Assembly (NCBI GenBank): GCA_902791935.1
Contig: CADAXQ010000006.1
Location: forward strand, 8,129-72,128
Length of the DNA: 64,000 bases
Source: an uncultured Erysipelotrichaceae bacterium
GTDB taxonomy: Bacteria; Bacillota_I; Bacilli_A; RFN20; CAG-826
Direction of reading: 5' to 3'
The notes under the pieces are model-generated. The model was given only the letters and a program-made list of their open reading frames with translations. It had not been told where the DNA came from and made no database searches. This document shows positions 1-64,000 of this stretch, in pieces (positions within the stretch are counted from its first letter, which is position 1; each line of letters begins with the position of its first letter). Position numbers and translations under genes: made by a program.

Positions 1-298
1 AAGGGGCGATGTTATCCTTTTCATCCTTCTTTGGCTCTTCGAAATAAGCATAATGCGGGAAGTTTAAACCCGCCATCGATAAGCCACATTCATTGGTGGC
101 GTCGTAATAAAGTGGATAGTTGTCTTGGACGTAGGCCATACCGATTATCGCGTAATGGGAGGCCAAAGCAGCTTTTTGCCGGAATAACAAAGGGTAGTTT
201 CGTGGCGTGATGGTTACGCTTTCTTGATAGGAGTATTCGAGATCGAGATTACGGCCGAAATAGTGATCTTTAGTTTGAAAAGAAAGACAAGTGCACAT
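1..298 (-). CDS. Choloylglycine hydrolase / linear amide C-N hydrolase (Ntn family), N-terminal part; the gene runs off the window edge
   Basis: Own translation of the minus strand from ATG at 296-298 gives MCTCLSFQTKDHYFGRNLDLEYSYQESVTITPRNYP... The Met-Cys start and FGRNxD motif are typical of bile-salt hydrolase/penicillin V acylase. GGAGG lies just upstream. It is absent from the ORF track because there is no in-window stop. Confidence 0.75.
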   Translation of the reverse strand, partial: MCTCLSFQTKDHYFGRNLDLEYSYQESVTITPRNYPLLFRQKAALASHYAIIGMAYVQDNYPLYYDATNECGLSMAGLNFPHYAYFEEPKKDEKDNIAP

Positions 299-419
299 GG
301 GAGTTCCTCCATTTTTATCGTACGCTTTGAAAGCAAAAACGGCAAAGGAAAGCCTTCTTTTGACTCCTAAAGAAAAGAAAAACGGGACCAGTTGGATCCC
401 GTTATTCATGCTTTTGAAA

Positions 420-1319
420 TTAACCTTGTTTTGTGAAGAGGTTATCAACCGAGTAGGCATCGGTGTGGTTCCACATGTCACGTAAGAGTTTTGCCCGTTC
501 GATGTCACCACTGCCAGAAACCGTGAAGAGCACTTCGCTTAAACCAGCACGGCCTTGATCAATGGCTTCTTTGGTGAAGTCGACCAAGCAAACGGTCGGA
601 GAAGGGAAGTTCGTGAGCGGATTTGTTGAAGCGCTGTCCGTTTCGTTTAACGCGAATTTGTCGTAGTTCGATTCTGCCACAGAAGCACGAGTGCGATATG
701 GCGCTTGGAAGAGTTCCGGACCAGCTTGTTCAAATAAGTTCGAATTGACATATAAGAAACGGCTGAACGCGCTTTGTCCGCCGAGCGTTAACGTGTAGTT
801 CGCATCATTGTCGGAGACATAGGACGTATTGAACGCATAAGCTTTGAATGGTTTCCCGTCGGAGATCTTCATCGCATAGGCTTCTTTGTTCCAGTTATCG
901 TTCAAATATTTCAAACCGGTTTCGATGTTGTCCGAAGTCGAATCATTTTCTTTGTAGAAGACCACGAAGAACTTCTCGCCATAGGTGTTAATGAAATCTT
1001 GATAAGGAGCAGTGGAATCGTTCGTAGAGCCATCATAGGCAATGGCGTTGCATTCCGCTAATTTTTGCGCCAGTTTATCGCCATCCGTAACGGCTTCTCC
1101 GAGTTGATATTCCTCTCCATTGATCGAAATATCGTATTGTTTATAGAATTGGCCGGAACCCGAACCCGAGAACGATTGGGCCCAACGGGTAATCGAAGGA
1201 ATAGAGAAGATAATGGCGAAGATGGCACCGACAATCAATAACGGTTGCACCCACGCGGTTTCTTTAATCCAACGCCAAATTCTTACAAAGAATGCGCCGA
1301 TGGCTTTTAATACAATCAT
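420..1319 (-). CDS. Hypothetical protein with an N-terminal membrane anchor
   Basis: 299-aa ORF with one N-terminal hydrophobic helix (PLLIVGAIFAIIFSIPSI) followed by a polar domain. GGAGG lies upstream of the ATG. No family recognised. Confidence 0.55.
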   Translation of the reverse strand: MIVLKAIGAFFVRIWRWIKETAWVQPLLIVGAIFAIIFSIPSITRWAQSFSGSGSGQFYKQYDISINGEEYQLGEAVTDGDKLAQKLAECNAIAYDGSTNDSTAPYQDFINTYGEKFFVVFYKENDSTSDNIETGLKYLNDNWNKEAYAMKISDGKPFKAYAFNTSYVSDNDANYTLTLGGQSAFSRFLYVNSNLFEQAGPELFQAPYRTRASVAESNYDKFALNETDSASTNPLTNFPSPTVCLVDFTKEAIDQGRAGLSEVLFTVSGSGDIERAKLLRDMWNHTDAYSVDNLFTKQG

Positions 1320-1531
1320 GCGAAACCTCCAAAAAAGACCTGTCTTTCTAGAAACAGCGCTTAAATCTTATCATTATGACTTGCGATAGGCAATTACGGA
1401 CATGAACTTTTTCTTTTCTAAAAGAAAGAATAGACCGGATGGGACAGGAAAGGCAAGTCCGGATGACGAAATACGAAAGCGCTTTTATCCGATTGAGAAT
1501 CGTTTTCCTTGCCTTATAATAAATACCACAA

Positions 1532-2560
1532 ATGGGCAAAGGCAAGTCGCGCTGGGCAAATCAAAAGGAACAGGTTCAGAATTGGCTTTATGACCACCTG
1601 GCCATCAAACATGCGTTGCAATATACGGGTTTGTTCCTTTTATCCTCGCTTTCGGCTTTTGTCTTCGCTTTCGGCTTTAATACCTTTGTGGATTTGAATT
1701 CCATCGGGGATGGCAAAATCGTTGCCGGTGGCGTTTCTGGTATCTCTCAGACCTTCACGCTATTCTTAGAAGTATGTGGCGTGGATATTCAAGATGAGAA
1801 TTTATTGATCTCTATCCTTTATTTCGTTTTGAACGTCCCAGTGATCATCTTGGCTTGGTTTGGCATCGGAAAGAAATACACCATCTTTACGTTGGTCAAT
1901 GTTGCCGAAGTTTCTTTATTCGTGCGGTTGCTCAATTCTTCGCACGTGCAACTTGTCGGTGATGTGGCCGAATGGGTCAACAATAATGCGGGCTTCTTGG
2001 CCCGTGCCATTTTTGGCGGTGTTACGACGGGTTTGAGTTCTGCCTTGGCATTAAAAGGTGACTTCTCCGCGGGCGGTGTCGACATCATTGCGCACTACAT
2101 TTCACTTCGGAAACGCACTTCGGTTGGCAAATATTCTGTGACGATCAATACCATCACCATGATTTTGTTCACGATTCTTAGCTGTTGCAAAGCCAACTGG
2201 GTAGAAACCAGTGTTGCGGAATATATCGCGCATGCTTTCTTCTCCACCGTTTATCTCTTTGTTGCCGGCTTAGTCATTGACCGCATCCATACGCGGAACA
2301 AGAAATGCAAAGTGGAAGTGGTGACGAACAACGAAGCGTTAGGCCAGTTCATCATCACGAATCTTCCTCACTCTGCCACCATGACGAAAGGCATCGGGGT
2401 TTATACGGGCACGGAACGTTATATCTTCACGATTGTGATCTCGACTTACGAAATCAACAATGCGCTTCGTCTGATTAAAAAAGAAGACCCAAACGCCTTC
2501 ATTCAAGTCGTACCACTAGAACGGGTAGAAGGCCGTTTCTATACAAGACCGATTCAATAA
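1532..2560 (+). CDS. YitT-family membrane protein (DUF2179 C-terminal domain)
   Basis: 342 aa with multiple TM helices. The GGVDIIAHYIS motif and C-terminal soluble domain are typical of the YitT/DUF2179 family. Confidence 0.75.
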   Translation: MGKGKSRWANQKEQVQNWLYDHLAIKHALQYTGLFLLSSLSAFVFAFGFNTFVDLNSIGDGKIVAGGVSGISQTFTLFLEVCGVDIQDENLLISILYFVLNVPVIILAWFGIGKKYTIFTLVNVAEVSLFVRLLNSSHVQLVGDVAEWVNNNAGFLARAIFGGVTTGLSSALALKGDFSAGGVDIIAHYISLRKRTSVGKYSVTINTITMILFTILSCCKANWVETSVAEYIAHAFFSTVYLFVAGLVIDRIHTRNKKCKVEVVTNNEALGQFIITNLPHSATMTKGIGVYTGTERYIFTIVISTYEINNALRLIKKEDPNAFIQVVPLERVEGRFYTRPIQ

Positions 2561-2579
2561 AATCATTGGGATTTCTAAG

Positions 2580-2603
2580 GGATTTCGTAAGAAATCCTTT
2601 TTT
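2580..2603 (+). terminator. Rho-independent terminator after the YitT-family gene
   Basis: GGATTTC-gtaa-GAAATCC hairpin followed by TTTTTT. Confidence 0.6.
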
Positions 2604-2668
2604 CTTTATAGAAATCCGATGTTTTTTAGAAAAGATAGGTAAATCCCCATTCAATATGATCGGTGGGA

Positions 2669-2701
2669 GAAAAGAAAAGGCATCGGAAGCACTCCGATGC
2701 C
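2669..2701 (-). terminator. Rho-independent terminator after rnfA
   Basis: On the minus strand, a GGCATCGGA-gtgct-TCCGATGCC hairpin is followed by TTTTCTTTTC, directly downstream of the rnfA stop. Confidence 0.65.
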
Positions 2702-2716
2702 AGTAAGGATGAAGGA

Positions 2717-3298
2717 TTAGAACGTCATCATCCAGCAACCGAGGCAAAGCCCGGCGATGGAAAGAAGAAGTAACGGCATGGTCGCAAAACGGAACGGGCC
2801 ATTTGTGTTAGAGACGGAAAGTCGATCTAAGACGGCGCCCGTGGCGTAACTAGCGGCCAAGTAACCTAATGGCAAGCAAATGATGCTGCCGATTAACATG
2901 ACGGCATCCGTGCCAGCTTCGTAAGAAAGCAAGACGACCACCAAAGCAAGCAAAGAAGAATTTAAGCCGATTTCGACATAGGAGTCGGATAAATCGTTCC
3001 GCATGGCTTCAGGGAAGCAATATTTCGTAAGAAGAGCGAAACCGCCTAAGCAGATCGACATGATGAGCACCGCGAAAAGCGGAGTCAGATACGTCCACAT
3101 GGCGTTATTTGCCGCCAAAGCACGGAACCCCCAGCCTGCAAAGCCCAAGATCAAGGCTTCCACAAAATAGAGGCACAAAAGCACCCAACGATAATGGGTC
3201 TTTTTGGCGCCAAGGGCAACGTTTTGCCGTAAACCATAGCCCGATAACACCAAGCTATGCGCGAAGAATGCCGATAAGAGAACACCTAAGAATTGCAT
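2717..3298 (-). CDS. rnfA: Rnf electron-transport complex subunit A (RnfA/NqrE family)
   Basis: Polytopic membrane protein MQFLGVLLSAFFAHSLVLSGYGL... The ORF-track extension to 3436 overlaps rnfE, so I trimmed it to the ATG at 3296-3298, 2 nt after the rnfE stop. Confidence 0.85.
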   Translation of the reverse strand: MQFLGVLLSAFFAHSLVLSGYGLRQNVALGAKKTHYRWVLLCLYFVEALILGFAGWGFRALAANNAMWTYLTPLFAVLIMSICLGGFALLTKYCFPEAMRNDLSDSYVEIGLNSSLLALVVVLLSYEAGTDAVMLIGSIICLPLGYLAASYATGAVLDRLSVSNTNGPFRFATMPLLLLSIAGLCLGCWMMTF

Positions 3299-3300
3299 GG

Positions 3301-3978
3301 TTATTTTGCCTCCTTGGCTACGGAAGCCTTTTGCTTTTTCGCTTCGAGAATCGCAAGATGAATGCCTGAGAAGATAGCCACTAAGAAGAAGCCACCAAAC
3401 GGTTGTGAGAGAATGCCTAACGTCCAGCCACTCCATGCGGTCCAGGTAGAAGAAGTGCCATCAATCGCGGTGAACGTAATCGCGCCAGTGGCCAAAAGTT
3501 CGCGGACAAAGGCGATGAGCACCAAGGCAAGCAAGAAGCCAATGCCGCTTCCTAACGCATCCCCAAGATTGTCAGATAAAGGATGTTCCAAACTCTCTTG
3601 CCCTTTGATGAGTACCAAAGAGGTGGTGGAGATAAACGGAACCAACGTCAATAAGGCAATGGCTTTTTCGTTTTCCGTGTCGATGAGTTTTGGCGCATAC
3701 GCCACCAAAAGAAGCATGGTCACGGTAGCAAAGCAAGCCGAGAGAATTGCCGATAAGATCGTCGCCCCGACTTTGTTTAAGAACGAATGGCAAAGTGAAA
3801 CGATAAGGACGGTCAAGAAGAGGATGACCAACGTTAAGACACCAACCATCAAGGCGGTTTGGAATCTCGTGGTCGCTAAAACGGCTAACGTAAGTCCTAA
3901 GAATAACGTCAAAACGGGGTTATTGAAGTAAAGGCCGTCAAGGAATGAGGATAAAAATCCTTTTTTCGTTTGTTCCAT
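3301..3978 (-). CDS. rnfE: Rnf complex subunit E (RnfE/NqrD family)
   Basis: 225-aa polytopic membrane protein in the conserved position between rnfG and rnfA. Sequence is typical of RnfE (NNPVLTLFLGLT..., LGDALGSGIGF). Confidence 0.85.
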   Translation of the reverse strand: MEQTKKGFLSSFLDGLYFNNPVLTLFLGLTLAVLATTRFQTALMVGVLTLVILFLTVLIVSLCHSFLNKVGATILSAILSACFATVTMLLLVAYAPKLIDTENEKAIALLTLVPFISTTSLVLIKGQESLEHPLSDNLGDALGSGIGFLLALVLIAFVRELLATGAITFTAIDGTSSTWTAWSGWTLGILSQPFGGFFLVAIFSGIHLAILEAKKQKASVAKEAK

Positions 3979-3981
3979 GGC

Positions 3982-4518
3982 TTATTCCCTCCCTTTCGCG
4001 TCGGTTAACGCAGCGTCGACCGCCGTTTGCATGGCAACAGGCGTTTCTTGCACGGTTGCCCCGGTGACAACGACATCGGACGAGCCATCATAGCCGATGA
4101 AATCTTTGGTCGCCCGTGCCCAATTCGTGCCTTGATCGTCTTCGTTTGATTTCACGAAGGCATAGTAAGCGACGGCATCATTTTTAATGCCGATATCGAA
4201 CGTGACTTTGCCACCGAACCCCGTTGCGCTACGGCAACGATAGTAGAAGGCTTTGACGGACGTGTCAGGCAAATAGACGCGGTAACCATCAAGTAAGTAT
4301 GATTTCGAAGTAACGGTCGTCTCGTCAATGATTTTGGTGACACCGGTAGGAGCGTCATCTGCAAATAACGTGGCGACGACCTCAGGAACGGCATCGCCAG
4401 AAGGAACGCGCGCGGCAATGGCTGGGGCTGTCACTCCATAATAGATGCCGACGCTTGCCCCTACGGCTGCCACCGCAGCAAAGCAACAAACCAAGGCGGT
4501 TTTTCCAATTAAATTCAT
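3982..4518 (-). CDS. rnfG: Rnf complex subunit G (FMN-binding)
   Basis: N-terminal TM anchor plus an FMN_bind-like domain ending in SSDVVVTGATV (the Dxx(S/T)GAT flavinylation motif). Start trimmed to the ATG at 4516-4518, downstream of the rnfD stop. Confidence 0.8.
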   Translation of the reverse strand: MNLIGKTALVCCFAAVAAVGASVGIYYGVTAPAIAARVPSGDAVPEVVATLFADDAPTGVTKIIDETTVTSKSYLLDGYRVYLPDTSVKAFYYRCRSATGFGGKVTFDIGIKNDAVAYYAFVKSNEDDQGTNWARATKDFIGYDGSSDVVVTGATVQETPVAMQTAVDAALTDAKGRE

Positions 4519-4531
4519 GGTTCTTTCCTCC

Positions 4532-5653
4532 TTATGCAGCAAATCTTCCATCGGCTTGAATCGTGTGTTGTAACCCAAAGGTCAGCCCGACGGCCAACAC
4601 CGCGAGGAAGAGGACGCAAACGACAATGGTCGGAACGAGATTATTCCGCGTCCGTCCTTTGACGACCTTATCAATCAATGGCGTTAAGAAGTTCATGATC
4701 AAGATGGAATAGGCAACGCCTTCAGGTGAAGCGGTGAAGAGACGAAGCAAGATGGTAATGAATGCACTGCCTAAGGCAAAGATGATTCGTCCCGAACGGG
4801 CAGTGGGGCTCGTGACGGGATCCGTTAAGCAAAGGATGCCGCCAAAGAAGATGCCGCCAATGGCCGTGTATTTGAATGCATCGGCAAAGGCATATGTGCC
4901 ATCCTTCATCGCAAAGAACATAAGCAAGAACGCCAAATACAACGAACCGATGTAGAAGACAGGAACACGCCAATCAATGATTTCGCGGACGCAAAGATAG
5001 ACGCAAATCACCAAAAGGAGCAATAAATACGTCTCGCCTAAGGCGCCATAGTAAGCGCCTAAGAACACTTTGCCAAAATCAAAGTGACTGCCAATTAAGC
5101 CTTGGAAACCAGAGGTTCCGTTCGAAGCGGTTAAAGAAGCGCCAGTTTCGACAAACGCGCTATCGCTCTTATAGGCATTCATGCCCGAAGAGAAGACGAG
5201 TTGCGCAAAAATGCGGCCGATAATCGCGGGATTGAAGATGTTATGACCAAATCCGCCAAACAATAATTTGAAGAAGAATGTGCCGACAAACGCGCTGATC
5301 CCGACTTGCCACCAAGGCAAAGAAATCGTGCAAAGCAACGCCACGAGTAATCCCGTCACAAAGGAGTAGGAATGCAAGATGCGGTAACCATATTCTTTCC
5401 AACGATTTCCGACGGTATCTTTCTTCCATAAAACCGGTAAGTGATATAAGACATCGGCAAAGTCAGCGAATAAGATGCCAGCAAGGCCATTCACAAAGGC
5501 ATTGAGGCCATTATATTCGGCCGTGCCTTTGATGCTATAAAAGACAATGGCATAAATCCAAAGGGCAACCAAGCAGCCAAAGAATTCGAACATCTTCTGC
5601 GTCAAACTGACTTTGGTGCGTAATTGCGGAGCGGTTTCGATGACGGTTTCCAT
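4532..5653 (-). CDS. rnfD: Rnf complex subunit D (RnfD/NqrB family)
   Basis: 373-aa polytopic membrane protein containing a VETGASLTA (TGAS) motif. Its start overlaps the rnfC stop by 1 nt. Confidence 0.85.
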   Translation of the reverse strand: METVIETAPQLRTKVSLTQKMFEFFGCLVALWIYAIVFYSIKGTAEYNGLNAFVNGLAGILFADFADVLYHLPVLWKKDTVGNRWKEYGYRILHSYSFVTGLLVALLCTISLPWWQVGISAFVGTFFFKLLFGGFGHNIFNPAIIGRIFAQLVFSSGMNAYKSDSAFVETGASLTASNGTSGFQGLIGSHFDFGKVFLGAYYGALGETYLLLLLVICVYLCVREIIDWRVPVFYIGSLYLAFLLMFFAMKDGTYAFADAFKYTAIGGIFFGGILCLTDPVTSPTARSGRIIFALGSAFITILLRLFTASPEGVAYSILIMNFLTPLIDKVVKGRTRNNLVPTIVVCVLFLAVLAVGLTFGLQHTIQADGRFAA

Positions 5654-6957
5654 TATTTGCCCTCCTTCATAGCCATTAAGACTTTGGCTTTCGCTTCTTG
5701 GACGTTACGCGAAACATCGATTCTCGCGGGGCAGACAAAAGAACAAAGTCCGCAACCGCAGCATCGTTCCGCATGTAACGCCTTCATGCGTTCTAAGTCA
5801 TTCCGTTTCAACGCCATTTGAATTTGCACCGGTTGCAAATCCATCGGGCATTGCTTGCAACAATCGCCACAATGCCAGCAAGGTTCGGCCCGGAACGCAT
5901 TGGCCTTCATGACCAAAACGCCGTTTGACTGCATTAATGTGGCAAAATGCGAAGAAGCCAAGCAGTTGCCGTTTAACGGGCCACCATTGATGTATTTGCC
6001 TTTTTCGATGGTTTCACCACCAGCTAATGCGATTAAATCATCGGCTGCGACGCCATAAGGCGTTAAGACGTTCTTCGGTTCTTTGACTTCACCGGCCACC
6101 GTGATACAACGAAGATCCGGTGTCTTTCCTTCCGTGAAGTAACGGCCAAGCAAGATAAACGTATAGATGTTATCGACAATGGCTTGGGCTTCAATCGGAA
6201 TATTCATGTATTCCTTTTTCGTGACTAATGTGACGAGATTCCGTTCATAACCCATCGGGTATTTGTCGGCTGTCGCATAGAGTTCGACCGGAATATCGGG
6301 GTATTTTTCGTGATTGACGCGATAGGCTTCGAGCAAGGCTGGTTTGTCTTTCTTCGTGCAGAATGCCACCCGTTTGGCACCCGTTACCTTTAATAAATAA
6401 GGAAGGGCTTTCCAAACGTATTCGGCCATTTCGGCACCATAGACATAGTCTGTCGTTAAGAAAGGCTCGCATTCAATGGCGTTGATGATTAAGACATCGA
6501 CTGGTTTTCCCGAGTTGTACTTGCGGTAGGTCGGGAAGCCAGCGCCGCCCATGCCGATGACGCCCGAAGACTTCATTGCAGCAAGAATTTGCTCATTCGT
6601 GGCTTCTTCCCAAGAAGGAAGTGGTTTTGCCAACGTCCATTCGTCTTTCTTGTCGTTATGGATGCAGAAGACTTTTTGCGTTCTTCCTCCGGCGGTCAAA
6701 ATCGGTTCAATCGCCTCAATCGTGCCACTCACTGAGGAATAGATAGGGAAGTCGTCAGGGGCACGGGTGCCTAACAAACTTCCTTTTTCCACGGCATCAC
6801 CCACTTTTAAGGTGTTATTCAGTGGGTTGCCGCGGCCATCAAAGGCCGGGATGTAAACATATTCCGGGGCATACGTAACATAAGGCGCATCGGCCGTTTG
6901 CTCTTTATGTCCAGGAATATGGGTCGCTTCGTAGGAGCGGAACAAATGAAATGCCAT
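5653..6957 (-). CDS. rnfC: Rnf complex subunit C (NADH-binding, 2x[4Fe-4S])
   Basis: 434 aa with GMGGAGFPT nucleotide/FMN motifs and two ferredoxin-type cysteine clusters (CWHCGDCCKQCP, CCGCGLCSFVCP). Confidence 0.9.
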   Translation of the reverse strand: MAFHLFRSYEATHIPGHKEQTADAPYVTYAPEYVYIPAFDGRGNPLNNTLKVGDAVEKGSLLGTRAPDDFPIYSSVSGTIEAIEPILTAGGRTQKVFCIHNDKKDEWTLAKPLPSWEEATNEQILAAMKSSGVIGMGGAGFPTYRKYNSGKPVDVLIINAIECEPFLTTDYVYGAEMAEYVWKALPYLLKVTGAKRVAFCTKKDKPALLEAYRVNHEKYPDIPVELYATADKYPMGYERNLVTLVTKKEYMNIPIEAQAIVDNIYTFILLGRYFTEGKTPDLRCITVAGEVKEPKNVLTPYGVAADDLIALAGGETIEKGKYINGGPLNGNCLASSHFATLMQSNGVLVMKANAFRAEPCWHCGDCCKQCPMDLQPVQIQMALKRNDLERMKALHAERCCGCGLCSFVCPARIDVSRNVQEAKAKVLMAMKEGK

Positions 6958-6994
6958 AGGTTCTCCTTTTTTCTAGTATAAGATGAGGACAAAA

Positions 6995-7031
6995 AGTAAG
7001 AAAGAGCCCGACTCCAAAAAAGTCAGGCTCT
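6995..7031 (-). terminator. Rho-independent terminator between the lipoprotein gene and rnfC
   Basis: Minus strand: AGAGCCTGACT-loop-AGTCGGGCTCT (one G-U pair) followed by a T-rich run. Confidence 0.6.
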
Positions 7032-7049
7032 TTGCATCATCGATAACGA

Positions 7050-8630
7050 TTACGCCAAATAGGCATAAGCGCGATGCGCAAATTCGGCAAACGTTTCGAA
7101 TTCAGTCATCGTTGCGCCGGTCTTCACGCCGTCAAAGACAACGTAAATATGGCCGTCGGCATCTTTTTCTTCCGGCTTTTCCGAAGCAATCGCATTCGTG
7201 AAGTCTTTGCCAACAAAGGCTTTTTCGACCGCACGGATGTTCCATTGCCACCAGTTATTGGCATCGGCTGGGGCAACATTTTCTGGTGCCTCATGGCCTT
7301 TGGCCCAATAAGTGCAATCATATTCGGCTTTCGTCGCGGTGACGTTACCAAGGGTAGGAGCATAAAGCGTCGTGCCTGTGGCATCGTTAGAAATCGTGAC
7401 ATAGTGCGTGAACGCAGCGTTGTAATAGTCAGCGGCGCGATAAGGATCATTGCCATAGTAAGCCAAGGCATCGGTGCCTAAAGAGCTGCTATAGATCACG
7501 TTTTGCTTATTGGTCTTGGTGTCTTCATTCACTGTACCTGTCCAAATGGTGCCATTGACGGACATGTATTGGGCATAGTAAGCAGTCGTTGTGGTCGTGG
7601 TGCTATCGGAGTTCGTCTTCGTAGTGGTCTTCGAGAGAGTCGGGAATTCGGAATCGATCTTGGCAGAACCCCAGTTCTCTAAGAAACGAGTCGTTTCGTT
7701 GATGTGGGCATCTAAGACTTTGTTGTCACTGCCGACAACGAGTTCGACTTTGGAAATGCAGTTATAGTGACCGTTCGATTTCCGGCCATCTAATTTATCG
7801 GCGCCATAATAGGCAACGACTTTCGAAGTGCCTTTGAACGCAGTTTGGGCCAGTTCGATATAGGTTTCGAACGAGCCGAGGGTAGCACCGGTGGAAACGC
7901 TGTCTAACGTCCAGACTTTGTCATCGCCTTGTTCCATGGCGAAGTTTTTCGAAAGGTCTTTGCCTTTCAAGGCTTTTTCAATGTTTTGAATGTTCCATTT
8001 CCATTGCGAGCCATCGACGGATTTATCTTTGGTGACGCCCCAAGTCCAATAGGTGGAATCTTTCGAGGCTTTGGAGTAGATCATCGCGATTTCGCCTTCG
8101 ATCCGAGCGCCTGCGCTATCGGCACCATAGACGAAATTGTTGACGAGCGCATAGTAGAAATCAGAAAGTTCGGCTTGGGTACGAGAGCTGTCTTTGTAAT
8201 AGGCTTCTAAATCGGTGTCGCCATTCTTGTAGGCTAACTTGCTGCCATCGACAGAGGCAGTGAAGAGCTTGCCATTCACGTTAAGATATTTGGCATAGTT
8301 CTTGTCCCCGTTCTTTTCATCAGTAACGGTAACAACATTGTCGCCAGCTGCGGCACTGGTAACGCCAATCGTCGTGGCACCAAACTTCACTTCGTCAAAA
8401 CGGACGGAGTCAGCAATGCCTTTCTTCACTTGGACTTCAGCGCGAATGATGTTGTCCGAAACGATGCCATAAGCAATCCGAATGCCGCTATTTTCTTTGG
8501 TAGTTTGGCTCGATTCGGTCGAGGTGACAGAGTTAACCTTGCTGCTAGATTGGCCCCGGGTATCATTGCATCCCGCTAGGGCCATCAAGGCGGCTGCCGC
8601 TGTCAACAAAACTAATTTTTGTTCTTTCAT
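7050..8630 (-). CDS. Lipoprotein built of two homologous modules, each ending in an FMN-attachment-type motif (putative extracytoplasmic flavoprotein)
   Basis: Signal peptide with lipobox LMALAG|C. The two ~220-aa modules align with each other, for example YAKYLNVNGKLFTASV with YAQYMSVNGTIWTGTV and QWKWNIQNIEKALKGKD with WWQWNIRAVEKAFVGKD. They end in LDSVSTGATL (codons 7881-7892) and FDGVKTGATM (7110-7121). Start trimmed from a TTG at 8666 to the ATG at 8628-8630, which has GGAGG upstream. Confidence 0.7.
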   Translation of the reverse strand: MKEQKLVLLTAAAALMALAGCNDTRGQSSSKVNSVTSTESSQTTKENSGIRIAYGIVSDNIIRAEVQVKKGIADSVRFDEVKFGATTIGVTSAAAGDNVVTVTDEKNGDKNYAKYLNVNGKLFTASVDGSKLAYKNGDTDLEAYYKDSSRTQAELSDFYYALVNNFVYGADSAGARIEGEIAMIYSKASKDSTYWTWGVTKDKSVDGSQWKWNIQNIEKALKGKDLSKNFAMEQGDDKVWTLDSVSTGATLGSFETYIELAQTAFKGTSKVVAYYGADKLDGRKSNGHYNCISKVELVVGSDNKVLDAHINETTRFLENWGSAKIDSEFPTLSKTTTKTNSDSTTTTTTAYYAQYMSVNGTIWTGTVNEDTKTNKQNVIYSSSLGTDALAYYGNDPYRAADYYNAAFTHYVTISNDATGTTLYAPTLGNVTATKAEYDCTYWAKGHEAPENVAPADANNWWQWNIRAVEKAFVGKDFTNAIASEKPEEKDADGHIYVVFDGVKTGATMTEFETFAEFAHRAYAYLA

Positions 8631-8810
8631 CGGTATTTCCTCCAATACTTTTGGTTGAAAGCGCAAATATCATATCATGTTTTTTATAAAAATAGTAAAA
8701 AGTGAATTATTTCGTTAAAAATAACGTAAATCCTATGTTTTTTCGTTAAATGCAAAGAAAATGCTGGCTTCGATTTCACCGAAAAAACGAAAGAAACAAA
8801 ACTAACTTTC

Positions 8811-9440
8811 TTATTTATTAGAAGAAAAAGGTAAGGTTTTATTAGTATTTCCGAACCGATAGGAAACACTAACTGTCTCCGTATCAGAATGAGACTCATA
8901 ACAAACAGGAAGATAATCTTGATAAGCGACGGAAATCGTTGCTTGTTCTCTTTGATCTTGGAAAGAGAGGTTACCTTTTGCTTGGGAAGAGAGGTTGTGG
9001 ATCTGGGATTCTTCCGTAGAGGAAAGGTTTAGGAGCGCGCTTAACGCATCGCTTGGCAAAGTTAAGTAAGCGTAGTAATCCTTTAATAAGGTATTTAAGG
9101 TTTGCTGGGCTGTTTCTTGATTGGTGTCACTAGAAACGTTGCCATTTTGATCTACCGTATAGCAAAGATAGTCGCCATTATCTTGTTGTGTGACATAAGT
9201 GGCGCTAGCATTCATCCTAGAGATACGCGCGAAATACGAATCGGCTAACGAGAAACGGAATTCTTCCTCATTCGTCTGAATGGTGGCTTCATTTCGCTTG
9301 GCAATTAAATGTGAATCATGGCTTTCTTGGTGAAGGATATCTTGAGCACGCGCTTTCGCGTCTTGGAAAGAAATTTCGTTGGACGAGGTACAAGAAGCCA
9401 GGGCTAGCATAGCCAAGAAAGAGAGAACACCACGTTTCAT
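8811..9440 (-). CDS. Hypothetical lipoprotein
   Basis: 209 aa with signal peptide and lipobox LALAS|C. No family recognised. Confidence 0.6.
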   Translation of the reverse strand: MKRGVLSFLAMLALASCTSSNEISFQDAKARAQDILHQESHDSHLIAKRNEATIQTNEEEFRFSLADSYFARISRMNASATYVTQQDNGDYLCYTVDQNGNVSSDTNQETAQQTLNTLLKDYYAYLTLPSDALSALLNLSSTEESQIHNLSSQAKGNLSFQDQREQATISVAYQDYLPVCYESHSDTETVSVSYRFGNTNKTLPFSSNK

Positions 9441-9506
9441 GGTGGATATTTTGCCCCGCAGTGCCTAAGAATGCAATCCCGCCCCATTTTATGCTACAAT
9501 CGGCCC

Positions 9507-10361
9507 ATGAATCCTCTCTTAGAGAACTATAAACGCATCTTATTAGATGGGACCATCAATACGCGCGATATGGGTGGCATCGTGACGGAAGATGGCCATC
9601 ATTTGCGGAAGGGCCTTGCCTTTCGAAGCGACACTTTAAATCGTCTTAGCCCCCGTGATGTCGCATTTTGGGAAAGTCAAAACCTACGGCTCATCCTTGA
9701 CGTTCGTTCTCCTTCCGAACAAGAACGATTTCCTGATGTTGAGATTCCTTGTGCCGACCACGAGATTTTAACGATTCAACATGAGGTGGATTTAGACCAC
9801 ATTTTGCAAGAACCCATCCATCCGAAGACATATCCCGACGTCAAAGATCCTTATTGGAAAAATTTCTTGCCGTTCTTATATCGTTATGACCCCCATGGCG
9901 ACATGCATCAAGGATTTCCCAGGATGTACAGCATGATGCCGCTAGATCCCGTCACGCAAGCCCATATTCACGACGCGTTTTCTCTCTTATTAAATAAGGA
10001 TAGAGAAGGGGCGTTTGTCGTGCACTGCAAAGATGGCAAAGACCGCACCGGATTCTTTTGTTACTTATTCTTATCTGCACTCGGCGTTTCGTATGAAGAA
10101 GTGCTGCGCGATTATTTGATTTCAAGAGAAAATGAAGAAACACGAGCCCGTGCGATGGCGAAAGAGGCCAAAGAAGCAGGCATCGATGACCCGGTGCTTC
10201 TGGAATCGATTTACTGGATCAATACCGTCGATGAAACAAACTTAGCTGCCTTAAAGGCATCGCTAGAACGCCATTATGGTTCGGTCCAGTCTTACTTACG
10301 GCAAATCATCGGGTTAAGCGAAGAAGACCTGGCTCAATTACGGGATCGATACTTAGAATAA
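9507..10361 (+). CDS. Protein-tyrosine phosphatase-like protein (CX5R active site)
   Basis: HCKDGKDRTG P-loop (C-x5-R) in a ~285-aa protein, typical of the bacterial Y_phosphatase3-type family. Start placed at the internal ATG (MNPLLENYK...). Confidence 0.7.
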   Translation: MNPLLENYKRILLDGTINTRDMGGIVTEDGHHLRKGLAFRSDTLNRLSPRDVAFWESQNLRLILDVRSPSEQERFPDVEIPCADHEILTIQHEVDLDHILQEPIHPKTYPDVKDPYWKNFLPFLYRYDPHGDMHQGFPRMYSMMPLDPVTQAHIHDAFSLLLNKDREGAFVVHCKDGKDRTGFFCYLFLSALGVSYEEVLRDYLISRENEETRARAMAKEAKEAGIDDPVLLESIYWINTVDETNLAALKASLERHYGSVQSYLRQIIGLSEEDLAQLRDRYLE

Positions 10362-10371
10362 ATGGGGGGAT

Positions 10372-10914
10372 TTACCCCATTTTTATGCCTTCCGTTAAAG
10401 CGCGGAAGCGTTCAATCGAAGCTTTCGGATAAATCAAATAGAACGAAAGCGTCGCTTCCGGATCAGAAAAAGGAATCACGGCCCGATTCGTTTCTTTGAC
10501 TTGTTCAGGCAATGTGAAATTCGAAAGAAACGAAGGCAAAGACGAATAACGGGTTAATGCCGACAGCGCTTCTCGGTCAGATTGTTTAAAGAATTTCGCG
10601 TGTGGCATCTTTGCGCGCACAATGGCTTCCCATACCCTGACTTCTGAATACATGATGAAATTTTGCCCATCCATTTCGTGAAAGGTGACCGAAGGGTAAG
10701 AAGAGACGGGATGCATGTAATCCATGGTGAGATAAAGTTGTTTCTTGCCATAGAAAACCGATTGATATCGCGGATCATCTACCATATGTGTCAATACGAT
10801 TAATTGATATGTGCCATCAGCTAACCCCAGCAAAAGATGAGATTCATCTTTCACTTCGGAAGTGATGGTGATATCGGGAAAACGAGCCGATACGCGTGGC
10901 AATAAACGAATCAA
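10372..10914 (-). pseudogene. LysR-family regulator remnant: substrate-binding domain only, HTH domain missing
   Basis: The sequence is typical of the LysR effector domain (LLPRVSARFPDITITSEV...). The frame stays open only to 10977, where it meets the nitroreductase stop. There is no ATG (the track start is a TTG) and no room for the ~85-aa N-terminal HTH. Confidence 0.6.
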
Positions 10915-10972
10915 CGGGCCAGGGGCAACGCTGCCTCTAATGATAAGGTATAAACTGGACCCCGATTTGTTG

Positions 10973-11494
10973 TTATTTTAGATAAGCAACGCGTCCTGGT
11001 AAACGCGGTCTTGCTGTCGGTAGAGGCCCTTTGTCATAGCCCAAGATGACGTTCCCGATGCCTTGATAGATGGCAGGATCATAGCCTGCTTTTTCTAATA
11101 GTTGCCGTCCAAAGTCACTTTCTAATTCCTCTTTGGCACGGTGTATCCAACAAGAGGCCAGCCCTAACGAAGTTGCGGCAATGATGAGATTCATGATCAT
11201 GGCAGAGCCGGTTTCTATGGCAGTCGCGCTTCGTTTTGCGATGACGACCATGACGACCGGCGCTCCATAAAATGGGTCTGCGGTCGAACCCATGACGGCG
11301 GCATTCTCGCGTGCTAACGCATCACGAAGCTCTCGATTCGTAATCACTAAGACTGCGGCATCTTGTCGCCCCATGGCGCTCGGGGCATAAAGCCCTGCCT
11401 CTACGATTTGCTTCAAATCTTCTTCGGGCACAGGCTTGTTTTCATAAGAACGAACACTTCTTCGTTCTTCTAATAATTTTAAGGTTTCGTTCAT
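10973..11494 (-). CDS. Nitroreductase-family protein
   Basis: 173 aa with N-terminal LLEERRSVRSYENKPVPEEDLKQIVEAGLYAPSA, characteristic of the NAD(P)H-flavin nitroreductase family. Confidence 0.8.
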   Translation of the reverse strand: MNETLKLLEERRSVRSYENKPVPEEDLKQIVEAGLYAPSAMGRQDAAVLVITNRELRDALARENAAVMGSTADPFYGAPVVMVVIAKRSATAIETGSAMIMNLIIAATSLGLASCWIHRAKEELESDFGRQLLEKAGYDPAIYQGIGNVILGYDKGPLPTARPRLPGRVAYLK

Positions 11495-11604
11495 CGTTCG
11501 AACCTCCTCTTTCTCTCCATTATAGGAACAAAAAATGCAATTCGAAAAAATAAAACTCTACTTTTGTCTCAAAAGAGAGTATCGTTCCTAAGGGATAAAT
11601 ACAT

Positions 11605-12999
11605 ATGTACGATGTCATTATTGTCGGTTGTGGCCCCGCGGGCATTTTTACCGCGTTAGAAATGTTACGCAAGGGAAGCCAAAAGAAAATCTTGATGATT
11701 GAGAAAGGGCAATCCGTAGAAAAACGTTATTGCCCGAAAGCCAAGATTGGTCATTGCATCCATTGCGATCCATGCGCGATTACCACGGGTTTTAGTGGGG
11801 CGGGCGCGTTCTCGGATGGCAAATTATCGTTATCGAGTTCCGTTGGCGGTGCGTTACCTGAACTTTTAGGTTACTCCACCGTGGATGAACTCATCCGTTA
11901 TGCCGATTCCATTTATTTGGAGTTCGGCGCAGACAAAGCAGTCGAAGGGGCGAACGAAACCGCCGAAAAACGGGAAATCCGTCGGAAATCCATTGAAGCG
12001 GGTTTGCAACTTGTCGATTGCCCGATTCGTCACTTAGGCACAGAAAAAGCCCGGGACTTGTATTTGGCGATTGAACGTTACTTGCTCGAACACGGCGTTG
12101 AGATTCGTTATGGTTACGAATGTAATGACGTCATGCTCGATGGTAAGAAGTGCGTCGGTGTCCGTGCCAAGAAATACCATGGCGGCGAAGAAGAGGAAAT
12201 CCAAGCGAAGGATATCGTCATTGCCGCAGGACGTCGTGGTGCCGATTGGTTAGAAAAGATCTGCGCGAAATACGATATTGCCCACGCGCCAGGACCGGTT
12301 GATGTCGGGGTCCGTGTCGAAGTCCGTAATGAGGTCATGGAGGTTTTGAATAACAACCTCTATGAAGCCAAGTTAATCGGCTATCCAGGTCCGTTCAAAG
12401 ACAAAGTCCGGACGTTCTGCCAAAATCCGGGTGGCTTTGTGGCCCAAGAAAACTACGATGGTGGTTTAGCCGTCGTCAATGGTCACTCCTTCAAAGATAC
12501 GAAATCGCCAAACACGAACGTTTCGATTCTTTGTAGCCATAACTTTAGAGAACCATTCAATCAACCGATTCTCTATGCCCAAAAGATCGGTGAATTGACG
12601 AACATGTTAGGCAATGGCCAAATCTTAGTGCAACGCTTCGGCGACATCTTAGATGGCAAACGGACATGGCAAAACGAACTGAATCGTTCGAACGTTGTTC
12701 CGACGCTTCCTGATGCCGTGGCTGGCGATATCACCGCTGCCATGCCATATCGGACGATGACGGATATCATCGCGTTTATCAAAGCAGTGGATCATGTGGT
12801 GCCAGGCTTTGCTTCGCCAGAAACCTTGCTCTATTCGCCAGAAATCAAGTTCTATTCCAACCGTATCAAGATGGATACGAATTTGACGACGAACATTTCG
12901 AATCTCTTCTGCTTAGGGGACTCCTCGGGCTGGACAAGAGGCTTGATGATGGCTTCCGTTATGGGCGTTGTCTTAGGACGTCGCTTGGCCGCAGAATAA
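11605..12999 (+). CDS. FAD-dependent oxidoreductase-like protein (COG2509-type)
   Basis: N-terminal dinucleotide-binding motif MYDVIIVGCGPAGIF. Its 464-aa architecture resembles the uncharacterised FAD-dependent dehydrogenases. Confidence 0.7.
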   Translation: MYDVIIVGCGPAGIFTALEMLRKGSQKKILMIEKGQSVEKRYCPKAKIGHCIHCDPCAITTGFSGAGAFSDGKLSLSSSVGGALPELLGYSTVDELIRYADSIYLEFGADKAVEGANETAEKREIRRKSIEAGLQLVDCPIRHLGTEKARDLYLAIERYLLEHGVEIRYGYECNDVMLDGKKCVGVRAKKYHGGEEEEIQAKDIVIAAGRRGADWLEKICAKYDIAHAPGPVDVGVRVEVRNEVMEVLNNNLYEAKLIGYPGPFKDKVRTFCQNPGGFVAQENYDGGLAVVNGHSFKDTKSPNTNVSILCSHNFREPFNQPILYAQKIGELTNMLGNGQILVQRFGDILDGKRTWQNELNRSNVVPTLPDAVAGDITAAMPYRTMTDIIAFIKAVDHVVPGFASPETLLYSPEIKFYSNRIKMDTNLTTNISNLFCLGDSSGWTRGLMMASVMGVVLGRRLAAE

Positions 13000-13015
13000 T
13001 TTGATTTTCTAACTT

Positions 13016-13049
13016 AAGGCCGCGCTTGTGATAAAAGGCGGCCTTTTTG
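13016..13049 (+). terminator. Rho-independent terminator
   Basis: AGGCCGC...GCGGCCT hairpin followed by TTTTT. Confidence 0.6.
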
Positions 13050-13111
13050 TTGCCATTAAAAACGAAGCAGACATTTTCGCACGTCTTTTACTTAGAGATT
13101 GATTTTTCCTC

Positions 13112-13140
13112 TTGCTTCAATCTAGCGCTCTCTTTATAAT
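13112..13140 (+). promoter_or_regulatory. Sigma-70-type promoter for tRNA-Val
   Basis: TTGCTT-N17-TATAAT, about 35 nt upstream of the tRNA 5' end. Confidence 0.5.
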
Positions 13141-13175
13141 AATCGAGCGGTTTCGGAAGGAACCACCAGCTTGAT

Positions 13176-13251
13176 GGGTAGTTAGCTCAGCTGGGAGAGC
13201 ATCTGTTTGACGTACAGAAGGTCAGGAGTTCGAGCCTCTTACTACCCACCA
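13176..13251 (+). tRNA. tRNA-Val (anticodon GAC)
   Basis: Manual cloverleaf: acceptor GGGTAGT/ACTACCC, D arm GCTC/GAGC, anticodon stem TCTGT/ACAGA with loop TTGACGT, T loop TTCGAGC, encoded CCA. Confidence 0.9.
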
Positions 13252-13460
13252 ATTAGAAATGTGACTCAGGGTTGCCTGGGTTTTTTCTTATTTATAGGTT
13301 TCTTTCGCTCTGATGAAGAAAAATAAATGGCTCTATTCTAGGCTGATTGATGACGTAAAAAAGGTTCAGCGATGTTTGGACGTTTATCCGCCTGCGATCG
13401 TAGATAGCCAAATGGAAGTTAAGGTTTCCGTCAAGGCAACCGATATTGTATTTTTACAAG

Positions 13461-13491
13461 GAAAAAATGCGGATATACGCAAAAATTTATT
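13461..13491. repeat. 31-bp palindrome-core repeat, copy 1 (2 mismatches)
   Basis: GAAAAAATGCGGATATaCGCAAAAATTTaTT. It differs from copies 2 and 3 at two positions, one of them inside the palindrome. Confidence 0.85.
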
Positions 13492-13591
13492 GTATAGTTT
13501 TCTGATTTTTTAAAAAGGCAATCTGCCATTCCGACATAATAACAAAAAAGCAAAATCAGCCAATCTTCGCAAGAATCGTCGTCTTCTTAAA

Positions 13592-13619
13592 TTGATTTAT
13601 AGAGAATCGGAATTATAAT
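13592..13619 (+). promoter_or_regulatory. Sigma-70-type promoter for the AAA+ ATPase gene
   Basis: TTGATT-N16-TATAAT. The predicted transcription start falls at the first bases of repeat copy 2. Confidence 0.45.
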
Positions 13620-13626
13620 ATGTAAG

Positions 13627-13657
13627 GAAAAAATGCGGATATCCGCAAAAATTTCTT
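13627..13657. repeat. 31-bp palindrome-core repeat, copy 2
   Basis: GAAAAAATGCGGATATCCGCAAAAATTTCTT, identical to copy 3. The core TGCGGATATCCGCA is a perfect 14-bp palindrome. It ends 13 nt before the ATPase start codon. Confidence 0.9.
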
Positions 13658-13670
13658 GTAAAGGCTAGTT

Positions 13671-14963
13671 ATGTACCAAAGAAAACAGTATCTGAACGAG
13701 TTGATTTCCAAAAAAGACAACGGCAGAGTCAAAATTATCACGGGATTGCGCAGAAGCGGCAAATCCGTCCTTTTGCTCAAACTATATCGCGGTTGGTTGC
13801 TTTCCCAAGGAATTCAAAAAGATCAGATAGTCAGCCTATCTTTGGACGTCGTCGCCAACGCCACGTATCGTGATCCCATTAAATTAGATCGATACATTCG
13901 TAGTCAAATGCATGATTCAACGAAGCGATACTATATTTTCTTAGATGAAATTCAATTTGTTTCCGATGTCCCAAATCCCTATGTCAATAATCCCAATGCA
14001 AGAATTACCTTTGTCGATGTCGTTTTGGGGTTGATGCAAATGGAAAATGTGGATGTTTATATTACGGGGAGCAACTCAAACATGCTTTCTAGTGATATTC
14101 TGACGCAGTTTCGAGACCGGGGGGATGAGATTCGAGTTTATCCGCTTTCCTATGCGGAATTCTATGAAAATTATGAGGGAGATAAAAGGGATGCTTGGCA
14201 AGAATATTACACCTATGGAGGCATGCCTTATGTTTATTCTTTGAAAACGCATGAGGAGAGAAGCGAATACTTAAAAGATTTGCTTGAAAGAACTTATATC
14301 AAAGATGTTTTGGAGCGCCATTCCATCAAAAATTCCAAAGAAATATTAGATGTTTTGCTTGATGTCTTGGCTTCTTCGATCGGTTCCCTGACCAACCCCA
14401 ACAAGCTTTCTCATGCTTTTAAAAGCGATCGTGGGATTCAAATTAATTCGGATACCTTTGCAAAATACCTAGGGTATTTCGAAGATTCTTTCTTACTTTC
14501 AAAAGCACTTCGATATGACGTAAAAGGCAAGAAATACATCCATACGCCTTCCAAATATTACTACACGGATCTAGGGCTAAGAAACGCGCGTCTTTCCTTC
14601 CGGCAGATGGAAGAAAATCACATCATGGAAAATATTCTTTATAACGATCTAAAAAGAAGAGGGATGGACGTTGATGTCGGCGTGGTGGAATACAATACGA
14701 AAGATCCTCAAGACAAGAATGTTCGCAAGCAATTGGAAGTGGACTTTGTTGTGAATCAAGGTGAAAAAAGAATCTATATTCAGTCCGCTTTATCGGTGGA
14801 TGATTTTAAGAAACGAGAACAAGAGATTGCTTCTTTGCTTAGAATTCACGATTCTTTCGAAAAAATTGTTGTCATCAAAGATTATCGGAAGCCTTGGCGG
14901 GATGACCACGGAATTCTTTATGTTGGAGTAGAGCAATTTTTGCTTGATAACGATATCGTTTAA
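13671..14963 (+). CDS. AAA+ ATPase of the AAA_14/DUF4143 type (COG1373-like)
   Basis: 430 aa with Walker A GLRRSGKS and Walker B YYIFLDEIQ. The C-terminal region (EVDFVVNQGEKRIYIQSALS) is typical of DUF4143 proteins. By eye, the gene and its flanks look more AT-rich than neighbouring genes. Confidence 0.75.
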   Translation: MYQRKQYLNELISKKDNGRVKIITGLRRSGKSVLLLKLYRGWLLSQGIQKDQIVSLSLDVVANATYRDPIKLDRYIRSQMHDSTKRYYIFLDEIQFVSDVPNPYVNNPNARITFVDVVLGLMQMENVDVYITGSNSNMLSSDILTQFRDRGDEIRVYPLSYAEFYENYEGDKRDAWQEYYTYGGMPYVYSLKTHEERSEYLKDLLERTYIKDVLERHSIKNSKEILDVLLDVLASSIGSLTNPNKLSHAFKSDRGIQINSDTFAKYLGYFEDSFLLSKALRYDVKGKKYIHTPSKYYYTDLGLRNARLSFRQMEENHIMENILYNDLKRRGMDVDVGVVEYNTKDPQDKNVRKQLEVDFVVNQGEKRIYIQSALSVDDFKKREQEIASLLRIHDSFEKIVVIKDYRKPWRDDHGILYVGVEQFLLDNDIV

Positions 14964-15096
14964 CAAGCACGATAGCCACAATAGCAACGAACTTGTTTGT
15001 TTTTTTGTCCGCATATGAAAGGTGGTACTGCCTGTTTTTATCGCGATAAAAAATTTGCTGTTTTGCAAAAAGAGCGGTTTTCGTTTTCAGCAACAA

Positions 15097-15127
15097 GAAA
15101 AAATGCGGATATCCGCAAAAATTTCTT
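15097..15127. repeat. 31-bp palindrome-core repeat, copy 3
   Basis: Identical to copy 2. It lies between the convergent ATPase and CBS genes. On the minus strand the hairpin is followed by ATTTTTTC, so it could also act as a weak terminator for the CBS gene. Confidence 0.9.
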
Positions 15128-15163
15128 ACTTTGACTATAGAACAAAAAGATAATGGAAAGGCG

Positions 15164-15589
15164 CTACCCGATTCTTTCTTCCTTGAAGAGATGTTTCAAA
15201 ATGGATTTGCGCGTGACGATTCCAATAAATATCCCGTGATCATCCACGACAGGAATAAAGTTTTGCGAAAGGATGACGTCCTTTAAATCAGCGACATTCG
15301 TGGTGCTAGGAACTGGCTGAATTTGGTGGGCCGACGTGATGGAAGATAATGGAATTCGTTCTAGATCATCAAAACTCACGCGATTTTTTAAGATGTAACG
15401 TAAAAAGTCTCCATAAGCTACGGAACGGACATAAACACCGCTTTGTCGGTCAATCACAGGGATTTCGTTATAGCCATGGGCATCCATCTTTTCTAAGGAT
15501 TGGCGCACGGTGAAATCGGAGAAGAGGTAATCAACCGTCACTTTGGGGAGCAATAGCATCAAGACATTCATTTCGCTTTTCATCAACAT
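15164..15589 (-). CDS. CBS-pair domain protein
   Basis: The ~140-aa core has two CBS motifs (GYNEIPVIDRQSG..., NFIPVVDDHGIFIGIVTRKSIL). The track ORF extends to 15769 and overlaps the divergent HAD gene. The start is uncertain, with several ATGs between 15557 and 15589. Confidence 0.65.
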   Translation of the reverse strand: MLMKSEMNVLMLLLPKVTVDYLFSDFTVRQSLEKMDAHGYNEIPVIDRQSGVYVRSVAYGDFLRYILKNRVSFDDLERIPLSSITSAHQIQPVPSTTNVADLKDVILSQNFIPVVDDHGIFIGIVTRKSILKHLFKEERIG

Positions 15590-15657
15590 GTTTATCTTAC
15601 GCCATACGGCGAACTTTGACATAGGAAAGCGAATGAAAACGGAATAGAATGTTTGCC

Positions 15658-16299
15658 ATGAAAAAGACGATTGTATTTGACTGGAACGGAACGTTGCTCG
15701 ACGATGTAGAGATTTGTTGGCGCTTATTGAATGAATTATTAACGATTCGACGTCATCCGACGGTAACATTAGAAACCTATCGCCAAATTTTTACGTTCCC
15801 CATCCAGACCTATTATGAGCGGGCAGGATTTTCTTTCCCCGAGGATGATTTTGTGGCCTTGGCAAAGCGCTTCGACCGAGATTATCGTGCTGCCTTTCCT
15901 CGCCTTTCCTTATTTCCGGATGCTAAGGATACGTTAGATGCATTGAAATCTTCAATGGATTTAATCGTCTTATCGGCCTCAAAGCAATCCAATCTCGAAG
16001 ACCAGCTGAAACAAAAAGGCATCTCACAAGAATTCTCGGCCATCTTAGGCATTCAAGACATCTACGGGGCATCGAAATTAGAACGAGGACGTGCCTATTT
16101 TGCCACCCATCCTACGAAAACAGACGCCTTGTTTTTCATTGGGGATACGTTGCATGATGCTGAAGTGGCGCATGCCTTAGGTGGACAAGCAATTTTGATC
16201 GCGCAAGGCCATCAGGCCAAGAACATCTTAGAACAAGATTCACAAGCCATATTGTTGCCTTCTTTAAAGGAATTGCCTTCCTATTTGGCTTCGAAATAG
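15658..16299 (+). CDS. HAD-superfamily hydrolase (phosphoglycolate-phosphatase-like)
   Basis: Motif I is FDWNGTLLDD, with a cap domain and a C-terminal FIGDTLHD motif. Start placed at MKKTIVF. Confidence 0.7.
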   Translation: MKKTIVFDWNGTLLDDVEICWRLLNELLTIRRHPTVTLETYRQIFTFPIQTYYERAGFSFPEDDFVALAKRFDRDYRAAFPRLSLFPDAKDTLDALKSSMDLIVLSASKQSNLEDQLKQKGISQEFSAILGIQDIYGASKLERGRAYFATHPTKTDALFFIGDTLHDAEVAHALGGQAILIAQGHQAKNILEQDSQAILLPSLKELPSYLASK

Positions 16300-16359
16300 A
16301 AAATTTTTGTTTTTCTCTTTGAAAACTCTTACCATTAGAAAAAAAGAAGGATGAATGTT

Positions 16360-16575
16360 ATGGCGAACAAAACAAAAGAAAATGCCATTGCGAAAACGTA
16401 TCACATCGCAAAACGAGCCGATGGCAAGTGGCAAGTGAAATTGGCCAATGGCCAAATTGCCATTAAGCTTTTCGCCACGCAAAAAGAAGCCATCGAATAC
16501 GCGGAAAAGCTTGCTAAGAACCAAGATGGATCCATTCGCGTTCACTCGGTGAAGGGCAAGATTCGGAAAGCGTAA
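16360..16575 (+). CDS. DUF2188-like small protein
   Basis: YHIAKRADGKWQVKLANGQIAIKLFATQKEAIEYAEKLAKNQDGSIRVH matches the DUF2188 pattern. An AAGAAGG RBS sits 9 nt before the second ATG. Confidence 0.65.
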   Translation: MANKTKENAIAKTYHIAKRADGKWQVKLANGQIAIKLFATQKEAIEYAEKLAKNQDGSIRVHSVKGKIRKA

Positions 16576-16580
16576 TTGCT

Positions 16581-16608
16581 TTGCAAAATCCGTGATAACT
16601 CTTATAAT
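16581..16608 (+). promoter_or_regulatory. Sigma-70-type promoter for tRNA-Gly(CCC)
   Basis: TTGCAA-N16-TATAAT ending 11 nt before the tRNA 5' end. Confidence 0.5.
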
Positions 16609-16619
16609 GTTTCCGCGTT

Positions 16620-16693
16620 GCATCTGTAGTTCAGTGGCAGAACACTAGCTTCCCAAGCTAGTTATACGGGTTCGATTCCCGCCAGATGCTCCA
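16620..16693 (+). tRNA. tRNA-Gly (anticodon CCC)
   Basis: Acceptor GCATCTG/CAGATGC, D stem GTTC/GAAC, anticodon stem CTAGC/GCTAG with loop TTCCCAA, T loop TTCGATT, encoded CCA. The first T-stem pair is an A-C mismatch. Confidence 0.85.
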
Positions 16694-16705
16694 TCAGCAA
16701 ATATA

Positions 16706-16743
16706 GGCTTGATACAAAGAAAATCGCGTATCAAGCCTTTTTT
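16706..16743 (+). terminator. Rho-independent terminator after tRNA-Gly
   Basis: GGCTTGATAC-loop-GTATCAAGCC (10-bp stem) followed by TTTTTT. Confidence 0.75.
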
Positions 16744-16832
16744 GTACTTAAAATGGCATTTTTTTCGCGACATTCTCAGCTTTTTGTGGTCAAATAACAT
16801 TATATTTAGAATGCGATACAGGAGCGATTGGT

Positions 16833-17501
16833 TTGCCAGAATTCGACGAAAAAGAATTTGCTTATAAAGCGAGTAACAAGAAGCAACAAAAATTATATGA
16901 CCATTATGTTGAGGCTTTTAAGCAAAAGCCTGCTTTTTTCTTGAGACTTAAAAAGAATGTTCTATCCAATGAAATGAAGCCAATTACTGCTCTTGTGTTT
17001 GAGCCCTCAAAAGAGATGCCATTCTGGAAACTATGCACGATTGGTGCTAGCGACTACCTAATGCCTGAACGTGATATTGGGTGGGGAAGAAAGGCAAATC
17101 AACGCAACGAATACATGATGCTTATCGATCCAGAAGTCGAAATCAGTCAGGAGAAAACGGAATGGTTATCGCTCAACTCATTGCTCTGGGCAACTGCTGA
17201 ATACGCCTTTAATGCAAAAGAAAATATTACGGTTTCTGATACCATTGACATGCAAATAAAAGGCAAATACTGCGGGACTGTATTGTTATTACCAGAAATC
17301 TTTAAATCTCCAAGCATAGTGAAGTGCTTTGTTTCCAAACATAAATTCATAAGCATATTTCAAGTAATGCCAATAACGAGGGAGCTGCTCAGCAAAAAGT
17401 TAAAAAAAGGAACAAACGGTATTTATTGGCTTATGGAGCAGTTTTATACGCACGACGACGATTACAAACTGATATTGTCTAAACCGTTTGCAGTATTATA
17501 A
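16833..17501 (+). CDS. SUFU-like (suppressor-of-fused family) protein, possible immunity-type protein
   Basis: 222 aa. The FWKLCTIGASDYLMP motif and overall size resemble bacterial SUFU-domain proteins. TTG start with AGGAG 8 nt upstream. The functional call is tentative. Confidence 0.45.
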   Translation: MPEFDEKEFAYKASNKKQQKLYDHYVEAFKQKPAFFLRLKKNVLSNEMKPITALVFEPSKEMPFWKLCTIGASDYLMPERDIGWGRKANQRNEYMMLIDPEVEISQEKTEWLSLNSLLWATAEYAFNAKENITVSDTIDMQIKGKYCGTVLLLPEIFKSPSIVKCFVSKHKFISIFQVMPITRELLSKKLKKGTNGIYWLMEQFYTHDDDYKLILSKPFAVL

Positions 17502-17514
17502 AATAAGAGACAAG

Positions 17515-19101
17515 ATGAGCACAAATAGCAATAAAATAAAAAGATACGAACGGCTCGCCGTAAACGAGCCGAAATACTACGTTTCTATCGGCGATTTATA
17601 TTTCGATGATGGCGATTTCAAAACCGCAACGACGTACTATCAAAAAGCCATCGACAACGGCGTTTTGGCATATACTGCTCTTGGCGACACTTGGGGCAAC
17701 CGCTCTCAATACAAAAAAGCGCTCGACGTTTATACGGAAGGCGCAAACAAAGGCGAAGCGGAGTGCTTTGCCCGTCTCGGATTTTGCTATGAAACTGGTT
17801 ATGTAAAAACCGATATTCAAAAAGCAATCGAGTGTTACGCCAAAGCCTCCGATTTGGGTGTGGCGGCAGCGGCAAGATCTCTCGGGGATTTGTATTACTT
17901 CGATATGCCGATTTCCGAGATCGAAAACGTCAAAAACGCGCTGAAATACTACGAGCGTGATTTTGATTTTGGCGACGTTAAAATTGCAAAAAAGATAGGC
18001 TTTATCTACTTAAACAATGAAGAACTGAAAGACGTTTCCAAAGCCATAGAGTGGTACAAAAAGGGATTGAGCCTCGGCGACTACTCGGTTAATGTCGATT
18101 TGGCGTATGCATATCTGAGCGGCAGGTTTGTTCCGCAAGATCATGAAAAAGGCTTAAAATACCTTGCTGACGGCGTGAAATACAATGACCCGGACACCTT
18201 TTATTTTCTATCCCGCATATACGAAGAAGGCTTGTACGGAATAGAGCCCGATGAAAAAAAGCATCTTCATTATCTTAAAAAGGCCGCGAACCTTGGTCAG
18301 GACGACGCTCTGCTCGATTTGGGATATTACTATTACACAAAAGGCAAGTATGACGACGCGCTCGATTGTTTTGCGCAGTGCGATTTTGATTATGCCGGCG
18401 TTTATTGGTGCATGGCGACGATTTACGAAAATAAAAAAGCCGATTACGAAAATGCGCTGTTCTACTATCTGATGGCAATGAAAATGGACTTTCCGGACGC
18501 AATCGAACGAATAGCGGAAGCGTGTCTTGGCGACGAATTAGGACTCGAAAAGGACGAAGAAACCGCCCTGAAACTTTTCAAGCGAGCCGCAAAGCTCGGC
18601 AGTGCCGACGCACAATATAATCTCGGTATGGCGTATGCTTACGGGTATTACGGTGTGACCGTCGACAAAAAAACTGCCCTTCATTGGCTGAAAAAGAGCG
18701 CGAAAGGCAAAAATCCGTCGGCGTGCCTGCAAGTGGGGCTTTATTACTACTACACCGTCAAAACCGAAGCGGCTTATAAAAAAGCCTTTGATTTGTTTGT
18801 CGACGCATACAATCTCGGCGAGGACGAGGCGATTAACAATATCGGACTTTGCTATCTTCAAGGCCACGGCGTGAAAGAAGACAAAAGAGAAGCGGTTAGG
18901 TGTTTTAGGACTGCTGCTGAAAACTACAGTTCGGGTGTTGGGTATCACAATCTCGGAATCTGTTACGAAAACGGTGTCGGCGTGAGAAAAGATTATAAGA
19001 AAGCAATTGAAATGTACGAGAAAGCGGTAGAGAACGGCGAAAAAGCAGGACTCGAAGCGATTAAGCAACTCCGCTCAAAAATGAATGTTCATCAGGCTTA
19101 G
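17515..19101 (+). CDS. Sel1-like repeat (SLR/TPR) protein
   Basis: More than 10 tandem ~36-aa repeats follow the pattern A..Y.KAA..G...A...LG.CYE.G.GV..D...A. Start placed at the ATG (MSTNSNK...). Confidence 0.8.
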   Translation: MSTNSNKIKRYERLAVNEPKYYVSIGDLYFDDGDFKTATTYYQKAIDNGVLAYTALGDTWGNRSQYKKALDVYTEGANKGEAECFARLGFCYETGYVKTDIQKAIECYAKASDLGVAAAARSLGDLYYFDMPISEIENVKNALKYYERDFDFGDVKIAKKIGFIYLNNEELKDVSKAIEWYKKGLSLGDYSVNVDLAYAYLSGRFVPQDHEKGLKYLADGVKYNDPDTFYFLSRIYEEGLYGIEPDEKKHLHYLKKAANLGQDDALLDLGYYYYTKGKYDDALDCFAQCDFDYAGVYWCMATIYENKKADYENALFYYLMAMKMDFPDAIERIAEACLGDELGLEKDEETALKLFKRAAKLGSADAQYNLGMAYAYGYYGVTVDKKTALHWLKKSAKGKNPSACLQVGLYYYYTVKTEAAYKKAFDLFVDAYNLGEDEAINNIGLCYLQGHGVKEDKREAVRCFRTAAENYSSGVGYHNLGICYENGVGVRKDYKKAIEMYEKAVENGEKAGLEAIKQLRSKMNVHQA

Positions 19102-19186
19102 TTATTTTGAATTGTGGTGGTATGCAATATAGCGAAGATGAGCATTCATTGCAAAATGGCTAGGAAATTACAACTTAAAACGAGAT

Positions 19187-19230
19187 GAGACCCAAAAGTT
19201 GGACTTCCCCAACTGGAGGGTCTCTTTTCT
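19187..19230 (+). terminator. Rho-independent terminator after the Sel1-repeat gene
   Basis: Long hairpin GAGACCC...AGTTGG-loop-CCAACT...GGGTCTC followed by TTTTCT. Confidence 0.6.
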
Positions 19231-19519
19231 ATGAGGTTTACGAAAGAATTCAAATTGGAATGTGTAAGAAAACACAAAGCCGGGAGCGCATCGACGATCC
19301 GGGAGGATACAAACGCCGCGCTTTCATGGACAGCGTCCGCAGATGGGCCAAGATTTTCGATGCGTTGGGGAAATCGGCTTAGAGCACAAAAAGCCGAACC
19401 GGGCTGAGTTTGAGAAACTCGCCCGGCTGATGCAAGATACGGGCGAAGTCAGATGCCCGAGGCTTCTCAAATGTTTCACATCAATTAAGAACCAACACAC
19501 ATTGGTTTGGCTGTTTTGA
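19231..19519 (+). pseudogene. Frameshifted remnant of an IS-type transposase HTH (OrfA-like) gene
   Basis: Three frames together read MRFTKEFKLECVRKHKAG / ERIDDPGGYKRRAFMDSVRRWAKIFDALGKSA / LEHKKPNRAEFEKLARLMQDTGEV... This resembles the N-terminal HTH ORFs of IS3-like elements. At least two frameshifts, and no catalytic ORF or inverted repeats seen. Confidence 0.45.
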
Positions 19520-19619
19520 CAATTGCGGTTTCAAAATGAAACGGAAGTTGCTATCATATTCCTAGGTAAGAAAAACACAGCGAGTTTTCTTATGCTTTAA
19601 AGAAAAAAGGAGAGGATGA

Positions 19620-20459
19620 ATGCCAATCATGGAAATGGTTCCGATGTATGATTTCACCTCAGCAGCGGGCATTTGTTCGTTCATTTTTGGCATCCTTTTG
19701 TTTTTGGGGCTTGATTTTTTACTTTGGTGGCATGGCATTCGAAAGCCACTCCCTTGGGTTCTATTTGGTGTCTTGGAGACCATTTTCACCATCGCTGGAG
19801 CATTTGGCATGTGGTACCTTGCTTTGCCGTCCTTGCTATTCATCGGCGTTTTTAGCGTCGTGTTATGGCGAAATGAACCCGCTTACCCCGTTGTTACCGA
19901 ACGTTACCATTTCTCGTTCCGTGATCTTTTTAAGCGAAAGAAACCGGTACAGCCAGAATATATTTTCGATCGCGAAAAGGTTTATCAAGAAGTTTATAAA
20001 GCCGTGATTAACATGTCGCGCGTGAAACGCGGCGCTTTGATCACTTTTGTGAAAAAAGACAATCTTTTAGACGATTCTAAAATTGGTACCGTCATCAAAC
20101 AACGCGGCGTGGATTTAAATGCGCCTGTCAAAGCAGAACTTTTAGAAACGATCTTCTACGAGGGAACACGCCTTCACGATGGTGCCGTCGTCATTAAGGA
20201 TGACAAGATTGCTCGCGCAGCCGTTTTCTTTCAATCCACCAGCAAAGCATTAACGGGCAAATATGGCGCCCGCCACCAAGCGGCGTTAGGAATTTCTGAG
20301 AACTCTGATTCTGTGACCATTATTGTTTCGGAAGAAACTGGTCGTATTTCTATTGCATTCCAAGGCGAATTAACTTCCGTCAACCCCGATAGCTTAGCCA
20401 GCGTCTTTGAAGAAGATATGGCTTATGAGTCGAGTGAAGACAATGACGAAAACGCCTAA
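19620..20459 (+). CDS. cdaA: Diadenylate cyclase (c-di-AMP synthase), membrane-anchored CdaA type
   Basis: N-terminal TM helices plus a DisA_N domain with LHDGAVVI and GARHQAALG motifs. Confidence 0.85.
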   Translation: MPIMEMVPMYDFTSAAGICSFIFGILLFLGLDFLLWWHGIRKPLPWVLFGVLETIFTIAGAFGMWYLALPSLLFIGVFSVVLWRNEPAYPVVTERYHFSFRDLFKRKKPVQPEYIFDREKVYQEVYKAVINMSRVKRGALITFVKKDNLLDDSKIGTVIKQRGVDLNAPVKAELLETIFYEGTRLHDGAVVIKDDKIARAAVFFQSTSKALTGKYGARHQAALGISENSDSVTIIVSEETGRISIAFQGELTSVNPDSLASVFEEDMAYESSEDNDENA

Positions 20460-20478
20460 CTCGAAGGAGGAGAATCAA

Positions 20479-21213
20479 ATGCCGACACCACATATTGAAG
20501 CAAAAGAAGGGGATTTCGCCCCGGTCGTTTTAATGCCAGGAGACCCAAAACGGGCCGAATGGATTGCGAAGACGTTCTTGAAGAATCCAAAACTTGTGAC
20601 ATCTGTTCGTGGCATTTTGGGCTTTACGGGAGAAGCACCGGATGGCTCTTTAGTCTCGGTCATGGCCTCTGGCATGGGTATGCCTTCTATTGGCATCTAT
20701 TCCCATGAGCTTTATACCTCTTATGGAGTGGAAGCCATTCTCCGGATTGGCACCTGTGGCTCTTACCAAAAAGACATCGGCTTAAAAGACATCATCATCG
20801 GCGAAGGTGCTTGCACAAATTCGAATTGGATGGGTGAGCATTCTTTATATGGCGGCACGTTCTCTGCCATCGCAGACTATCAACTCCTTGAAATGGCAGT
20901 GGATGCCACGCGGGAAAAGAAACTTCCGCTTCATGTTGGGAACATTCTTTCTTCCGATACGTTCTATGACTATCGTCCCGAAGCCTGGAAGAAGTGGGCT
21001 AATCTCGGTGTACTCGGCGTTGAAATGGAAGCATATGCGCTTTATGCGAACGCTGCCACGTTAGGAAAGAAAGCCCTCGCCATCTGCACGGTCTCTGACT
21101 CATTCTTATTCGCCAAAGAACTTTCTTCCCAAGAACGGCAAGAAGGATTGACCAATATGGTAAGCATCGCGATGGATGTCGCGATGAAATACAATGCATG
21201 CCGCACGAAGTAA
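20479..21213 (+). CDS. deoD: Purine nucleoside phosphorylase, DeoD type
   Basis: MPTPHIEAKEGDFAPVVLMPGDPKRAEWIA... is typical of DeoD. GGAGG lies 8 nt upstream. The longer track ORF overlaps cdaA and was trimmed. Confidence 0.85.
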   Translation: MPTPHIEAKEGDFAPVVLMPGDPKRAEWIAKTFLKNPKLVTSVRGILGFTGEAPDGSLVSVMASGMGMPSIGIYSHELYTSYGVEAILRIGTCGSYQKDIGLKDIIIGEGACTNSNWMGEHSLYGGTFSAIADYQLLEMAVDATREKKLPLHVGNILSSDTFYDYRPEAWKKWANLGVLGVEMEAYALYANAATLGKKALAICTVSDSFLFAKELSSQERQEGLTNMVSIAMDVAMKYNACRTK

Positions 21214-21830
21214 GGCTTACCTTATGGATTGTTTCGGCCGTCCTTGTTTTTGCCGGCCTGGCTTTTTGGATCATCTATCCGCGCGTTAAACACCGTCTTT
21301 CTCAAGAAAACTACAAACGCTTTGACTATGACGTCATTGCGCGCTTGGTGAAGAATAACGATTACTATCTCATTAATTCTTTCACGTTTGAAACGGGATC
21401 AACTCCCTTGGTCATTGACCATTTAATCGGCGGGGATAAGTATCTTTACGTCGTGATTGATTATTTTATTCCGGGCACATTAGAAGTGGATCCTCGCTTA
21501 AAATATGCGATGGTCTACCGAAAAGGGAATGAGAAGCTAGAAATGCTTAGCCCCTATGAGATGGTCCGTGCGGCCATTGAACGACTTTCGACGTTAAGCG
21601 GAATTCCTTCCGAATATATTGTCGGAATCGCGCTCATCAATGACGATGCCGTGGTACTTGGTAACGCCCACCCATCCGCGGATCTTTATCTTTCGACACC
21701 ACATCAAATTGGAAAAATCATTCGGTCCTACGAGAAACGTGATGTAAAACCATTCGTCTCATCGCAACTTTGGCAAGCCATTCAAGACCTGCATGCGATT
21801 AAAGTGCAGACCAATCCCGAAAACAAATAA
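21198..21830 (+). CDS. Membrane-anchored NERD-like domain protein
   Basis: One N-terminal TM helix. VIDHLIGGDKYLYVVIDY resembles the NERD core motif. Confidence 0.5.
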   Translation: MPHEVRLTLWIVSAVLVFAGLAFWIIYPRVKHRLSQENYKRFDYDVIARLVKNNDYYLINSFTFETGSTPLVIDHLIGGDKYLYVVIDYFIPGTLEVDPRLKYAMVYRKGNEKLEMLSPYEMVRAAIERLSTLSGIPSEYIVGIALINDDAVVLGNAHPSADLYLSTPHQIGKIIRSYEKRDVKPFVSSQLWQAIQDLHAIKVQTNPENK

Positions 21831-21832
21831 AA

Positions 21833-21858
21833 AATCCCGATGAATTCGGGATTATTTT
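21833..21858. terminator. Bidirectional terminator hairpin
   Basis: AATCCCGA-tgaat-TCGGGATT flanked by an A-run upstream and a T-run downstream. It lies between the + strand gene and the - strand tRNA pair. Confidence 0.6.
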
Positions 21859-21861
21859 TTC

Positions 21862-21935
21862 TGGAGCAGGTGACGGGAATCGAACCCGCATAATCAGCTT
21901 GGAAGGCTGATGTTCTGCCACTGAACTACACCTGC
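21862..21935 (-). tRNA. tRNA-Gly (anticodon UCC)
   Basis: The reverse complement folds as acceptor GCAGGTG/CACCTGC, anticodon stem TCAGC/GCTGA with loop CTTCCAA, T loop TTCGATT, CCA. Confidence 0.9.
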
Positions 21936-21939
21936 AGAT

Positions 21940-22016
21940 TGGCGGACCATACGAGATTCGAACTCGTGATCTTCTCCGTGACAGGGAGACATGTTGGACC
22001 GCTACACCAATGGTCC
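21940..22016 (-). tRNA. tRNA-Asp (anticodon GUC)
   Basis: Reverse complement: acceptor GGACCAT/ATGGTCC, anticodon stem TCTCC/GGAGA with loop CTGTCAC, T loop TTCGAAT, discriminator G, CCA. Confidence 0.9.
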
Positions 22017-22032
22017 ACCGACTGCGAGAGAA

Positions 22033-22061
22033 AATATAGCACAACTAAGGCCTTAGGGCAA
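22033..22061 (-). promoter_or_regulatory. Promoter for the tRNA-Asp/tRNA-Gly pair
   Basis: Minus strand TTGCCC-N17-TATATT, with a TGc extended -10. Confidence 0.4.
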
Positions 22062-22092
22062 AGAAAAAGAGAGAAGTAATAACTTCTCCCCC
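22058..22092 (-). terminator. Rho-independent terminator after trxA
   Basis: Minus strand GAGAAGT-tatt-ACTTCTC followed by TCTTTTTCTTT. Confidence 0.55.
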
Positions 22093-22108
22093 TATCTTTT
22101 TGTAGAAA

Positions 22109-22414
22109 TTAAAGCCCTAAGAACTTTAAGACGGCGTCTTTGTCTTGATAGCCAAGCGTCTCATTGACGGCTTTGCCATCTTGGAAATCGATTAACGTCG
22201 GAATGGATGCGATGCCATATTTGGCCGCAATGTCGCCGACTTCATCGACGTCGACACGGACGACTTTGATTTCAGGGTGCTCCGATGCGATTTCATCAAT
22301 CACGGGGGCGAGCATACGGCATGGACCACACCAAGTGGCGTAGAAGTCCACTAATACGCGGCCCGATTGGATGGCGGTGTTGAACTCTTCGGCATTATGA
22401 ATTTCTTGAATCAT
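22109..22414 (-). CDS. trxA: Thioredoxin
   Basis: 101 aa with a WCGPC active site. Confidence 0.9.
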   Translation of the reverse strand: MIQEIHNAEEFNTAIQSGRVLVDFYATWCGPCRMLAPVIDEIASEHPEIKVVRVDVDEVGDIAAKYGIASIPTLIDFQDGKAVNETLGYQDKDAVLKFLGL

Positions 22415-22427
22415 GGAATATAACCTC

Positions 22428-23333
22428 CTAGAACTGCCCTAATGATAAGAAGAAAATGAGCGCAAGCAAAGCGATATGCACTGGATAATAAAGATAATTC
22501 GCATACGTGAACCACTTCGCATGGTAACCCAGTTTGCCGTTATAGCAGAAGATGATTAAGCCCGCGAGTAAGCAATAAGACTGGGGGTTGAGCCAGAATA
22601 TCGTGTCTCCGGCTGGCCATAGATACGAAAGCGCCCAGAAGATGACGGTGACTAAGACCAAAGCCGTGCAAGAAACCAAATTCAATAAAGATTGGAATGT
22701 TGGGGTCTTTTCAAAGTCATCTCCTAAGTTTAATTCCCGTTTCTTACTTTCAGTAGCAACGATCTTTTTCACCAAAGGCAACGTGTAGTAGAAACCTAAG
22801 AACAAAGCAAACCCGAATAACGAATAACCCGCTCTAGCCCATAAGGGGAAAGAGCTTGTCCAATAGACGACATAAGTGCCGTCTAACGCCTCATAGTTTT
22901 CCATCACGTCGGCTACATAGGAAAGAACAACATAACCAGCGGGCAAGATGGAGAGGTATTTTAGACCACCCTTGCTTTCAAGCAAGGTAATAAACAAGGC
23001 ATAACATAATAAATCCGTGAATGCTTGAGCCGAAACTTTTGCCATCATATCGGGGTTTGCAAAAGAAAAGACCATTTCGACGAGGAATATCGCTGCCCAA
23101 ATGATGGCCAAGCGCAGAATGTAATTCCAACGGTCGTGGGTCTTATGAAGTCCTTCGGCCAACATAAAAACATATAAAGGGAAAGCAATTCGTCCGATGA
23201 TTAGCAAGACAGATGCCCAATCTCCACCGATTTTGTATAGCGAAAGGAACGTGCCAATATGGCTGAGCGTCATGGTCACCAACGCAAAGATTTTTAACCA
23301 AAATGAGGAAAAGACTTGAGCCTTATTGCGCAT
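22428..23333 (-). CDS. TraX-family membrane protein
   Basis: 301-aa polytopic protein. The N-terminal FWLKIFALVTMTLSHIG resembles the TraX family signature. Confidence 0.6.
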   Translation of the reverse strand: MRNKAQVFSSFWLKIFALVTMTLSHIGTFLSLYKIGGDWASVLLIIGRIAFPLYVFMLAEGLHKTHDRWNYILRLAIIWAAIFLVEMVFSFANPDMMAKVSAQAFTDLLCYALFITLLESKGGLKYLSILPAGYVVLSYVADVMENYEALDGTYVVYWTSSFPLWARAGYSLFGFALFLGFYYTLPLVKKIVATESKKRELNLGDDFEKTPTFQSLLNLVSCTALVLVTVIFWALSYLWPAGDTIFWLNPQSYCLLAGLIIFCYNGKLGYHAKWFTYANYLYYPVHIALLALIFFLSLGQF

Positions 23334-24198
23334 AAAGGGAAGAGAGAATCACCGAGATAACGGCAACGACGTTGTTTGTGGCGTGAGCTAAGAATGACGC
23401 CCCAAAGCCAAAATATTCATAGATAAAGCAGAAGGAGAATCCCGCGATGGCATAGGAAGGGAAGGCCAACCATTCATTCACGGATGTGAAGTCGTGGAGG
23501 TGGATTAAGCCAAAGAGAAGCCCAACCACGAGATAGGCTACCACGCGGTTCCATCGTTTTAAGAAACCGAATGCGCCGACACGGTAGGTGAGTTCTTCGC
23601 AGAATGGGGCCACAAATCCCGTCATGAGCACGGAGAGAACGGGCAAATATAAGATTGTGGTCTCAACGGCCGTCTCATTTTGGTTGGTTGTCGCGCCAAG
23701 CTTCGAGGCGATCACGTTCCAAATCACAGATAACATAATGACGCCGAAACCAAGCGGAATTCCAAGCCAAGTGCGAGGATTTTGGAACGAAGCAAATATG
23801 GTTTTGTTGCTGCGCCACAAAATCAGCAGCAAGGAAATAATTAAGATGGCGTAGGCGCCATCATTCACAATCGTTAAGTATTGGGCGCTCTTTTGGTATT
23901 CTGCGAGGAATGACGTCCATTCGCTGGCGCTTAACCCACTTTGGGGACCAAGTCGTAATATCAGCAAGACCAGCAACGAAAGCATGACCCCAATGAGTTG
24001 GAAGCCAAGGCTACCCGTAACAAACACTAGAATTTGCCGCCACCAAGGAATGTTGGCCGTAAAACGGAACGAACGATATTCAGGGCCATATTCGGGATTG
24101 GAAGCGTGGCAATAAGGGCATTCAGTAGACGTGGGATCATAGGTCTTGCCACATTCAGGGCAACGACTACGACGGAAAGGGTTATGAAAGTATTTCAT
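23323..24198 (-). CDS. CPBP-family intramembrane metalloprotease with an N-terminal zinc ribbon
   Basis: CPBP motifs FCEELTYRVG, FGLIHL and AHATNN. The N-terminus carries CPECGKTYDPTSTECPYCH. Start trimmed to MKYFHNP (ATG 24196-24198) to avoid overlap with the divergent yigZ-like gene. Confidence 0.7.
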   Translation of the reverse strand: MKYFHNPFRRSRCPECGKTYDPTSTECPYCHASNPEYGPEYRSFRFTANIPWWRQILVFVTGSLGFQLIGVMLSLLVLLILRLGPQSGLSASEWTSFLAEYQKSAQYLTIVNDGAYAILIISLLLILWRSNKTIFASFQNPRTWLGIPLGFGVIMLSVIWNVIASKLGATTNQNETAVETTILYLPVLSVLMTGFVAPFCEELTYRVGAFGFLKRWNRVVAYLVVGLLFGLIHLHDFTSVNEWLAFPSYAIAGFSFCFIYEYFGFGASFLAHATNNVVAVISVILSSLYAQ

Positions 24199-24257
24199 AA
24201 CGCCATTGTAGCAAGAATGCGTGCCAAAGGCACCTTTCAATTTTATAATTAGACCAC

Positions 24258-24869
24258 ATGAACGCCGTCCGTTACCTTGCAAAGCCCTATACGTGTGAGA
24301 AAGTCGTCCTTGGCTCACGTTTTATCGCGGTCGCTTTGCCTTTGGAACATAAAGAAGATTTAGAACGTTTATTCGAAGAAACAAAAATCCAATATCCGAA
24401 GGCAACGCATTATCCTTATGGAGCAAGAGTAGGGGCATTCGAAGCAAGAAGCGATGATGGAGAACCCTCGAGAAGTTCAGGTTATCCTATCCTTGCTTTG
24501 TTAGAGCAACGCCAAGTCGATGAGATATTTCTTTGTGTCGTCCGTTATTTCGGTGGCACAAAATTAGGGCTACCTAGACTGACGAGAACGTATCGCGAGA
24601 CGGCGTTACAAGCGCTAGAAGAGGCAGAATGGGCGGAGAAAGTCGAAGAAACGGCCGTCAAGATATCGTTACCCTATGCCGCCTATGAACGGCTTTCTCG
24701 GCAATGGGACAAGGAAGAAATCACGTTTGAAAATGTCACCTATGGGATTTCGGTGACCCTCACGTTAGTAGGAAATGATAAACTAATCACGCAAGCGTTA
24801 TCGTCTTTGCCTGAAGCCATCGTGATGGAACGAAGCGTTCGGGTAGGGAAAAGGAGATTACGAGTATGA
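24258..24869 (+). CDS. YigZ/IMPACT-family protein (UPF0029)
   Basis: SDDGEPSRSSGYPIL ... VVRYFGGTKLGLPRLTRTY is characteristic of the IMPACT/YigZ family. Confidence 0.75.
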   Translation: MNAVRYLAKPYTCEKVVLGSRFIAVALPLEHKEDLERLFEETKIQYPKATHYPYGARVGAFEARSDDGEPSRSSGYPILALLEQRQVDEIFLCVVRYFGGTKLGLPRLTRTYRETALQALEEAEWAEKVEETAVKISLPYAAYERLSRQWDKEEITFENVTYGISVTLTLVGNDKLITQALSSLPEAIVMERSVRVGKRRLRV

Positions 24870-26158
24870 TCAATGGAACCGAATTTGAAGAACGTCGTGG
24901 CCGGCTTTTGGCCATGATGGATTCCAACTCCGTTATGGTGCTCTTTTCTGGCGTAGAAAAGATTTCCAGCGCGGACGAAACCTATCCTTTCGAAGTGAAC
25001 CGAAACTTCTATTACTTAACGGGCATTGACCAACCCGATTCTGCCTTAATTTTGGTGAACTCCTATGGTGAAATGAAAGATTTCTTATTCATTTCTCCTT
25101 ACGATGAACGCAAAGAGAAGTGGTATGGCAAACGGTTAACGCCCGAAGAAGCCACGAAAATCAGCGGTATCAAAAACGTTCAAGTCATTGATTCCTTGTC
25201 AGCTAAGTTAGACGAAATTTTGAATCCATCGATGTATGTCTTCGGTGAAATCAAGAAGTTATATCTCGATTTGGACCGCGAAATCAAAATCGGGGAAGAT
25301 ACCACGACCTTAGACGAAAAGAAGATTGCAGAAGCGACGTATCGTGACGTTGCCGTTTCTGATGCCTATCCGTTAATTACGACGTTACGGCTACGGAAAT
25401 CCGCCCGTGAAATCGCGGAACTTCGCAGTGCGATTGAAACTACAAAAGTTGGCCTTTATTCCGTATGGTCCAACGCCCGTCCTGGCGTGCACGAATACGA
25501 ACTGGCCGATTTATTCATGAAAGTCGTGAATGATTTGAATGGTTATCAAGGTTTGGCATTCAATACAATCATGGCAAGCGGCATTCACGCCACCACGTTA
25601 CATTATCCTAAACCACTCGGTAGCTTATCGGATGGAGACTTGCTACTTTCCGATTTAGGCGCCCGTAACCATTATTACTGCGCCGATGTTTCGCGTACGA
25701 TCCCAGTCAATGGCAAGTTCAATGAACTACAACGTACCGTTTATGAAATCGTGCTTGACTGTAACAAGATGATTGCTTCGAAAGCGAAGCCTGGTATCAC
25801 CATCGCCTCCTTGCAAAAGGCCACGATTGACTATCTTGCCACGGCTTGTTTAGCCAAGGGATTTATTGAAAATAAGGAAGATATATCGCGTTATTACTTC
25901 CATGGGGTGTCTCACTTCATTGGATTAGACACGCATGATCCGTATCTTTCTCCTATCCGTGGCGACTACCGCACCATCAAATTAGAACCTGGCATGGTCA
26001 TCTCCGATGAACCAGGGCTTTATATGGCGGACCGTGGTATCGGCATTCGTATCGAAGATGATTTGCTGATTACGAATGATGGCTGCGAAGTCTTAACGAA
26101 AAACATCGTCAAAGAAGTGGAAGACATTGAAAACGCCTTATCTTCCAAGCTGAGATAA
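24866..26158 (+). CDS. Xaa-Pro aminopeptidase (M24B)
   Basis: 430 aa with an AMP_N-type N-terminus and the M24 metal ligand region (HGVSHFIGLDTHD, EPGLY, IRIEDD). Confidence 0.85.
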   Translation: MINGTEFEERRGRLLAMMDSNSVMVLFSGVEKISSADETYPFEVNRNFYYLTGIDQPDSALILVNSYGEMKDFLFISPYDERKEKWYGKRLTPEEATKISGIKNVQVIDSLSAKLDEILNPSMYVFGEIKKLYLDLDREIKIGEDTTTLDEKKIAEATYRDVAVSDAYPLITTLRLRKSAREIAELRSAIETTKVGLYSVWSNARPGVHEYELADLFMKVVNDLNGYQGLAFNTIMASGIHATTLHYPKPLGSLSDGDLLLSDLGARNHYYCADVSRTIPVNGKFNELQRTVYEIVLDCNKMIASKAKPGITIASLQKATIDYLATACLAKGFIENKEDISRYYFHGVSHFIGLDTHDPYLSPIRGDYRTIKLEPGMVISDEPGLYMADRGIGIRIEDDLLITNDGCEVLTKNIVKEVEDIENALSSKLR

Positions 26159-26159
26159 C

Positions 26160-27056
26160 ATGCCACTTCGCTTTCTTCCTCATCATGAATATGTCGTGCT
26201 CGCCCCAAAAGAACGGCAACCATATTACAAAATGGCCGCCAAACGCGATGGGGCAGAGATTTTATTACTCACCTTATCGGAGATGAAATCGTTATGGGAT
26301 GAGAAACCATCCTCTGCGCTTTCGTCTTACTTGAAGGATAAAGGCTTTGCCCCTTTGAAAGTCAAAGCACTGGTTTTGGCATTCACATCACCGTTTTTTC
26401 AGAAGAACGCTACGCTGTTGCCCGAATTACAACCTTATCAAGAAGAATACGCCTACGCCTTAAAACAAGGCTGGCTGACGAAACCAGAGAATAACGCTGC
26501 TTCTTTATTTGTGGGAAAAGAGATTGTGATCTCGGGCTATTTTTCTTATGGCGATATCATCTCCGCTTATCTTGGCTCCTTGCGGGGCGATATGCGAATA
26601 GGTTATGAGTTAGAACCGAATGAACCTATTTCTTTCGGCGCAGTCGAGGTGTATTCGAGCCCTGAGAACGAAGAACGGGCCGCTTCTTTGAAAGCGTTGA
26701 CGCTCTCCGCCTTAGGAAACGCAATACAACCGATTGTCTGTTTTGGATTTCATCCAGCTTCTTTCCCTGGCAGTCACGCCATCTATCGCGCGAATCCTTT
26801 GTTGATGCCAGGAGAAACTGGGATTTGGGTCCATGCGAAAAATCCAAAAACCCCAAGAAAACCCCTGTTATTTTTAGAAACCACTTGGAATTCCTTAGGG
26901 ATTTTAACGTTGGAAAGACAAGCCATAGAAAAGCAAGAACGTTATCGTCACTTGTTACATTCTGGCCAACTGGCTTCCGTTTCTTTAGCAGAAGGGGAGA
27001 GACCTAACGTTTTATTCCTAGACGAAAACATCCCTTTTGCGCAAAATCAAAAATAA
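26160..27056 (+). CDS. Hypothetical protein
   Basis: 298-aa ORF starting 2 nt after the aminopeptidase stop. No motif recognised. Confidence 0.5.
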   Translation: MPLRFLPHHEYVVLAPKERQPYYKMAAKRDGAEILLLTLSEMKSLWDEKPSSALSSYLKDKGFAPLKVKALVLAFTSPFFQKNATLLPELQPYQEEYAYALKQGWLTKPENNAASLFVGKEIVISGYFSYGDIISAYLGSLRGDMRIGYELEPNEPISFGAVEVYSSPENEERAASLKALTLSALGNAIQPIVCFGFHPASFPGSHAIYRANPLLMPGETGIWVHAKNPKTPRKPLLFLETTWNSLGILTLERQAIEKQERYRHLLHSGQLASVSLAEGERPNVLFLDENIPFAQNQK

Positions 27057-27093
27057 TCGGCACATCCTGACCCTATTAGGTTACAATAAGGCC

Positions 27094-28260
27094 ATGGCAA
27101 ACCGTTTAGACGAAACGAATTTTCGCGCTTTGTTAAAAGCGTTAAACGTCCCTGCTCGTTTGGACTGGGATTTTCTTTATCAAGCTTATACGGACGCCAA
27201 AGAATCCTCAGAAGGTTTTGCGGAACAGAATAACATCATCGCCCGGATGGCCGTCAATGATGTGACGTTAACGCTATACCTCGTGAATGAACATTATTTC
27301 TATCTCATTGCCCATCCCGACCAAAAAGAAGCAGATTTGGTAAAAGATGAGAAGTATGAGCAGTTATTGTTGTCCATCAGTTTGGACAAGTACTATACGA
27401 ATGAACATCTCGCCTATCGGAATGCTGCCTTCTCCAATCGTTTTCAACCCGAAATTTCTACGATATCGTTATATCTTAACTTCGTGCTGGGCATGCTTTC
27501 GCGCTACCACCAAGGGGAACCCAATGTCACATTAATCGTGGATATCATGCAAAAAGGCTTCTCAATGGCCCAATGCATTGTGGCATTATTGACCGGTGGT
27601 TTTGAAACGGAAGCATTCTCCACTTGGCGCACCTTACATGAAAATGAATGCATCTTGCTGACGCTCGTCCGTTATCAACAGCCGGTCATTCAAGAATATC
27701 TCAAGCATCTTCGTTATGCTGTGGCGTTCCGGGGTGGCATTCCGACCAAAGAAGAAACCGATCAGATCTTCGAACAAATGAAATCTGAAATGCGCGTTCA
27801 TGACTTAAAGTCCAAGGACATGAAACGCTTTATCGAGTACGGTTGGCTTTATGGCATTCCCGACATTGAGAAGATGGAAGGGTTCAAACTGAACTTCCGG
27901 GACGGCGTGGAACGGGCGGCTAACCTTCGTGAATACGCGAAAGTTTATGAAATGTCGAGCGAGATTGCCCATTCTTCCCCGTTACTCATCTATTCGAGGA
28001 AAGACTATTTCTATCAAGTCACTGTCTTAAATCTTTATGAATCGTTCTTCCGGCTAGAAAAAGTATTCTCCTCGTTATATCTCTCCACCGTTTCGAAAGA
28101 AGAACAAGAGTCATACCGAAGAATGCAATCATTGTATCGTGGCGAACTGATGGCGTGTTACACAGTCGCGAAACACCGCTTTGCCGAAAGGCAACAAGCT
28201 GCGGCCAAACAAAATCCTAGCCTTGAACAAAAAACGAACCCCACGGATTCCGAAGATTAA
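27094..28260 (+). CDS. Hypothetical protein
   Basis: ~388-aa ORF, predicted to be largely helical. No confident family assignment. The start is uncertain: TTG at 27037 or ATG at 27094. Confidence 0.5.
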   Translation: MANRLDETNFRALLKALNVPARLDWDFLYQAYTDAKESSEGFAEQNNIIARMAVNDVTLTLYLVNEHYFYLIAHPDQKEADLVKDEKYEQLLLSISLDKYYTNEHLAYRNAAFSNRFQPEISTISLYLNFVLGMLSRYHQGEPNVTLIVDIMQKGFSMAQCIVALLTGGFETEAFSTWRTLHENECILLTLVRYQQPVIQEYLKHLRYAVAFRGGIPTKEETDQIFEQMKSEMRVHDLKSKDMKRFIEYGWLYGIPDIEKMEGFKLNFRDGVERAANLREYAKVYEMSSEIAHSSPLLIYSRKDYFYQVTVLNLYESFFRLEKVFSSLYLSTVSKEEQESYRRMQSLYRGELMACYTVAKHRFAERQQAAAKQNPSLEQKTNPTDSED

Positions 28261-28281
28261 ACGGAATCGGGGGTTCTTTTT
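28237..28281. terminator. Imperfect long hairpin terminator between convergent genes
   Basis: AACCCCACGGATTCCG-loop-CGGAATCGGGGGTT followed by CTTTTT. Confidence 0.5.
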
Positions 28282-28298
28282 ATCGGAGCAAGAATACC

Positions 28299-29954
28299 TT
28301 ACACGTCGGCGTAGCAGGATCCACCGATGAATTCCCGCATCAAGGAATTCGATGGCACCCACTTGTCATCCATGTCGATGAAGTATTTGAGCATGCCCAT
28401 GAGGCGGGCTGCATCGGGATAATAAGGGGAATCGGCGGGAATGGCTTGGAGTAGTGGCATCGCGTATTTCTTCATGGCTGCCATTTCGTAAGGCAAGAAG
28501 CTATTGAAGACATAGTCGCTGCCTTCTTGATACGGGTAAATCCATTTGAATTCACCTGCTCGTACACGTGGCCACATCTCTAACGTCTCTTCGGCGGGCG
28601 AGCCACGGAACTTCTTATCACGCACCAAACGCCGTAACAACCGGATATCGGTTAACGATAACGGGTTATGGTCGTCGAGGTTGATCTGCGCTTGCGGAGA
28701 GATGAAGATCTTAAACTTCTCGCTCTTCGGGATTTGGAACGTTAAGTTCTCGTTTAACGCATGGATGCCTTCAATGATGATGGGTTGGTCTTTCTCTAAC
28801 TTTAAGTGACGACCCACCACGCGATGGCCTAACGTGAAGTCAAACTTCGGCAAGTCGGTTTCTTCGCCGTTGATGAGGCTCAACATGTTTTCATTGAAGA
28901 AATCGATATCAATCGCGTGTAATGACTCATAGTCTGGCTTACCGTCCGCATCTAACGGAGTGTCTTCACGGGATTTGTAGTAGTCATCCGTGGAGATACG
29001 GATCGGTTTAATGCCGCGTGAAAGTAATTCGATGCGTAACCGATTCGCGAACGTGGTCTTGCCAGAAGACGAGGGGCCCGCGATACAAATCATGCGAACA
29101 TCACGGATGTTGTCTTCAATTAGCTGACCTAATTCGACCAATTGACGGTTATGGCGGTCTTCACAAACATTGATTAATTCCGCAGAACCGTTATTTTTGA
29201 TTTCTTCGTTGATTCCAGCCACCGTGGAAATGCCGACAACTTTGGCCCAGTCGTGTGATTCTTTTAACGTCCGGCCAAATGTCGGGGCATCCTCAAATTC
29301 GGGGATGGTGCCGCCACATTCGCAACGGGGATATTGTAATAAGAATCCAGGCGCGTAAAGACGAATCTTGTAATCATGGACGTAACCTGTTGACGGCACA
29401 AGATGCGAATACATATAGTCTAAATAACCATCGCATTCATAGAAGTGGACCGTCTTTTCGGGACGATACGCCAAAATATCGAGTTTATCGGCAAAGCCAC
29501 GTTCTGCATAGATTTTGGCGGCTTCTTCGTTCGGCACGACAATCCGTTTTAAGGGATAATCGGCTTTCACGATGGATTCGAGCTCATGATTGATTTTGAT
29601 GAGCATGGCCGTCGTGGCGTGCACGTTAGGATCAAGGATGTGCACGGAGACACAACGCGAGATGTTATAGGCAAAACGGATTTTCAAGCCGGGATAGGCA
29701 TGGTTAAAGGCCATGGCAACGAGATAACGAAGCGAGGCTTCGTACATCTTCATGGCCTCATGGTCTTTGAGGTCGAGCAATTCGACATTGGCGTCATAAT
29801 AGATTTCATAGGCCAACTCGCGGACGCGGTTATTTACCTTGGCCGCGATGATATTCTTTTGGGCTTTTTGCTCGGGGCTTAATAATTCGAGTAGTGGAAT
29901 CTTATGATCGAAGGTTCTCGTTTCGCCATTGATAGTGATATGGAACACTTGCAT
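28299..29954 (-). CDS. Uridine-kinase/phosphoribulokinase-family P-loop protein with a long N-terminal extension
   Basis: Walker A IAGPSSSGKTTF in the C-terminal half, plus a ~270-aa N-terminal region with a ThrRS/TGS-like look. Start trimmed to the ATG at 29952-29954, preceded by AGGAG. Confidence 0.7.
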   Translation of the reverse strand: MQVFHITINGETRTFDHKIPLLELLSPEQKAQKNIIAAKVNNRVRELAYEIYYDANVELLDLKDHEAMKMYEASLRYLVAMAFNHAYPGLKIRFAYNISRCVSVHILDPNVHATTAMLIKINHELESIVKADYPLKRIVVPNEEAAKIYAERGFADKLDILAYRPEKTVHFYECDGYLDYMYSHLVPSTGYVHDYKIRLYAPGFLLQYPRCECGGTIPEFEDAPTFGRTLKESHDWAKVVGISTVAGINEEIKNNGSAELINVCEDRHNRQLVELGQLIEDNIRDVRMICIAGPSSSGKTTFANRLRIELLSRGIKPIRISTDDYYKSREDTPLDADGKPDYESLHAIDIDFFNENMLSLINGEETDLPKFDFTLGHRVVGRHLKLEKDQPIIIEGIHALNENLTFQIPKSEKFKIFISPQAQINLDDHNPLSLTDIRLLRRLVRDKKFRGSPAEETLEMWPRVRAGEFKWIYPYQEGSDYVFNSFLPYEMAAMKKYAMPLLQAIPADSPYYPDAARLMGMLKYFIDMDDKWVPSNSLMREFIGGSCYADV

Positions 29955-30132
29955 AGCATTCTCCTTTCTTACCAATACATTGGTAAATCATGATATCGGT
30001 TTCACGAGGGGATTACAAGGGAAGCAACGTCATGGTTTTGTCAAAAAAGCAAAGATGAAAGACACATTCCACCAAGGGCGTTCAAAATTCATACAACCTG
30101 TCGTTTTTCTCGAAAAATGATAGCGGTTTTTG

Positions 30133-30161
30133 TTGGCAAAAATGGGGTTTTAGGTTACTAT
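30133..30161 (+). promoter_or_regulatory. Candidate promoter of the atp operon
   Basis: TTGGCA-N17-TACTAT, 20 nt upstream of the first atp-operon ORF. Confidence 0.45.
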
Positions 30162-30181
30162 CGTTTCCGTAGGAAAAAAGA

Positions 30182-30634
30182 ATGAAACGTTTTTACCTTG
30201 GCTTAAATCGCGATCAAAAAGGAATGTTCTGGCTTGTGACGATTTCCGTCGTGGTTTTTCTTGCCTTGATTCCGCTTTATTTCTTTGGCTTAGATAAGGG
30301 CTATCAATACCCGAATGGTTGGTGGCTCGGTTCGTTCGTCGAACTATTCGCTTATTTCACTTTAATTTACTTCACGAACCGCTTAACCGATCAAAAAAGT
30401 GGTAACCATACCGGGTTGATGATTTTGAATGCCCTCGTGCGTCCGCTTTGTTATTTGGTGGTTCTCGTCATCAGCGCCATCTGCACGTTCCGCCCCGCCT
30501 GGTTTGGCGGATTTGACATGTTTGGCTTTTGGACAGCGTTTGCCGCTTTATTACCGATGCCAATCGTTGTGCTTTGCACGCATTTCATGAAGAAAGAACC
30601 CGTGAAGGATTCCGATGAGGCCAGCTGTCTATGA
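30182..30634 (+). CDS. Small membrane protein, AtpI-like by position
   Basis: 150 aa with 4 predicted TM helices. It lies immediately upstream of atpB and overlaps it by 4 nt. Confidence 0.45.
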   Translation: MKRFYLGLNRDQKGMFWLVTISVVVFLALIPLYFFGLDKGYQYPNGWWLGSFVELFAYFTLIYFTNRLTDQKSGNHTGLMILNALVRPLCYLVVLVISAICTFRPAWFGGFDMFGFWTAFAALLPMPIVVLCTHFMKKEPVKDSDEASCL

Positions 30635-31518
30635 TGATCTATGCCGACTACCACGATCGTTTAAATGACATGTTCAAGTTTGGCTGGGAATGGCTGGATG
30701 CGCCATTATTCAGCTCACTTTTGGTCATGCTTGTCCTATTGATTCTCGGCGTCGTCATCGGCATCAAAGCCCACAAAGCCGTGAAAAAAGGTCAATACAA
30801 AGAAGCACCAAGGGGTTTGCTTTTCTGGGCAGATGCTTATTATGACTATGTGACGAACTTCACCGTTGGGAACATGGGGGAATCCTCCATGGCCTGGAGC
30901 GGTTATTTCTGGGTGTTATTTGCCTATCTTTTCTTATCTTTTAATGCCTCGCTCTTTGGCATTCCTTCCGTGATTGACTGGCTTCCCGCCCCGTTATGCT
31001 TGGCTGTGATCATGTTCACGTTAATTCAAGTCACTGCCATCAAATATCAACATTGGCATTATTTCCATCGTTATATCGAGCCGATTGCGGCATTCTTGCC
31101 CGTGAACCTCATTACGATGTGGTCCCCGATTATCTCGACCACGATGCGTATGTTTGGGAACTGCTTGGCTGGCACCATCATCATTACGCTGGTGCAATGG
31201 GCGTTATCGAACGCCTCGGCCGCCATTTTCTCTGCCATGAATGTTTCGTTAACGATTCCCGGCATTGCCGACAACTGGCAATCCTGGTGGAATGCGTTCC
31301 CTTATTGGACCGGTACGATTCTTTCCCCGATCCCAATGGGGGTCTTAAATCTTTACTTCAGCTTGTTCTCCGGGTTTGTTCAGACCCTGGTATTTTGCTC
31401 TTTGACATCCCTTTGGATTGCCCAAGAGAAACCAACGGACGAGGAACAGACGTATGTCGACCTTGCCCGTATCCCGTCTGACTTGCTCGTCGAACAAGCG
31501 AAGGAATCATCCATATAA
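30631..31518 (+). CDS. atpB: F0F1 ATP synthase subunit a
   Basis: Polytopic protein with the conserved RMFGNCLAGT (essential Arg) region. Confidence 0.9.
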   Translation: MMIYADYHDRLNDMFKFGWEWLDAPLFSSLLVMLVLLILGVVIGIKAHKAVKKGQYKEAPRGLLFWADAYYDYVTNFTVGNMGESSMAWSGYFWVLFAYLFLSFNASLFGIPSVIDWLPAPLCLAVIMFTLIQVTAIKYQHWHYFHRYIEPIAAFLPVNLITMWSPIISTTMRMFGNCLAGTIIITLVQWALSNASAAIFSAMNVSLTIPGIADNWQSWWNAFPYWTGTILSPIPMGVLNLYFSLFSGFVQTLVFCSLTSLWIAQEKPTDEEQTYVDLARIPSDLLVEQAKESSI

Positions 31519-31540
31519 TCCATAGATAGGAGGTAGAAGT

Positions 31541-31801
31541 ATGGAATTTTTGATGTTATTGGAAGAGACCGCTGCGAGCGCCGTTGGCCTCAAAGCAATC
31601 GGGGCGGCCATCGCCGTTGCCTTTGGCTGCCTTTCCGCCATCGGGGAATCGCTCATTTGCTGCCACGCGATTGACGGCATGGTCCGGAATCCTGAAATGG
31701 CTGGCAAGTTACGGAGCAACATGATCGTTGCTGTCGCGCTTGACGAATCCACCGCCATTTACGCCTTGATTACCGCCATTTTGATCATCTTCGTCTTATA
31801 A
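31541..31801 (+). CDS. atpE: F0F1 ATP synthase subunit c, with a Na+-binding-type signature
   Basis: 86-aa hairpin protein. Helix 1 reads ...AIGES..., the loop RNPE, helix 2 ...ALDESTAIY... Confidence 0.9.
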   Translation: MEFLMLLEETAASAVGLKAIGAAIAVAFGCLSAIGESLICCHAIDGMVRNPEMAGKLRSNMIVAVALDESTAIYALITAILIIFVL

Positions 31802-31820
31802 CCATCACTAGGAGAACTGG

Positions 31821-32387
31821 ATGTTTATGCTATATCTCAACATTTTTGCTGCTTCATCCAGCCCGTTCTCCCCAGAAGACTTCTTGAATAAGATTTTCGG
31901 CAATTTCTGGTCGTTGCTCATCAATCTTCTGGCGTTGATCGTTCTTTTCCTTGTGCTTTATTTCGTCGCGTATAAGCCGGTACGGAAATACGTGGAAAAA
32001 CGTCGCGATTATATCAATCACAACATTCATGATGCCGAAACCGCGAAACGGTTCTATGAAGCGAAAGCGAGCGAAGGAGACAAGATCATCGCCGATGCGC
32101 GTCAAGAGGCCCAAGCCATTGTGACGAAGGCCCAAGATGACGCCGCCAAACAAGCCACGCAAATTGTCGAAGCCGCGAATGCGGAAGCCAAAGAACGGCA
32201 ACAACGCGCGGACGAAGCCATCAAGCAACAAGAAGTCAAAGCCCAAAAAGCCATGCAAGAAGCGATTGTGCAAGTGGCCATGGACGCTTCGAAAGAATTG
32301 CTTGGCCGCGAAGTCAACACCAAAGACAACGAAGAGCTCGTGGCGAATTTCGCCAGTCAAGTGCAAGAGGGGAAGAGAGCGGAATGA
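31821..32387 (+). CDS. atpF: F0F1 ATP synthase subunit b
   Basis: N-terminal TM helix plus a long charged Ala/Glu/Lys/Gln-rich helix, in the conserved position. Confidence 0.85.
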   Translation: MFMLYLNIFAASSSPFSPEDFLNKIFGNFWSLLINLLALIVLFLVLYFVAYKPVRKYVEKRRDYINHNIHDAETAKRFYEAKASEGDKIIADARQEAQAIVTKAQDDAAKQATQIVEAANAEAKERQQRADEAIKQQEVKAQKAMQEAIVQVAMDASKELLGREVNTKDNEELVANFASQVQEGKRAE

Positions 32388-32929
32388 AGAACGAACGCTA
32401 TGCCAATTATGCGGACGCGCTTTATCAGTTCGCCCGTGATGAAGGGAAAATATCAGCTTATCGGGAAGCGATGAAACTCGTTGTTTCCACGTTTGCGGAT
32501 AACCCATCTTTTGGCACGTTCTTAGCTTCTTATTCTGTGCCGCAAGAACGGCAATTTGCCTTGTTAGAAGAAGTGTTTGCTTCTCTTGACACCCCTGAGC
32601 TCGTCCCATTTTTAAAACTTGTGACGGCGCGTCATTTGATTCCCCATCTATCCGATATTGCCGATTGCTTTATTCAAGAATGCAATGAAGCACTAGGCAT
32701 TCGGGAAGGCATCGTCTATTCGACGGCGTTACTCTCGAAAGACGACCTTGCGAAAATTCAATCCGCCCTGGAAGAACGGTTGGGCGTGAAAGTCTATCTT
32801 CATAACCAAGCCGACACGAATCTCATCGGCGGCGTGAAGGTAGCGATTGACGGAAAAGTGTTTGACGGGTCCATCCAAGCCCGTTGGGAAGCACTCCGAA
32901 ATCAACTTCTTAAAGGAGGAACGCTATGA
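32384..32929 (+). CDS. atpH: F0F1 ATP synthase subunit delta
   Basis: 181-aa OSCP-like protein (C-terminal [18 protein letters not shown]), in the conserved position. Confidence 0.85.
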
Positions 32930-34434
32930 AACTGAATCCAAACGAGATTTCCTCGCTCATCAAAGAGCAAATCAAAGGATATGAAGGCCAAATTGAAAGT
33001 AGTGACGTGGGAACGGTCATTGCGGTGGGCGATGGCATCGCCACGCTTTATGGCCTACGCAATGCCATGTTAGGGGAACTTTTACTCTTCCCTCACGATG
33101 TTTACGGCATGGTCATGAATCTCAATGAAGACGATGTCGGCGCTGTGTTGCTCGATAGCGATCTTTCAATCAAAGAAGGCGACACCGTCAAACGGACGGG
33201 CAAAGTCGTTGAAGTCCCCGTCGGCGATGGTTTATTAGGCCGCGTGGTTTCTCCTTTAGGCTTACCGATTGATGAACTTGGACCGATTTCCTATACGAAA
33301 ACAAGACCGATTGAACGGATTGCGCCTGGCGTCATGACACGGGAATCCGTCAACACGCCGCTTGAAACCGGCATTAAAGCTATTGACTCGATGATTCCGA
33401 TTGGCCGCGGTCAGCGGGAACTTATCATCGGCGATCGTCAAACGGGCAAAACCTCCATTGCTATCGATACGATCGTGAATCAAAAAGGCAAGAACGTAAA
33501 ATGCGTTTATGTCGCGATTGGGCAAAAGAACTCCTCCGTCGCAAGCTTAGTGGACCGTTTGAAACAGAAAGGTTGCTTTGATTATGTGACGGTGGTGAAC
33601 GCTTCGGCGTCCGAACCGGCACCACAGCAATATATCGCCCCATTCGCTGGTATGGCCATGGCCGAAGAATGGATGGAACAAGGGCAAGATGTCTTGATTG
33701 TCTTTGATGATTTATCGAAACACGCGGTCGCATACCGTACGTTATCGTTATTGCTCCGTCGTGCCCCGGGCCGTGAAGCTTATCCCGGCGATATCTTCTA
33801 TCTCCATTCCCGGTTGCTCGAACGGGCTTGTAAACTCTCGAAACAATATGGCGGTGGTTCCATTACCGCCCTTCCCATCGTCGAAACCCAAGCAGGCGAT
33901 ATTTCTGCCTATATTCCGACGAACATCATTTCTATTACCGATGGTCAGATTTTCTTGATCACCGATTACTTTGCTGCCGGTCAACGCCCAGCCGTTGATA
34001 GCGGCTTCTCCGTGTCGCGTGTCGGTTCTTCAGCACAAACGAAAGCCATGAAGCAAGTGGCAAAATCGTTAAAAATTGAATTAGCGAACTATCGGGAAAA
34101 TCTTTCGTTTGCCCAATTTGGTAGCGACCTTGACCCGGAAACCAAACGCATTTTGACGCATGGTGCCGTCGTGATGGAAGCGTTAAAGCAAAAGAACTGG
34201 AGCCCGATGGATAGCACGGACGAAGTGCTGGAGCTCTTTGCCGTCAAGAACCGTTATCTCGATGATTTGCCATTAAATGAGGTAAATCCTTTCTTAACGG
34301 ACCTCTTAAAACATCTCCATGCCTCCCATGCTGATTTGGTCGATAGCATCAAGACAAAACAAAAGATCGAACCAGAAGTCGAAGCGGCATTAAATGACGC
34401 CATTAAGGCATTTAAAGCGAATCGGAACGCATAA
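32926..34434 (+). CDS. atpA: F0F1 ATP synthase subunit alpha
   Basis: Walker A GDRQTGKT. Highly conserved alpha-subunit sequence. Confidence 0.95.
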
Positions 34435-34436
34435 TT

Positions 34437-36729
<2,293 letters not shown>

Positions 36730-36730
<1 letters not shown>

Positions 36731-37110
36731 TGGCGGAATCTTTGCTCGTAACGATTGTGACCCCGCACGGCATCGCCTTTGAAGGCGAAGTCGCTGCTTT
36801 GCTTGTGCCCTCCAGTCGCGGCCCGTTAGGATTGCTTCCTGGCTATACCCCTTTAATCGCAGAACTTGCCCCCAAAGGCATTTTGACTTTGACGATGCAA
36901 GAAGGACAAAAACGTTATTTTGTCCTGTTCCATGGCGCGTTAGAAGTCAAACCAGAGCGAACGTATGTCTTAACAGACAAAGCGGTTCCCGCGAGTAACG
37001 AAGAAGAAGCCAATCGTATGCTTGCTTCGTTACCCCTTTCTTCCGCTTCGGACGATCATCAATTAGAGACCGCCACAGCAAAATTACAAGGAAGTCTAAG
37101 TAAAGTATGA
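36730..37110 (+). CDS. atpC: F0F1 ATP synthase subunit epsilon
   Basis: 126 aa. The N-terminal beta-sandwich sequence (LLVTIVTPHGIAFEGEV) is typical of epsilon. Confidence 0.9.
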
Positions 37111-38336
37111 ATTTCATTTTTGTTTCTCCAAATTACCCCATTCGTTATTTCAAATGGGTAGAAGCGTTACGCGATCATGGCGTTACGGTCCTTGGCATCG
37201 GGGATACCCCATGGGCGGATATTCCGCAACGGCTTAAGAATTCGTTGAATGAGTATTATTACTTGCCTGACTTATCACGCGAAGAAGACATGCTCAAAGC
37301 CTGTCGTTATTTTGAAAGCAAATACGGCAAGATTGACTTCATTGAATCGAATAATGAGTGGTGGTTAGAGCAAGACGCACGCTTACGGAAAGCGCTGAAC
37401 GTCACTTCTGGTTTCTTCCCCGAACAAATGGAGAAAATCAAAGCGAAGTCGGCCATGAAAGCCTGCTTTGAAGCGGCTGGCGTCAAAACGATGCGTTACC
37501 TTTTGGTGAACGGCCCTGAAGATATCGACCGGGTTTTGGATTTTGCCAAACAAGTGGGCTGGCCTTTATTTGCCAAACCGAATATCGGGGTTGGTGCCCA
37601 TGATTCTTGGCCCATTCCTAACGAAGCGGCCTTACGGGAACGGTTAGCAAAGCCACTTCCAGAAGCGTATATCGTGGAAGAATTCATTGATGGAGAGATT
37701 GTATCCTACGATGGCATCTGCGATTCTCATTCGAACGTTGTCTTTGAAACGACTGACCATTTCCCAACCCCCGTTGCTGATATCGTGAACGAAAGCAAAG
37801 ACGAATATTATTACAATAATCCGTTCGCTTTGCCGTTCTTTGACGTTGACCCCGTCGCCTTTGAAGCAGCAGGGCGGCGCGTCGTCAAAGCGTTTGGCAT
37901 TCAAAAACGGTTCTTCCACATCGAATTCTTTGTGTTGCGGTCCGATAAACCAGGCTTTGCCAAAAAAGGAGAATTCGTGGCGTTAGAATGTAACATGCGT
38001 CCCGCGGGTGGATATACCCCCGATTTAATTGATTTCGCGAACTCGGTTTCTTGTTACGAAATCTACGCCGATGTCATCACCAAAGACCGGAACGACCAAG
38101 ACATGAGCAAAGAAAAGTATTACGCCTTCGCAGTTTCGCGGCGTGATGAACTTTCTTATGCCCATACGCAAGAAGAGATTTTTAACCAATGGGGCGCCTA
38201 TCTTTGCGCCCACGGGGTTTATCCCAAACACATGGCCGATGCGATGGGCGATGACTATTTCTACGCGAAGTTCAAAGACTTCTCAATGGGCTTAGCCTTC
38301 GATCGTTTCGTCCGGGAAAAGAAACTTCCCCATTAA
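37107..38336 (+). CDS. ATP-grasp domain protein (carboxylate-amine ligase-like)
   Basis: 409 aa with an ATP-grasp fold pattern (KSAMKACFEAAGVKT, WPLFAKP, IVEEFIDGEI, HIEFF, ALECNMRPAGG). The ATG overlaps the atpC TGA (ATGA). Confidence 0.65.
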   Translation: MNFIFVSPNYPIRYFKWVEALRDHGVTVLGIGDTPWADIPQRLKNSLNEYYYLPDLSREEDMLKACRYFESKYGKIDFIESNNEWWLEQDARLRKALNVTSGFFPEQMEKIKAKSAMKACFEAAGVKTMRYLLVNGPEDIDRVLDFAKQVGWPLFAKPNIGVGAHDSWPIPNEAALRERLAKPLPEAYIVEEFIDGEIVSYDGICDSHSNVVFETTDHFPTPVADIVNESKDEYYYNNPFALPFFDVDPVAFEAAGRRVVKAFGIQKRFFHIEFFVLRSDKPGFAKKGEFVALECNMRPAGGYTPDLIDFANSVSCYEIYADVITKDRNDQDMSKEKYYAFAVSRRDELSYAHTQEEIFNQWGAYLCAHGVYPKHMADAMGDDYFYAKFKDFSMGLAFDRFVREKKLPH

Positions 38337-39160
38337 GTGTAATATTGGGTCACGACGGCTTTTGTCTCGTCACTTGTGACGGAATAAGACTTGCCTTGAT
38401 AGCTTAAAACAACACCCTGAGAGCCAAAGTTCGTTTGAAACTTTGGCTTTTCTTCTTCGTTCATGCGCGAGACGTCCGCAAGGTAAGTGACTTTTTTCGA
38501 TGCTTTCGCGAGTGGAAGTAACGTATCGCAATAAAACGTCAAAGACGTTTCATCATTTCGGTCATAATAGTAAAGCAAAACATCATTTTCTGCGATTGCT
38601 TTTTCCCAGGCGCCATAATGAGAGAAACGATAGATGGGAAGTAACGTATTTTCTTTAAAGAAGTTCTTCCATAAATCGGAATAAGAAGTGGCACCCCAGT
38701 TGGTTAAAGAACACTTTGTAGAAGACCCACTATACCAAGTGGGCGTGTTTTGTAAGAACGGATGCTCATCGGTTGCCGGAAGCGATTCATAGTAATTCAT
38801 CAAGGCGCCGCGATTTTCTAAAAAGTTAGTGTCTAATGCTTTCCAGATGGTGACGTCGGCATAAGTTGCCTTTAAGAATTTCCGTAATGTCGGACTAAAT
38901 GCTTCACATGCGTGGCAGGTATCTGATGTTTTCATAAACGTGGCAGAAGTGCCATTTTTCATTTCTGTCAGCAAAGAAGAGGCGTCATCCTGATTGGTTA
39001 AATCTGATAAAGCATCGTTATCGAAGTCAGCGGCAAAGAGATCGCCATTCCGATAGATCCAGTACGGTTTCGATAAATCCGTGGCAGGAACATCACCGGC
39101 CGTGTTTTGACAAGCAAGCAAGAAAGGGAACAACAAGAAAATAGCAAGCGGTTTTCTCAT
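38333..39160 (-). CDS. Lipoprotein with a CxxC motif (possible thioredoxin-fold protein)
   Basis: Signal peptide with lipobox FLLA|C, and a CHAC motif at SDTCHACEAF. Its stop overlaps the ATP-grasp stop on the opposite strand. Confidence 0.55.
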   Translation of the reverse strand: MRKPLAIFLLFPFLLACQNTAGDVPATDLSKPYWIYRNGDLFAADFDNDALSDLTNQDDASSLLTEMKNGTSATFMKTSDTCHACEAFSPTLRKFLKATYADVTIWKALDTNFLENRGALMNYYESLPATDEHPFLQNTPTWYSGSSTKCSLTNWGATSYSDLWKNFFKENTLLPIYRFSHYGAWEKAIAENDVLLYYYDRNDETSLTFYCDTLLPLAKASKKVTYLADVSRMNEEEKPKFQTNFGSQGVVLSYQGKSYSVTSDETKAVVTQYYT

Positions 39161-39231
39161 GGGTTTAGTCTAGCACAATTCGTCTTTACCAGGCGGGTAT
39201 GAAGTGACGTAGCGGTAGTTCTTAAAGCCTA

Positions 39232-39314
39232 AAAACCTTGAAAACGTGTAAAATCATCACTTCGAAAACCTTGAAAACGTGTAAATTTGGCTTTCTGAAA
39301 ACCTTGAAAACGTG
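39232..39314 (+). repeat. Three direct copies of AAAACCTTGAAAACGTG phased at exactly 33 bp
   Basis: Copies at 39232-39248, 39265-39281 and 39298-39314. Copies 1 and 2 extend to 21 identical bases (…GTAAA). The third copy abuts the TTGACA of the predicted ppa promoter. Confidence 0.9.
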
Positions 39315-39315
39315 A

Positions 39316-39344
39316 TTGACATCGAAAAAAGTTCGATGATAACT
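39316..39344 (+). promoter_or_regulatory. Candidate ppa promoter
   Basis: TTGACA-N17-ATAACT, with a possible alternative extended -10 (TGaTAACTA). It would leave a ~115-nt leader before ppa. Confidence 0.5.
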
Positions 39345-39460
39345 AGCTTTTTAGCGCCATGCAAAATTCAGGGAGGTTTTTCTCACTTCCGATGCGCCGC
39401 GACTTTGTGATGGCCCTATGATAAACTAGGGGTGAGAGAAAATCGTGTGAGGTATCTTTT

Positions 39461-39997
39461 ATGAATCTATGGCATAGCGTCGATAAAAGACGTATTACTC
39501 CAGAGCGTTTCCTTGCTTGCATCGAAATCAGCGCCGGGAGCAAAAACAAATACGAATTAGACAAAGAGACAGGGGCGTTAATCCTAGACCGTATCTTATA
39601 TACGGCAACGCATTATCCCCAAAACTATGGGTTTATTCCCCACACGTTAAGCGAAGATGGTGACCCGTTAGACGTTTTGGTTATTTGCTCGGAACCCATT
39701 GTTCCTTTAGCTTTAACCGAAGCTTATCCGATCGGCATCTTAGAAATGGAAGATACAGGCAAACTAGACGAAAAAATCATCGCGGTTTGTTCGCATGATC
39801 CCATTTATCAAAACTTCCACGATATCTCCGAATTGCCTGCCCACGTTTCGGAAGAAATCTCTCATTTCTTCACAGTTTATAAAGAGTTGGAACACGGCAA
39901 GACCACCGTTGTGAAAGAAATGCGTGGTGCCGAAGCGGCAAAAGACGCCATTCGAAAAGACATCCTTGCCTATGAAAAAGCGTTCCCATCTCGTTAA
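39461..39997 (+). CDS. ppa: Inorganic pyrophosphatase, family I
   Basis: 178 aa with EISAGSKNKYELDKETG, YPQNYGFIP and DGDPLDVLV motifs. Confidence 0.9.
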   Translation: MNLWHSVDKRRITPERFLACIEISAGSKNKYELDKETGALILDRILYTATHYPQNYGFIPHTLSEDGDPLDVLVICSEPIVPLALTEAYPIGILEMEDTGKLDEKIIAVCSHDPIYQNFHDISELPAHVSEEISHFFTVYKELEHGKTTVVKEMRGAEAAKDAIRKDILAYEKAFPSR

Positions 39998-41427
39998 CGC
40001 GGGGCTTTGACTTTCGTGGCGTTATCACAAAGACGTTTCGTTTCGGGCGAAACGTTTTTTAAATGGATGGTTTCGTAAGACTTGACGATGGCTTCGCCAG
40101 GAGTACGTCCGGCACGGACGTTCTTTCGTTCCGTCATCATGACGTCTCCATCCAATTGATGTGATTCATAAAGGCAGATTTCCGCGGCCGTACGAATTAA
40201 GGCATCCGTGGGGTGATCGGACTTAATCATGACATGGCTGCCACTTCGGCCTAAGATATGGAACCAAAGATGGGCAGGAGCGGTGTCATAAACAAAAGAC
40301 AGGAACGAATTTTGCTTGGCGCTTTTGCCAAACACGATACGCACCCCGTCTTTTTCAATTTCATAGGGCAACAAGTCGTGAGAGAACAAAGAAGTGCTGG
40401 AAGCTTGCTTTTTAGCGTTGGACTGTTTTGAAGAAATATGGAGTTGCTTTGAAAGTTCATCTAACGCGCTTTCATCGGCTTGGGGCAATGCCGCTAACGT
40501 TGTTTGTAACGTTTCTTGTTCTTCTTTGGCTAGCGTTAAAAAATGTTGGCTTTGTTGCAGGGTTTCTTTGGCTTTCTTGGCCCGACGATAATACGTTTCG
40601 GCATTTTGGGCTAAAGTCTTGGCAGGATCTAGCATAATCGTTTGGCCTTCGTAGACAAACGAAGTCTGCTTCGGGCTTAATTCGCCCCAAGACGTATAAA
40701 TTGCATCGCCTTTTTGCCCATCTTGTAAATGAGTCGACGCTTCATCGTAGTCTTGTTGCAGTTTTTCAATCTTACGGGTTAACCGTTTTTCTCTTTGTTT
40801 TAACGCTTGAAATAACGGGGCATATTTCTCTTTTTTTCGCGATTCGGTCAATAAAGTCTCGGCAGAGTGGCAACGGGATAAGAATTCCATGCAATCAAAA
40901 GAAATAGTCGGGGTGACTACGTTCCCAGGCGTTTCTGGTAACTCATAACGAAGCCCTTTTCCTAGGGGTCTCTTGGTTTCTAAACCGCTAGGACGGAATA
41001 CATAAAGAATCGTTCCTGACTCGTTCGTTAAGACGAGATTCGGATGATGGGGGATCATCTCGGCATAAAGAATATGCTTCTCTTCTTTATAGACGTCGTT
41101 AATGCGGGTATAGACGATTTTTAAGATACGGTCATTCGGGACCAAATCGACCGATTCCACAAAAACGTTCGCGAGTTCTTTTCGAAGGGAATCGACGCTT
41201 TTGCCATCTAACGAATGGCCCTCTAACGATTCGTCCGTGAGGTATATCCTCGGAAAATCGCCATTGAGAGACAAAACTAATCTTCGATATTTGGCGTTCG
41301 AAAGACGAAAGAAGAACGTATCCTTCGCATAAAGCAAAGGAGAGGCCAAATATCGGCCTTGTAATTCTTGTTGCAAGAAAGGCAAATACGCTTTCCATTC
41401 ATTTTCATTTAAACTCAGATTTGCCAT
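39994..41427 (-). CDS. rqcH: NFACT-family protein (RqcH / fibronectin-binding protein A-like)
   Basis: N-terminal NFACT-N-like region, a central coiled coil, and a C-terminal NFACT-R/DUF814 region (LWFHILGRSGSHVMIK). Its position upstream of gmk matches B. subtilis yloA synteny. At 477 aa it is shorter than typical homologues. Confidence 0.7.
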   Translation of the reverse strand: MANLSLNENEWKAYLPFLQQELQGRYLASPLLYAKDTFFFRLSNAKYRRLVLSLNGDFPRIYLTDESLEGHSLDGKSVDSLRKELANVFVESVDLVPNDRILKIVYTRINDVYKEEKHILYAEMIPHHPNLVLTNESGTILYVFRPSGLETKRPLGKGLRYELPETPGNVVTPTISFDCMEFLSRCHSAETLLTESRKKEKYAPLFQALKQREKRLTRKIEKLQQDYDEASTHLQDGQKGDAIYTSWGELSPKQTSFVYEGQTIMLDPAKTLAQNAETYYRRAKKAKETLQQSQHFLTLAKEEQETLQTTLAALPQADESALDELSKQLHISSKQSNAKKQASSTSLFSHDLLPYEIEKDGVRIVFGKSAKQNSFLSFVYDTAPAHLWFHILGRSGSHVMIKSDHPTDALIRTAAEICLYESHQLDGDVMMTERKNVRAGRTPGEAIVKSYETIHLKNVSPETKRLCDNATKVKAPR

Positions 41428-41518
41428 CGGGACTTAATTATAACGAAATTTGCCATCTCTCGAGAAGAAAACGTCCGACCTATTGCCGTTTTTGCTGAAA
41501 AATGCTACCTTAAAAAAC

Positions 41519-42094
41519 ATGAAAAAAGGTTTGCTTGTCATTTTGTCGGGCCCTTCCGGTGTCGGGAAAGGTACCGTCCGACAGGAATTAATGAAAGATT
41601 CCTCCCTTCATCTTTGGTACTCTGTCTCCATGACGACACGTGCGATGCGCCCTGGGGAAGAAAATGGCCGAGAATATTATTTCGTCACGCCAGAAGAGTT
41701 TCAAAAGACCTTGAAAGAAGGGGGCTTATTGGAACACAACCATTATGTTGATCATGATTATGGCACCCCGAAAGCCAAAGTCGAAGAAATGCGTCAAAAA
41801 GGTTATAACGTCTTGCTTGAAATCGATGTGAACGGGGCGGAACAAGTCATGGCGGCGCTCGGGAAAGAAAACGTTTGTTCCATTTTCTTGTTACCGCCTT
41901 CGTTTGAAGAACTCGCCCGTCGGATCAAAGGACGTTGCACTGAATGCGACAAAGTTATTGCTGAACGATTAGAACAGGCAAAACGCGAAATCGCGAAACA
42001 AAGCGATTATCGTTACCACGTCGTGAATAACGATTTGGATTCTTGTGCGAAAACCATCGCTTCGATTATTCGAAAAGAAGCCGCAAACGATTAA
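41519..42094 (+). CDS. gmk: Guanylate kinase
   Basis: LVILSGPSGVGKGTV P-loop. Start trimmed from a TTG at 41450 to the ATG at 41519. Confidence 0.9.
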   Translation: MKKGLLVILSGPSGVGKGTVRQELMKDSSLHLWYSVSMTTRAMRPGEENGREYYFVTPEEFQKTLKEGGLLEHNHYVDHDYGTPKAKVEEMRQKGYNVLLEIDVNGAEQVMAALGKENVCSIFLLPPSFEELARRIKGRCTECDKVIAERLEQAKREIAKQSDYRYHVVNNDLDSCAKTIASIIRKEAAND

Positions 42095-42103
42095 AATAGA
42101 GAT

Positions 42104-44305
42104 GTGAAAATCTTAGATGTCCTAACGGAATACGGAACGCGGTCATTAGACCGTACGTTTTCCTATGCCTATGTCGGTACGAAACCGATTGGCCCTCGTT
42201 ATCGGATCAAAATTAATTTTAACGGCCATTTGGCCATGGGTTTTGTCATGCAAGTCCGGGAAACCCAAGACAGCCCAGAACAGTTCGAGGCACGGAATGG
42301 TTATCCCTTAAAAAACATCACCAATGAAGATGTGGTGGACGATGTCCCCTTAATGGATGAATCCATGATGACGTTAGCCAAAGAAGTCGCGGATTATTAC
42401 TTTGCCCCGTTAATTTCGGTCATTCAGGCCATGTTGCCGCTTTCATTATCCCCGAAGCTCTCATCCGAGCATGGACCTAAAATTGCTTATGAGCAATGGG
42501 TTCAGCTTGTTTCGGCTGATGAAAATGGGCTGACGGACAAGCAAATCGAGATGCTTCGTTTGATCGCGAAAAACACGCCGATTTTAAAAAAAGAGGCGGG
42601 TTCCCCAGCGATTTTAAAGAAATTAATCGAAGCAGGACGGGTCACCCTTTTCAAAAAAGAAAAGCAACGGTTACAAATTCCCGTCAATGAACGGGAAGAA
42701 CCCCATGAGATGACGGAGTTACAACGTCAGGCTTATCAAAAGATTTTGGATTCGTCAAAAGAAGTCGTGTTGTTACAAGGCGTTACGGGCTCTGGCAAAA
42801 CCGAAGTCTATCTTCGTCTTTCCGAGACGGTGTTATCCCAAGGGAAGACCGTTTTGATGTTGGTCCCGGAAATCAGTTTAACGCCGGTCATGGTGGAGTA
42901 TTTCTCAAGACGTTTTGGCCCCAAGGTTGCCATTTTGCATAGTGAGCTTACCCCGGGTGAGCGTTATGACGAATATCGGCGGATCGCCCAAGGCAAAGCC
43001 TCAATTGTCGTCGGGGCAAGAAGCGCGGTGTTCGCCCCTTTACAAAATATTGGTCTTATCATTCTTGATGAAGAACACGTTGAATCCTATAAGCAAGATA
43101 ACGCGCCGTTTTATCACGCGAGAGAAGTGGCAATCATGCGGGGCAAGCAAGAGCATTGCAAAGTCGTGCTTGGCTCGGCCACACCATCATTAGAAACAAA
43201 AGCCCGCGCTGTCAAAGGGGTGTATGGCTATGCCGAAATGAATCGGCGCATCAACGAAAAGGCATTGCCCAAAACCCAAATTGTGGATTTGACAGACCGC
43301 CGTAACTTCAACGCCAAGAGTGAGAAGCTCTCTGCTCCCTTGCAGGCTTTAATTCAAGAAAAGTTAAATCGACACGAACAAGTTTTGCTTTTGCTCAATC
43401 GCCGTGGTTATTGGACTGGCATCAATTGCCCCAAATGTGGCTATATCTTTACTTGTCCCCAATGTGGTGGCAACTTAACGTATCATCAAGAAGATTCAAT
43501 GCTGAAATGCCATCATTGCGGTTATGTCATGCGCTATCCGGAACGTTGTCCCGATTGCGGGAACACCCATTTACGTCGGATCGGTTATGGCACGGAACGG
43601 GTCGTAAAAGAGCTAGAAGACCTTTATCCTGGCGTACGGGTAGCTAGGCTCGATAGCGATGTCTCACGTGTTTCAAAGCAAGCCGTCGCGATTTTAAAAG
43701 CGTTCAAAGAAGGCAAATACGACATTTTGGTCGGGACCCAGATGATCGCGAAAGGCCATGACTTCCCGAATGTCACCTTAAGCGCGGTCGTAAATGCCGA
43801 TATTGGGTTGGCCTTACCCACCTATCGCGCGGCCGAACGAACCTTCGAACTCATCGCCCAAGCCGTTGGAAGAAGTGGCCGTTCTTCAAAGACCGGCATT
43901 GCCTTAATCCAAACCTATAACCCCAATCATTACGCGATCCGTTTTGGCGCTAGCCAAGACTATGAATCTTTCTTCCGTTACGAAATGCAACAGAGAAAAG
44001 TCGCAAAGTATCCGCCCTATGTTTATCTGATTTTGCTGGAATTCCAAAGTTCGAACGAGAATAAGTTAGTTTCGTTTGCTTACGACTTTAAGAAAGACGT
44101 CATGACCCAAGGATTTGCTGATGTTTCCGCCATTGGGCCGATTCTTCCTTATTACGCCATGCAAGATGGCATGCATAAACGCATCTTGTTACTTCGTTAC
44201 AAGAATCGCCAACAAATGGATGACTATCTTCATGAAGCCTTGCCTCGGCTGAATGGCTTATCGGGGGTGAAGATTACGGTAAATGTCGATCCGTTAGACT
44301 ACTAG
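42104..44305 (+). CDS. priA: Primosomal protein N' (replication restart helicase)
   Basis: 733 aa with Walker A GVTGSGKT, DEEH, and a Cys-rich zinc region (CPKCGYIFTCPQCGGNLTYH...CHHCGY...CPDCG). GTG start. Confidence 0.9.
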   Translation: MKILDVLTEYGTRSLDRTFSYAYVGTKPIGPRYRIKINFNGHLAMGFVMQVRETQDSPEQFEARNGYPLKNITNEDVVDDVPLMDESMMTLAKEVADYYFAPLISVIQAMLPLSLSPKLSSEHGPKIAYEQWVQLVSADENGLTDKQIEMLRLIAKNTPILKKEAGSPAILKKLIEAGRVTLFKKEKQRLQIPVNEREEPHEMTELQRQAYQKILDSSKEVVLLQGVTGSGKTEVYLRLSETVLSQGKTVLMLVPEISLTPVMVEYFSRRFGPKVAILHSELTPGERYDEYRRIAQGKASIVVGARSAVFAPLQNIGLIILDEEHVESYKQDNAPFYHAREVAIMRGKQEHCKVVLGSATPSLETKARAVKGVYGYAEMNRRINEKALPKTQIVDLTDRRNFNAKSEKLSAPLQALIQEKLNRHEQVLLLLNRRGYWTGINCPKCGYIFTCPQCGGNLTYHQEDSMLKCHHCGYVMRYPERCPDCGNTHLRRIGYGTERVVKELEDLYPGVRVARLDSDVSRVSKQAVAILKAFKEGKYDILVGTQMIAKGHDFPNVTLSAVVNADIGLALPTYRAAERTFELIAQAVGRSGRSSKTGIALIQTYNPNHYAIRFGASQDYESFFRYEMQQRKVAKYPPYVYLILLEFQSSNENKLVSFAYDFKKDVMTQGFADVSAIGPILPYYAMQDGMHKRILLLRYKNRQQMDDYLHEALPRLNGLSGVKITVNVDPLDY

Positions 44306-44420
44306 GCAAAGCAAGGGTTTTCATTGTTAACAAGACATTTTTTCTCTTCTTGACATGAAAAAGGTCTCTTCCTTAATAGGAAGATATGCTATACTTTTTC
44401 AAAAGGATTTTGCATTTTTC

Positions 44421-44975
44421 ATGATTACCATTGAAATCCTCGGGCTTGACCAATACGTCATTGGCCATTACTCCAAAGACCACACCAGCAATCTGGCCAA
44501 CCTTTATGAGACGAGCGAGGAGGACATTAATTTCTATGCCCCCTGCGATTCGTTGTTGTTTCATAACGGTGTGGAACAGACGTCCTGGGAGACGATTGTT
44601 TTTGTCAAAGCACCCGAGAAGTATTCTCGTTTCGAAGCGCTTGTCGCGAAGTATTTGTTAAAAACATTAGGAGAGTTTTCCATCCATTTGGAAATCAACT
44701 TCGACTATCTGCCCGAAGGAAAGACCTATGTGCAGATTAACCCAGACTACCCACGTTATCTTACGGAAAAGAACGTGGTGCAAGTCCACGAAGAAGACGA
44801 GATGGATATGGACGATTCGGATGAAGATGATGCCGATCCAAGAGATCGTGCCGACTTAGACCCGAATGATCCCAATCAAATCTATCTCGGAGACGTATTT
44901 GCTGGCCACCAAGATGAACTCGATGACCATCAAGAAAAGACGGAAGAAGCCTTGAAAAACAAAATCAAGCATTGA
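44421..44975 (+). CDS. DUF1904-like protein with a strongly acidic C-terminal tail
   Basis: The N-terminal ~110 aa resemble the DUF1904 pattern, and the C-terminus is Asp/Glu-rich (EEDEMDMDDSDEDDADPRD). An extended -10 (TGcTATACT at 44387-44395) argues for the ATG at 44421 rather than 44355. Confidence 0.45.
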   Translation: MITIEILGLDQYVIGHYSKDHTSNLANLYETSEEDINFYAPCDSLLFHNGVEQTSWETIVFVKAPEKYSRFEALVAKYLLKTLGEFSIHLEINFDYLPEGKTYVQINPDYPRYLTEKNVVQVHEEDEMDMDDSDEDDADPRDRADLDPNDPNQIYLGDVFAGHQDELDDHQEKTEEALKNKIKH

Positions 44976-44999
44976 GAGAATTCGGAGGTTAGTACGAGT

Positions 45000-46343
45000 A
45001 TGAAAGAATTCGATTTGGCTTTACAAACGTTGGACGACATTGTCGATAACAAGACACCGTTCAACGAGGCGTTACGGAAAATCTTCCAAACGCAGGTAGA
45101 CCTTCGCCCGTATCGTGGGATGGTCGCCGGCATGGTAGGTTGTGAATTACGCCATCACTTATTGTTTGAATATCTCACGAAAGATTTTGCGGATTTCTCC
45201 GTCGAAGATAAACGGGCATTAGCCTTGGCCTTGGCCGATCTTTACTTCTATAAGCACATCGCCCCCACCGATATGTTAGCAGTGCTGGGAGAAAAATTAG
45301 ATGCCGCAAAGATGGAAGAAGCCAAGCCGTTATTAGACAAGGCTGGTCAAGAAGGACCATTCATTCCCGAATCCATCGTCAAACACTCGAATCTCTATCT
45401 CTCACTTCGTTATAACACGCCAGAATGGGTGTTAAAGATCTTCCAACATTACGGTTATGGTGTGACGTACAAGATTTTACGGAAGAACAATCGCCCGTTT
45501 GCGACGACCGTTCGCGTTCGTACTTCCGTCATGTCCGTGGATGACGTCAAATCCAAGAATCCGGATCTCTTCGTCGATACTGGTGTCGACGGGGTCTTGC
45601 TTTACCAAGGCAAAGAATCGTTACGCCGCAACCCGCTCATGAAGAACGGCACGTTATTTGCGGAAAAACCCGTCACGAAAGAACTCATCGACAAATATCG
45701 GATCTCGGAACCAAAACAACTCTTGATTTACGATGCGAACCCCGATGGCTCGTTACTTTGCGAAGCCGTGGAGAACTATGGCAGTGCCGTTGGCATGAAC
45801 TTAGCGGTTCCGACGCTTGATCACTATGCCGCTGTTTCGCGCCTCATCCACGCGAAAGGTCTTCATAACGTTAACTTCTTTGCCTCGAAGTTAGAGAACG
45901 CCTCGTTACTCGCTTCCGTCAAAGAAGCGTCGCAAGACTTGGCCATTGCTGCCCCGGCTTCTTCGAACTTTGACTTAATCCGCGAACAACCGGATTACCT
46001 CTTACATTTCGATAAAGAATCGATGGATGGCCTCTTTGCTCAAGAGAAGCAAGCGTTAGAAACGTTGGCTCCGTTCGTGGCAGAAGGTGGCACCTTAATC
46101 TATGCCATCTATACCATCTCGAAGAAAGAAGGACATCAAACCATCATTGATTTCTTGGCCAACCATCCCGATTTCCAATTCGTCGAAGAAGCGCAACGCT
46201 TCCCGTACGACAATGGCGAAACGGCATTCTATTATGCGGTGCTTCACAAAGCGACACCAGTCGCGAAAGCCACCCCGAATCTTGGGGTGATGGCCTCCGA
46301 AGGCATGACCCCCGAATTCCAACTCGGCGCCGATGCAAAATAA
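45000..46343 (+). CDS. RsmB/Sun-like protein (NusB-like N-domain plus degenerate m5C methyltransferase domain)
   Basis: Position and architecture match rsmB, but the motifs read IYDANPDGSL (motif I), AAPASSNFDLIREQPD (motif IV, PCS to PAS) and GGTLIYAIYTIS (motif VI, TCS to TIS). Confidence 0.65.
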   Translation: MKEFDLALQTLDDIVDNKTPFNEALRKIFQTQVDLRPYRGMVAGMVGCELRHHLLFEYLTKDFADFSVEDKRALALALADLYFYKHIAPTDMLAVLGEKLDAAKMEEAKPLLDKAGQEGPFIPESIVKHSNLYLSLRYNTPEWVLKIFQHYGYGVTYKILRKNNRPFATTVRVRTSVMSVDDVKSKNPDLFVDTGVDGVLLYQGKESLRRNPLMKNGTLFAEKPVTKELIDKYRISEPKQLLIYDANPDGSLLCEAVENYGSAVGMNLAVPTLDHYAAVSRLIHAKGLHNVNFFASKLENASLLASVKEASQDLAIAAPASSNFDLIREQPDYLLHFDKESMDGLFAQEKQALETLAPFVAEGGTLIYAIYTISKKEGHQTIIDFLANHPDFQFVEEAQRFPYDNGETAFYYAVLHKATPVAKATPNLGVMASEGMTPEFQLGADAK

Positions 46344-46369
46344 CGATTTCTACTTTATGACCACATCCT

Positions 46370-47422
46370 ATGAAAAAGAATTTATTTGGTTACACGCTTT
46401 CCGCGCTTGAAGACGAAATGGTTTCTCTCGGTGAGAAACGTTTTCGCGCCACCCAATTATTTCAATGGATGTATGGGAAAAACGTCTATGACTTCGACAG
46501 CATGACTGACATGTCGAAGTCTTTTCGTTCGTTACTTGGCGAACAATATGAATGCGTTTTGCCTTCCATCCATACGGAACAAGTCGCGAAAGACGGCACA
46601 ATTAAGTTGCTCTTAAATATGAGCGACGGCGCCAAAGTCGAAACGGTTTTGATGCGGTATGACTATGGGAACGCCATTTGTGTCTCTAGTGAAGTCGGTT
46701 GCTCGATGGGTTGTGCTTTCTGCGCCTCTGGCTTATTAAAGAAAGAACGGAATCTCACCGCAGCCGAAATGATCGGAGAAGTCCTTGTGATGAATGCCCG
46801 CCTTGCGGAAGTGGGGGAACGCGTGAGCCATATTGTCGTCATGGGCACGGGCGAACCGTTCGATAACTATGACGAAGTTTCGAAGTTCATCCATATCGCG
46901 AATGAACCAAAAGGCCTTGGGATTGGGGCAAGGCATATCACGGTTTCGACCTGTGGCATCGTGCCGGGTATCGAACGGTATGCGAACGAAGGCATCCAAG
47001 TGAATTTAGCCATTTCCTTGCATGCTCCTAACACTGAGATTCGTTCGGCTTTGATGCCAATTAACCGGCACTATCCGTTAGAAACGTTGCTTCCTGCCGT
47101 GAAAGACTATGTCGAAAAAAGCGGCCGTCGTGTCACCTTCGAATATATTTTGATCAAAGGCGTCAATGACCGCGAAGAAGATGCGAAAGAGCTTTGTGAA
47201 CGGCTAGCAGGCATTCTTTGTTATGTGAATTTAATTCCGTTAAACCCCGTTCCCGAAAAACCATTCGAACGGAGTGAACCGACGACGACGCGTCGTTTTG
47301 CGGAATATTTGAACGCTCATGGCGTCAATTGCACGGTCCGAAAAGAATGGGGCACTGGCATCGATGCTGCTTGTGGACAATTAAGAGCCAAAGCGAAAAA
47401 GGAGGAGAACCATGGCCAATGA
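46370..47422 (+). CDS. rlmN: 23S rRNA/tRNA A2503 methyltransferase, radical SAM
   Basis: CSMGCAFC radical-SAM motif and a conserved C-terminal IDAACGQL. Confidence 0.9.
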   Translation: MKKNLFGYTLSALEDEMVSLGEKRFRATQLFQWMYGKNVYDFDSMTDMSKSFRSLLGEQYECVLPSIHTEQVAKDGTIKLLLNMSDGAKVETVLMRYDYGNAICVSSEVGCSMGCAFCASGLLKKERNLTAAEMIGEVLVMNARLAEVGERVSHIVVMGTGEPFDNYDEVSKFIHIANEPKGLGIGARHITVSTCGIVPGIERYANEGIQVNLAISLHAPNTEIRSALMPINRHYPLETLLPAVKDYVEKSGRRVTFEYILIKGVNDREEDAKELCERLAGILCYVNLIPLNPVPEKPFERSEPTTTRRFAEYLNAHGVNCTVRKEWGTGIDAACGQLRAKAKKEENHGQ

Positions 47423-48191
47423 CGAAGAAATTTATCATGGGACTTATTCCTATAAAACGGATATTGGACGCGTCAGAAAGTCCAACGAAGACCAAGCGAT
47501 TGTCTTAATGAACTCGCAAGACGAGATTTTTATGGCCGTGTGCGATGGCATGGGCGGCGCCATGAAAGGCGACGTTGCTTCGAAACTTGCCATCGATACG
47601 TTATCGGCTGCCTTTAAGAAGAAAAAACGCTATAGCTCACACTATTGGGATAAATCGTGGTTCCGTCGCGTCTGTAAAACCATCAACCATAAGATTTATA
47701 CGATGGGGGATCACGCTTCGCAAAGCGATGACCCGAAGAAAAACGGCATGGGCACCACGATGGTGGCAGTGTTAATTTCTCCAGGACATATGTTAGTCGC
47801 AAATATCGGAGATTCACGTGCCTATCGCTTAAAGAATCGGAAGTTAGAGCAACTGACTGAAGATCAAACGTATGTGGCCTATCTCGTTAGAGCTGGGAAA
47901 ATCACACCTGAAGCTGCGATGACTCATCCTGACCGCCATGTCTTAATGAATGCGCTAGGCATTTATCCTTCTTTATCGATTTCCTTAAAAGACTACGAAT
48001 ATCATGGCGAGACCATCATGCTTTGCTCCGATGGACTTTATAACAACCTCGAAGAAAATGAGATTGCGAACATTCTTTCGACGGACGAAAGAAGCGATCA
48101 AAAAGTCATGACATTGATTGCGACCGCGAACCACGCGGGCGGATCGGATAATATTGGTATTGCCTTGTGGGAGTGCATTACGCATGATTGA
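47412..48191 (+). CDS. stp: PP2C-family Ser/Thr phosphatase
   Basis: Motifs VCDGMGG, GTTMV, NIGDSRAY and GGSDNI. Confidence 0.85.
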   Translation: MANDEEIYHGTYSYKTDIGRVRKSNEDQAIVLMNSQDEIFMAVCDGMGGAMKGDVASKLAIDTLSAAFKKKKRYSSHYWDKSWFRRVCKTINHKIYTMGDHASQSDDPKKNGMGTTMVAVLISPGHMLVANIGDSRAYRLKNRKLEQLTEDQTYVAYLVRAGKITPEAAMTHPDRHVLMNALGIYPSLSISLKDYEYHGETIMLCSDGLYNNLEENEIANILSTDERSDQKVMTLIATANHAGGSDNIGIALWECITHD

Positions 48192-49068
48192 AATCGGAGA
48201 TAAAATCGACGATCGTTACCGCATCACGAGCCGGATTGCTCATGGCGGAATGGCCGATGTTTATGAGGCCTATGATTTAGCCATGCGCCGCATTACCGCG
48301 CTAAAAGTCATGCGGGAAGACATGATGGGCGACCCGAAAAATATCGAACGTTTTAATCATGAATGCGATATTGCTGCGCAACTCAATCGCAGTAAGTATG
48401 TCGTTGAATTCTATGGTTCAGGCATGGTGGATGGCCGTCCTTATATGGCAAACGAATATGTCGAAGGACGGACGTTGCGTGACAAATTAAATATTGTCTC
48501 TGGCCATAATTTGCCCGCGAGCGAAGCTTGCGAAGTCATGATTCAGCTTGCCTCTGGCATCGCGTATGTTCATAGCCGGGGCGTCATTCATCGCGACATC
48601 AAACCGGATAACTTGTTCTTGTTGTCCGATAATTCTGTGAAAATCACGGATTTTGGCATTGCGAGCCGCATTGGCGAAAAACAACATGATGGCGATGGCG
48701 TGGCAGGGACGGTCTATTACTGCGCCCCCGAAGTGTTGATGGGCCAAGAAGCCAGCGTGGCATCGGACATTTATTCTTTAGGCGTCGTCTTTTATGAAAT
48801 GTTAACGGGCACGATTCCTTTTGATGAGCCGTCGGCTGAAGAAATCGCGGTAGACCACATCAAAAAGAAGTTCCCAGAGCCTTCCAAACGTCTCTCTTCC
48901 ATTACGCCTGCGCTTGACCGCATCGTGATCAAAGCATGCCGCAAACGCCCGGAAGAACGATATACCTCGGCATTAATGATGCGTGACGCCATTGCTAACG
49001 TGATGAAAGACCCGGCAAATTTCAAAGAAAAAAAGTCGTGGATTGCGCGCTTATTCGGATTTAAATAA
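48184..49068 (+). CDS. prkC: Hanks-type Ser/Thr protein kinase, catalytic domain only
   Basis: GGMADVY...ALKV, HRDIKPDN, DFG and APE motifs. It ends ~25 aa after the kinase domain, with no TM helix or PASTA repeats. Start trimmed to the ATG at 48184, overlapping stp by 8 nt. Confidence 0.85.
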   Translation: MIEIGDKIDDRYRITSRIAHGGMADVYEAYDLAMRRITALKVMREDMMGDPKNIERFNHECDIAAQLNRSKYVVEFYGSGMVDGRPYMANEYVEGRTLRDKLNIVSGHNLPASEACEVMIQLASGIAYVHSRGVIHRDIKPDNLFLLSDNSVKITDFGIASRIGEKQHDGDGVAGTVYYCAPEVLMGQEASVASDIYSLGVVFYEMLTGTIPFDEPSAEEIAVDHIKKKFPEPSKRLSSITPALDRIVIKACRKRPEERYTSALMMRDAIANVMKDPANFKEKKSWIARLFGFK

Positions 49069-49070
49069 TC

Positions 49071-49745
49071 ATGAAAAACTTAAAGCATATCTCTTATCCT
49101 GCCGTCGCCCCTTCTTTGCTTTCCGCCGACCCGCTTCATTTGAAAGAAGAAGCCTTAAAAGCGGAGAAAGCCGGAGCCCAATACCTTCATATTGACGTGA
49201 TGGATGGCATTTTCGTTCCTGCTCATTCTTTTGGCTTAGAGGTCGTAAAAGAACTCGCCCCGGTGACAAAGCTAGTGCACGACGTTCATTTGATGATTGC
49301 TAATCCCTTAGAAGCGGCTCTTGCTTATGTGGAAGCAGGGGCGGAACTTGTAACCTTTCATTACGAAGCGTTACCGATGGAAGCAAAGATCCATCGCCTG
49401 ATTCAAACCATTCATCAAGCGGGGGCCAATGTTGGATTATCGATTAAGCCAAATACGCCCGTTTCGGTGCTTGCTCCCTTTGTAAACGAATTGGATCTGA
49501 TTCTTTTAATGTCAGTAGAACCGGGAAAAGGAGGGCAAAGCTTCCTTCCTGCTTCTTTGGAACGATTAGACGAAATTCGTTCTTTGTTTGTTTCCTCATC
49601 GCATCATCCTGTCCTTGAAATTGATGGGGGCATCAATGAAAAGACCGCCCCTTTGGCTTTGGCCCACGGCGCAGAAGTGCTTGTTGCTGGGTCTTATTTA
49701 TATGGCCATCCTGATTTTGAAGAACGACTGAGGTCGTTATTATGA
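49071..49745 (+). CDS. rpe: Ribulose-phosphate 3-epimerase
   Basis: PSLLSAD, HIDVMDG, H.M, MSVEPG.GGQ and DGG motifs. Confidence 0.9.
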   Translation: MKNLKHISYPAVAPSLLSADPLHLKEEALKAEKAGAQYLHIDVMDGIFVPAHSFGLEVVKELAPVTKLVHDVHLMIANPLEAALAYVEAGAELVTFHYEALPMEAKIHRLIQTIHQAGANVGLSIKPNTPVSVLAPFVNELDLILLMSVEPGKGGQSFLPASLERLDEIRSLFVSSSHHPVLEIDGGINEKTAPLALAHGAEVLVAGSYLYGHPDFEERLRSLL

Positions 49746-50452
49746 ATAACCCGATTCTTTGGGTTATATTGCTTGCCCCGTTTTTCTTTTTTGCCTTAAC
49801 GCTTTCCTTTGGTCTATCGGCACAAAAAGAAGCCAAAATTTCTTATCGATTCAGCCAATATTTTCCTTATGAACTCTTCCAAGGGAAGAAGAACTATACT
49901 TTGCCAGCCCGTGTCTTCGCGGGTTTAACCGCAACATCTCTACTTTTTGGACCGATTTACGGAATGGTCTTCCTTCCTTCTTCGGCATTTTTGCTTTCGA
50001 ACCTCGGCTTTTTATGGTTCCTATGCGCCTTGACGGATTGTGCCGCCGCCTTAATTTATGCCTTGACTTGGATTCCTTTGTCCAAAGAAAAGCTTCATTT
50101 ATCCCTGTTTTTTGCTGAATCCGCTACGCTAAGCATCCTTCATAGCGCTTATTTTTTCTTCTTTTTCTCGGGCTATCGAAAAGGCGCGTTAGTGAATGGC
50201 AACCCGTTACTCATCGCAGCAATCGTTTCTGTTTTGCTCTTTTTACTTTCTTTTCTTCCATTGCTCAACCCGAAACTAAAAGATTATGCCAAATTAGAGG
50301 CGCATACTTTGCCGGATGGAAGCGTGGAATTACGCCGCCCCAAAATTTTTCCTTTGGCAGCCAGTGAGTGGTGGGAAATCCTTCTTGGCTTGCTCGGCTT
50401 TTTGACCGATGGAATTTTGCTGATGTGGCTTGCCATAACGCTTAACCAATGA
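49742..50452 (+). CDS. Hypothetical polytopic membrane protein
   Basis: 236 aa with ~6 hydrophobic helices. Its ATG overlaps the rpe stop (ATGA). Confidence 0.55.
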   Translation: MNNPILWVILLAPFFFFALTLSFGLSAQKEAKISYRFSQYFPYELFQGKKNYTLPARVFAGLTATSLLFGPIYGMVFLPSSAFLLSNLGFLWFLCALTDCAAALIYALTWIPLSKEKLHLSLFFAESATLSILHSAYFFFFFSGYRKGALVNGNPLLIAAIVSVLLFLLSFLPLLNPKLKDYAKLEAHTLPDGSVELRRPKIFPLAASEWWEILLGLLGFLTDGILLMWLAITLNQ

Positions 50453-50519
50453 CAAGCGTGAAGCATATCTTTTGCTTTAGCTTGAAAGTGTTGTTAGAGT
50501 TTGTCGGAGGTGATGGACG

Positions 50520-50747
50520 ATGAATTCTTATTTCAATCTGGACGAAAAAGTCGGTGCTGTGTTAGAACGTTACCCTTTCTTGGTGGATGTGATGGTCAAA
50601 GAGGGCTTTGTTCACTTAGGAAATCCTGCCATGCGGAAAGCGGTGGCGAATCACATTTCTTTGCGGGATGCCTTCGAACACCATGGCAAAGAGGAAGTGG
50701 CAATGGAAAAGCTTCTTGTCGATGCGATAGAAGCCAATCAAAAATGA
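50520..50747 (+). CDS. DUF1858-domain protein
   Basis: 75 aa. VGAVLERYPFLVDVMVKEGF...MRKAVANHISLRDA matches the DUF1858 pattern. Confidence 0.65.
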   Translation: MNSYFNLDEKVGAVLERYPFLVDVMVKEGFVHLGNPAMRKAVANHISLRDAFEHHGKEEVAMEKLLVDAIEANQK

Positions 50748-50751
50748 AAAA

Positions 50752-50776
50752 ACAGACGGATATTCCGCCTGTTTTT
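50752..50776. terminator. Hairpin between the convergent DUF1858 and DUF438 genes
   Basis: ACAGACGG-atatt-CCGCCTGT (one mismatch) with flanking A and T runs. Confidence 0.45.
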
Positions 50777-51959
50777 ATTCCCCCTTGACCTTCTTTGCCA
50801 TGTCAAGAATCGGTTTGACGTTTTGACTGACTTCTAAGCAGCCGAGGTATTTGCCTTCGTGATCTCGCACGGCGAGGTAACGATTGTAAACCATCATCCC
50901 GCCTTTCGGGAACATCATATCAACTTGATTTTGTTTCCCTGACTTTAGAAGAGCAAGCACGCCTTTCACCTGGGGAAGGACCGATAACGGATGGCATTGT
51001 TCGACCGGTTCGTCCAATTGCCCTTTTGTGCGGAGGAAGATGTTTTCTTTTGGCTTGTTGTAATAACGGAAACGATCATTCTCATCGATGAAGGTAAGTT
51101 CCGATCCTAAGGCATTAAGCATAGGAATAAGAGTCGTTAGTTTCAGTTTTCCTGTTCCTAAATCGATTGTCCCTTCTTCAAGAGTCGCTTCTTCTTTTTG
51201 AGCATCAAAATGCGCATAATCAGAAGGATCGGGGTTGGCTGGCAAGAATACATAACCCGCTTCCGGCATCTCTTCGGCGATTTCATTCCACATCCAAGGC
51301 TCAAAGGATTCTTTGACCATCGGGAACAATATCTTTTCTTCTTTTTCAATCATGCCTTGAACGTTTTCCACCAAGGCAAGGATTTTTTCTTTTAATGTGT
51401 AAGGGGACACGCCTTGATTAAGCTGCTTTATGATGGACCGATAGGCAGCGCGAATGTCATCGTCCACGCCCCACATGACTTGGGGCGGAGCGCTGATGCC
51501 AAGCTGATAAAGATACGGGAAAAGATAATTCTCTTTCTTCGCATAATGGGTCCCGATTCCTTCTAATACCGTCAAATCGTGGACCAAACGGATTTCCTCA
51601 TTGCTTTGCGGTGCGTTTAAGATTGTCTTGATGTTGTTTAGCAATCGCCCTAAACCACGGTTTTCGTCTTGCAATACCGAAATCGGCGTGACTTTGTTTT
51701 CGTGATATCTGGCCTTCACCATGGCTTTGATGCCGTCTTGGAATGCGGCGGCATGAAGATCGCAAAGATTTTGGACCTCCTTGACGGGAACCCCTGACCT
51801 TATGACTTCGCCTTCTGCAGCGGCAAGCTCGCTCGGAGAGACGTTTTGAAATTCAGATAGGAAAGAGTTTTTCACAACCTCATAATCCGTTCCTTGATGC
51901 AACTCCTCAATGAGTTGCTTTAACCGTCTGGCGCGTTCTTCTTTGGTTTTTTCTTCCAT
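50775..51959 (-). CDS. DUF438 / hemerythrin-like / PAS-domain protein
   Basis: The N-terminus (RLKQLIEELHQGTDYEVVKNSFLSEFQNVSPSELAAAEGEVI) is typical of DUF438, followed by a hemerythrin-like middle region and a PAS-like C-terminus. Start trimmed to MEEKTKE, preceded by GGAGGAG. Confidence 0.65.
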   Translation of the reverse strand: MEEKTKEERARRLKQLIEELHQGTDYEVVKNSFLSEFQNVSPSELAAAEGEVIRSGVPVKEVQNLCDLHAAAFQDGIKAMVKARYHENKVTPISVLQDENRGLGRLLNNIKTILNAPQSNEEIRLVHDLTVLEGIGTHYAKKENYLFPYLYQLGISAPPQVMWGVDDDIRAAYRSIIKQLNQGVSPYTLKEKILALVENVQGMIEKEEKILFPMVKESFEPWMWNEIAEEMPEAGYVFLPANPDPSDYAHFDAQKEEATLEEGTIDLGTGKLKLTTLIPMLNALGSELTFIDENDRFRYYNKPKENIFLRTKGQLDEPVEQCHPLSVLPQVKGVLALLKSGKQNQVDMMFPKGGMMVYNRYLAVRDHEGKYLGCLEVSQNVKPILDMAKKVKGE

Positions 51960-52046
51960 TTTTTCTCTCCTCCTGATGCTCATAATAGGGAAAAAGAAAC
52001 GAAGAAGAAAGAAATATGCTTAAGAAAAAAAGAAATTAAAGATGCA

Positions 52047-52745
52047 TTACGAATGGGCAGGAATGGCGATATCGTGGTGGCTTGATGCATGGCGATTCAC
52101 GAAATAAAGAACAAGGGAAAGAATAGCGGTTAGGGCTTCGGCAATCGGGATGGATACCCATAACATTTCTTTTTGCTGAGTCAAAAGAGGAAGCAAAATG
52201 CCGAGCAAAACTGGGTAGAGAATGCCGTGAGAGAACGTGATCATGAAGGCTTTAATGGGGTTTTTCGATCGCTTGGAAATAGATGCCAAGGGGAATGCCG
52301 ATACCCATGATGAAATAAGCAGGGGAGTAATAACGCATGCAAGTCACTGAAATGGCAATCAAATCGGCATCTTGATCGGAGAAAACACGGATCAATGGTT
52401 TGGCAAAGATATAGCCGACAACGAAGAAGATGATGCCTAAAAGGACGGAAGTCATTAAAGCGTAGCGAAGACAACGTTGCTCCTTCTTTTCGGCTTTCTC
52501 CCCATAGCAAGGGAAATCAACGGCTGAGCAGCTTGGCCTACACCAGTCATCAAATTGAAGAATATCAACGACCAATTCATAATCATCGTGTAAATGGAAG
52601 AACCGATGGTCCCGTAATAACGATTGGCTTGTAAGATGAAAGCAAAAGTAACGATGGACATTGAGCTTTCTAATACGAATTCGCTGAAACCATTCCGAAT
52701 CACACGGAGAATCAGTTTAAAATCACGGAAAGGGAATGGGGAATG
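52047..52745 (-). pseudogene. MATE-family efflux transporter remnant (C-terminal half, frameshifted)
   Basis: Three overlapping ORFs in different frames together read like MATE TM7-12 (…GVGQAAQPLIS…). The reading frame upstream (FKLILRVIRNGFSEF) closes at 52749. The N-terminal half is absent. Confidence 0.6.
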
Positions 52746-52974
52746 AGATTAAGCTTTTTGCGGAAAATTCAAAAGAGATTGATGAAAGAAGAAACGCCCG
52801 ATCCGATGTGACGGGAACTATTCTAAGAGCTATGAATTCATTGTCAATAGACTTGGCGATTTGTAAGAATTCACAAAACTTAGAATTTATCGAATAAATC
52901 AAGAAGAACATGCGCCGATTAGAAGACGATTGTCATACGATTCACCACGCATTGTGTCTTATGGAAAAATTCAT

Positions 52975-53631
52975 TTAACGTTTCTTCTTTTTCGACTTGG
53001 CGTGACTGTAGTTTACAGTATGAATGATGTCATATTCGGTGGGCGCGGAGTGGAAGGAACGGATGTTCTGCACGTGTTCCTTTCGCGTTATTGTCGTAGA
53101 GCAGTCAGCTTTTTCGATTTGAGAACAAATCGCTAGAAACTGGGCTTCATTCCACGGCGGATTAACAGAAGAATGGGTGTCCATAAACTGCTTCAGATCT
53201 TGTGCATTGATAACTTTTTTACCATTATGAAGCGGTGAATTGTTTTCCGTCATGACCACAACGGGAATCACGTAGTTTTCCGTCCTTTTGTCGAGAATCT
53301 CTTCCAGCACCTTTTTATGCGTATCGTTTTGAAGGATGGGACTAGGGTGAGAACGGATGGTATGTTTTTCACCAAAGACCTGTCGCCAAGGTCCATCGTC
53401 TTCGAATCCATAGACCTTTCCTTTCCAGGTTTTATCTTCGATGCAGAAGACACCATTTCTTCGCACGATGATGCGATCGATTTCATGCGTTAAGTTCGGT
53501 ATTCCAAAAGGATCTTTGAAGATGACGTGATGGAAGATGCGTTGTTCGTTTTCTGGTTTGCTTTGCTTTGGATTGTCTTTCTTCCGAAACAATCGGCGAA
53601 AGAAATGAATGATTTTTTGAAATAGCTTCAT
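52975..53631 (-). CDS. NERD-domain protein
   Basis: EIDRIIVRRNGVFCIEDKTWKGKV matches the NERD nuclease-related core. GAGGAG RBS, and only 21 nt downstream of the preceding gene. Confidence 0.65.
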   Translation of the reverse strand: MKLFQKIIHFFRRLFRKKDNPKQSKPENEQRIFHHVIFKDPFGIPNLTHEIDRIIVRRNGVFCIEDKTWKGKVYGFEDDGPWRQVFGEKHTIRSHPSPILQNDTHKKVLEEILDKRTENYVIPVVVMTENNSPLHNGKKVINAQDLKQFMDTHSSVNPPWNEAQFLAICSQIEKADCSTTITRKEHVQNIRSFHSAPTEYDIIHTVNYSHAKSKKKKR

Positions 53632-53652
53632 GACGATTTTTTGCTTCTCCTC

Positions 53653-54717
53653 TTATAAATAGACACGTTTATTGATTTCCACCATGAAAGAATAGACGGG
53701 AAAAGGAGTGGGACGATCTAACGTCATCGCGCCAGAATATGGGAAATTCTCCGCATAGCTCAATCCGGTTGCGCGACAATATCGTTCTGCCAAATCTAAC
53801 AACAACGGAACTCGTTGCCCTTCGTTATAGCCAAAACACACATCGGGATAGGGTCCTTTTGTAAAGACATTGGCCATGTTTTCACCAAAAGAATGAAGAT
53901 CAATCAAAAGGCAAGGCAGGTTATCTTTTTGACAGACATCCATTACGGTTTGGTAAAGCGTTTCGTGGCAACGATCGTAATATGCCTTCGCTTCCTTCAT
54001 AAAAGCCGGGGTTTGTTGATGCAGCGTTCGGCCCCGATCGTCTTTCCGATATACCGCCCCCATTCCATAACGGGCCAAAGGTTCTTTGCTTTCGTCCCAA
54101 TATTTCTCCACGTCGCAATAAATTCTTGAATAAGGGGCAACGACTTTGGGATAAGGAAGAAAACGAACCAAATCAAGCAATAGAACATCGCCCATACGAA
54201 TCGCCGTTTCGATGGCTTCTTGCCGATGACGTTTTGCATCGAAACCATCGTAGAAAAGGCAATCGGTGAAAAAACTTTGCGGCAATTCCAAGGAAGCGTG
54301 AGGAATATGGAACACAATACGACCAAAAAGCGATTGCAAATCATCGACGAATTGGCCAAGATTGACATCGCGAAAGTAATCGTTCAAACCACGTTCTATG
54401 CGGGCCTGATGTTTCCCTTCGGCATCCAGGTCGAAATAGTGGCGGATGAAATCATCGACGCTCCAGCGTTTTAGCCCATAACCCATTCGGTAAGCCATGT
54501 CAATGTCAAACCAACGCCTCGAGATGGACGTTCCTTCGAAAGGGATAAGAAAACCATCCCTCGAATTCATGGGATTGTTTTCGCGTCTCTCGTAATAATT
54601 GGAATTGTAGATGGAATGCAAAAAACGCAACAATCGGATGCGCTCTTCTTGGCTTTTTACGTCCACCCAGTCGGCATCGGAATCATTTTTTGCTTTAAGA
54701 ATCGTGGATAAGTTCAT
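53653..54717 (-). CDS. N-formylglutamate amidohydrolase (FGase)-family-like protein with an extra N-terminal domain
   Basis: The C-terminal ~230 aa show FGase-like motifs (FHIPHASLELP, SRIYCDVEKY, LLIDLHSF, NFPYSG, VEINKRVYL). The N-terminal ~130 aa are unassigned. Confidence 0.45.
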   Translation of the reverse strand: MNLSTILKAKNDSDADWVDVKSQEERIRLLRFLHSIYNSNYYERRENNPMNSRDGFLIPFEGTSISRRWFDIDMAYRMGYGLKRWSVDDFIRHYFDLDAEGKHQARIERGLNDYFRDVNLGQFVDDLQSLFGRIVFHIPHASLELPQSFFTDCLFYDGFDAKRHRQEAIETAIRMGDVLLLDLVRFLPYPKVVAPYSRIYCDVEKYWDESKEPLARYGMGAVYRKDDRGRTLHQQTPAFMKEAKAYYDRCHETLYQTVMDVCQKDNLPCLLIDLHSFGENMANVFTKGPYPDVCFGYNEGQRVPLLLDLAERYCRATGLSYAENFPYSGAMTLDRPTPFPVYSFMVEINKRVYL

Positions 54718-54731
54718 TTCTTCCCTCCTTT

Positions 54732-54886
54732 AGCCATAAAAGAGAGAAGAAAAGCTCCCATCGCGGTGATGGGAGCTCATGCAGTTGTTTTCTCCCATCA
54801 TCCAAGCTTTGGCACCTTGCCTTCCTATAGGGAGGTAGGTTGTCGGCAGGTCTAAGGGCTTGTCCCTCGCTGCTCTCTTTATGGCT
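54732..54886 (-). promoter_or_regulatory. SAM-I-family (S-box, possibly SAM-I/IV-like) riboswitch candidate
   Basis: The minus-strand RNA is CCAUAAAGAGAGCAGCGAGGGACAAGCCCUUAGACCUGCCGACAACC...GGUGCCAAAGCUUGGAUGAUGG. It carries the S-box hallmarks AAGAGAG, GAGGGA, GCCC, CAACC and GGUGCCAA in the canonical order. There is no P4 hairpin at the usual place and P1 is short. It is followed by the terminator/antiterminator pair. Confidence 0.55.
54741..54777 (-). terminator. Terminator (expression platform of the riboswitch candidate)
   Basis: Minus strand: perfect 10-bp stem AGCUCCCAUC-ACCGC-GAUGGGAGCU followed by UUUUCUUCUCUCUUUU. The sequence UGAUGGGAG at 54792-54800 can pair with the 5' arm instead, acting as an antiterminator. 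Confidence 0.7.
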
Positions 54887-54891
54887 TAATC

Positions 54892-54921
54892 AATGTAAAA
54901 CAAAGCAAGAAGAGTTGTCAA
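54892..54921 (-). promoter_or_regulatory. Candidate promoter for the riboswitch leader
   Basis: Minus strand TTGACA-N18-TACATT. The -35 overlaps the stop codon of the antiporter gene. Confidence 0.4.
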
Positions 54922-56180
54922 GGGTTAGGAGAAGGGTCGTTCTTTTCTAAGGTTTCCTTTGCGTCGTCTGACAATAGATGGGGGGCCGTAAGACGTAACA
55001 AGATGGCGCCTAAAGGCGCGGTGAGCAAAATCGAAACCACGGAAACGGAAAGAACGATGATGCCCGATTGGACGATTGGTTCTGCGTTTGGAAGCTTTTG
55101 CGCCAGCATTTGATTGCCCAGATCGAGAAGACCTCCGCCGATGGCCGCTTGAACCGTGGCTTTTGGAAAATAGGAGAAAACAACAAAGGTGCGTTCTTTG
55201 AAATTAAGATTGGTACGGACCAAGCAAGAAGCAACCGCCAAACTGCGGAAAGACAAAGAAATTGTCAATAAGGCGATCGATAAAAAGAAATAACGGGAGG
55301 TGTATTCCATCCTCAAAGAAGCGCCGACGAGAAGGAAAAGAAACATTTCGGCAAGCACCCACATTTGATTGCCACGCTTTGCCAATCGGACGGCCCGTTC
55401 TTCTGCCTTTGCCTTGATGACGATACAAAGGGAAATGATGGCAAGCAATGAAGAAAAGCCAAACCATCGCGCCAAAAAATCTTCCAAGGCCGTAAGACCA
55501 AAGCCAATGCCGAAAATCAGGATGAGTTTCAAGGAGTCACGCAGAGAGATGTGAGCGAAAAGCAAGACGAGCAAAAAGCCGATTCCCACGCCTACAGCAA
55601 TGCCGCTAAAAATGGACAATGGGATATTAAGAAACGTCAAATATGAGACTTTTTCTCCTTTTTCTATGGTCATGAAGGCTTGATAGAAGACAATCATCAC
55701 AATGTCGTCAATGCTTGATCCAGCAATGATGAGCTGTGGGATTCCTTTCTTCGTTCCTCTTTTCTCATCCAATAATTTGCTCATTGCCGGCACAACCACG
55801 GCAGGAGATACGGCGCCTAAGACCGAACCTAAAAGAAAACTGTCGGTATAGGAAAGCGGGAAGAGCAGCAGTGCAAAAATGCCGACAGCGCACATTTCTA
55901 TGCATGCTGGGACGAAAGACATCAAAATCGCCGGTCTTCCTACTTTCTTCAGATCACTTAAATTCAAAGACAATCCCGCCTTTGAAAGGATGATGATCAA
56001 AGCGATTTTGCGAATTTGGCTAGAAATGGCCAAAATGGAATCGTCGATCAAACCAAGCCAGCCAAGCAAAATGCCAAATAAAAGGTAACCAATCAAGGCA
56101 GGCAGATGAAAATGTTCAAAGAGAACGTACAGGATGGCCCCACCTGCCATCATCAAAAACAAGCTAAGAAAAAGCGACAT
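54918..56180 (-). CDS. Cation:proton antiporter (Na+/H+ exchanger family)
   Basis: 420 aa with ~12 TM helices. The N-terminus (HLPALIGYLLFGILLG) and overall sequence are typical of CPA-type Na+/H+ exchangers. Confidence 0.8.
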   Translation of the reverse strand: MSLFLSLFLMMAGGAILYVLFEHFHLPALIGYLLFGILLGWLGLIDDSILAISSQIRKIALIIILSKAGLSLNLSDLKKVGRPAILMSFVPACIEMCAVGIFALLLFPLSYTDSFLLGSVLGAVSPAVVVPAMSKLLDEKRGTKKGIPQLIIAGSSIDDIVMIVFYQAFMTIEKGEKVSYLTFLNIPLSIFSGIAVGVGIGFLLVLLFAHISLRDSLKLILIFGIGFGLTALEDFLARWFGFSSLLAIISLCIVIKAKAEERAVRLAKRGNQMWVLAEMFLFLLVGASLRMEYTSRYFFLSIALLTISLSFRSLAVASCLVRTNLNFKERTFVVFSYFPKATVQAAIGGGLLDLGNQMLAQKLPNAEPIVQSGIIVLSVSVVSILLTAPLGAILLRLTAPHLLSDDAKETLEKNDPSPNP

Positions 56181-56318
56181 CTTCCTTTTCCCCTAAAAGA
56201 CGAATCTTTTCTGTTAGAAGCAACAAAGACGTCGTCAGCTTTTAGAGCGGTTTGAAACTTTCGTTTCGGGAAGACATCATTTCCGGAAGAATCATAGCAT
56301 TTTCCGTTATGAATGACA

Positions 56319-56349
56319 ATAAAAAACCGCCGATTGGAAGAACCGGCGG
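56319..56349 (-). terminator. Rho-independent terminator after the cupin gene
   Basis: Minus strand CCGCCG-loop-CGGCGG followed by TTTTTTATT. Confidence 0.55.
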
Positions 56350-56363
56350 AAAGAAGAAACGAA

Positions 56364-57005
56364 TTAGAAGTGGAGCAATAATGCCATCTTAAATGGTTTA
56401 GAGGCATCGAGCGCATGAAGCCCGTTATTTGCCATGCGGAAAGCATCGCCAGCAACAAGATGCGACGTTGTGCCTTCGTAGGTGAAGTCCGCTTCTCCTT
56501 CTAAAGCGAGAATCAATGCCTCCCCCGGAGCGCGATGCGCGGACAACGCCTCTCCTTGATCAAGAGCCATCACCACGAATTTCCCTTCTTTGCCATTCCA
56601 AAGATCCCAATTGGCAATGCCGTCTTTTTCCCAGGGGACCAAATCCTTTAACACCAGCGGATTTTCATGATTGTCGGGAAGATTGAAGTGACCCTCATTC
56701 CCGAGGGCAATCTCTAAATAAGCGCCACCTTTCACGCTACTTTGCCCGACTAACTCATTTTCTTTTCGAAGATAGAGCGTGCCTGGAGCAAGCGGAATTT
56801 GTTTTTCTCCCTCTATCAAAATTTCGCCACCCATCCCAAAATAAAATCCGGGATTGGGATAGCTTTCTCTCGAAATGGAAGTGCCTTCTCCTAAGGCAAA
56901 ATAGATTGCCTTCAAAGCACCCGCTTCCAAAATTTTGTTCGAAAGCGTCATGCCTTTTCTTGGCGGATGTTGTTCATATAAATTTCCTAAGTAACCGTAT
57001 GTCAT
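56364..57005 (-). CDS. Cupin-domain protein (two cupin-like halves)
   Basis: 213 aa with beta-rich cupin-like repeats. Start trimmed from a TTG at 57050 to the ATG at 57003-57005, preceded by GAGGGG. Confidence 0.6.
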   Translation of the reverse strand: MTYGYLGNLYEQHPPRKGMTLSNKILEAGALKAIYFALGEGTSISRESYPNPGFYFGMGGEILIEGEKQIPLAPGTLYLRKENELVGQSSVKGGAYLEIALGNEGHFNLPDNHENPLVLKDLVPWEKDGIANWDLWNGKEGKFVVMALDQGEALSAHRAPGEALILALEGEADFTYEGTTSHLVAGDAFRMANNGLHALDASKPFKMALLLHF

Positions 57006-57065
57006 CGTCTTACCCCTCGTCCAAATTATAGGAAAGAGAGGACAATACAACGAGCGGGATGCACC

Positions 57066-57098
57066 AAAAAAACAAAAAGAAAAACGGGTCTCCCCGTT
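57066..57098 (-). terminator. Rho-independent terminator after rpmB
   Basis: Minus strand ACGGGG-aga-CCCGT followed by TTTTCTTTTTGTTTTTTT. Confidence 0.5.
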
Positions 57099-57123
57099 CG
57101 TCTTTCTCCAAAATGGTCAATGA

Positions 57124-57342
57124 TTAGTTGGCTTTGGCGTCATTGGCTTTCGCTGCTTTGACGGATTTGTTCAAAGAACGATAAGCGCGTGCGCTCATGC
57201 GGACTTCCACCATTTTGCCGTCAATGTTGATCTTGTACTTTTGAAGATTGACATTCCAACGACGACGTGTCGCCAAGACGGAGTGGGAGCGGTTGTTTCC
57301 GCTCATCGGTCCTTTTCCGGAAATTGGGCAAACTCTGGACAT
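57124..57342 (-). CDS. rpmB: 50S ribosomal protein L28
   Basis: MSRVCPISGKGPMSGNNRSHSVLATRRRWNVNLQK... is typical of L28. GAGGTG RBS. Confidence 0.85.
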   Translation of the reverse strand: MSRVCPISGKGPMSGNNRSHSVLATRRRWNVNLQKYKINIDGKMVEVRMSARAYRSLNKSVKAAKANDAKAN

Positions 57343-57524
57343 GATTATCACCTCGATACGCGAAAAATCGCAATGTTGAATATAGCACGCGCACGCCTTG
57401 ACGGCAACCTTTTTTGCAAAGTCTTCTTCTTTCCTTCGTTTTTTGACGGATTCCTGACACTAGCCCAAAGGGCTTTGTGTTAAACTATAGACAAATCTTA
57501 CTACCCATCAGAAAGGAGATAGCT

Positions 57525-58661
57525 ATGGCCAATAAAATGGTAGCCATGATTCTGGCTGGCGGCAAAGGCACCAGACTCAAGGCTCTGACCGCAAAGGCAG
57601 CTAAACCAGCGGTTTTTTATGGCGGGAAATATCGAATCATCGACTTTCCGCTCAGCAACTGCGCCAATTCCGGGATTCGGAATGTCGGCGTTCTCACGCA
57701 ATACGAGTCGAGTGAATTGAACCAATACGTGGGAAACGGAGAGAAGTGGGGATTAAATGGCGTTCGTTCGAGCGCGACCGTCCTTTCTCCAAAGCAAACG
57801 GAAGAAGGCTCTTCCTGGTATCGCGGAACGGCTGATGCCATCTATGAAAACCTCGACTGGCTGGAACGGATGAATCCCGACTATGTGTTGATCCTTTCTG
57901 GTGACCATATCTATAGTTGTACCTATAACGAGATGTTGGAGAAACACATCAAATCTAAAGCGGATTGCACGATTTCCGTCTATCCGGTCGCTTGGGAAGA
58001 AGCGTCGCGTTTTGGCATTTTGGTGACGGATAAAGACGATCAAATCATGAATTTCCAAGAAAAGCCGAAGAAACCAATCAGCAATCTTGCTTCCATGGGG
58101 ATTTATATCTTCAGCTACAAAGTATTGGTCGATTACTTAAAGGCAGACGCGAAAGAAGAAAGCGATCATGACTTTGGGAAGAACATCATTCCGAATATGA
58201 TGGCCGACCATCGGAAGATGGTGGCCTATACGTATCACGGTTATTGGAGAGATGTCGGAACGATTTCTTCCTTGCATGCGGCCAACATGGATTTGTTAGA
58301 CAACAAAGAAAAAGGCACGAACTTGTATTCGATGTTCGCAGGGAACCAGATTCTTTCGGAAGACCCGCATTCGGCGCCGCAATATATCGGTCCAAAAGCC
58401 ACGATTGAAGATTCGTTAATCAACCAAGGCGCCCAGGTTTATGGCGCGGTGATTCATAGCGTCATTTCTGGGGATACTCGGATTGAAGAAGGGGCACGTT
58501 GCGTCAATGCAGTCGTGATGCCAGGCGCCGTCTTACAAAAAGGCGCCGTCGTGCAAAACGCGATTATTGGCCCAGATACCCTCATTGCAGAAAACCAAAT
58601 TGTAAACGGTGAAAATGACGACATTGCGCTCGTCGTGAATCGAAAGGCGGCAAGATTATGA
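57525..58661 (+). CDS. glgC: Glucose-1-phosphate adenylyltransferase
   Basis: AMILAGGKGTRL motif and a C-terminal left-handed beta-helix region. AAAGGAGA RBS. Start trimmed from the longer track ORF. Confidence 0.9.
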   Translation: MANKMVAMILAGGKGTRLKALTAKAAKPAVFYGGKYRIIDFPLSNCANSGIRNVGVLTQYESSELNQYVGNGEKWGLNGVRSSATVLSPKQTEEGSSWYRGTADAIYENLDWLERMNPDYVLILSGDHIYSCTYNEMLEKHIKSKADCTISVYPVAWEEASRFGILVTDKDDQIMNFQEKPKKPISNLASMGIYIFSYKVLVDYLKADAKEESDHDFGKNIIPNMMADHRKMVAYTYHGYWRDVGTISSLHAANMDLLDNKEKGTNLYSMFAGNQILSEDPHSAPQYIGPKATIEDSLINQGAQVYGAVIHSVISGDTRIEEGARCVNAVVMPGAVLQKGAVVQNAIIGPDTLIAENQIVNGENDDIALVVNRKAARL

Positions 58662-59776
58662 AAGATGTCATTGGTTTAGTGAATTGTTTCCCCGATCCCG
58701 AACTTGGTGGTCTTACCTCAAACCGCACGTTGGCGTCGACTTCCTTCTTGGGCCGTTATGCCTTCATGGATGTCGCGATGTCAAACTTCTCGAACTCTGG
58801 CATCGATAACATCGGTGTCATGGTCAAAAACCATCAACGTTCGATTTTGAAGCACATGGGGAACATGTCTTCTTGGGTCAACAACACCAAAACGGGAAAA
58901 GTCACGATTTTAACGAACGAAAATGGTGTGCTTTACCCCGCCTATAACACGGATTTAAACGCGTTAAAAGAGAATGACTATATCCTTTATAATTCCCAAG
59001 CGTCCGCGTTGGTGTTTGCTTCGCCCCATATCGTCGCCACCGTCGATTATGGCCCAATTCTTGATGAACATTGGGCACGCGACGAATCGGTCACGGTGCT
59101 TTATAAAAAAGTCAACGATGCCGATACGAATTTCTTAGGCGGTTATTGCTTTGAAGTATCGCCAGATGGTTACGTCGAAAAAGTGACGATTAACAAAGGC
59201 AAATCCAAGACGGCAAATGTCTCTTTGGAGTCTTGGATCATGAACCGCGTGGTCTTAGCCAAAATCGTGGAAGAGTCTAAAAAACACGATTTGGGTATGA
59301 CAATTGGGGATTACCTTCGTTATGCCGTCAAGAACAAGACGATGAAGATTCACGCCTACGAATATCATGGATATCTACGGAATTTCAACTCATTAAAGAA
59401 CTACATCCGTTATTCGTTTGAACTCTTAGAGCCGAATGTGGCCAGCACGTTATTCCGTTCGGATTGGCCCATCTTTACGTTAACGCACAATACCCCGCCG
59501 GCCTTATATGGCCCGCATTCCTCCATCACGAATTCGTTTGTTTCGAATGGTTGTCAAATCGACGGTTCCGTCTCTAACTCCGTCATTTGCCGTAATGTGG
59601 TGGTAGGAGAAGGCTCAAAACTCAATCGTTGCATCGTTCTTTCGGGCGTTCGGATTGGGGAAAATGTGAAATTATCCGATGTCGTCATCGATAAATACGC
59701 GATTATCACCCCACGTCACACCATCGAAGGCGATGAAGAAAATCCGATTTATCTCAAACAAGGGGCCATCTTATGA
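58658..59776 (+). CDS. glgD: Glucose-1-phosphate adenylyltransferase subunit GlgD
   Basis: GlgC paralogue lacking the GGxGxRL motif, in the conserved position between glgC and glgA (Bacillota-type). Confidence 0.85.
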   Translation: MKDVIGLVNCFPDPELGGLTSNRTLASTSFLGRYAFMDVAMSNFSNSGIDNIGVMVKNHQRSILKHMGNMSSWVNNTKTGKVTILTNENGVLYPAYNTDLNALKENDYILYNSQASALVFASPHIVATVDYGPILDEHWARDESVTVLYKKVNDADTNFLGGYCFEVSPDGYVEKVTINKGKSKTANVSLESWIMNRVVLAKIVEESKKHDLGMTIGDYLRYAVKNKTMKIHAYEYHGYLRNFNSLKNYIRYSFELLEPNVASTLFRSDWPIFTLTHNTPPALYGPHSSITNSFVSNGCQIDGSVSNSVICRNVVVGEGSKLNRCIVLSGVRIGENVKLSDVVIDKYAIITPRHTIEGDEENPIYLKQGAIL

Positions 59777-61230
59777 ACATCGCGATGCTTGCTTCAGAAG
59801 CGTTGCCACTTTCCAAAACCGGTGGATTAGCTGATGTTGTTTATGCGTTAAGCAAAGAGCTCGCGAAAGATCCTAAGAACGAGGTGATTATCTTTACCCC
59901 CAACTATCGTAATGCCAAGATTAACGCGTTTCCCCGCCTCAAAGACCTCGGCGAAATTGCCGTCGATCTTTCTTGGCGTCACTTGCATGCGCATCTTTGG
60001 GAAGCGAAACTCGGCCGGCTTCGCTACATTTTGATTGGCAATTCTTACTATTTTGACCGCCCATCGCTATACGGCTATCACGATGATTGCGAGCGGTTTG
60101 CCTTCTTCGGGAACGCGTGCTTAGCCGCGTTGCGTTTTCTGAAATTCGCCCCCGATATCTTGCACGTCCATGACTGGCAAGTTGGGATGGTTCCTTGTCT
60201 TTTGAAAGAAAAAGACGAATACAAGAATGACCCGTTATTCGCCCATACGAAGACCGTTTTAACGATTCATAACCCTGCCTTCAAAGGCTTTATCGACCGT
60301 TATTTCTTAGCGGATTTCTGGGGTTTGCCCGATTCGTTATATGATAACGGCCAAGTCCGCTTCGACAACATGGTTTCCACCTTGAAAGCGGGGATTGTGT
60401 ATGCCGACAAGATTACCACGGTCTCTCCGACGCACCGAAATGAGCTCCTGTCGCCTTATAGTGATCAACATCTGAACGGCGTCTTAGAACTACGAAAAGA
60501 TGACTTCCAAGGCATCTTAAACGGCATTGACGAAGAAGAATGGAATCCTGCGCATGATGCTTATTTAGCCAAAACCTATACAGCGAAAACCTGGAAAGAA
60601 GGGAAAGAAACCAATCAACAACAATTGTTGTCGACGTTCTCTTTAACCAAAGGCAAAGGACCCATCTACGCGATGGTCTCCCGCCTTTCTTGGCAAAAAG
60701 GTGTGGATTTGTTACTCGAAGCAGCCCCACAATTTGTGGGACCGAATGTCGAAGGAACCATCCTCATTCTCGGTTCTGGCGAATATGCACTTGAGCGGAG
60801 AGTCCAAGCGTTACGCGATGCCTATCCTTCGAGAGTCGGCGTCTATCTTGGCTACCAAAATGCCTTATCCCATTTAATTTATGCTGGGGCGGACTTCTTC
60901 TTGATGCCTTCGTTATTTGAACCGTGTGGCATCTCCCAAATGATTGCCCAACGTTATGGCACATTGCCAATTGTTCGTTATACGGGCGGTCTCCGGGATA
61001 CGGTCGAAGGATATGATGGCGATCCTAACCAATATGCGGACGGCATTGGCTTCCGTGACTACGACCTCGGTGGCCTTACCTATGGCATGTCCAAGGCGAA
61101 TGAACTCTATCATCAGCCTGAAGAATACGCTAGAATCGTAGGCAACGCGCTTCGTAAAGACAATTCTTGGAAAAAGAGCGCAGCCGCCTATCTTCGTCTC
61201 TATCACGAAGCATTAGGCAAAGAGGAGTAA
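59773..61230 (+). CDS. glgA: Glycogen synthase (ADP-glucose type)
   Basis: N-terminal [15 protein letters not shown] (KTGGL motif). 485 aa. Confidence 0.9.
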
Positions 61231-61238
61231 AAGTCGAT

Positions 61239-63653
61239 ATGAGCTACAACCATGAGGAAATTGAGAAGAAGTGGCGGGCCTACTGGGCTGAACACAACAC
61301 GTTTTATTGCGATACCCACGATTTCTCTAAACCAAAATATTATGTGATGGATATGTTCCCCTATCCTTCGGGAGAAGGGTTACATGTCGGCCATCCGGAA
61401 GGTTACACGGCAACCGATATCGTCGCCCGGATGAAGCGGATGCAAGGCTACAACGTTTTGCACCCGATGGGCTGGGATGCGTTTGGCTTACCGGCCGAAC
61501 AATTCGCCATCAAGAAAAATCAGCATCCCGAATCGTTCACCCGGAAAAACATCGCCCATTTCAAAGACCAAATTCAGTCGTTAGGTTTTTCCTATGACTG
61601 GTCGAAAGAAATCGCGACGATTGATCCTTCTTACTATAAGTGGACCCAATGGATTTTTGCCGAGATGTATAAACATGACTTGGCTTATGTTGCTGATGTG
61701 CCCGTCAACTATTGCCCTGAACTTGGCACCGTTTTAGCCAATGAAGAAGTGATCGACGGCAAATCCGAACGTGGTGGCTATCCGGTCATCCGGATGCCGA
61801 TGCGCCAATGGGTGCTTCGCATCACTCGTTATGCCGATCGTCTTGAAAAAGATTTGGTCACGTTAAATTGGCCCAAGTCCACGATTGAGATGCAAAAGAA
61901 CTGGATTGGCCGTTCTTCGGGCGTTGAAATCACCTTTGTGATTCAAGAACACCCCGAGCTGTCCTTCCGTGTCTTTACGACGCGAGTTGATACGTTATTC
62001 GGTTGCCAATATTGCTGCTTGGCGCCAGAACATCCGCTGGTTAAAGCCTTAGTAAGCTCAGAACAAAAAGCCGCGGTCGAAGCTTATTGCGATGCCGCCG
62101 CCCATAAGTCTGATTTGGCCCGAACTTCCTTAGAAAAGGATAAGACGGGTGTCTATCTTGGCGTTCACGCGATTAACCCGATTAATGGAGAAGCAGTGCC
62201 AGTCTATGTGGCTGACTATGTTTTAGGTAGTTATGGCACCGGTGCCGTCATGGCCGTTCCGGCGCATGATTCCCGCGACTATGCCTTCGCGAAGAAATAT
62301 AACCTCCCAATCGTCCGTGTTTTGGAAGGTGGCAACCTCGAAGAAGGTGCCTTTGAAGGCGATGGCCCACACTGCAATTCTGACTTCGCCAACGGCATGA
62401 ATATTGCCGATGCAAAACGCGCCATTACCGCGAAACTAGAAGAACTTGGCAAAGGCCATGAAGTCGTGAACTATAAGTTACGGGACTGGATTTTCTCAAG
62501 ACAACGTTATTGGGGCGAACCGATCCCGATGGTTCAAACCGTCAAAGATGGCAAAGAGCACGCGGTCGACGAAGATGAATTGCCAGTCGTATTGCCCGAA
62601 CTCGATGATTATCGTCCGCATAAAGATGGCAAACCGCCGCTTTCGAAAGCACCGGATTTTTGGCTTCATACCAAGTGGCATGGCGAAGATGCCATCCGGG
62701 AGACGAACACGATGCCGCAATGGGCGGGTTCGTCTTGGTATTACATCCGTTATATTGATCCAAACAATGACCATGCGTTAGCCGACCCTGCCTTACTCGA
62801 ACACTGGTTACCGGTTGACCTCTATATCGGCGGACAAGAACACGCCGTCTTGCATTTGCTTTATGCGCGTTTCTGGCACAAGTTCCTTTATGACCTTGGC
62901 GTCGTGAAGTGCAAAGAACCCTTTCAACGTCTTTATCACCAAGGCATGATTTTGGGGCCGAACGGCGAAAAGATGTCGAAGTCGCGTGGTAACGTCATTA
63001 ATCCTGACGATATCGTCCGTACGAAAGGGGCTGATAGCTTACGTCTCTTTGAGATGTTCGCCGGTCCGTTAAGCGATGCCAAACCTTGGTCTACGACCGG
63101 CATTGACGGTTCGTACCGCTTTATTGAACGGGTCTACCGCATTGTCGATGATCCGGCTTTCTCCTCACACTTATCGACCGAAAACTCGGGCGAACTCGAC
63201 GCTTCTTATGCGGCGCTTGTGAAAAAAGTGACGGAAGACTTTGAGGCACTCTCTTTCAATACGGCCATCGCCCAAATGATGGTGTTCGTGAACGATTGCT
63301 ACAAAGCCAAATCGATTTATCGTCCTTATTGGGAGGGGTTTGTGCAGATGTTCTCTTGCGTTTGCCCGTTTGTCGGCGAAGAAATGTGGCAAAAACTGGG
63401 CCATCAAGAAAGCATTGCCTATGCGCCTTGGCCGACCTATGACCCAGCGAAACTCGTGAAAAACGAAGTGACGATCGGGGTCATGATCAATGGCAAAGCC
63501 CGTGATGCGATCACATTGGCGAAAGACGCTTCAGAACAAGAAGCGGTCGCCCTTGCGAAAGCATCGGAAAAGACGAGCCGTTGGCTCGAAGGCAAAACCA
63601 TTCGGAAAGTCATCTATGTGCCAGGCAAGATTTTAAATCTCTTGATTGGCTAA
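61239..63653 (+). CDS. leuS: Leucyl-tRNA synthetase
   Basis: HVGH (HIGH) and KMSKS motifs in 804 aa. Start placed at [16 protein letters not shown], 8 nt after the glgA stop. Confidence 0.95.
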
Positions 63654-63667
63654 TCCTTCTTCCCTAT

Positions 63668-63693
63668 GCCACGGGTGTTCCCGTGGCTTTTTC
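63668..63693 (+). terminator. Rho-independent terminator after leuS
   Basis: GCCACGGG-tgtt-CCCGTGGC followed by TTTTT. Confidence 0.75.
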
Positions 63694-63764
63694 TTTGACG
63701 AATCTCTATAATTTCCTTGCCCGGAAGAAAGCAACTGGCTTTCTCTGGAGCGGAGGCAGACCTT

Positions 63765-64000
63765 ATGTTACTCACCGTCGATATCGGGAATACCCTGATC
63801 GATTTTGGCTTGTGGAAGGGGGAGGAGCTTACGCTCGTCTACCAAGCCGCCACGAAACCCATCCGAAGCGAAGACGAATATCGGAGCGTCGTGGAACTCT
63901 TCTTGCAGAGCAAACGCATTGATCCTCATGAAGTGGAGGATGCGATTCTCTCTTCGGTTGTACCGCCTTTAGCGACGATCTTCCGAAAAATTACCTTAGA
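63765..64000 (+). CDS. coaX: Type III pantothenate kinase, N-terminal part (runs off the window)
   Basis: Own translation gives MLLTVDIGNTLIDFGLWKGEELTLVYQAATKPIRSEDEY... The DIGNT motif is typical of CoaX. GGAGG lies 8 nt upstream. It is not in the ORF track because it has no stop. Confidence 0.75.
   Translation, partial: MLLTVDIGNTLIDFGLWKGEELTLVYQAATKPIRSEDEYRSVVELFLQSKRIDPHEVEDAILSSVVPPLATIFRKITL

What the first reader, a model, noticed from the sequence alone, without database searches (positions are those of the whole stretch)
2717..8630. rnfCDGEA cluster without rnfB, next to a two-module lipoprotein carrying two ApbE-type flavinylation motifs
Seen in the sequence: the five Rnf genes run contiguously from 6957 to 2717 on the minus strand. 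A strong terminator (2669-2701) follows directly after rnfA. No ferredoxin-like rnfB ORF exists anywhere in the 64 kb. Immediately upstream, separated only by its own terminator, lies a 526-aa lipoprotein (lipobox LMALAG|C). It is built of two homologous ~220-aa modules, each ending in D-x-V-x-T-G-A-T: LDSVSTGATL at 7881-7892 and FDGVKTGATM at 7110-7121. RnfG here shows the same motif (DVVVTGATV). Established knowledge: Dxx(S/T)GA(T/S) is the site where ApbE/Ftp flavin transferases attach FMN covalently. This is known for RnfG/NqrC and for extracytoplasmic electron-transfer lipoproteins such as Listeria PplA, which also has two FMN-binding domains. Inference: this surface flavoprotein may be a redox partner or outlet for an RnfB-less Rnf-like complex, that is, an extracytosolic electron-transfer module rather than the classical ferredoxin:NAD+ Rnf. 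The modules are much longer than a plain FMN_bind domain, so the protein may belong to a poorly described family.
Basis: partly seen in the sequence, partly recalled or inferred. Interest (0 to 1): 0.7.

Follow-up and report, generated by a model that had tools for sequence, protein, structure and literature searches.

The report
RnfB-less Rnf with two-flavin lipoprotein
An uncultured gut or rumen bacterium carries a cut-down copy of the Rnf respiratory complex that has lost its ferredoxin-side subunit and its membrane iron-sulfur site, always next to an undescribed surface lipoprotein with two predicted flavin-attachment sites, which suggests a one-way wire carrying electrons from NADH to the cell surface.

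Summary
The genes rnfC, D, G, E and A run from 6957 to 2717 on the minus strand, and a terminator hairpin follows each unit. No RnfB-like ORF and no other 4Fe-4S motif exists in the 64 kb.

The 526-aa lipoprotein consists of two homologous modules (hhalign E 1e-39). Each ends in a near-invariant TGAT.

Three new results:
- The lipoprotein directly precedes rnfC in every cluster of this type whose upstream DNA is held. In most relatives a lipoprotein ApbE flavin transferase follows rnfA, and an EetB-type FAD exporter gene often lies upstream.
- All four cysteines that hold the membrane [2Fe-2S] cluster of RnfA/RnfE are replaced in every cluster of this type. A paralogous rnf cluster, adjacent in some of the same genomes, keeps all four and carries a mini-RnfB. 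The RnfB-to-RnfAE branch is therefore truly lost.
- The lipoprotein matches no Pfam or NCBIfam family and no PDB sequence. Its best fold match is the FMN_bind prototype 3O6U, and that match is not significant.

Most likely function: NADH passes electrons through RnfC, RnfD and RnfG to the lipoprotein flavins and then to an outside acceptor. No step has been tested biochemically. I rate it a new variant of a known kind, interest about 0.6.

The parts
7050..8630 (-). 526-aa lipoprotein with two modules and two predicted flavinylation sites
   Evidence: ORF. It has 19 close homologues and 169 cluster representatives. The AF2 model has pLDDT 84.6 and pTM 0.85. It has no Pfam or NCBIfam hit and no PDB sequence hit.
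8568..8630 (-). signal peptide and lipobox (LMALAG|C, Cys21)
   Evidence: Read directly from the sequence. C21 is nearly invariant in alignment A1 and the equivalent Cys is invariant in the single-module relatives (A5).
7827..8495 (-). module 1 (aa 46-268)
   Evidence: Homologous to module 2: blastp E 1e-18 and hhalign E 1.2e-39. The module-only AF2 model has pLDDT 93.6.
7053..7826 (-). module 2 (aa 269-526)
7881..7892 (-). TGAT motif 1; predicted FMN acceptor Thr250 (codon 7883-7881)
   Evidence: Coordinates. G248, A249 and T250 are invariant in 19 homologues.
7110..7121 (-). TGAT motif 2; predicted FMN acceptor Thr507 (codon 7112-7110)
   Evidence: Coordinates. G505 and A506 are invariant, T504 is nearly invariant, and position 507 is Thr or Ser in all 19.
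7001..7033 (-). terminator-like hairpin between the lipoprotein gene and rnfC (15-bp stem, T-rich tail)
   Evidence: A comparable hairpin sits at the same place in L009.
5653..6957 (-). rnfC (434 aa): NADH/FMN module plus two 4Fe-4S motifs (5880-5845 and 5763-5728)
   Evidence: TIGR01945 at 265 bits, above its cut-off. PF01512 at 92 bits, plus PF13375. Motifs located.
4532..5653 (-). rnfD (373 aa) with a conserved TGAS site at 5146-5135
   Evidence: PF03116 at 199 bits. Matches 7zc6_D at E 2e-33. T170-G-A-S173 is invariant in five clusters.
3982..4518 (-). rnfG-like membrane-anchored protein with TGAT at 4065-4054
   Evidence: FMN_bind at 19.5 bits, below the cut-off. It lies between rnfD and rnfE. 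[T/A]GAT is invariant in five clusters.
3301..3978 (-). rnfE (225 aa) lacking both [2Fe-2S] cysteine ligands: T30 (3891-3889) and S120 (3621-3619)
   Evidence: PF02508 at 81 bits. In the alignment to A. woodii RnfE, C25 aligns with T30 and C108 with S120. Both replacements are invariant in 13 type-1 sequences. Ligand identities are from PMC11889175.
2717..3298 (-). rnfA-like (193 aa), highly diverged, lacking both [2Fe-2S] cysteine ligands
   Evidence: No library hit. Its profile matches 9eri_A at E 0.01 over residues 2-179. The ligand columns hold Q/D/E/A and S/T/N in all type-1 sequences (Q25 and S114 in the window), and Cys in the type-2 paralogues.
2669..2701 (-). terminator-like hairpin after rnfA (10-bp stem, then TTTTCTTTTC); no room for an rnfB
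   Evidence: The next gene, a YitT-family gene at 1532-2560, is on the other strand.

Best explanation
The region encodes a derived, paralogous Rnf-type complex ('type 1': RnfC, D, G, E and A) that has lost its ferredoxin input branch. That branch comprises RnfB and the membrane [2Fe-2S] cluster held by RnfA/E. The remaining half of the electron path runs from NADH to RnfC (FMN and two 4Fe-4S clusters), then to RnfD (covalent FMN at TGAS), then to RnfG (covalent FMN at TGAT) on the outer face of the membrane.

The lipoprotein encoded directly upstream is anchored on the same face. It is predicted to carry two FMN groups attached by ApbE, at Thr250 and Thr507. It takes electrons from RnfG and passes them to an extracytosolic acceptor that is not yet identified.

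The system would then be a one-way NADH:extracellular-acceptor oxidoreductase, an outlet for reducing equivalents in a fermenting, wall-less or Gram-positive-type gut bacterium. It would not be a reversible ferredoxin:NAD+ ion pump.

**Shown here:** gene content, motif conservation, conserved gene order, loss of the Cys ligands, and ApbE/EetB linkage in relatives.

**Inferred:** covalent flavinylation, contact between RnfG and the lipoprotein, the direction of electron flow, and loss of ion pumping.
For: 1. **Conserved order.** The lipoprotein directly precedes rnfCDGEA in all 12 type-1 clusters whose upstream DNA is held. Lipoprotein identity goes down to 38%.
2. **Flavinylation machinery in the same clusters.** A lipoprotein ApbE (PF02424, lipobox) follows rnfA in L008, L009, L011, L016, L018, L020-L023 and L027. 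A pair of NusG_II and PF07456 genes lies upstream in L011, L016, L020 and L023. PF07456 is EetB, the FAD-exporter subunit that supplies extracytosolic ApbE (PMC9973259).
3. **Lipoprotein and ApbE without rnf.** Where no rnf lies beside it, the lipoprotein gene is followed directly by apbE (L002-L005, L007, L010, L012). This is the pattern expected of an ApbE substrate.
4. **Motif conservation.** Both TGAT motifs are invariant or nearly so in 19 homologues and in about 60 single-module relatives. RnfD TGAS and RnfG [T/A]GAT are invariant.
5. **Correlated loss.** There is no rnfB in any type-1 cluster, and all four [2Fe-2S] ligand positions are non-Cys in 13 RnfE and 12 RnfA-like sequences. The neighbouring type-2 paralogue has a 109-aa PF04060 mini-RnfB and keeps all four Cys.
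6. **RnfC looks functional.** It scores above the TIGR01945 cut-off and both 4Fe-4S motifs are intact.
7. **The paralogous cluster has the same layout.** Type 2 is also headed by a lipoprotein, from a different family, with four repeats each ending in AGATQT. A multi-flavin lipoprotein gene ahead of rnfC is therefore a recurring design.
8. **Structure.** The AF2 model packs the two modules confidently (pTM 0.85). The best PDB fold match of one module is the FMN_bind prototype 3O6U (probability 0.82, rmsd 2.0 A over 38 columns).
Against: - The modules have no significant sequence or fold match to FMN_bind:
  - Pfam gives none at E up to 10.
  - After splicing out the insertion, only 2 of 22 modules hit, at E 0.068 or worse.
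  - Foldseek gives E 0.37.
  - hhalign against the RnfG-like profile aligns only the motif itself.
- In these proteins the Asp lies 7 residues before the acceptor Thr, not 6 as I recall for the canonical Dxx(S/T)GA(T/S) motif.
- The window itself has no apbE and no eetA/B.
- Hairpins separate the lipoprotein gene from rnfC, so co-transcription is not certain.
- Family members also occur without an adjacent rnf (7 loci), or next to tgt-queA-queH and nrdDG with neither rnf nor apbE nearby (L001, L013, L014, L017).
- No terminal acceptor or reductase gene is evident.
- RnfA and RnfE are kept under selection although their cluster is gone, and this model does not explain why.
Confidence: 0.6

Rival explanations
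1. This is a flavinylation island only. The lipoprotein and the Rnf-like complex lie together because both need ApbE and exported FAD for maturation, not because they exchange electrons. The lipoprotein would have its own job, for example iron or flavin reduction fed by another donor, or flavin binding.
For: - The family occurs directly beside apbE and eetAB with no rnf in between (L002-L005, L007, L010, L012).
- It also occurs in a tgt-queA-queH / nrdDG setting with no rnf.
- Hairpins separate it from rnfC.
Against: - In the window and in L006 the lipoprotein and rnfCDGEA stay adjacent although apbE and eetAB are not there. Shared maturation genes therefore cannot be what holds them together.
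- Every type-1 rnfC whose upstream DNA is held has the lipoprotein in front of it.
- The paralogous type-2 cluster has a different multi-GAT lipoprotein in the same position.
- RnfG, having lost its RnfA/E partner cluster, needs some other redox partner on the outer face.
Confidence: 0.2
2. The same wiring runs inward. The lipoprotein collects electrons from an extracellular low-potential donor and feeds them through RnfG, RnfD and RnfC to NAD+.
For: In canonical Rnf working from ferredoxin to NAD+, and in Nqr, electrons move from the RnfG/NqrC flavin to the RnfD/NqrB flavin (PMC10979944; PMC11889175). The lipoprotein would then stand in for the lost RnfB-RnfAE input.
Against: Reducing NAD+ needs a donor near or below -320 mV outside the cell. 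No hydrogenase, formate dehydrogenase or similar extracytosolic donor enzyme is encoded in any of the clusters. Fermenters usually need an NADH sink, not a source.
Confidence: 0.08
3. This is a classical ferredoxin:NAD+ Rnf whose RnfB is encoded elsewhere, for example the mini-RnfB of the type-2 cluster acting in trans. The lipoprotein would be unrelated.
For: Only 64 kb of the genome is visible. Related genomes do encode a PF04060 mini-RnfB in a second rnf cluster.
Against: All four cysteines that bind the [2Fe-2S] cluster receiving electrons from RnfB are replaced in every type-1 RnfE and RnfA. They are kept in the type-2 paralogues of the same genomes. In A. woodii, mutating these cysteines abolishes ferredoxin-dependent NAD+ reduction (PMC11889175).
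Confidence: 0.04
4. The lipoprotein is not flavinylated. TGAT would be conserved for another reason, such as ligand binding or fold, and the protein would be a substrate-binding or structural surface lipoprotein.
For: - There is no significant FMN_bind homology.
- The Asp spacing in the motif is not canonical.
- Some family members sit beside queuosine salvage and biosynthesis genes.
Against: - apbE is the immediate neighbour of the gene in the rnf-less loci, and lies at the end of the shared cluster in 10 type-1 loci.
- The motif sits at the same place as in FMN_bind proteins, just before a C-terminal amphipathic helix.
- ApbE substrates are known to be structurally diverse (PMC10979944).
Confidence: 0.08

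Closest known systems
Rnf complex (RnfCDGEAB, Na+/H+-translocating ferredoxin:NAD+ oxidoreductase; structures 7ZC6, 8AHX, 9ERI)
   Same: It has homologous RnfC, D, G, E and A in the Firmicutes gene order. The NADH/FMN/4Fe-4S module of RnfC is kept, and so are the covalent-FMN motifs of RnfD and RnfG.
   Different: There is no RnfB. All four Cys ligands of the RnfA/E [2Fe-2S] cluster are replaced. RnfA has diverged beyond library detection. A two-module lipoprotein gene is fixed upstream.
Methanosarcina acetivorans mmcA-rnfCDGEABX operon (multi-haem cytochrome MmcA as an extracytoplasmic Rnf partner and electron-transfer conduit)
   Same: A gene for an extracytoplasmic electron carrier with several cofactors is the first gene, directly upstream of rnfC (bioRxiv 10.1101/2022.07.20.500911). 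An outward branch from Rnf has been proposed there.
   Different: The carrier there is a c-type multi-haem cytochrome, not a flavinylated lipoprotein. That operon keeps RnfB and the ferredoxin branch.
Multi-flavinylated extracytosolic proteins, and RNF clusters with multi-flavinylated RnfG (Meheust et al. 2021, eLife, PMC8238504)
   Same: It is an extracytosolic protein with more than one predicted ApbE site, linked to a transmembrane electron-transfer system. The idea of a second, outward electron path from Rnf is shared.
   Different: That class was defined by Pfam FMN_bind domains, and RNF was defined there by the presence of RnfB. This lipoprotein has no FMN_bind hit and this cluster has no RnfB, so both fall outside those definitions.
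FMN-bind2 domain proteins (Huang et al. 2024, PMC10979944; example NTW96865.1 from an Erysipelotrichaceae bacterium)
   Same: It has an even number of domains that pack as a pseudo-symmetric pair with two sites. Predicted insertions lie between beta1 and beta2 (module 2) and between beta3 and alpha1 (both modules). It has no InterPro entry and comes from a similar host group.
   Different: The modules are 220-260 aa, not about 160. I could not obtain the NTW96865.1 sequence for comparison. The four-repeat lipoprotein of the type-2 cluster fits the FMN-bind2 description better, and hhalign does not relate it to these modules (probability 3%).
NQR/RNF-like two-subunit systems (Meheust 2021; Huang 2024)
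   Same: Both are proposed as one-way NAD(P)H-to-outside electron transfer through RnfD-type and RnfG-type flavoproteins.
   Different: Those systems have an RnfD fused to an NqrF-type NAD-binding domain (PF00175) plus RnfG only. Here a separate RnfC is the NADH module, and RnfE and RnfA are retained.
Listeria monocytogenes EET locus (Ndh2, EetA/B, FmnA/B, DmkA/B, and PplA with two FMN_bind domains)
   Same: Both have a surface lipoprotein with two flavinylation sites, an extracytosolic ApbE (FmnB) and an EetB-type FAD exporter in the gene neighbourhood.
   Different: The membrane donor in Listeria is Ndh2 with demethylmenaquinone, not an Rnf-type complex. The window lipoprotein does not hit the PplA model NF041941.
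Postulated RnfB-less intermediate in the origin of Na+-NQR (Reyes-Prieto et al. 2014, PMC4014512)
   Same: It is a duplicated rnf operon that lost rnfB while keeping the rnfCDGEA order. In L020, L023 and L027 the two paralogous operons still lie in tandem.
   Different: Nqr kept the D/E [2Fe-2S] cluster, lost the cofactors of NqrA (the RnfC homologue) and recruited NqrF. Here the opposite half survived: RnfC is intact and the A/E cluster is lost.

Membership tests
Rnf ferredoxin:NAD+ oxidoreductase complex | RnfC with an NADH/FMN site and two 4Fe-4S clusters | tested here: met
   TIGR01945 at 265 bits (cut-off 246) and PF01512 at 92 bits. The motifs CWHCGDCCKQCP and CCGCGLCSFVCP are present.
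Rnf ferredoxin:NAD+ oxidoreductase complex | RnfD and RnfG with covalent-FMN acceptor motifs | tested here: met
   RnfD TGAS is invariant. RnfG [T/A]GAT is invariant. RnfD matches 7zc6_D at E 2e-33. The RnfG-like protein reaches only 19.5 bits on FMN_bind.
Rnf ferredoxin:NAD+ oxidoreductase complex | RnfA/RnfE pair binding a membrane [2Fe-2S] cluster through four cysteines (A. woodii C25/C113 in RnfA, C25/C108 in RnfE) | tested here: not met
   RnfE has T30 and S120 at these positions. The RnfA-like protein has no Cys at either column. This holds in all type-1 sequences, whereas the type-2 paralogues keep all four.
Rnf ferredoxin:NAD+ oxidoreductase complex | RnfB ferredoxin-binding Fe-S subunit | tested here: not met
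   It is absent from all 13 type-1 clusters and from the 64-kb window, by motif scans and by tblastn with a mini-RnfB. The rest of the genome is not visible.
Multi-flavinylated extracytosolic proteins (Meheust 2021) | Secreted or lipid-anchored protein with more than one Pfam FMN_bind (PF04205) domain | tested here: not met
   The signal peptide and lipobox are present. No PF04205 hit appears for the protein or for any of 22 modules at E up to 10.
Multi-flavinylated extracytosolic proteins (Meheust 2021) | More than one [S/T]GA[S/T] site, and co-localisation with apbE | tested here: met
   Two conserved TGAT motifs. apbE is adjacent or within the cluster in relatives, though not in the window itself.
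FMN_bind fold (prototype 3O6U) | Three-stranded beta meander, then a helix, then the S/TGAT loop and a C-terminal helix; significant structural similarity | tested here: inconclusive
   The predicted order of secondary-structure elements fits if a roughly 125-aa insertion follows beta3. 3O6U_C is the top Foldseek hit for the module, but at E 0.37 over 38 columns. It was rank 40 for the full-length model.
FMN-bind2 subtype (Huang 2024) | Domain of about 160 aa with beta1/beta2 and beta3/alpha1 insertions, in 2 or 4 copies forming pseudo-symmetric pairs; similarity to NTW96865.1 | not testable with these tools
   The copy number and insertion sites are compatible. The module size is larger. The reference sequence could not be retrieved, and it was not among the cluster members looked up.
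NQR/RNF-like two-subunit system | RnfD fused to an NqrF-type NAD-binding domain (PF00175) | tested here: not met
   The 373-aa RnfD hits PF03116 only. A separate RnfC is present.
Listeria-type EET locus | PplA-family lipoprotein with Ndh2 and DmkA/B | tested here: not met
   The window protein does not hit NF041941. No ndh2 or dmk genes appear in any cluster. Only EetB-type and ApbE genes are shared.

The most novel reading that the evidence does not exclude
The type-1 cluster is a naturally occurring 'half-Rnf'. It is a duplicated rnf operon that discarded RnfB and the membrane [2Fe-2S] cluster, which is the redox-coupled Na+ gate of canonical Rnf. It now works with a new family of doubly flavinylated lipoproteins as an all-flavin outer chain, from RnfD to RnfG to two lipoprotein FMNs. 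This chain exports electrons from NADH to the cell surface without the canonical ion-pumping step. It would be a living counterpart of the RnfB-less intermediate postulated for the origin of Na+-NQR, resolved in the opposite direction. It would also be a fourth structural class of ApbE substrate that current domain-based surveys do not see.
Probability: 0.45. Interest if true: 0.75.

Novelty: new variant of a known kind. Interest (0 to 1): 0.62.

Why it matters
- **A natural experiment on Rnf and Nqr.** One half of the semicircular electron path has been deleted by evolution while the scaffold subunits RnfA and RnfE are retained. This lets one ask what RnfA/E do apart from holding the [2Fe-2S] Na+ gate.
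- **A test of the Nqr origin scenario.** It is an extant example of the 'duplicate rnf, lose rnfB' step proposed for the origin of Na+-NQR.
- **A blind spot in flavinylation surveys.** It adds an unannotated lipoprotein family: 169 cluster representatives, including many single-module forms. Surveys of extracytosolic flavinylation based on Pfam FMN_bind or on the RnfB marker would miss it. Flavin-based extracellular electron transfer in gut and rumen Bacilli may therefore be under-counted.
- **A possible route for redox balance.** It points to a way for poorly known uncultured Erysipelotrichaceae-like or Mollicutes-like gut bacteria to dispose of NADH.

Tried and rejected
- **Sequence searches with the lipoprotein found no known family.**
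  - Pfam and NCBIfam on the whole lipoprotein and on 22 separate modules gave nothing relevant.
  - PDB sequence searches with the protein, the module profile and a spliced mini-domain profile gave only chance-level hits.
- **Spliced mini-domains.** I cut out the roughly 125-aa insertion to let HMMER bridge it. FMN_bind was then the only family hit by more than one module, but only 2 of 22, at E 0.068 or worse. I count this as faint, not as evidence.
- **Profile comparisons.** hhalign of the modules against the RnfG-like profile aligned 11 columns around TGAT. Against the four-repeat type-2 lipoprotein it gave probability 3%. No homology is shown.
- **'PG1828 family lipoprotein'.** This NCBIfam model hit 15 of 60 single-module relatives. 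The match covers only the signal peptide, residues 1-27, so I rejected it.
- **Foldseek on the full-length model.** There was no hit below E 0.27.
- **NTW96865.1.** I tried to find this published FMN-bind2 example among the cluster members and did not.
- I worked around it with a homology search.
- **Literature.** A search for an RnfB-less Rnf found nothing relevant in the held library.

Full report
**1. What is in the sequence**

The minus strand from 8630 to 2717 carries six genes:
- a 526-aa lipoprotein (7050-8630)
- rnfC (5653-6957)
- rnfD (4532-5653)
- an rnfG-like gene (3982-4518)
- rnfE (3301-3978)
- an rnfA-like gene (2717-3298)

RnfC scores above the curated TIGR01945 cut-off (265 against 246 bits). 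It has the Complex1_51K NADH/FMN domain and two intact C-x2-C-x2-C-x3-CP motifs. RnfD (PF03116, 199 bits) and RnfE (PF02508, 81 bits) are clear.

The RnfG-like protein reaches only 19.5 bits on FMN_bind, below the cut-off of 22. The RnfA-like protein matches nothing in Pfam, NCBIfam or the PDB on its own. A profile built from five orthologues matches A. woodii RnfA (9eri_A) over residues 2-179 at E 0.01.

Terminator-like hairpins lie between the lipoprotein gene and rnfC (7033-7001, 15-bp stem) and after rnfA (2701-2679). The next gene is a YitT-family gene on the other strand, so there is no room for an rnfB.

I scanned the whole 64 kb in six frames.
- The motif C-x2-C-x2-C-x3-C occurs only twice, both in RnfC.
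- No PF04060-like motif is present.
- D-x(2,3)-[ST]GA[ST] occurs only three times: once in RnfG and twice in the lipoprotein.

**2. The lipoprotein**

It has a lipobox (LMALAG|C21). Its two modules, aa 46-268 and 269-526, are clearly homologous. blastp gives E 1e-18, and hhalign gives probability 100% with E 1.2e-39.

Only 19 close homologues exist among 5.8 billion clustered proteins, and none is named. Both TGAT motifs are invariant or nearly so in them.

A profile search of 1.84 billion cluster representatives found 169 relatives at E below 0.001. Many are single-module lipoproteins of about 250 aa with the same C-terminal TGAT.

No module hits any Pfam family, and no PDB sequence matches the modules.

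AlphaFold2 gives confident models:
- full length: pLDDT 84.6, pTM 0.85
- module 1 alone: pLDDT 93.6

The predicted order of elements is a three-stranded beta meander, a roughly 125-residue beta-rich insertion with two helices, a helix, two short strands, the TGAT loop and a C-terminal helix. This is the FMN_bind order with a large insertion after beta3. Module 2 also has an insertion between beta1 and beta2.

Foldseek finds no significant PDB match. For the single module the top hit of 350,542 chains is 3O6U (E 0.37, probability 0.82, rmsd 2.0 A over 38 columns). Huang et al. use 3O6U as the FMN_bind1 prototype. I treat this as suggestive only.

Splicing out the insertion made FMN_bind the only Pfam family hit by more than one module, but only 2 of 22, at E 0.068 or worse.

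**3. Gene neighbourhoods elsewhere**

I call the window's kind of cluster 'type 1'. In every type-1 cluster for which I hold upstream DNA, the two-module lipoprotein gene directly precedes rnfC. These are the window (and its duplicate L019), L006, L008, L009, L011, L016, L018, L020, L021, L022, L023 and L027. Identity to the window protein falls as low as 38-45% for the lipoprotein and 29-38% for RnfA.

In 10 of 13 type-1 clusters a 500-530-aa ApbE (PF02424) follows rnfA. It has its own lipobox. The window, L006 and L026 lack it.

In L011, L016, L020 and L023 a divergent gene pair lies just upstream. One gene has a NusG_II domain and the other belongs to PF07456. PF07456 is EetB, the substrate-binding subunit of the FAD exporter that feeds extracytosolic ApbE. 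EetB usually sits beside eetA and often beside Rnf genes (PMC9973259). That the NusG_II gene is eetA is my inference.

In seven further loci (L002-L005, L007, L010, L012) the same lipoprotein family sits between that gene pair and apbE, with no rnf between them.

A third setting has neither rnf nor apbE. The family member lies after tgt-queA-queH and before nrdDG (L001, L013, L014, L017).

**4. The loss of the RnfB branch is real**

In A. woodii Rnf, a membrane [2Fe-2S] cluster is held by C25 and C113 of RnfA and by C25 and C108 of RnfE. It receives electrons from RnfB and gates Na+ pumping. Mutating these cysteines abolishes ferredoxin-dependent NAD+ reduction (PMC11889175).

The window's RnfE aligns T30 to C25 and S120 to C108. 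These replacements are invariant in 13 type-1 RnfE sequences. The two RnfA columns hold Q/D/E/A and S/T/N in all 12 type-1 RnfA-like sequences.

Some of the same genomes provide an internal control. In L020, L023 and L027 a second rnf cluster ('type 2') follows in tandem after two apbE genes. Type 2 alone is seen complete in L024 and L025. It consists of:
- a 767-aa lipoprotein with four repeats, each ending in AGATQT
- rnfC2 and rnfD2
- a 482-aa RnfG2
- rnfE2 and rnfA2
- a 109-aa protein with only the PF04060 Fe-S domain, that is, a mini-RnfB

The type-2 RnfE2 and RnfA2 keep all four cysteines (LGTCP, VVNC, YGICA, TTNC). So RnfB and the A/E cluster were lost together in type 1 and kept together in type 2. 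This argues strongly against an RnfB acting in trans.

**5. Mechanism proposed**

Four elements survive:
- an intact NADH module (RnfC)
- RnfD with a conserved TGAS site
- RnfG with a conserved [T/A]GAT site on the outer face
- a lipid-anchored protein with two more predicted flavin sites

The simplest reading is a linear path: NADH, RnfC, RnfD, RnfG, the lipoprotein flavins, then an outside acceptor. The complex would be an NADH outlet rather than a reversible ferredoxin:NAD+ pump. Because the Na+-gating cluster is gone, I expect no canonical ion pumping.

The following are inferred, not shown: covalent flavinylation, contact between RnfG and the lipoprotein, the direction of flow, the acceptor, and the reason RnfA and RnfE are kept.

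The main rival is that the genes lie together only because they share maturation by ApbE and EetB. The window and L006 argue against this, since the lipoprotein-rnf pair persists there without apbE or eetAB. So does the presence of a different multi-GAT lipoprotein at the head of the type-2 cluster.

**6. Relation to what is known**

- **Multi-flavinylated proteins.** Meheust et al. 2021 described multi-flavinylated extracytosolic proteins and proposed that some RNF clusters have a second, outward path. They defined such proteins by Pfam FMN_bind and RNF by the RnfB marker, so neither part of this system would have been counted.
- **NQR/RNF-like system.** Their system of that name is a different, two-subunit design.
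- **FMN-bind2.** Huang et al. 2024 describe domains of about 160 aa with insertions at the same places, in 2 or 4 copies, with no InterPro entry. Their example is from an Erysipelotrichaceae bacterium. This is the closest described domain type, but I could not obtain that sequence, and the modules here are larger.
- **mmcA-rnfCDGEABX.** The M. acetivorans operon is the closest analogue in layout.
- **Origin of Nqr.** Reyes-Prieto et al. 2014 postulated duplication of rnf followed by loss of rnfB as the origin of Nqr. Type 1 is an extant case of that step with the opposite outcome: RnfC is kept and the A/E cluster is lost.
- **Literature check.** I found no paper in the held library that describes an RnfB-less Rnf.

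**7. Verdict**

The system is a new variant of a known kind. The family is small and confined to uncultured gut and rumen Bacilli; L006 is titled an uncultured Erysipelotrichaceae MAG, and other loci are labelled Mollicutes, Bacillales or Candidatus Enterosoma. Nothing has been tested biochemically. I therefore set interest at about 0.6.

Noticed in passing
L023 4681-20504; also L020, L027 and L011: A tandem supercluster. In order: a NusG_II/PF07456 gene pair, a TMEM164-like gene, the two-module lipoprotein, type-1 rnfCDGEA, two apbE genes, a 767-aa lipoprotein and a second rnf cluster (rnfC2, D2, G2, E2, ...). The two paralogous Rnf systems lie side by side.
   Followed up: partly
L023 13857-16160; L024 5225-7528; L025 5209-7521: A 767-770-aa lipoprotein with no Pfam hit. 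In L023 and L024 it has four repeats of about 165-190 aa, each ending in xAGATQT followed by a helix. It is probably a four-site flavinylated protein of the FMN-bind2 kind. The exact GATQT motif was not found in the L025 copy.
   Followed up: partly
L024 13109-13438; L025 13182-13511: A 109-aa 'mini-RnfB' at the end of the type-2 cluster. It has one transmembrane helix and a single PF04060 four-Cys domain, with no polyferredoxin domains. It is much smaller than the described RnfB subunits, which carry three to eight 4Fe-4S clusters.
   Followed up: partly
L023 18630-20078; L024 10001-11449: The RnfG of the type-2 cluster is 482 aa, about 2.5 times the usual size. It carries at least two GAT/GAS-type motifs (KCGATFGA and VAGASSGA), so it may be a multi-flavinylated RnfG.
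   Followed up: no
L001 10001-11452; L013 8001-8780; L014 8001-8786; L017 6715-10359: Single-module and two-module relatives of the lipoprotein sit in a conserved slot after tgt-queA-queH (queuosine genes) and before nrdD-nrdG, with no apbE or rnf nearby. L017 has two family members in tandem. I cannot tell whether this is shared ancestry of gene order in one lineage or a functional link.
   Followed up: partly
L008, L009, L011 and L020-L023 RnfE and RnfA-like proteins (for example L009 14622-15332 and 15334-15903): In this sub-clade a cysteine lies three residues before the lost RnfE ligand position (LCTSS) and two before the lost RnfA position (RSCRT or RACST). The window and L006 have none. 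This could be a remnant or a re-invented site. It is unexplained.
   Followed up: no
L009 15961-17484 and its orthologues: The cluster's ApbE proteins are 500-530 aa and are themselves lipoproteins. They extend about 110 aa before and about 120 aa after the PF02424 core (residues 115-388). The extensions match no family.
   Followed up: no
window 31541-31801: The ATP synthase c subunit, within the atp operon at about 30182-37110, reads ...AIGES...ALDESTAIY.... From memory, an E/Q...ES-T...Y pattern is the signature of Na+-binding c rings. If so, the organism may run a Na+ cycle. I did not test this.
   Followed up: no
window 8811-9440 (minus strand): A second lipoprotein of 209 aa lies directly upstream of the two-module lipoprotein. 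It matches no family. It is present in L019 (90% identity) but not in L006, and it has no TGAT motif.
   Followed up: partly
L009 11597-11625 and 15931-15956; window 7001-7033: Strong hairpins separate the lipoprotein gene from rnfC and rnfA from apbE, within an otherwise tightly packed cluster. They may set different expression levels for the lipoprotein, the complex and the transferase.
   Followed up: no

What the first reader, a model, noticed from the sequence alone, without database searches (positions are those of the whole stretch)
52975..54921. SAM-I-family riboswitch candidate controlling an FGase-like hydrolase and a NERD-domain gene
Seen in the sequence: on the minus strand a TTGACA-N18-TACATT promoter is followed by a leader. 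The leader carries the S-box hallmark blocks in canonical order and spacing: AAGAGAG, GAGGGA, (A)GCCC, GACAACC, GGUGCCAA, then GAUGAUGG closing back onto CCAU. Next comes a perfect 10-bp terminator (54753-54777) with a U-rich tail. The segment UGAUGGGAG (54792-54800), which overlaps the P1 3' strand, can pair with the terminator 5' arm. That is the classic antiterminator/terminator logic. Two deviations from the model: there is no P4 hairpin between GGUGCCAA and the P1 3' strand, which recalls the SAM-I/IV and SAM-IV variants, and P1 is only about 4-5 bp. The regulated genes are unusual. One is a 354-aa protein whose C-terminal part looks like the N-formylglutamate amidohydrolase zinc-hydrolase family. 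The other, 21 nt downstream, is a NERD nuclease-related protein. Established knowledge: SAM riboswitches normally govern Met/Cys/SAM synthesis, salvage and transport genes, and neither family is a known member. Inference: the hydrolase might release methionine, or a methionine/SAM precursor, from an N-acylated or N-formylated compound. If so, this would be a new S-box regulon member.
Basis: partly seen in the sequence, partly recalled or inferred. Interest (0 to 1): 0.65.

Follow-up and report, generated by a model that had tools for sequence, protein, structure and literature searches.

The report
P4-less SAM riboswitch gating FGase-like hydrolase
A genuine but pared-down S-adenosylmethionine (SAM) riboswitch sits in front of an amidohydrolase of unknown substrate and a nuclease-like gene, and relatives of that amidohydrolase carry SAM riboswitches of three different classes in several bacterial phyla, so it is an undescribed, recurrent member of the SAM regulon.

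Summary
On the minus strand, 54792-54887 matches Rfam SAM-I end to end (35.1 bits; gathering score 44.4), with P4 deleted. It is followed by an 11-bp terminator, a 9-bp antiterminator option and a hairpin that buries the Shine-Dalgarno sequence (SD).

The sub-threshold score is outweighed by comparative evidence:
- Near-identical leaders in relatives reach the gathering score.
- 27 distinct P4-less copies show compensatory changes in P2 and P3.
- The same aptamer precedes metK.

Of 38 genomic loci encoding relatives of the 354-aa FGase-fold protein, 18 carry a SAM-I or SAM-I/IV aptamer above threshold upstream on the same strand, and two more carry one below threshold. They come from Bacillota and Bacteroidota. 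NERD is only an occasional neighbour.

A segment just after the terminator pairs with the aptamer's 5' strand or with the SD. This suggests a double lock: termination plus translation.

The enzyme's substrate is unknown. No methionine gene was seen beside it in any locus examined. Several loci lie among restriction-modification, Abi and toxin-reversal genes, and the same leader also precedes unrelated unknown ORFs.

Methionine salvage from N-acyl or N-formyl methionine is the most economical reading. A role in genetic conflict triggered by SAM depletion is not excluded.

The parts
54892..54921 (-). Sigma-70-type promoter: TTGACA, 18-nt spacer, TACATT. The predicted transcription start lies a few nt upstream of the P1 5' strand.
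   Evidence: 10 of 12 matches. The identical sequence is kept in L073. Promoters in equivalent positions occur in L039 and L066. Function is inferred, not shown.
54792..54887 (-). SAM-I-type aptamer without P4. Elements: P1 54881-54884 with 54795-54798; P2a/P2b 54845-54875; P3 54811-54844; PK-1 strands 54859-54862 and 54803-54806.
   Evidence: Rfam RF00162, 35.1 bits, full-length match with P4 deleted. Class-specific model R1, 93.4 bits, the only copy in the window (this copy was in the training set). Covariation across 27 copies.
54873..54886 (-). Segment X: the P1 5' strand plus J1/2 (AGCCAUAAAGAGAG). It can pair with X' downstream instead of forming P1.
54792..54800 (-). Switching strand UGAUGGGAG. 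It either forms the P1 3' strand or pairs with the terminator's 5' arm (54767-54775) as an antiterminator.
   Evidence: Sequence. The truncated-transcript minimum-energy fold has the antiterminator. The same arrangement is present in all class-A leaders.
54742..54778 (-). Intrinsic terminator: hairpin 54752-54778 (11 pairs) followed by a U-rich tract at 54742-54751.
54718..54751 (-). SD-sequestering hairpin. Its 5' arm and loop contain X' (CUCUCUUUUAUGGCU, 54732-54746), which is complementary to X. Its 3' arm contains the SD (GGAGG, 54724-54728).
   Evidence: Minimum-energy folds. X:X' duplex -16.3 kcal/mol against -6.3 +/- 1.9 for shuffles, p = 0.002. X' recurs in most class-A and all five class-B leaders tested.
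53653..54717 (-). 354-aa protein: an N-terminal ~130 aa of unknown fold plus an FGase-fold (PF05013) amidohydrolase domain.
   Evidence: Candidate catalytic and metal-binding residues are invariant in 24 homologues.
52975..53631 (-). 218-aa NERD-domain protein. It starts 21 nt after the hydrolase gene with its own SD and no intervening terminator, so it is presumably co-transcribed.
   Evidence: The D...EDK motif (HEIDRIIV...CIEDK) is read directly from the translation.

Best explanation
The leader is a SAM-sensing OFF riboswitch of the SAM-I type that has lost helix P4.

Proposed mechanism:
- Transcription starts just upstream of P1.
- When SAM is bound, the short P1 (4 bp) is held closed. 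The strand UGAUGGGAG is then unavailable, so the 11-bp terminator forms and most transcripts end at the U-tract, around 54742-54751.
- When SAM is scarce, UGAUGGGAG pairs with the terminator's 5' arm and RNA polymerase reads into the 354-aa FGase-like gene and the NERD gene.
- A second layer follows. The pyrimidine-rich segment after the terminator (X') can pair with the SD, which blocks translation. Alternatively it pairs with the free P1 5' strand plus J1/2 (X), which leaves the SD open.
- So only transcripts made with an unliganded aptamer are both full-length and translatable. This is a double lock.

The conserved cargo of this switch is the FGase-fold amidohydrolase, not NERD.

What is shown:
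- the sequence elements and their alternative pairings;
- membership of the aptamer in a covarying P4-less class that also precedes metK;
- recurrent linkage of FGase-like genes to three classes of SAM aptamer.

What is inferred:
- SAM binding;
- the direction of regulation;
- the two-tier logic;
- the enzyme's role.

For the enzyme's role, my best guess (about 0.45) is hydrolysis of an N-acyl or N-formyl methionine-type amide to supply methionine when SAM is low. A conflict-related role gets about 0.25. The rest is open. The confidence value given for this explanation applies to the RNA switch and its link to the FGase-like gene, not to the enzyme's role.
For: Aptamer identity:
- RF00162 matches at full length, 35.1 bits, E = 2e-6.
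- Co-linear leaders in relatives reach the gathering score: L003 45.5, L005 47.7, L009 55.6, L040 47.0, L043 46.7, L044 47.4.
- In 27 distinct P4-less aptamers, 95.6% of cells are paired, against 24-47% when partners are slid. Eleven pairs show compensatory changes against 5.3 +/- 1.4 in shuffles, with 0 of 500 shuffles reaching the observed value.
- The positions equivalent to G11 and G58, which hold SAM's methionine moiety (PMC2770654), are invariant.
- The same aptamer and platform precede metK (L055, L065), an MFS transporter and an ECF S-component.

Linkage to the FGase-like gene:
- 18 of 38 FGase-homologue loci have a SAM-I or SAM-I/IV aptamer at or above the gathering score, upstream on the same strand.
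- Sub-threshold copies occur in L002, L008 and L039.
- Further loci: L040, L043, L044, L049, L050 and L073.

Expression platform:
- Terminator.
- The antiterminator is the minimum-energy fold of the truncated transcript, and the alternative states lie within about 3 kcal/mol of each other.
- X:X' pairing is far stronger than in shuffles: 10 of 12 class-A and 5 of 5 class-B FGase leaders at p <= 0.01, and most non-FGase leaders of the class, including metK.
Against: - The window's own copy is below Rfam's gathering score.
- P1 is only 4 bp, and it never varies across the class. PK-1 is nearly invariant too (a single G-U change). Neither helix therefore has covariation support.
- No binding or termination experiment exists. 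Metatranscriptome contigs only show that the locus is represented in RNA libraries.
- The leader copies are closely related, so conservation of X' within a class could partly reflect common descent. The independent support is class A against class B, plus a few compensatory changes.
- MFS-gene leaders of the same class lack X'.
- One close relative (L001) has lost the riboswitch yet keeps the genes.
- For the methionine-salvage role: no methionine or SAM gene was seen next to the FGase-like gene in any locus examined. Many neighbours are restriction-modification, Abi or toxin-reversal genes.
Confidence: 0.8

Rival explanations
1. The RNA switch works as described, but the cargo is conflict-related rather than metabolic. 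Falling SAM serves as an alarm, for example when a phage SAM lyase or a competitor's toxin attacks the SAM pool, or when methylation by a neighbouring restriction-modification system is about to fail. De-repression then turns on the FGase-like hydrolase, NERD and other small island genes, which act as back-up defence, toxin-reversal or self-protection functions.
For: - FGase-like genes with the riboswitch lie beside AIPR, DNA methylases and HNH (L040), type I/IIG R-M genes and HAD_SAK_2 (L043), MvaI_BcnI plus a methylase, NERD and DUF4238 (L044), and a C5 methylase (L050).
- A (p)ppApp-hydrolase-like gene (PDB 7SMG, E = 6e-9) lies directly upstream of the riboswitch in three locus types.
- An ADP-ribosylglycohydrolase and a Macro-domain protein lie downstream in L003.
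- PP2C and DUF3293 share the riboswitch-controlled gene string in Flavobacteriia.
- The same leader precedes unrelated unknown ORFs next to GmrSD (L053) and next to a C5 methylase with a putative restriction enzyme (L066).
- NERD is adjacent to the FGase-like gene in the window, L001 and L073 on one hand and in L002 on the other, in different arrangements and with only 26% identity.
- Phage SAM lyases that defeat SAM-dependent defences are documented (PMC7877911; bioRxiv 10.1101/2023.02.27.530186, listed).
Against: - No PADLOC model matches the FGase-like protein. NERD gives only weak N-terminal matches to PglW and MkoA.
- Class-B and riboswitch-less loci have mostly housekeeping neighbours.
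- The same riboswitch class controls metK and transporters, which is ordinary SAM-regulon content.
- Accessory genes of any function tend to collect in islands.
- From my own knowledge rather than a source checked here, every characterised SAM-riboswitch target is metabolic.
- The cassette shows no compositional anomaly in the window.
- Carriage on phages or plasmids is essentially nil.
Confidence: 0.25
2. The P4-less aptamer no longer senses SAM. It would bind a related compound such as SAH or another SAM derivative, or it would be a decaying relic that leaves only a constitutive attenuator.
For: - The score is below the gathering score.
- P4 is missing and P1 is short.
- Many unusual downstream genes follow this aptamer.
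- L001 dispenses with it altogether.
Against: - The class is under purifying selection with compensatory changes.
- The positions equivalent to G11 and G58 are invariant.
- From my recollection of the SAM-I crystal structure, the remaining pocket positions (the A-U and U-A pairs of P1, and GACA/UGCC of P3) are also kept.
- It precedes metK, the most diagnostic SAM-regulated gene.
- Standard SAM-I (~69 bits) and SAM-I/IV aptamers control the same gene family elsewhere.
- SAM-IV also functions with a 4-bp P1 and no P4 (PMC6890682).
Confidence: 0.07
3. The resemblance to an S-box is chance. The leader would be just a promoter, a terminator of the upstream exchanger gene, and an SD hairpin.
For: - Promoter-like and terminator-like motifs are common in the region: 6 found against 3.5 expected, and 5 against 2.7.
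- No SAM hit appears at the gathering score in the window.
Against: - Full-length model match with E = 2e-6.
- About 30 homologous copies with covariation.
- Conserved position in front of the same gene family across phyla.
Confidence: 0.02

Closest known systems
SAM-I riboswitch / S-box leader (Rfam RF00162, clan CL00012)
   Same: - P1; P2a/P2b with a kink-turn-like internal loop (tandem G-A pairs and a 3-nt bulge).
- PK-1 pseudoknot between the P2 loop (CAAG) and J3/4 (CUUG).
- P3 with the GACA/UGCC base and a bulged A; the J1/2 sequence AAGAG.
- Terminator/antiterminator platform that switches on the P1 3' strand.
- Also found upstream of metK.
   Different: - P4 is absent: J3/4 runs straight into the P1 3' strand, giving a three-way rather than a four-way junction.
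- P1 is only 4-5 bp.
- The window copy scores below the gathering score.
- There is an extra conserved pairing between the aptamer's 5' strand and a post-terminator anti-SD segment.
- The downstream genes are largely non-canonical.
SAM-IV (RF00634) and SAM-I/IV (RF01725) riboswitches
   Same: - No P4 inside the junction.
- A SAM-I-like ligand core.
- SAM-IV also has a 4-bp P1 (PMC6890682).
- SAM-I/IV aptamers control homologues of the same FGase-like gene in Flavobacteriia.
   Different: - SAM-IV has a P5 hairpin 3' of P1 and a PK-2 pseudoknot between the P3 loop and the 3' tail.
- SAM-I/IV has an undivided P2, lacks PK-1 and has a P4 helix (PMC6890682).
- Here P2 is divided and PK-1 is present. 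No P5 or P4 follows P1. P3 loops vary with no conserved complement in the 3' tail.
- Rfam's best clan match at this site is SAM-I.
N-formylglutamate amidohydrolase, HutG (Pfam PF05013; PDB 2Q7S, 2ODF)
   Same: - Pfam match at 97.5 bits.
- The only confident fold matches are 2ODF and 2Q7S (Foldseek E ~1e-7, target-normalised TM ~0.6).
- His, Asp and Glu positions are invariant across homologues.
   Different: - Only 16-21% identity to the solved structures.
- No hut genes nearby.
- Extra N-terminal ~130 aa, shared only with L003 and L049 types and with the close relatives P0001, L001 and L073.
- SAM-riboswitch control.
- No NCBIfam equivalog. The substrate is unknown.
Riboswitches that act at two levels (my own recollection, for example E. 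coli lysC; not checked in a paper here)
   Same: One aptamer appears to gate two steps of expression.
   Different: Here the two proposed levels are intrinsic termination and SD sequestration. They are linked through the P1 5' strand acting as an anti-anti-SD. This is predicted from sequence only.

Membership tests
SAM-I riboswitch (RF00162) | Covariance-model score at or above the gathering score (44.4 bits) | tested here: not met
   The window copy scores 35.1 bits and its near-identical copy in L073 scores 35.2. Sister leaders of the same class do pass: L003 45.5, L004 44.8, L005 47.7, L006 45.0, L009 55.6, L010 60.5, L040 47.0, L043 46.7, L044 47.4.
SAM-I riboswitch (RF00162) | Helices P1, P2 (P2a/P2b) and P3 supported by base-pair conservation and covariation | tested here: met
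   95.6% of cells are paired. Compensatory changes occur in 3 of 5 P2a pairs, 1 of 3 P2b pairs and 7 of 10 P3 pairs. P1 is invariant, so it is neither supported nor contradicted.
SAM-I riboswitch (RF00162) | PK-1 pseudoknot between the P2 loop and J3/4 | tested here: inconclusive
   CAAG and CUUG are complementary in all 27 copies (100% paired, one G-U variant), but no change on both sides occurs.
SAM-I riboswitch (RF00162) | P4 helix closing a four-way junction | tested here: not met
   The 18 model positions of P4 are replaced by 1 nt. The same is true in all 27 copies of the class.
SAM-I riboswitch (RF00162) | Ligand-contact nucleotides kept: G11 in J1/2 and G58 in P3 (PMC2770654). From my recollection of the crystal structure, also the A-U and U-A pairs of P1 and the A.U of P3. 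| tested here: met
   Alignment columns 11 (G), 78 (G), 6-7 with 93-94 (A-U, U-A) and 47 with 77 (A-U) are invariant. Equivalence of the numbering is my own mapping.
SAM-I riboswitch (RF00162) | Binds SAM and discriminates against SAH | not testable with these tools
   Needs in-line probing or ITC.
SAM-I riboswitch (RF00162) | Occurs upstream of methionine or SAM metabolism genes | tested here: met
   The same P4-less aptamer and platform precede metK in L055 and L065, and precede MFS and ECF-S transporter genes. The window's own cargo is not a known methionine or SAM gene.
SAM-IV riboswitch (RF00634) | P5 hairpin after P1, and a PK-2 pseudoknot between the P3 loop and the 3' tail (PMC6890682) | tested here: not met
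   P3 loops differ among copies with no matching change 3' of P1. A CUCCC/GGGAG complementarity exists only in the window and L073. SAM-I is the best clan hit.
SAM-I/IV riboswitch (RF01725) | Undivided P2, no PK-1, and a P4 helix outside the junction (PMC6890682) | tested here: not met
   P2 is divided by an internal loop and PK-1 complementarity is present. What follows P1 is a linker and then the terminator.
Intrinsic (Rho-independent) terminator | G+C-rich hairpin directly followed by a U-tract | tested here: met
   54778-54752: 11 pairs, 6 of them G-C, 5-nt loop, tail UUCUUCUCUC preceded by UU.
FGase family (PF05013) | Profile match above Pfam's cut-off, and the FGase fold | tested here: met
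   97.5 bits against 28.9. The model has pLDDT ~85-95 over the domain. The top Foldseek hits are 2ODF and 2Q7S only.
HutG, N-formylglutamate deformylase of histidine utilisation | Genomic association with hut genes, or an equivalog-level match | tested here: not met
   No NCBIfam equivalog. Neighbours are a Na+/H+ exchanger, NERD, a MatE remnant and a DUF438 protein. No hut genes were seen in the related loci whose neighbours were annotated.
NERD domain (PF08378) | Profile match above the cut-off | tested here: met
   69.4 bits against 22.1.
Known anti-phage defence systems (PADLOC-DB 2.0) | Match of the proteins to a model of a described system | tested here: not met
   The FGase-like proteins give no hit. 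NERD gives only weak partial matches to the N-termini of PglW and MkoA.

The most novel reading that the evidence does not exclude
A SAM riboswitch is used as an immune or 'guard' sensor. A portable P4-less SAM-I leader with a double lock (terminator plus SD sequestration) keeps a varied set of island genes silent. These include the FGase-like hydrolase, the NERD nuclease-like protein, the 'CPW-motif' proteins and other unknown ORFs. The leader releases them when the cellular SAM pool collapses, as happens when a phage SAM lyase or a competitor's toxin attacks it, or when a neighbouring restriction-modification system is at risk of under-methylating the host's own DNA.
Probability: 0.15. Interest if true: 0.9.

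Novelty: new variant of a known kind. Interest (0 to 1): 0.6.

Why it matters
1. A whole subclass of SAM-I aptamers works, or at least is conserved, as a three-way junction without P4. Members scatter around Rfam's threshold, so annotation pipelines will miss some of them, as happened in this window.

2. It adds a new, phylogenetically broad member to the SAM regulon. This is an FGase-fold amidohydrolase whose link to SAM is kept through three different aptamer classes, which argues that its function is tied to SAM or methionine status. That makes the substrate question directly testable. N-formyl-methionine deformylation is an obvious candidate.

3. The same leader in front of many unrelated unknown genes in restriction-modification and Abi neighbourhoods is unlike any SAM regulon that I know of. 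It raises the possibility that metabolite riboswitches gate conflict genes.

4. The conserved pairing between the aptamer's 5' strand and the anti-SD segment suggests a compact way to couple termination control with translational control.

Tried and rejected
- **Whole-window Rfam scan at gathering score:** no SAM hit. The match only appears with permissive filters.
- **SAM-IV or SAM-I/IV assignment:** rejected. There is no P5, no external P4 and no conserved PK-2. The CUCCC/GGGAG complementarity between the P3 loop and the 3' flank is limited to the window and L073.
- **N-terminal extension as a fusion of a neighbouring gene:** no similarity between the hydrolase's N-terminal ~130 aa and the small genes that precede it elsewhere. 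That part of the AlphaFold model has low confidence.
- **Conserved operon partner:** none. Neighbour clusters have at most 4 members.
- **Phage carriage:** 0 hits for two aptamer patterns and 1 for a third in IMG/VR. There are no PHROG matches for the FGase-like protein or the other cargo ORFs; NERD matches one PHROG of unknown function. One distant hit among 50,697 phage records.
- **Plasmid carriage:** only distant classical FGases on Rhodococcus plasmids.
- **PADLOC:** nothing for the hydrolase.
- **Literature:** no paper holds 'SAM riboswitch' together with 'N-formylglutamate amidohydrolase'. Only two irrelevant papers hold 'riboswitch' and 'formylglutamate'. None of the papers listed holds both 'SAM riboswitch' and 'SAM lyase'.
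- **Metatranscriptomes:** shallow contigs cover the leader and both coding regions. They carry no strand, end or depth information usable for regulation.
- **X:X' pairing in SAM-I/IV leaders:** not found in the last 75 nt before the start codon. Complementary segments seen by eye lie closer to the aptamer and were not analysed further.
- **Compositional island test in the window:** negative.


Full report
**1. What is in the window**

On the minus strand, the Na+/H+-exchanger-like gene ends at 54918. It is followed by these elements:
- a promoter-like site: TTGACA at 54921-54916, an 18-nt spacer, and TACATT at 54897-54892;
- a 170-nt leader;
- a 354-aa ORF at 54717-53653;
- 21 nt later, a 218-aa ORF at 53631-52975.

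The first protein matches FGase (PF05013) at 97.5 bits over residues 133-354. The second matches NERD (PF08378) at 69.4 bits.

Rfam finds no SAM family in the window at gathering thresholds. With permissive filters, the SAM-I model aligns over its whole length to 54887-54792. The score is 35.1 bits against a gathering score of 44.4, with E = 2e-6 for the 331 nt searched. The 18 model positions of helix P4 are collapsed to a single nucleotide.

A terminator lies at 54778-54752, with 11 pairs and a U-rich tail. After it comes a second hairpin at 54751-54718 that buries the Shine-Dalgarno sequence (SD).

**2. Is the sub-threshold aptamer real?**

Three lines of evidence say yes.

First, homologous leaders exist. 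The FGase-like protein has few relatives: 40 in the protein search. I fetched 38 genomic loci that encode them. Rfam at gathering thresholds finds a SAM-I or SAM-I/IV aptamer upstream on the coding strand in 18 of the 38. Copies just below threshold occur in L002 and L008. Further loci reached through individual proteins or a DNA pattern also have one: L039, L040, L043, L044, L049, L050 and L073.

The leaders fall into three classes:
- Class A: the window's P4-less SAM-I, in Erysipelotrichaceae, other Bacilli and Bacteroidales.
- Class B: an AT-rich full SAM-I with P4, scoring about 69 bits.
- Class C: SAM-I/IV, in Flavobacteriia and relatives.

Second, covariation. I collected 27 distinct P4-less aptamers. 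On the SAM-I architecture minus P4, 95.6% of cells are paired, against 24-47% when the 3' partners are slid by 1-3 columns. Eleven pairs carry compensatory double changes, against 5.3 +/- 1.4 in shuffles. These lie in P2a, P2b and P3. P1 never varies, and the PK-1 pseudoknot varies only by one G-U change, so neither is supported nor contradicted by covariation.

Third, the same aptamer and platform precede metK, the textbook SAM-riboswitch target, in L055 and L065. They also precede an MFS transporter and an ECF S-component.

In addition, the positions equivalent to G11 and G58 are invariant. These hold the methionine moiety of SAM in SAM-I (PMC2770654).

**3. Which class of SAM riboswitch?**

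The best clan match is SAM-I. According to PMC6890682:
- SAM-IV lacks P4 but has a P5 hairpin and a PK-2 pseudoknot.
- SAM-I/IV has an undivided P2, lacks PK-1 and has a P4 helix.

The window's RNA differs from both. It has a divided P2 with a kink-turn-like loop and PK-1 complementarity (CAAG with CUUG). No hairpin follows P1 before the terminator. There is no conserved complement to the P3 loop. It is therefore a SAM-I reduced to a three-way junction.

Its P1 of 4 bp (5 bp with a U-G pair in most copies) is short. PMC6890682 reports that P1 of SAM-IV also has four pairs.

Members of this subclass score from 35 to 60 bits with RF00162. They straddle the curated threshold, so some are missed by standard annotation.

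**4. Expression platform**

UGAUGGGAG (54800-54792) overlaps the P1 3' strand and is complementary to the terminator's 5' arm (54775-54767). On the transcript truncated before the terminator's 3' arm, the antiterminator is the minimum-energy fold.

On the full leader the competing conformers are nearly isoenergetic:

| Conformer | Energy (kcal/mol) |
|---|---|
| P1 + terminator + SD hairpin | -62.2 |
| Antiterminator | -61.4 |
| X:X' pairing with terminator | -61.3 |
| Antiterminator + X:X' | -59.6 |

This is the classic OFF-switch design, and it is kept in all class-A leaders.

The segment just after the U-tract, X' (CUCUCUUUUAUGGCU, 54746-54732), is complementary to the aptamer's own 5' end, X (AGCCAUAAAGAGAG, 54886-54873). 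X is the P1 5' strand plus J1/2. X' also forms the 5' arm of the SD hairpin.

The X:X' duplex is -16.3 kcal/mol in the window, against -6.3 +/- 1.9 for shuffles. The pairing is significant (p <= 0.01) in:
- 10 of 12 class-A leaders and 5 of 5 class-B leaders of FGase-like genes;
- most leaders of other cargo, including metK.

Class A and class B have different X sequences (UCCAUAAAGAGAG against ACAUUAUCAAGAG) with matching X' sequences. That is class-level covariation. MFS-gene leaders lack X'.

My reading, which is inference only, is as follows. When the aptamer is unliganded, X is free to capture X' and the SD stays open. When SAM locks X into P1 and J1/2, any transcript that leaks through the terminator still has its SD sequestered.

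**5. What is regulated?**

The conserved cargo is the FGase-like gene.
- It is the first gene after the aptamer in most loci. In several Flavobacteriia it sits inside a string of small unknown genes that also includes PP2C and DUF3293 proteins.
- NERD is adjacent only in the window, in its close relatives L001 and L073, and in L002. In L002 it lies upstream of the riboswitch and is only 26% identical.
- NERD homologues at 50-57% identity stand alone without any aptamer.

Among close relatives of the window's organism, which comes from bovine and sheep gut or rumen:
- L073 keeps the riboswitch behind a remnant of the exchanger gene.
- L001 has had everything upstream of the U-tract replaced.

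**6. What does the enzyme do?**

The structure model is confident for the catalytic domain. It matches only the two FGase-family structures 2ODF and 2Q7S. Candidate catalytic and metal-binding residues are invariant in 24 homologues. There is no equivalog-level family match, and no hut genes were seen nearby.

The neighbourhoods are highly variable. I did not see a methionine or SAM gene next to the FGase-like gene in any locus.

Riboswitch-bearing class-A loci are often in island-like settings:
- AIPR, DNA methylases and HNH (L040);
- type I/IIG R-M genes and HAD_SAK_2 (L043);
- MvaI_BcnI plus a methylase, NERD and DUF4238 (L044);
- a C5 methylase (L050);
- a (p)ppApp-hydrolase-like gene just upstream (L003/L049, L040/L057, L051);
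- an ADP-ribosylglycohydrolase and a Macro-domain protein downstream (L003).

The same leader also precedes unrelated unknown ORFs. One is next to GmrSD (L053) and another is next to an HTH-C5-methylase (L066). No Pfam or PHROG family matches these ORFs.

Against a defence reading:
- The class-B and riboswitch-less loci have mostly housekeeping neighbours.
- PADLOC has no model for the enzyme.
- The cassette is not on sequenced phages or plasmids.
- It shows no compositional anomaly in the window.

**7. Judgement**

That the RNA is a SAM-responsive OFF switch, and that the FGase-like gene is a genuine, recurrent SAM-riboswitch target, I hold at about 0.8.

This is hydrolysis of an N-formyl or N-acyl methionine-type amide, or a similar reaction that feeds the methionine/SAM pool. 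It fits the chemistry of the family, the one-gene unit and the logic of known SAM regulons. I give about 0.25 to a conflict-related role in which SAM depletion is the trigger. The remainder is open.

I found no paper linking SAM riboswitches with this enzyme family or with SAM-lyase sensing. The library searched is limited to open-access papers.

**8. Novelty**

The aptamer is a variant of a known class: SAM-I without P4. The terminator/antiterminator logic is ordinary. Three things appear to be new:
- the breadth of the link to an FGase-fold hydrolase;
- the unusual, partly island-borne cargo of this leader;
- the conserved 5'-strand/anti-SD pairing.

None of these has been tested experimentally.

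Noticed in passing
L001:1-135 compared with window 54700-54960 (minus strand): In a MAG whose hydrolase is 90% identical, homology to the window begins exactly at the terminator's U-tract. Everything upstream (promoter, aptamer, terminator stem) is replaced by unrelated sequence ending in another terminator-like hairpin. The riboswitch has therefore been lost or swapped in a close relative, while X' and the SD hairpin remain.
   Followed up: yes
L073:2440-2912: Another close relative keeps the riboswitch (35.2 bits) but has only the 3' remnant of the Na+/H+ exchanger gene upstream. It also lacks the MatE remnant downstream of NERD. The flanks of the cassette are being remodelled between strains.
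   Followed up: partly
window 52252-52703 (minus strand): Overlapping ORF fragments in different frames match MatE (PF01554; 41.9 and 17.9 bits). This looks like a frameshifted or truncated MATE efflux pseudogene directly downstream of the NERD gene.
   Followed up: partly
L052:3507-3592 and 4035-4120; L029:150-252 and 1081-1183: Two SAM aptamers occur in tandem transcription units on one contig. In L052 two P4-less SAM-I copies precede a 96-aa unknown ORF and an ECF S-component gene. In L029 two SAM-I/IV copies precede the FGase-like gene and then unknown 235-aa and 347-aa ORFs.
   Followed up: partly
L040:5128-5787; L003:3-398; L049:91-747; L051:1268-1909: A 219-aa protein resembling a (p)ppApp / small alarmone hydrolase (PDB 7SMG, E = 6e-9; no Pfam hit) lies directly upstream of the riboswitch in three kinds of locus. 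The riboswitch's cargo differs among them: a short FGase-like gene, an FGase-like gene with the N-terminal extension, or an unrelated 113-aa ORF.
   Followed up: partly
L053 (276 aa), L064:695-1507, L059 (~145 aa), L066:1614-1931: An unannotated protein family shares a C-terminal motif (roughly GxCPWxF...GxxGxC...F..I..IY). It sits behind the same P4-less SAM-I leader in several metagenome contigs. It has no Pfam or PHROG match.
   Followed up: partly
L004:3120-3672 (minus strand): A ROOL RNA (RF03087, 202.5 bits) lies about 130 nt upstream of the SAM riboswitch and FGase cassette in a Bacilli MAG.
   Followed up: no
L031:1364-6701 and L030:2170-6121: In Flavobacteriia a SAM-I/IV aptamer heads a same-strand string of small unknown genes plus a PP2C phosphatase, the FGase-like gene and a DUF3293 protein. 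None is a recognisable methionine or SAM gene.
   Followed up: partly
window 54826-54830 and 54792-54796 (minus strand); also in L073: The window's unusually long P3 loop contains CUCCC, which is complementary to the GGGAG immediately 3' of P1. This pairing would resemble PK-2, but it is not conserved in other copies of the class.
   Followed up: yes
L009:1422-2186: The FGase-like gene is split into two adjacent ORFs (82 and 171 aa). This is either a frameshift pseudogene or an assembly error.
   Followed up: no
L038:881-2134: A SAD/SRA plus NOV_C protein, an architecture that suggests a modification-dependent nuclease, lies upstream of a class-B riboswitch and FGase cassette.
   Followed up: no
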